Source of the DNA: a bacterium
GTDB taxonomy: Bacteria > Krumholzibacteriota > Krumholzibacteriia > G020349025
Assembly: GCA_031362565.1 (NCBI GenBank)
Contig: JANLSU010000114.1
Coordinates: 1 to 15,587, forward strand
Length of the DNA stretch: 15,587 nucleotides
Reading direction: 5' to 3'
Within the stretch, counting starts at the first letter, position 1. Each line of letters starts with the position of its first letter. Shown here piece after piece: positions 1 to 15,587 of the stretch. The notes below the pieces were generated by a model. The model was not told where the DNA came from. It ran no database searches and was given only the letters and a program-made list of their open reading frames with translations. The position numbers were made by a program, and so were the translations under genes.

Positions 1-54
1 GTTTCCGCCGGCCACACAGTGGACATCAGCGTTACGGTGCAACCGCATCCGTGA
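1..54 (+). CDS. Possible 3' end of an upstream gene (…VSAGHTVDISVTVQPHP*)
   Basis: Frame 1 is open from base 1 to TGA at 52-54. The peptide has a beta-strand-like alternation typical of Ig/carboxypeptidase-regulatory-like domain ends, but it is too short to identify. Confidence 0.35.
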   Translation, partial: VSAGHTVDISVTVQPHP

Positions 55-78
55 ACGATTCGTTCACCAAGCAACGAC

Positions 79-987
79 CTGCAGCATCAGCTCATGGAAG
101 GGCGCGAGATGTATCTCGAGGTCGGCAAGATCCCGGTGCATGAAGGGACTTGGGCCTCGCGCACTTACTCGGACAAGAACCCGCTCATGGGTGTGCCGCT
201 CGCCTACTATTGCAAGTCGACATTGCCCTTCCGGCAGGTGCCGCGCGACCTCGATCAGTTGGTCGCGCAGCGTGGCCGTGGCCAGAGCGGCGTCAACTAT
301 ACGAATCTGGACGGCACCCCGCGCGGCACCGCGTGGGCGAGTTTGCCGATTCTCTACGACAACTGCTGGGACTACGGCGCGTTCTTGCTGGGTGCCGGGG
401 CGCGCTACGACTACGCGTTCGGCGTCAGCACGGGGTCTACCGGCGCCCCAGTCCCGGGCCCCGACACCAACGGCAGCCTGGGGCTGCACGCCCGGCTCGG
501 GTTCGCGCCGACGGCAGCGCTCAAGCTGCACGTTTCATTCGCGCGCGGCGCCTATCTCTTCGACGAGGTGCAGGCCTTTCTGCCCGTCAACGCGCGGGCC
601 CGCGACTACGCGCAGACGGTCGTTGGCGGCAGCGTCGAGTGGGGCTGGCGGCATTTGACAATCAATAGCGAAGTGTTCCACAACCAGTTCGAGACGCCGG
701 TCCGCAGCGGCGGTCTTGGGAGTGTTGCGGGGTATTTCGAATCGGTCTACACGGTGTCGCCCGGATGGTATGTGGCGGGGCGCTTCGACGCGATGCGTTT
801 CGCCAGCGTCACGACCAGTAGCGGCACCCAAACGTGGGACGAGAACGTCCAGCGCTTGGAGGGCGGCGTCGGCTACCACGCGAGCCGGGATCTGCTGCTA
901 AAGGCGGTCGGCCAGGTGTACGAGCGCGGTAATGACTGGCAATGGAAGGGCCTGCTGCCGGCGCTGCAGATGTCGTTCCGGTACTGA
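79..987 (+). pseudogene. Outer-membrane beta-barrel (porin-like) hypothetical protein, apparently lacking its N-terminus (ORF track start 94)
   Basis: Amphipathic strands rich in aromatic residues (YDYAFGVS, LKLHVSFARG, WYVAGRFD, EGGVGYH) and a terminal aromatic beta-signal (LQMSFRY*). There is no signal peptide or clear RBS at ATG94, and an in-frame TGA lies at 52-54. Protein-like sequence starts at about LQHQL (79). Confidence 0.6.
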
Positions 988-1014
988 TTCCGCGCCGCGG
1001 ATCTTGACCCTGCC

Positions 1015-1043
1015 TTGCGCTGGCCCGCGTCTCGCGGTACGAT
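1015..1043 (+). promoter_or_regulatory. Putative sigma70 promoter for the beta-propeller gene
   Basis: TTGCGC (1015-1020), 17-bp spacer, TACGAT (1038-1043), upstream of GGAG RBS (1090-1093) and ATG 1099. Confidence 0.5.
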
Positions 1044-1098
1044 CAAGCCATCAGATTTCATCGCCCCGCCAAGGCTTCTCTTTGCCACCGGAGCTGTC

Positions 1099-2037
1099 AT
1101 GACCTCTCGACATCACCGCATCGCGATTCGACTCCTCGGTGCGGCACTCGCCGGCAGCGTCGCCTGGCAGGCCTCTCCGGCGGCGGCCTCCCCCGGATTG
1201 GTGGGAGACCTGTACGTGAGCGGCGACATTTCGAACCGCGTGTTCGAGTACCATGGTACGAGCGGCGCTTTCCAAGGCATTTTCTGTATTCCGGCCGCTT
1301 CCACCGGTGCCATGTCGGTGCATTTCAATGCTGCCGGCACCCGCATGCTCGTCGGCTCCACCGCGAACGGGGTCGAGGAGCGCGACGCGGCGACCGGCGC
1401 CTACATCAAGACCTACGAGCCCTTGGGTGGCTGGCAGTGGGGGGCGATCTACGCTCCGAACGGCAATGTGTTCATCGGCAGCACTGTCACCAACGACATC
1501 CGCGAGTACAACAGCGTGACCGCCGCCTTCGTGCAGGTCATTACCGCGGTGACCGCCCCCGCCGACATGCGCATTGGGCCGAACGGCAACCTGTACATTT
1601 GCTCGTTTGGCGGCGGGTTCGTGCTCGAAGTCAACGCCACGAACGGCAACTTCGTCAGCACCTGGAATACGCCGCCCTCCGCAGCGCCCAACGACATCGC
1701 GTTCCTGCCGAACGGCGAAATCCTGGTCACGGCAATGCGCACGAATGTCGTCTATCACTACGATGCAACCCACACTCTCCTCGGCAGTTTCTGGAACGCC
1801 TTCTGGGGTAATCCGCACGGCATCGTTCTGAGTCCGTGGAACGGCCACATCTTGGTGGCCGACGGCGTGACCGGCCAGGTCCACGAGTTCGACCCCGTGA
1901 CGTTCGCGGAGATCAATGCGGCGTTTCTCGTGCCGCCGCCCGGCGACAAAATCGTCGATCTCGAGTTCAGGCCCGGCGCCGGCCCCGTGCCGGTGACGCC
2001 ACTCGACTGGGGATCGGTCAAGCAGCTGTTCCGCTGA
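1099..2037 (+). CDS. Secreted NHL/Vgb-like beta-propeller protein with C-terminal WGxxKxxFR tail
   Basis: ATG 1099 preceded by GGAG. Sec signal peptide MTSRHHRIAIRLLGAALAGSVAWQASPAAA. About six ~40-aa repeats (GDLYVS, TRMLVGS, PNGNVFIGS, PNGNLYICS, PNGEILVTA, WNGHILVAD), each followed by a V/I-x-E/H-Y/F/R/V-like strand. Ends PVPVTPLDWGSVKQLFR*. Confidence 0.85.
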   Translation: MTSRHHRIAIRLLGAALAGSVAWQASPAAASPGLVGDLYVSGDISNRVFEYHGTSGAFQGIFCIPAASTGAMSVHFNAAGTRMLVGSTANGVEERDAATGAYIKTYEPLGGWQWGAIYAPNGNVFIGSTVTNDIREYNSVTAAFVQVITAVTAPADMRIGPNGNLYICSFGGGFVLEVNATNGNFVSTWNTPPSAAPNDIAFLPNGEILVTAMRTNVVYHYDATHTLLGSFWNAFWGNPHGIVLSPWNGHILVADGVTGQVHEFDPVTFAEINAAFLVPPPGDKIVDLEFRPGAGPVPVTPLDWGSVKQLFR

Positions 2038-2058
2038 GGGCGGACCGGTACGGCGCGA

Positions 2059-2238
2059 TCACGATTGTTCGACGGTCACGGCGGGTTCCTCGCCGTTCAA
2101 ATCGACCGTCACTTGCCACGGCTGGCAGCAGACTTGGCAATCCTCGACGTAGCGCTGCACGGTGCCACCCGAGGCATCGATTTCGATTTCGTTCATCTGC
2201 CAGCAATACGGGCACTGAACGCGAACCGTGTCTTGCAT
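2059..2238 (-). CDS. CPXCG-motif cysteine-rich small protein (Cys_rich_CPXG-like), 59 aa; not in the ORF track
   Basis: Manual translation: MQDTVRVQCPYCWQMNEIEIDASGGTVQRYVEDCQVCCQPWQVTVDLNGEEPAVTVEQS*. It has CPYC and YVEDCxVCCxP motifs characteristic of the family, GGAGG RBS 7 nt upstream of ATG 2238, and TGA at 2061-2059. Confidence 0.9.
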   Translation of the reverse strand: MQDTVRVQCPYCWQMNEIEIDASGGTVQRYVEDCQVCCQPWQVTVDLNGEEPAVTVEQS

Positions 2239-2349
2239 CGTAAGGCCTCCGGGGGGTCGGGCTGCGTCCGGGCCCGCCTGCCGGCGGATGATGCCATATC
2301 CGCGCGCCCAGGCGCGCGGCCTCCCTCGGACGATTGATCGCTCGATCGC

Positions 2350-2378
2350 TTGACGCCACTGACGCCGGCTCCCATATT
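2350..2378 (+). promoter_or_regulatory. Putative sigma70 promoter of the ECF-kinase operon
   Basis: TTGACG (2350-2355), 17-bp spacer, CATATT (2373-2378). It overlaps a tandem TGACGCC repeat (2351-2357, 2360-2366). Confidence 0.55.
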
Positions 2379-2432
2379 TCCGCTTTCTCTAGCCCCTCGG
2401 TTTCGCCCCCGAATCCCTGGAGTGGGCGGCAC

Positions 2433-3056
2433 TTGAGCTGGACGACCACCAACGAGTCTCTCATCGACCGGCTGCGTGACCCGCACGACGAGGCCGCATG
2501 GCGGCGCTTCGATGCGCTGTACGGCGAAGTCATTCTGCGCTACGCAGGTCGCCGCGGGCTGGGGTTTGCCGATGCCGAAGACGTGCGCCAAATCGTTCTC
2601 TTGAGCCTGGTTCGGGCGCTGCCAAACTTCGAATTGCAGCACGAGCGTGGGCGCTTCCGGAGCTACCTGGGGCGCGTCGTCGGCAATGCCGTACAGCGTT
2701 ACCGGGCCCGGCCGTACCGGTTGCGCGAAGTGGTCGAGCCGGACCTCGCGCCGTTCGAAGATCATGCACCCACCGTCGAGTCTTCCGACCTTTGGGAGCG
2801 CGAATGGACGGAGCATCACTTGCGGCGCGCCCTCGAAACGGTGCGCCAGACGTTCGATGCACGTTCGGTCGAGATTTTCGGCCGCTTGCTGCGTGGCGAC
2901 GCGACGGACACCGTGGCATCCGAGTTCAATGCCAGCGAGGAAGCCGTCCACAAAGTGCGGCAACGCGTCCGTGAACGGTTGCGGCAGATCGTCAGCCGCC
3001 AAGTTGCCGACGAAGCGGCGTTTCTGGCTGCTTGGCCGCCCAGGCAAACACCGTGA
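2433..3056 (+). CDS. ECF-family RNA polymerase sigma factor (kinase-associated, planctomycete-like type)
   Basis: N-terminal TTNESLIDRLRDPHDEAAWRRFDALY, region 2 DAEDVRQ…GRFRSYL, and region 4 HTH (TDTVASEFNASEEAVHKVRQRVRERL). Start placed at TTG 2433 because of GGAG at 2419-2422 and the promoter at 2350-2378; the ORF track start at 2334 is probably too long. Confidence 0.9.
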   Translation: MSWTTTNESLIDRLRDPHDEAAWRRFDALYGEVILRYAGRRGLGFADAEDVRQIVLLSLVRALPNFELQHERGRFRSYLGRVVGNAVQRYRARPYRLREVVEPDLAPFEDHAPTVESSDLWEREWTEHHLRRALETVRQTFDARSVEIFGRLLRGDATDTVASEFNASEEAVHKVRQRVRERLRQIVSRQVADEAAFLAAWPPRQTP

Positions 3057-5266
3057 GCCCCCGGCTTGATGGCGCGAGCCGCGACGACCGCCTGCCGCCG
3101 GAGCGCGATCTCGACGCACCCGACTGGCTCGAACGCCTGCGTGCGGCCGACGGTGCGCCAGGAATCGGCACGCTTGGACGTTTCGAGATCCATGGTGAAG
3201 TCGGGCGCGGCGGCCAAGGAGTCGTGTACCGCGCCACCGACCCCGATACCGGCCGCCGTGTCGCCGTCAAACGCTTCGTCACCGCCGGGCGCGGTGGCAC
3301 CGGCGTACATCTGCGGCTCCAAAACGAAATCCTGGCGACTCGCGCCCTCTCTCATCCAGGCGTCGTTCGCATCCTCGGGGTGGAATCGGATGGCGAGTGT
3401 CCGCTTCTGGTGCTCGAATGGATCGACGGGCTGCCGCTCAACGAATGGGCGGCCGGCGACGGGACGCGACCCTCCATCGACGCGATCGTGGAAATGACCG
3501 GGAAGGTCTGCGAGGTGCTGCTGCACGCCCACCAACGCGGCGTGATTCATCGCGATGTGAAACCTTCCAACGTGTTGGTCGACGCCGGCGGGCAGCCGCA
3601 CGTGCTCGATTTTGGCCTCGCGAAACTGGATGGCACGAGTGCCACGACCACCAGCGCCCGTTTCCTGGGAACACTGGCGTACGCGGCGCCGGAACTTGTA
3701 ACGGGCGGGCCCGCAGCGGTGGATGCGCGCTCGGATGTGTACGCCCTCGGCGTCATCCTGCACGAGATGCTCACCGGGCAATTGCCGTACGCGCTCGGGA
3801 CGTCGATTTTTAGTGCCGTCGAAGCGATCCGTGGCGATGAACCGTTGCGCATGCGCGCCGCCGGTGTCGACTCGGCGCTCGAAGCCATCGTGCGCATGGC
3901 GCTCGCGAAGGCGCCGGAAGAACGCTATCAATCGGCCGACGCGCTCTTGGCGGACTTGCGACGCTACCGACGTGGCGAGCCGGTCGAGGCGCGCGGACGT
4001 ACCGCTTGGGAATCGATGCGCGGTTTTGCGCGGCGCCATCCGGGGCCAGTGACGATTGTTGTGACGCTGACCGTCGCATCGTTGGTCTTCGGCACAACGA
4101 TGGCGGTGCTGCATCAACGCCTGCAACGCGCCCTCGCCCGCACCCAACGCATCGACAGTTTCTGGACGGCGGCGTTCGGCGGGCAAGATACGCCGCTCGC
4201 GTGGTCCGAACTCGACGTCGAAGATGTCCTGAACCGCGCTTCGACCCGGGCCACTGCTGAACTGCGTGATGAGCCGGACATCGAATTCGGCGTGCGCACC
4301 TTGCTGGCGCGCCGCTATATCGATCTCGGGCTCTGGCGCGAAGTCGGACGGCAATGTGAGCGCGCCCTGGTCCTGAGCGGCGGGGCGCGTGCCGACGAAA
4401 AACAGTCGGTGATGGCGCTTGCCTATCTCGGCTTTGCGCATTGCCTGACCGGTCATGCAGACGGTGATTCCTTGCTGCATCGCGCCCTCGAACTCGAACA
4501 GGGCCGGCCAGCATCCGATCCGTTGCGCTGCGCCGTGATCCTCAACCTGATCGCCAGGTTCCACTGGGGAGAGCAGCAGCCGCCGAATTTTGCCGCCGCC
4601 GAGATCGACTATCAACAGTGCTTCGCTGCCCTCGGGCGCCGGCCGGGCCCAAGCCATGCGCTCTTGAACGCGTGGCGCGGATTCGCCCGCATGAAGCAAC
4701 TGCAGCAGCAGCCGGCAATCGCGATCCCCGCCTTCGAACGGGCGCTCGTCGTGCTCGATGACTTACCCGACGAACCAGGCGCGATTCGAATCGGCCTTCT
4801 GGAAGGCTATGCCGATGTTTTGGCGCAGGAAACACGCTGGGCCGAAGCCGAGCGCGCCTATCGCAGCGCGATCGAGCTGCGTGGTGGATTACTCGATGAC
4901 CGGTTGCCGCCGTGCTGGGCGATGCTTGCCGGCACCGTGTTCGCGCAGGGCCGGGCCGCCGAAGCGATGCAGCTCTATCACAACGCCATCGTGGCGCGCT
5001 GCGACCGTCTCTGCGAACGCTTCCCGAAGGACCGGGCGCAGTTTCAGCAACAGGCGGCGATCGTCCGGCGCGAGGGGCTGCGGCCCGATCAGGTGGCGCC
5101 GTTCGTCGATCTCTTGCGGCAGCGCGCGCCAGACATCGAACCACTCTTCCGGTATACGGCGGATCACTTGGTCGCCGTGCACCAGACACTCGGCGACTCG
5201 CGAACCGCCGCGGCATTGCGAGCGGCGCTCGATGCGTCGGTTGCGGCGGCGCGGCCGGCAGAGTAG
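3053..5266 (+). CDS. Hanks-type Ser/Thr protein kinase with transmembrane helix and TPR-like C-terminal region
   Basis: Kinase motifs GRGGQGVVY, VAVK, HRDVKPSN, DFGLAK, GTLAYAAPE, DVYALG. TM segment PVTIVVTLTVASLVFGTTMAVL. TPR-like helices (EAERAYRSAIEL, EAMQLYHNAI). GTG 3053 overlaps the sigma TGA (GTGA). Confidence 0.93.
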   Translation: MSPRLDGASRDDRLPPERDLDAPDWLERLRAADGAPGIGTLGRFEIHGEVGRGGQGVVYRATDPDTGRRVAVKRFVTAGRGGTGVHLRLQNEILATRALSHPGVVRILGVESDGECPLLVLEWIDGLPLNEWAAGDGTRPSIDAIVEMTGKVCEVLLHAHQRGVIHRDVKPSNVLVDAGGQPHVLDFGLAKLDGTSATTTSARFLGTLAYAAPELVTGGPAAVDARSDVYALGVILHEMLTGQLPYALGTSIFSAVEAIRGDEPLRMRAAGVDSALEAIVRMALAKAPEERYQSADALLADLRRYRRGEPVEARGRTAWESMRGFARRHPGPVTIVVTLTVASLVFGTTMAVLHQRLQRALARTQRIDSFWTAAFGGQDTPLAWSELDVEDVLNRASTRATAELRDEPDIEFGVRTLLARRYIDLGLWREVGRQCERALVLSGGARADEKQSVMALAYLGFAHCLTGHADGDSLLHRALELEQGRPASDPLRCAVILNLIARFHWGEQQPPNFAAAEIDYQQCFAALGRRPGPSHALLNAWRGFARMKQLQQQPAIAIPAFERALVVLDDLPDEPGAIRIGLLEGYADVLAQETRWAEAERAYRSAIELRGGLLDDRLPPCWAMLAGTVFAQGRAAEAMQLYHNAIVARCDRLCERFPKDRAQFQQQAAIVRREGLRPDQVAPFVDLLRQRAPDIEPLFRYTADHLVAVHQTLGDSRTAAALRAALDASVAAARPAE

Positions 5267-5274
5267 AAATGACC

Positions 5275-5306
5275 CGGCGCGCGTGACCGCTTGGCCACGC
5301 GCGCCG
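5275..5306. terminator. GC-rich hairpin between the convergent kinase and cytochrome genes
   Basis: CGGCGCGCGTG (5275-5285) pairs with CACGCGCGCCG (5296-5306). On the - strand the stem extends to 14 bp with one G:U pair around a 4-nt loop. The U-tract is weak. Confidence 0.5.
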
Positions 5307-5337
5307 CATCGAACAATGCAACCGCAAGCCCCGGGGT

Positions 5338-6339
5338 TCAGGGCGCCGGCGGCACGTGGCAGTCCGGCACGGTGTGGACGAGCGGCGGAATCGTCGTCAC
5401 GTACCAGCCAATATCGAGAGCGTCTTGCGCCGTGAGGCCACCAAACGCTGCCCCTGGTCCCGCCGGCATGGGCGGACAAATCGGTTGGCCGTCGGGGTCG
5501 ATCCCCGTCAACAGGAGCGTTCGTATCTGCTCGGCCGTGTCGCCGATGATGCCGGTCGAGTCAGGCGTGATGTTCGCCGACCAGATGACGGCTGGGAACG
5601 GCGGTGTCGGCACGCCCAGTTCCTCGGCGCCGAAGCCGCGCCCGCCGGCGAAAATACTGTCGAGCTTGACCGGCACCGGCCCCTGTGCAGGCGCCGTGTG
5701 ACATTCGATGCAGACGCCGGCGAAGGCGGCTAGGTACCGGCCGCGCACGGCGTTGTTGTAATGCGGATCGCTCGCAGCCAGCGTCGTCACCGGGATCGAC
5801 GCCGCCGGAATCGGCTGTGCCGCGGTGGTGAACGGGAATCCCAACGGTTGGCGCTCGGGAACCGGGTTGTTGATGGCCGGGATGGAGCGCAAGTAGGCGA
5901 CGACGGCGCTCGCGTCGTCGGCCGTCATGTTGTGGAACACGAAATAGGGCATGATCGGGAAGAGCGGCTCGCCGCTATCGTCGACACCGTTCTGGAAAGC
6001 ATCCTTGATCTGCGCATCGGTCCAGCTCTTCAAGCCGGTCGAATCGGGCGTCAAGTTGGGCGCCCAGATCAACCCGACCGCGCCGTCGAATGGGTCGAGA
6101 TCCGCGAAGGGTGTTCCCGACAGCAGCTTGGTCATGTCGAGCTCACCAGTGATGGTGCGCGGGGTGTGACAATCGATGCACGCCGCAACGTGGTTGACGA
6201 TATAGTTCCCGCGCGCGATCACGGCGGCCTGATCCGGACCGGCGGGATTGTCGTCCCCACACGAAACCACGAAGCCGGCAAGCGCCATGAAGAGCGCCGC
6301 GAAGAGCGCGAATCGGGCATTCCGCGTTCGACCGTTCAC
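5338..6339 (-). CDS. Diheme c-type cytochrome lipoprotein
   Basis: GTG 6339 with GGAGG RBS. Lipoprotein signal (…FAALFMALAGFVVS|CGDD). Two CxxCH motifs (CIDCH 6180-6166, CIECH 5712-5698) in duplicated domains RGxY…CxxCHT…W(A/S)xN(L/I)TPDSTG…MP, with candidate distal Met ligands. Confidence 0.9.
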   Translation of the reverse strand: MNGRTRNARFALFAALFMALAGFVVSCGDDNPAGPDQAAVIARGNYIVNHVAACIDCHTPRTITGELDMTKLLSGTPFADLDPFDGAVGLIWAPNLTPDSTGLKSWTDAQIKDAFQNGVDDSGEPLFPIMPYFVFHNMTADDASAVVAYLRSIPAINNPVPERQPLGFPFTTAAQPIPAASIPVTTLAASDPHYNNAVRGRYLAAFAGVCIECHTAPAQGPVPVKLDSIFAGGRGFGAEELGVPTPPFPAVIWSANITPDSTGIIGDTAEQIRTLLLTGIDPDGQPICPPMPAGPGAAFGGLTAQDALDIGWYVTTIPPLVHTVPDCHVPPAP

Positions 6340-6602
6340 CTTAATCCTCCAATGTCGAGTCTCGAGGGTGTTCACCCCTACTGGTGCCGAAGTTTGGAAT
6401 TCATCGTTGCGTGCCGACGCGCTCCGGATTGTCCCTCTGGGCGCGGTCCTGCGAGCCGCACGTCGGCGCTGCAACGGGGCTGAAGCTTAAAGGCTGGGGC
6501 GGTTCTTGTTCAACGGGGCCCCGGCGGCGACTCGGGCCGCCGGTCATGGGCGGCGTCCGGCAGCGCAGATCGACGATCGTCATGACGCCGCCCGCGGCAC
6601 AC

Positions 6603-7172
6603 CTACCCTCCCATTCGTCGGCGTTTCAATGCGTTCCAGGCGCGCACGAGACCAGGCCGAATGGCGAGATGAATGAGCGCTGACGCCGCGCTGATGATGC
6701 CACTCACAAAAGCAGGTAACACGGCGCCAAACGTAAAACTCATTCCCAGAACAAACCCGAGCACAGACTCGGCCCGGTAGACCGGCAGCAGCACGGCAAG
6801 AACGAGCATGGCTTGGAACAAATACGCCGTAGTGGACTCCAGCTGGTTCGTAAAGCACACGGAAAGAAGGATGCCGAAGAGCAGGGAGCCGCCAAACCCA
6901 CCGGCGATGCGCACCGGCAGCGCTGATCCTGCCGTTGTCTCGGCGGACCGAAGGGCGAGGTGTCTTTGAATGCGACCGCCGAGGAACCAGGTCAGCGCGG
7001 GGAGCAGAGGCAGACTCCACCAATTGGAGATCGCAGGCAAGTCGGAACGACGCAGGAGGTGATGACTTACCACGCCACCATTGAGATGCTGCCAGGTGAG
7101 ATGTGCAAGCTCCGCAAGGGCCACGACTCCAGTGAGGCAAAGGCGCAGCCGATCGTGTTGCTGTTCGCTCAT
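6603..7172 (-). CDS. Hypothetical integral membrane protein (about 5-6 TM helices)
   Basis: ATG 7172 with upstream GGAG. Multiple hydrophobic segments and a His/Trp-rich loop HLTWQHLNGGVVSHHLL…ISNWW. Confidence 0.75.
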   Translation of the reverse strand: MSEQQHDRLRLCLTGVVALAELAHLTWQHLNGGVVSHHLLRRSDLPAISNWWSLPLLPALTWFLGGRIQRHLALRSAETTAGSALPVRIAGGFGGSLLFGILLSVCFTNQLESTTAYLFQAMLVLAVLLPVYRAESVLGFVLGMSFTFGAVLPAFVSGIISAASALIHLAIRPGLVRAWNALKRRRMGG

Positions 7173-7309
7173 GTCTCTGTTTCTCCAGTGACCGCATCAG
7201 AAACCGGGTACCGGGGTCATTGTCCCGTTGAGCGTACTCCCAGAGGTAGGATGGTGGAAGAGGCGGCTGTGCCGGGGTTCCGTCGACCGCGCTGATCGCC
7301 CGCGTCGCA

Positions 7310-9040
7310 TCACGGCGCGCCGAGGCGAAACACCGTGATCCCAAGCTGCCGACTCGTTGCGGAATCCAGGTGCGCCTCGAACGCGCTCACCTGCTTGAAA
7401 GAATCGAGGCGATCTTGGCCGGTGATGACGTGCGTTAGATGGTCGTCGCGCATGCGGCCGGCGAGGTCGTCGTGGACGATGGCGCGGGCGACGTCGTGAT
7501 TCATGACGCCGTCCAGGTTGGCGATTGGAAACGGATGGACCCGGTAGCTGAGCTGGCCGGAGTCGAATGAGCCGGCGCGGAAGGCGCCGGATGCGGCGGC
7601 GGTTTCGAATCGCTGACGAAGTGCGTCGCCGTCCGCGATGAGGTGCGGAGACACGCCGGCTGCGGTCGTGCCCCGCACGAGATAGCGGTGTACGAGAAGC
7701 GCCGACTGGGTCACGAGAAGGCAGAGGAGGATTGCGGTCAACGCGGGGCGGCCGCGCAGGAGTGTTGCAAGCGCTGGCACAGTCAGCACCAAGATCGCCG
7801 CGAGGGCTGGGGCCGTGGTGTACCACAGTTGAAAAGAACCGACACCGCCGGACATGACCGCCGCTAGGATCAAGGTCCAACCGAACAGGAAACAATGGGT
7901 TTTCCACGTGGAGGAGGCGACGGCGCGCAATGTCACGGCGCCGAGGAGAAATGCGCTCGCCCCCAAGAGGAGTTCGATGCCGCTCGAGCGCGTGGCGTCG
8001 ATGTACCACGGATCGTTGGCGCGGATGGCCAATGCGGCGATGCAGAGCGCGACCAGTGCGGCCGATGCGAAACGACTCCCAAGTTTGCGCCAACGCCGGG
8101 TTGGAATCGCATACCCGCATAGAAAGAACGTCAACGGCAGAAGACCCCAGGTCCATCCCAGCCGGTAGAGCCAGAAGGCGATGTTCTTCGCGAACAGCGC
8201 GGCCCAGCCCGGCGTTCCGAACGCCCCATTCTGGCGCGCAAACCGCGTCGCCAGCGCCGCAGCACTGTCCTGCTGAATGGTGCCGAACCGCCAGAAATTG
8301 AGCGCAACCCATGGGGCGACGATCAGTGCGGCGATGCCGGTGCACACAACGACATCGCGAACGACGTGGCGCCATGGCTCGCTCCGCACGCGGAGCACGA
8401 AAGCCGATCCGACGTACAGCACTGCGAAGAGAACGGCATCCGTACGCCCGAGCATTGCAAGACCCAGTAGCACACCGTCGAGCCACCATCCGCCGCGCGG
8501 CCCCGGTGCGCCTAACCCAAGCCCACCCCGTGCATCGAAGCGCGCCATCCAGCGCAAAGCCGCCAACAGCAGCAGAACCGACGAAAGGCTGTTTTCCACT
8601 CCGGCCAGCCCATGCGCGAGCCAGCCCGGACTCACCGCCAGTGCGACAGCCGTCGCAAACCCGGCCATTCCAACAAGCCGCGGCCGCAACGATTTCACGA
8701 CCAGAACAAGTGCCAGCGCGTTGAGGGCCAGATTCAATCCGAACACGGCCGGGACGACATGTCGTGGATCGGTCCCGATCACCTTCTGCAAAAGGAGGAG
8801 CAGCGCGAAGTAGATGGGATGAAAGCCATTCGTAGCGTGGATCCCATCCATGGACGGCCAGGATGCCGTCTCCAGGGTCCGGCGCGCGGCCTCGAGGTAG
8901 TAGCAGGCGTCGTCGGCCATCAACGACAGTTGCACGTCCGGCCCAGCAAGCAGGAGCGGCAGGCGTGCGGCCAGAGCCACCGCCACCACAACCATGACGA
9001 TTCGGCCGGACGAAGCCTGGTTCGCGGACGGAATTTCCAT
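7310..9040 (-). CDS. Multi-pass membrane glycosyltransferase, GT-C fold (ArnT/PMT-like)
   Basis: First-loop acidic motif DDACYY followed by DG..ATNGFHP; also G(V)ENSL, LGRTDAVL and a C-terminal GxxxY…NLDGVMN. More than 10 hydrophobic helices. ATG 9040 preceded by GAGAGG; the exact start is uncertain. Confidence 0.75.
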   Translation of the reverse strand: MEIPSANQASSGRIVMVVVAVALAARLPLLLAGPDVQLSLMADDACYYLEAARRTLETASWPSMDGIHATNGFHPIYFALLLLLQKVIGTDPRHVVPAVFGLNLALNALALVLVVKSLRPRLVGMAGFATAVALAVSPGWLAHGLAGVENSLSSVLLLLAALRWMARFDARGGLGLGAPGPRGGWWLDGVLLGLAMLGRTDAVLFAVLYVGSAFVLRVRSEPWRHVVRDVVVCTGIAALIVAPWVALNFWRFGTIQQDSAAALATRFARQNGAFGTPGWAALFAKNIAFWLYRLGWTWGLLPLTFFLCGYAIPTRRWRKLGSRFASAALVALCIAALAIRANDPWYIDATRSSGIELLLGASAFLLGAVTLRAVASSTWKTHCFLFGWTLILAAVMSGGVGSFQLWYTTAPALAAILVLTVPALATLLRGRPALTAILLCLLVTQSALLVHRYLVRGTTAAGVSPHLIADGDALRQRFETAAASGAFRAGSFDSGQLSYRVHPFPIANLDGVMNHDVARAIVHDDLAGRMRDDHLTHVITGQDRLDSFKQVSAFEAHLDSATSRQLGITVFRLGAP

Positions 9041-9092
9041 GCCTCTCGCCCCGCGCGTTCGGAAAATCACTGCGAATTGCTGCGCGCGGGCT

Positions 9093-9120
9093 ACCGTAGC
9101 AGAATCAACCCCGGTGGCAA
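9093..9120 (-). promoter_or_regulatory. Possible internal promoter for the glycosyltransferase gene
   Basis: - strand TTGCCA (9120-9115), 16-bp spacer ending TGC, TACGGT (9098-9093). Confidence 0.3.
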
Positions 9121-9137
9121 GTCCCTCGGTGCACGGG

Positions 9138-10436
9138 TTAGTGTTCTCCGACGACGCTTTTCACCCATTGAACGACCAACGCCGGGTAGTCGGGTGGCAA
9201 GCGTGGAAGGCCGGAAGGCGGAAACTCGAGCAGTTCATGCCCTACGCCGGCAAGCACGCGCACGTCGAAGGGCGGTGCACCTGCGGGACGCGCCGATTGC
9301 CGAAAGGCCTGCGCCGTCAGTTCGGTGGGAGTCGAGCGATCCTCGGCGGCAAGGACGGCAAGGAGTGGGCAACGCAATCGCGCCAAGTCGGGCGCGGGTT
9401 CGTAGCTCGAAAGGCGTTCCCAACTCGCGTGCGCTTGCTCAACAGATGCGTAGGGACGCTTCAAGTCGAGCCACCGCGTGCCGCGCATCGACTCGCCGAC
9501 TTGCTGGTAACGCTCCCACGAACTGTCGCCGCGCGCCACCGCGTAGTGCAACTCGACCCAACTCAATGCACTGTCGACGCTCGCGGGGCCCGCCCCAGCG
9601 GCACCCATCTCGGCCGCGATTCGATGCAGTTCTTGGCGCCACGGCGCGACGCCGCCGCCGACTTGCGCCACGATGAATTGCACGTCGGGGGCCTCGGCCG
9701 CCGCCATTTCCGCCAGCCAGCACCCTTGGCTCCGTGCGTCGAAGCCGCAGGCATCGCCCCGCACCTCGTGGCGGCTGCCAAGCCAACGCAATACGGCGAG
9801 CCCGTCGCCCGCCAGGTCGCGCATGCCAACCCGGCGGTAGTCACCGGTCGATGCACCGATACCGCGTTTGTCGTAGACGAGGACGGCGATTCCGCCACGC
9901 AAGTAGGCGTCGACGCGGGCCCGATCGCCGAGTCCGAGGCGCGGCGTGGCGCCTGAACCGTGCAGGAATACGACCGCCGGAAACGGGCCGCCACCCGCCG
10001 GAAGGAACAGCGTACCGGCGAGCGTGACTTGGCCGTTCGGAATCTTCACTTCTTCCCGGCGCCATGCGGCCGGCTCGGCCGGAGTGCGAGCGAGTTCGAA
10101 CGGATAGTCGAGAGGGCCCATGCGCATCCGGCCGGCGATCCGGTCGCCCTCTTGCATGCCCGCAAGGATTACGTCACCCAGGTCGGTGGCCAAAACCAGC
10201 TCGACACTGTCGCCATGCGCCGCAGCACGCGACAACGGCTCGCCCGCGAGTCCGCCGCTTTCCAGATCCAGCGTCCCGCTCCACGTTCCAGCGTGGTCGT
10301 CGAGTGATACAGCGATCGCGCGCCGATCGTCGGCGGGGCCACAGCTTCCGCTCCAGTGCCCCGCCGGGCCCGCGGCGCTCTGCGTCGCCCAGACTCCCGC
10401 TCCGAGGGCACAAAGCCCGACCCTCGACCACCGCAT
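9138..10436 (-). CDS. Secreted alpha/beta-fold serine hydrolase (S9/S15-like peptidase or esterase) with small N-terminal beta domain
   Basis: LAGTLFLP…PAVVFLHGSG, YDKRGIGASTG, nucleophile region ARSQG, Asp in AAEDRST and His in GVGHEL. ATG 10436 with AAGGGGG RBS and a signal-peptide-like N-terminus. Confidence 0.88.
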   Translation of the reverse strand: MRWSRVGLCALGAGVWATQSAAGPAGHWSGSCGPADDRRAIAVSLDDHAGTWSGTLDLESGGLAGEPLSRAAAHGDSVELVLATDLGDVILAGMQEGDRIAGRMRMGPLDYPFELARTPAEPAAWRREEVKIPNGQVTLAGTLFLPAGGGPFPAVVFLHGSGATPRLGLGDRARVDAYLRGGIAVLVYDKRGIGASTGDYRRVGMRDLAGDGLAVLRWLGSRHEVRGDACGFDARSQGCWLAEMAAAEAPDVQFIVAQVGGGVAPWRQELHRIAAEMGAAGAGPASVDSALSWVELHYAVARGDSSWERYQQVGESMRGTRWLDLKRPYASVEQAHASWERLSSYEPAPDLARLRCPLLAVLAAEDRSTPTELTAQAFRQSARPAGAPPFDVRVLAGVGHELLEFPPSGLPRLPPDYPALVVQWVKSVVGEH

Positions 10437-10508
10437 TCCGTCCCCCTTGCGCACGCGTCACCAAGTGTTGGACGCCGGAGGCCCGCAAAGGGTTGGCGAT
10501 CAAGATCG

Positions 10509-12566
10509 TCAGTCCGTGACCACGACGCGCACCGTATCGCTCCGAGTGCCCTGCCGCAAGCGCACCATGTACACGCCGCTCCGCAGTTCAGTCGTTGCGC
10601 CGACGCTCAGCACGTGCTGGCCCGCAACCGGTGCCGGCACCGCAACTCGCGCCACGCGCCGTCCCGCCACGTTGAAGAATTGCAGTTCCGCCGGCTGCCG
10701 CGACGCCAAGTTGAACTGGAAGTGCGCCGGCCTGCGTCCCGGGTTGGGCCACACGCCCGCAAAGCCGAACCGGGCGACGAGCGGTACTTCGATCCAAGTC
10801 TCGCCACCGAATCGAGATCCCGCCGCGCCGCCCAGGTCCAATCGATAGCCGTAGCGTTCTCCGGGGTGAACATCGGTGTCCATGAGGCCGGCACGGCCGT
10901 CGTGGCCGACCAGGACCCGTTCGTGATTCGACCACATTGCATCGGCCCCGGCGCGTTGCACGATGACGTCGCGCCCCGCCCAGCCGGGAAGCGACCATTC
11001 GATGGCATTGCCCGCTGCCGAGGCGGTTGCATACACGAGCGACCCGATGACCGGCGTCGTCGAGTTCTCGATGATTTGAATGTGGCTCTGTGAAGCAATG
11101 CCGGCGCGCACATTGCGGAGGCCGCTCGGCCAGTCGACGATGATGCTGTCGGCGACCGCAGCATCCGCAAGACCAAAGTGCACGTCGAGCGCGTTCATGC
11201 CATTGAAGCTGTTCTGCGCGCTTACTTCGCGCATCTGCCAGCGCGGCTGGCCGCCGATGGTCGCGAGCACCCGGACGCGGGCCCCGATGGCGGCGCGATT
11301 GCTGACCGTGCCGACCAGGTGAATCACGAGCCAGCCGTTGCCGTTGGCGGTAGTGTTGTGGAAGAGCCCGAACGACACCGGCCCTCCCGTCACGAACATG
11401 TCCATGCGGCCGTCACCGTCGTAGTCGCCACTCGTGGCGCCATAGTGCGCCCCGCCGTTCGTGAATCCCGGCAGATCGAGCGACGTGAAGCTGCCGTTGC
11501 CTTCGTTGCGATAGAAGCGCGTCGGCGCCGCCCCGTCGTTGGTTACGACGCAATCCAGGTCGCCGTCGTTGTCGAAATCCTGCCATACCGACGCCAGCGA
11601 TAGATTGGCGTCCTGCACGATCGGCCCGGCCTGGGCAGGCGTCTGCGCCACGAAGGTCCCGCCGTTGTTGCGATACAGCCGGTTCGCCATGCCATTCGTC
11701 GTACCGGCGTAGTTCGTCAGGTAAACATCGAGATCGCCATCATTGTCATAGTCGATCCAGTTGTAGACCTGGCCATCTTGCAAATCGGTCCCCAATGGCG
11801 CCGTGTTGATGCGCTGGAACCAGTGCGCCGCGGCCTCGTTGCGATTGCGATAGAGAAAATCGCGCGCTACGGCGCCCGCTGGGCCGGAACCAATGAAAAG
11901 ATCGATATCGCCATCCTGATCGTAGTCGGACCAGGTGGGAATGGTGTACGGCGCCAGACCTTGCGCGACGATCGAAGTATCGACGCGCGCAAAGGTGCCG
12001 TCGCCGTTGTTGTGCCACAGCCGGTTGGGATTCGCGATACCGTTGAAGCCGTTGGCGGCGGCCGTCACGAGATCGACGTGCCCATCGCGATCGTAGTCGC
12101 CAAAGGCGCAGCCCCACGCCTTGTCGGCGAGTCCGTTGCCGATAGCACCGGTCGTGACTTGCGAAAACGTGAAATTCCCCTGGTTCAGATAGAGAAAGGA
12201 GCCGAGTGGATCGCCACCCGACAGGAACACATCGAGATCGCCATCATTGTCGACATCGGCCCAGGTGTTGCCGAGCGATGACGTGTGATTAGTAAACGGC
12301 ACGGTGAAGCGCGTGAAACTGCCGCCGCCGTTGTTGCGAAAGATGCCGGCATTGCCGTTGATGAATAGGTCGACGTCGCCGTCCGAATCCGCATCCACCC
12401 AGCTCGCGCCGCCGTATTGGTTGACGCGAACGCCGAATTGCACGATGGGATTCGCCCCATCGGTGATCTTGGTGAAGGTCTGGGCGCCCGCGGGGCCCGT
12501 CCCGAGGCTGAGGCAGAGGCCCAGGCCGAGAACGAGCCCCCGGGCCCACGCCGGTTGGATGCGCAT
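10509..12566 (-). CDS. CRTAC1-like FG-GAP repeat / ASPIC-UnbV protein with Fn3-like linker and T9SS/FlgD-like C-terminal domain
   Basis: GAAGGAG RBS and signal peptide ending PAGA|Q. Seven DxDxDGxxD repeats. ASPIC/UnbV signature (WLVIHLVG..SNRAAIGARV…VHFGL…IIVDWPSG). C-terminal WPNP…FNVAGRRV…SGVYMVRL…RVVV. Confidence 0.92.
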   Translation of the reverse strand: MRIQPAWARGLVLGLGLCLSLGTGPAGAQTFTKITDGANPIVQFGVRVNQYGGASWVDADSDGDVDLFINGNAGIFRNNGGGSFTRFTVPFTNHTSSLGNTWADVDNDGDLDVFLSGGDPLGSFLYLNQGNFTFSQVTTGAIGNGLADKAWGCAFGDYDRDGHVDLVTAAANGFNGIANPNRLWHNNGDGTFARVDTSIVAQGLAPYTIPTWSDYDQDGDIDLFIGSGPAGAVARDFLYRNRNEAAAHWFQRINTAPLGTDLQDGQVYNWIDYDNDGDLDVYLTNYAGTTNGMANRLYRNNGGTFVAQTPAQAGPIVQDANLSLASVWQDFDNDGDLDCVVTNDGAAPTRFYRNEGNGSFTSLDLPGFTNGGAHYGATSGDYDGDGRMDMFVTGGPVSFGLFHNTTANGNGWLVIHLVGTVSNRAAIGARVRVLATIGGQPRWQMREVSAQNSFNGMNALDVHFGLADAAVADSIIVDWPSGLRNVRAGIASQSHIQIIENSTTPVIGSLVYATASAAGNAIEWSLPGWAGRDVIVQRAGADAMWSNHERVLVGHDGRAGLMDTDVHPGERYGYRLDLGGAAGSRFGGETWIEVPLVARFGFAGVWPNPGRRPAHFQFNLASRQPAELQFFNVAGRRVARVAVPAPVAGQHVLSVGATTELRSGVYMVRLRQGTRSDTVRVVVTD

Positions 12567-12716
12567 GACGGTCTCCTTCGGGTCGATCCGTTTCGAGTTC
12601 GACGGCGGTGTCGCTCGAAGACCCTCTAGGTGATCGTCGTCTGAGACTGGACAAGCTGCGATGGGAAAGGGATGAACTGACGCGTGGGCGGGGTGAGCGG
12701 GCGGATTTGAGGGGCT

Positions 12717-13616
12717 TCAAGGGTCCGCTGGGTCCCCATGCGGCGTGTGGTGGGCTCGCGCCTTCTCGGCCGCCACGAGCCGGGGCGGTCCGAGTTCCTC
12801 GATGCGATAGCCGCCGCTGTGCGTGCGGTTCTTGGCGTCGGTGAAGAAATGGGCCCGGCGGCGCGGCGGCAGCCGGCGCACGAAACGGCCGCGCGCCCGC
12901 AGCGTCGCCCCGAGCATGGCGCGGGTGAGCGGCAACGGCTTCGGAAAGCCGAACGACTCGATCATGCGTTCCTCGAGCATGGCGTAGATGCCATAACGCA
13001 CCACCGGACTCACGACGCGCGGCACCCAGGACGCAAAGAGATCGCGCGTCGCTGTGCCGATCCGCTGGTTCGTGTCGGCGAAACGGAATTGGTCGCGCTC
13101 ATAGGCCAGTGACCAGGCCGCGAATGCTTCGTAGGACGGCGGGATCACCTTGATCCCCATGCGGACGCCGATCTCGCGCCAGAAGCAGTAATAGGCGCGC
13201 TGCTCGTTCGGGCACGTCGGCCGCCAGCCGAAGCGATCGATCCAGCGAATGGGCTCGTAGATGAACGTCGAGAGCACATACAGGAAGTCGTCGTTGGAGA
13301 TCTTGTAGTGGCCGTGGGCCCAGTTCATGCGCTCGAGGGCGGCTTTGCCGCGGCCGGTTTCATAACCCCACTCGTACATTTCCGCGACCAGGATCGAGGT
13401 GTCGTCATAGCGGCGCTGAGTGTGCTTGTAGAACTCGCCCGTCCGGTCGAGCAGCTTCGAAATGCTGGGAACGCAATACGTCCGGTACAAGGCGATCTCG
13501 AGCGCCCGGATCGAATCCCACGGGAACTCGTGTCCGAACGACAGGTGCACGATGCGCTGATGGTCGGCTTCGGGATCGAGCCGTTCGATCTCGTGCAGGA
13601 TGTCGAAGCGTCCCAT
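12717..13616 (-). CDS. Oxygenase MpaB family (DUF2236 / Lcp-like) protein
   Basis: ALYRTYCVPSISKLLDRTGEF…RRYDDT, RMNWAHGHYKISNDDFLYVLSTF and FWREIGVRMGIK match my recollection of the MpaB/DUF2236 family. GGGGAG RBS upstream of ATG 13616. Confidence 0.85.
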   Translation of the reverse strand: MGRFDILHEIERLDPEADHQRIVHLSFGHEFPWDSIRALEIALYRTYCVPSISKLLDRTGEFYKHTQRRYDDTSILVAEMYEWGYETGRGKAALERMNWAHGHYKISNDDFLYVLSTFIYEPIRWIDRFGWRPTCPNEQRAYYCFWREIGVRMGIKVIPPSYEAFAAWSLAYERDQFRFADTNQRIGTATRDLFASWVPRVVSPVVRYGIYAMLEERMIESFGFPKPLPLTRAMLGATLRARGRFVRRLPPRRRAHFFTDAKNRTHSGGYRIEELGPPRLVAAEKARAHHTPHGDPADP

Positions 13617-13679
13617 GGCGCGCGTTCTCCCCCCGGCGAGCGACTCGTCGATCCACTACGAAGGTCACACGGGTGCCGG

Positions 13680-13688
13680 ATTGTACCA
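13680..13688 (-). promoter_or_regulatory. Extended -10 promoter element for the MpaB-like gene
   Basis: - strand TG-G-TACAAT about 65 bp upstream of the ATG. No good -35; a 12-bp palindrome CTCGCGCGCGAG (13695-13706) lies just upstream. Confidence 0.45.
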
Positions 13689-14101
13689 AAGCGGCTCGCG
13701 CGCGAGGATGTTACAGTTCCCTGGTACCGCCGGACACGAGTCGGTGATTGCTGACACTTGCGATTTTCATCCGAACCTGAATCGGGACGGAGTACGCCTC
13801 CAGGACATTGAGCATCCTTCGACGGGATTCTACGCTGGGCGTGCCGCGGCACGAGCCAGCGACGACCGTGGGCGTGCTTCCCAAAGGGCGTTCGGGCTCC
13901 GGTGAGGAGACACCGCGTAACTAAAGGCCGAAGGTCCGCGCAAATTCCGGCGTGGATGCCGCAATCAAATAGGTGGCGACCGGGGGCTTCACGGCTCGGG
14001 AGACGATCGACGGTGCCACGGCGCGGCGCAAGGCGGGCTCGACGGCGAATTGGGCTTGGGGCGACGATAAACGCAACGTCGGGCGTCGGCGTGCACGCTA
14101 G

Positions 14102-15587
14102 GAGCCTGTCCGAGTAATCCCCGATTTCAGGGTAGACAGACCGGCTGAATTGCGGTTTTTATGCAGCATGTCGAAAACCTTCCGCCCCTGGAACATCGAG
14201 CAGGTCATGCTGCTCCCACCCTCGGTCCGAGACTTCGTGCCCGAGGGACACCTGTCGCACTTTGTCCGGGACACGGTCTGCGAGTCGTTGGACTTGTCGG
14301 CGATCCTGGACGCCTACACCGAGGAGCGGGGCTATCCGCCTTACCACCCGGTGATGATGACGGCACTTCTGCTGTACGCGTACTGCCAAGGGATCTACTC
14401 GTCGCGTCGGATCATGAAGGGCTGCCAAGAGCGATTGGACTTCATGGCGGTGACGGCGATGCAGAAGCCGGACTTTCGGACGATCAGCGAGTTTCGCCGG
14501 CAGCACCTGAAGGCCTTGAGCGGCCTTTTCGTGCAGGTGCTGCGCCTGTGTCAGAAGGCGGGCATGGTGAGCCTGGGCCACGTGTCGCTCGACGGGACCA
14601 AATTGAAGGCGAATGCGTCGAAGAACAAGGCCATGAGCTACGGCCGGATGAAGCTCCGGGAGCCGGAGCTTGCAGCCGAGGTGAAGAAGTGGCTCGAATC
14701 GGCGGAGGCCACGGATCAACGCGAGGATGCAGAGCACGGGCCGGATCGTCGCGGCGACGAGATGCCGGACTGGGTCGTGAGCAAACAGGAGCGGCTGGCG
14801 AAGATCCGCGAAGCGAAACAGGCCCTGGAAGCGGAAGCCCAGGCCCACGCCCAAGCAGAGGCGCAGGCTGCTGCCGCGGAGAAGAAAAAGAAGGGTGGCA
14901 AGCCCGGCTCGCGTCCGCCACAACAACCGAGCGGAATCCCGAACGACAAGACGCAACGGAATTTCACGGATCCGGAGAGTCGGATCATGAAGACGCGCGA
15001 TGGATTCGTGCAGGGTTACAACGCGCAGATCGTGGTGGACAGCAAACACCAAGTGATCGTCGCGCAGGACGTGACGACGTCGCCAACCGACGTCCAGCAG
15101 CTCGAGCCGATGGTCGCGCAGATCAAGACCAACATGGGACGGCAGGCCGAGGAGTTTTCGGCGGACGCGGGCTACTGCTCGGAAGCAAACTTGAAGGTAC
15201 TCGATCGTCGACATATCAACGCGTACGTGGCAACGGGCCGCCAGAAGCACGGCCAGAAGTCCGCGACCGCAGGGAAGAATTGCAGTGGCGCTCGAACTCG
15301 AGCCATGCGAACAAAACTTCGGCGAGCGGGTCACCGCAGCCGGTATCGCCTGCGCAAACAGATCGTCGAACCGGTTTTCGGTCAGATCAAACAAGCGCGC
15401 GGCTTCCGACAATTCCTGCTGCGCGGACAGGACAACGTCCGCGGCGAGTGGAGCTTGATCGCCACGGTGCACAACCTGCTCAAGCTGGCCGCCGTGACCC
15501 GGCAACCCGCTCAAACCAGGGCGTGAGCTGCGTCGCAAGACGTTTCGTGACATCTCGCCACCGCGACAACCGCAAGCAGATCACCGA
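14102..15587 (+). mobile_element. IS1182-family insertion sequence; right end outside the window
   Basis: CTAG (14098-14101) is followed by candidate left IR GAGCCTGTCCGAGTAA and then the transposase. No matching right IR is seen before base 15587. Confidence 0.8.
14168..15526 (+). CDS. IS1182-family DDE transposase
   Basis: N-terminal DUF772-like region (LLPPS…PPYHP.MM..LL.Y.Y..GI.SSR…PDFRTI..FR). Catalytic motifs DGTK, ADAGY and VEPVFG.IK; TDPESR.MK and GYNAQ also present. Reading frame intact. Confidence 0.95.
   Translation: MSKTFRPWNIEQVMLLPPSVRDFVPEGHLSHFVRDTVCESLDLSAILDAYTEERGYPPYHPVMMTALLLYAYCQGIYSSRRIMKGCQERLDFMAVTAMQKPDFRTISEFRRQHLKALSGLFVQVLRLCQKAGMVSLGHVSLDGTKLKANASKNKAMSYGRMKLREPELAAEVKKWLESAEATDQREDAEHGPDRRGDEMPDWVVSKQERLAKIREAKQALEAEAQAHAQAEAQAAAAEKKKKGGKPGSRPPQQPSGIPNDKTQRNFTDPESRIMKTRDGFVQGYNAQIVVDSKHQVIVAQDVTTSPTDVQQLEPMVAQIKTNMGRQAEEFSADAGYCSEANLKVLDRRHINAYVATGRQKHGQKSATAGKNCSGARTRAMRTKLRRAGHRSRYRLRKQIVEPVFGQIKQARGFRQFLLRGQDNVRGEWSLIATVHNLLKLAAVTRQPAQTRA

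Follow-up and report, generated by a model that had tools for sequence, protein, structure and literature searches.

A phylum-wide C-terminal tag on small exported proteins of Krumholzibacteriota, a candidate sorting signal for a T9SS-like apparatus

The window, that is, the whole stretch of 15,587 nucleotides analyzed, is contig C41 of a 5.4-Mb genome (65% GC). An ORF of 312 amino acids beginning with ATG at position 1099 encodes a beta-propeller of the NHL-repeat type, and positions 1981-2037 (+) specify its end, GPVPVTPLDWGSVKQLFR-stop. The features of this gene, together with the gene bearing a second type of signal in the window, are the following:

1099..2037 (+): exported beta-propeller (NHL-repeat type), 312 aa, with the tag at its end; from the ORF, Pfam NHL, the structural model and PDB matches
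1099..1182 (+): likely Sec signal peptide, predicted from the sequence and a heuristic rule (basic N-region, hydrophobic core, Ala-rich end)
1183..1968 (+): propeller passenger, with its final strand I-V-D-L-E-F at 1951-1968; from the model and propeller matches in PDB
1984..1998 (+): front half of the tag, P-V-P-V-T, at offsets -8 to -4 from the Trp; putative sortase cut site
2005..2037 (+): back half of the tag, D-W-G-S-V-K-Q-L-F-R-stop, amphipathic helix; putative docking element
10509..12566 (-): FG-GAP/ASPIC protein with a classical T9SS type A CTD (10518-10754)

A probable outer-membrane barrel, open at the left end of the window and without a Pfam family (94-987, +), lies directly 5' of the propeller gene and ends in F-R-Y, and a 58-aa cysteine-rich protein without NCBIfam match (CPYC ... 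DCQVCC; 2045-2221, -) is encoded convergently with it. The window also contains an ECF-type sigma factor gene overlapping that of a Ser/Thr kinase with TPR repeats (2334-5266, +), a lipoprotein with two cytochrome c motifs (5338-6474, -), an MPAB/Lcp-type oxygenase (12717-13616, -) and an IS1182-family transposase scoring above cut-off (14150-15526, +).

The AlphaFold2 model of the propeller, built with 105 sequences, had a pLDDT of 93.7, with strands running from residues 10-14 to residues 257-262. The last blade is closed at residues 257-262 and the tail was placed outside the propeller, as a separate helix at residues 276-283 modeled with low confidence (block pLDDT 62-68). The possibility that the tail is the final propeller strand was thus ruled out, in agreement with the earlier note on this DNA, which had taken it for a sorting signal standing after the last blade.

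That note had described the end as WGxxKxx[FY]R. Before any training, a search of the genome's complete six-frame ORF set (83,881) with this pattern gave 35 matches, 34 of them within 4 residues of the stop, and 43 of the 50 matches to the looser WG..K..[FYW] were also terminal. A matrix trained iteratively on the terminal matches and applied with a threshold of 18 bits to 754,929 terminal and 6,418,092 internal positions, the internal ones being scored only if W, F, Y or L was the anchor residue, recovered 127 terminal tails and no internal one; the next scores below the threshold were 16.2 and 11.1, and the tail in the window scored 36.0. Since both the untrained pattern and the matrix matches are so strictly terminal, the tail pattern is not due to chance. 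The tag has about 17 residues and reads [PVT]-[VT]-[GAS]-V-[EQ]-x-x-[TS]-W-[SG]-x-[VI]-K-x-L-[YF]-R-stop, Trp and Lys being each present in 123 of the 127 tails. Ser is more common than Gly at position +1 (56 and 46 tails, respectively) and Tyr than Phe at +7 (102 and 24), so that WG understates the family. The pattern first described was therefore real and terminal, but too narrow at +1, and a V-x-V motif, found 5-8 residues before the Trp in 104 of the 127 tails, is part of the signal. Position -6 is occupied by Gly (48), Ala (46) or Ser (16), followed by V/I/T at -5. A terminal Arg, usually single, was found in 91 tails, and the end fell exactly 8 residues after the Trp in 87, with Lys and Arg among them. 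The back half is amphipathic, with hydrophobic residues at 0, +3, +6 and +7, Lys at +4 and Arg at +8. At the nucleotide level, synonymous codons are freely chosen, Ser is encoded by both TCN and AGY, all three stop codons are used and the 40 nt 3' of the stop hold at most 0.18 bit per position. This freedom of codons and stops indicates selection on the peptide and rules out a DNA element over the stop codon.

The 127 tagged passengers fall into 76 BLAST clusters, among which the window protein is a singleton, and the motif is hence not confined to homologues of this propeller. A signal-peptide rule was passed by 97 of the 117 tagged proteins of 150-600 aa versus 690 of 2,357 control ORFs, this rule being a home-made and lax one, not SignalP, and the control set including some miscalled ORFs. 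The description given in the earlier note, of a portable and strictly C-terminal tag lacking a TM segment on unrelated exported proteins, was in this way borne out, as was its expected enrichment in secreted proteins. Tagged proteins are small (median 246 aa, only 2 of 127 above 500) in comparison with the CTD proteins of the same genome (median 733), and the domains identified in them include choice-of-anchor N, CHRD, DUF4114, DUF4082, beta-helix, kelch, trypsin, phosphoesterase and ScyF-like NHL. The joint alternative of a propeller-fold part, a DNA-level element or a chance pattern can claim the tail Lys, which belongs to the 20 columns that do not vary across 105 propeller homologues; against the 76 unrelated families, the position outside the modeled propeller, the free codons and stops and the replacement of the tail by PEP-CTERM in homologues, its probability is close to nil.

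This replacement was seen among the 120 propeller homologues listed of the 286 found, where the tag closes 107 sequences, a PEP-CTERM-like end is present in 3, and the other 10 have a longer C-terminal domain. The three PEP-CTERM-like ends follow the last propeller strand directly, two of them scoring above the TIGR02595 cut-off, and a cluster-mate is named as a PEP-CTERM protein of Phycisphaerae. The longer domain, of about 130 residues, is found in P0021, P0030, P0034, P0038, P0039, P0059, P0063, P0076, P0092 and P0099, of which three are labelled Planctomycetota; it had no NCBIfam match in the two scanned and is possibly another sorting domain. Within the genome under study, at least 149 proteins match TIGR04183 and 232 carry a CTD according to a local profile, and no PEP-CTERM-like end was detected among the 4,117 called genes. 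None of the 127 tailed proteins carries a CTD by the local profile, and 38 of them have a homologue among the 232 CTD proteins. In five of the nine passenger pairs listed the signal switches at the junction, with the tag in one member and a CTD, or an Ig-like domain plus CTD, in the other. Tag genes are barely nearer to CTD genes than other genes are (28 of 112 versus 613 of 3,787). By sequence comparison, the tag is at the position that PEP-CTERM or a T9SS CTD occupies in homologues. Being common to 127 mostly unrelated proteins whose relatives bear known surface signals, it probably represents a miniature address label not described before, and we consider it very probable that it is a sorting signal. 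It appears to be a real and phylum-wide short sorting tag, apparently unpublished, as neither the tag nor the LipA/LipB pair presented below was found described in the literature searched, which was mainly open-access.

The tag was compared with the known families of C-terminal signals. In the 41 of the 127 tailed proteins that were scanned, no Pfam or NCBIfam model covered the tail, and neither TIGR04183 nor PF18962 gave a match; the same NCBIfam library recognized PEP-CTERM on two propeller homologues. Tripartite signals such as PEP-CTERM (TIGR02595), GlyGly-CTERM, MYXO-CTERM and WGxxGxxG-CTERM (NF038039) are described as having a TM segment after the signature and a terminal cluster of 2-5 basic residues (bioRxiv 10.1101/2023.06.07.544157). 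Like them, the tag is short, terminal, present in many copies per genome and carried by unrelated exported passengers. However, it has neither the TM segment nor the Arg cluster, the residues of its signature form part of a soluble amphipathic helix and it is distinct from WGxxGxxG-CTERM. This agrees with the earlier view of the tail as not PEP-CTERM-like, PEP-CTERM being instead what takes its place in propeller homologues. The resemblance to the T9SS type A CTD (TIGR04183, PF18962) consists in a C-terminal position on signal-peptide proteins, a similar linker motif, presence in the same genomes and exchangeability. Nevertheless, CTDs are described as beta domains of 70-100 residues (PMC11285876) and, for the short ones of Prevotella intermedia, of 43-55 aa (PMC11969387), so that a beta-sheet domain of 43-100 residues stands against a tag of about 17 with a single predicted helix. 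PorV reportedly recognizes a beta-sheet bearing motifs B, D and E (PMC11969387), which are absent from the tag. The tag differs also in its bias to small passengers and in a helix that is common to the lipoprotein LipA.

The likeness to CTD proteins concerns the front half of the tag. A motif P-T-D-[VA] was learned only from 224 CTD linkers (log-likelihood 242 versus 62-69 in four shuffles). At offset -8, 55 of the 127 tails scored at least 3 bits with it; none of 32 other offsets gave more than 9 such tails. By this likeness to CTD linkers, a motif of cleavage-site type is present before the helix of the tag. The reverse test, with the tail matrix on CTD linkers, was weak (46 of 227 versus 95 of 800 controls), and the residue after the presumed cut is Asp in CTD linkers (0.65) versus Gly/Ala/Ser in tags. 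PorU sites are reported in the linker before the CTD, with Gly/Ala/Ser preferred after the cut and, in Prevotella intermedia, Ile at the following position (PMC11969387). Because of its CTD-linker likeness and of the Gly/Ala/Ser at -6, as in the published sites, the tag front is a candidate PorU site, and the sequences make its cleavage by PorU rather probable. The window protein is one of 9 among the 127 with Pro at -6, which counts against cleavage there, as proline at a cut is generally a poor bond for proteases.

The earlier note had suggested possible handling by a divergent T9SS-like or a novel apparatus. SprA, PorV and PorU, which T9SS requires, are all encoded in the genome: a SprA match of 450 bits (cut-off 200), two PorU of 538 and 535 bits (cut-off 420) with intact His and Cys motifs, eight full-length PorV-family matches and 13 C25 domains. 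In addition, a PorU-like match was found in 151 of 151 genomes of the phylum, over the cut-off in 117. Models of GldM and GldN gave no match in this genome and four others, with a Bacteroidia control matched, although the GldM model (TIGR03517) also misses the motor in some other SprA-positive genomes; in contrast to described T9SS, GldM/GldN went undetected in the tag-bearing lineages searched. On contig C85, one run (L046:7381-19651 and L047:1837-10444) contains two near-identical porU genes, porV, an M6-like CTD protein and an NHL protein, as well as an Omp85 protein and a barrel of 1,175 aa that matches SprA weakly (E 1.8e-5). The suggestion made earlier is supported at the sequence level by SprA, the PorV family, the two PorU and the linker motif; the export, cleavage and anchoring of tagged proteins by such an apparatus are putative.

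On contig C89, the gene of an 801-aa barrel is followed by those of two lipoproteins, here called LipA and LipB, which are paralogues (96.5%); LipB is encoded at C89:14599-15180. No Pfam or NCBIfam family was found for any of the three, nor a solved relative by sequence for LipA/LipB, and in the ESM Atlas LipB and the barrel match only unnamed look-alikes. The LipB model has a SnoaL/NTF2 fold, close to PDB 3rob (Z 14.0, rmsd 2.7 over 125 residues) and 3b8l (Z 13.6, rmsd 2.6 over 133 residues); the fold is alike at a sequence identity of 11-14%, and LipA/LipB differ from these proteins in being lipoproteins with a presumed peptide-receptor role. No docking site for the helix could be located when the LipB model was aligned structurally. 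The order barrel-lipA-lipB recurs in Krumholzibacteriota, with a barrel match in 18 of 30 loci, and in Eisenbacteria. A divergent polysaccharide deacetylase gene (L175:6311-7471, contig C89) follows lipB in 17 of 30 loci.

LipA itself was found to end in the helix of the tag. Among the best 150 of 1,956 LipA-family matches, each above 114 bits on the core alone, the top match to the helix matrix trained on cargo fell in the last 22 residues in 141, a figure inflated because the query profile contained the helix. The logo of these 150 reads T72/S58-W136-S135-x-L104-K137-x-x-F83/Y20, and the front motif was present in none of them versus 87% of cargo tails. Only LipA of other lineages shows this likeness; in most Krumholzibacteriota LipA, that of this genome included, the helix at the end is degenerate (best window near the end in only 12 of 21 seeds), and a profile comparison of a nine-sequence Krumholzibacteriota LipA alignment with the tail alignment gave no match (0.2%). 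At several Eisenbacteria loci the helix is on LipB and the Trp has been lost from LipA. As LipA has the helix without the front motif and cargo tags have both, the cargo tag consists of a CTD-type linker motif plus a LipA helix; the helix on LipA and this two-part anatomy, both read from sequence comparison, are new here. A helix that is never cut, serving for docking or membrane binding in the periplasm or on a membrane face without outer-membrane crossing or sortase, would agree with the clear amphipathic pattern, with a LipA helix devoid of front motif and with the Pro at the presumed cut of the window protein. We regard this as improbable, because it leaves unexplained the conserved front motif of 104 of the 127 clients and does not suit passengers with domains known alongside surface signals (choice-of-anchor N, CHRD, DUF4114, ScyF-like NHL); moreover, near-invariant Trp and Lys would fit a protein pocket better than lipid binding.

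Regarding LipB, the protein of the operon has no helix, six LipB paralogues of the genome end in the tag (one of them scoring 16.2, below the threshold) and 18 of 73 LipB homologues carry it. The front motif was found in none of five tailed LipB paralogues. In the AlphaFold2 model of one of these, the tail block had a pLDDT of 89 and the linker before it 73, which suggests docking of the tail on its own domain, the contrast of 89 with the 62-68 of the propeller tail being an uncontrolled one between two different proteins and alignments, drawn without a contact list. On these sequence data the chances that LipB is the receptor of the tag are about even. A profile of LipB matched 122 of 151 genomes of the phylum, 21 of 27 chosen genomes and 24 of 81 Bacteroidota. 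The profile is narrow, and no more than 19 candidates were scored for the phylum; it gave no LipB match in 29 of the 151, nor in one tail-bearing Eisenbacteria genome (G179). The genomes in which LipB was missed are one of the points in favour of a rival in which a PorV-family barrel or SprA itself recognizes the tag as a miniature T9SS signal, LipA being a client without cut site and LipB not the receptor. The front motif and the signal exchange would also suit this, and candidates are available in the eight full-length PorV-family matches and in the 1,175-aa barrel of the porU-porV locus. We hold such direct reading to be unlikely, though the strongest of the rivals: the CTD that PorV reportedly binds is a beta-sheet (PMC11969387), and neither the tags on LipB paralogues, often without front motif (0 of 5), nor the move of the helix from LipA to LipB in Eisenbacteria would be explained. 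It counts against docking on LipB, for its part, that the tailed LipB paralogues may be mere passengers.

The taxonomic range of the tag had been suggested in the earlier note to include Eisenbacteria, Krumholzibacteriota, Latescibacterota and Poribacteria. A tail profile matched 151 of 151 Krumholzibacteriota genomes and 59 of 61 in the Eisenbacteria phylum, which confirms the suggested range for these two; the sole Latescibacteria-labelled record checked lies in the window's own GTDB phylum, and for Poribacteria a 2014 paper reports TIGR04183-like domains without Por machinery (PMC3909097). The profile also matched 2 of 81 Bacteroidota sample genomes, with single weak matches, and 1 of 51 genomes from the phylum to which a Zixibacteria record belongs. 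A DNA-pattern scan for the tail gave at least 125 stretches. Records titled Fibrobacteraceae, judged by shared match coordinates, sit in the phylum sample of the window itself, and therefore the tag is not indicated in Fibrobacterota. Single pattern matches in Bacteroidia, Polyangiaceae, Humidesulfovibrio and Zixibacteria showed no expansion and were taken as chance, stray contigs or single clients. In one Bacteroidia record (L088:643-1230, +), a membrane protein encoded between tsaE and alanine dehydrogenase has a tag-like helix end without the front motif, by chance or as a relic.

Ignavibacteria/Kapabacteria have one conserved client family, which the tail profile overlooked and whose 120 listed homologues all carry the tail:

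L120:1204-1635 (-): client of 130 aa, with signal peptide, Ig-like domain and nearly invariant tag

Its Ig-like domain precedes T9SS CTDs elsewhere, V-S-S-V stands as its putative cut motif, and its gene neighbours (maf, a MATE transporter) offered no receptor candidate. The cultured Rosettibacter primus has both lipA-lipB (L220) and the tagged client (L120). LipA/LipB also occur in 24 of the 81 Bacteroidota genomes, without expansion of the tag. In a cross-table of that sample, whose genomes are not independent and in which kinship is a confounder, LipB was found in 24 of 44 SprA-positive genomes without GldM over cut-off, in 0 of 20 with GldM and in 0 of 17 without SprA. This distribution bears on the idea that the 801-aa barrel, LipA and LipB export or anchor small proteins by themselves, without SprA and with PorU acting afterwards, if at all. 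The conservation of the barrel-lipA-lipB order in both phyla with tag expansion, a barrel outside any Pfam or NCBIfam family and the small size of tagged proteins relative to CTD proteins (246 and 733 aa) speak for it. It seems nonetheless quite unlikely, only slightly less so than an uncut helix, since Ignavibacteria/Kapabacteria have a tagged client and no barrel match beside lipA-lipB, and since LipB was seen only in SprA-positive genomes of the 81-genome Bacteroidota sample.

The reading that we favour joins LipB with PorU, because of the signal exchange, the front-motif likeness, the LipA-helix likeness and the SprA, PorV-family and PorU genes. The tagged protein would be exported by Sec, and its nine-residue amphipathic helix would dock on LipB at the site used by the helix of LipA itself. 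The cargo bound to LipB would be handed to SprA/PorV, and the PorU sortase would then cut the front motif and attach the protein to a surface glycolipid. For this scheme as a whole, with docking on LipB, PorU cleavage, a T9SS-like machine without motor and surface anchoring, we estimate a probability of about 0.45. More tentatively still, LipA-LipB, with the barrel in two phyla, might be the missing periplasmic adaptor of motor-less T9SS-like secretion across FCB lineages, its helix having been copied from LipA, read by LipB and converted, in Krumholzibacteriota and Eisenbacteria, to a general signal by which more than 100 small proteins per genome are exported and anchored.

LipA, LipB and the barrel are candidate parts for SprA/PorV/PorU function where GldM/GldN are not detected, and with Rosettibacter primus the tag system is open to testing in culture. 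To our knowledge, every T9SS signal described so far is a folded beta domain and every short bacterial signal of sortase type has a TM helix; a soluble nine-residue helix together with a cut site would be a third design of sorting signal. Finally, about 3% of the genes (127 of some 4,100) in genomes of two large uncultured phyla, mostly annotated as hypothetical, would be assigned a location through the tag.
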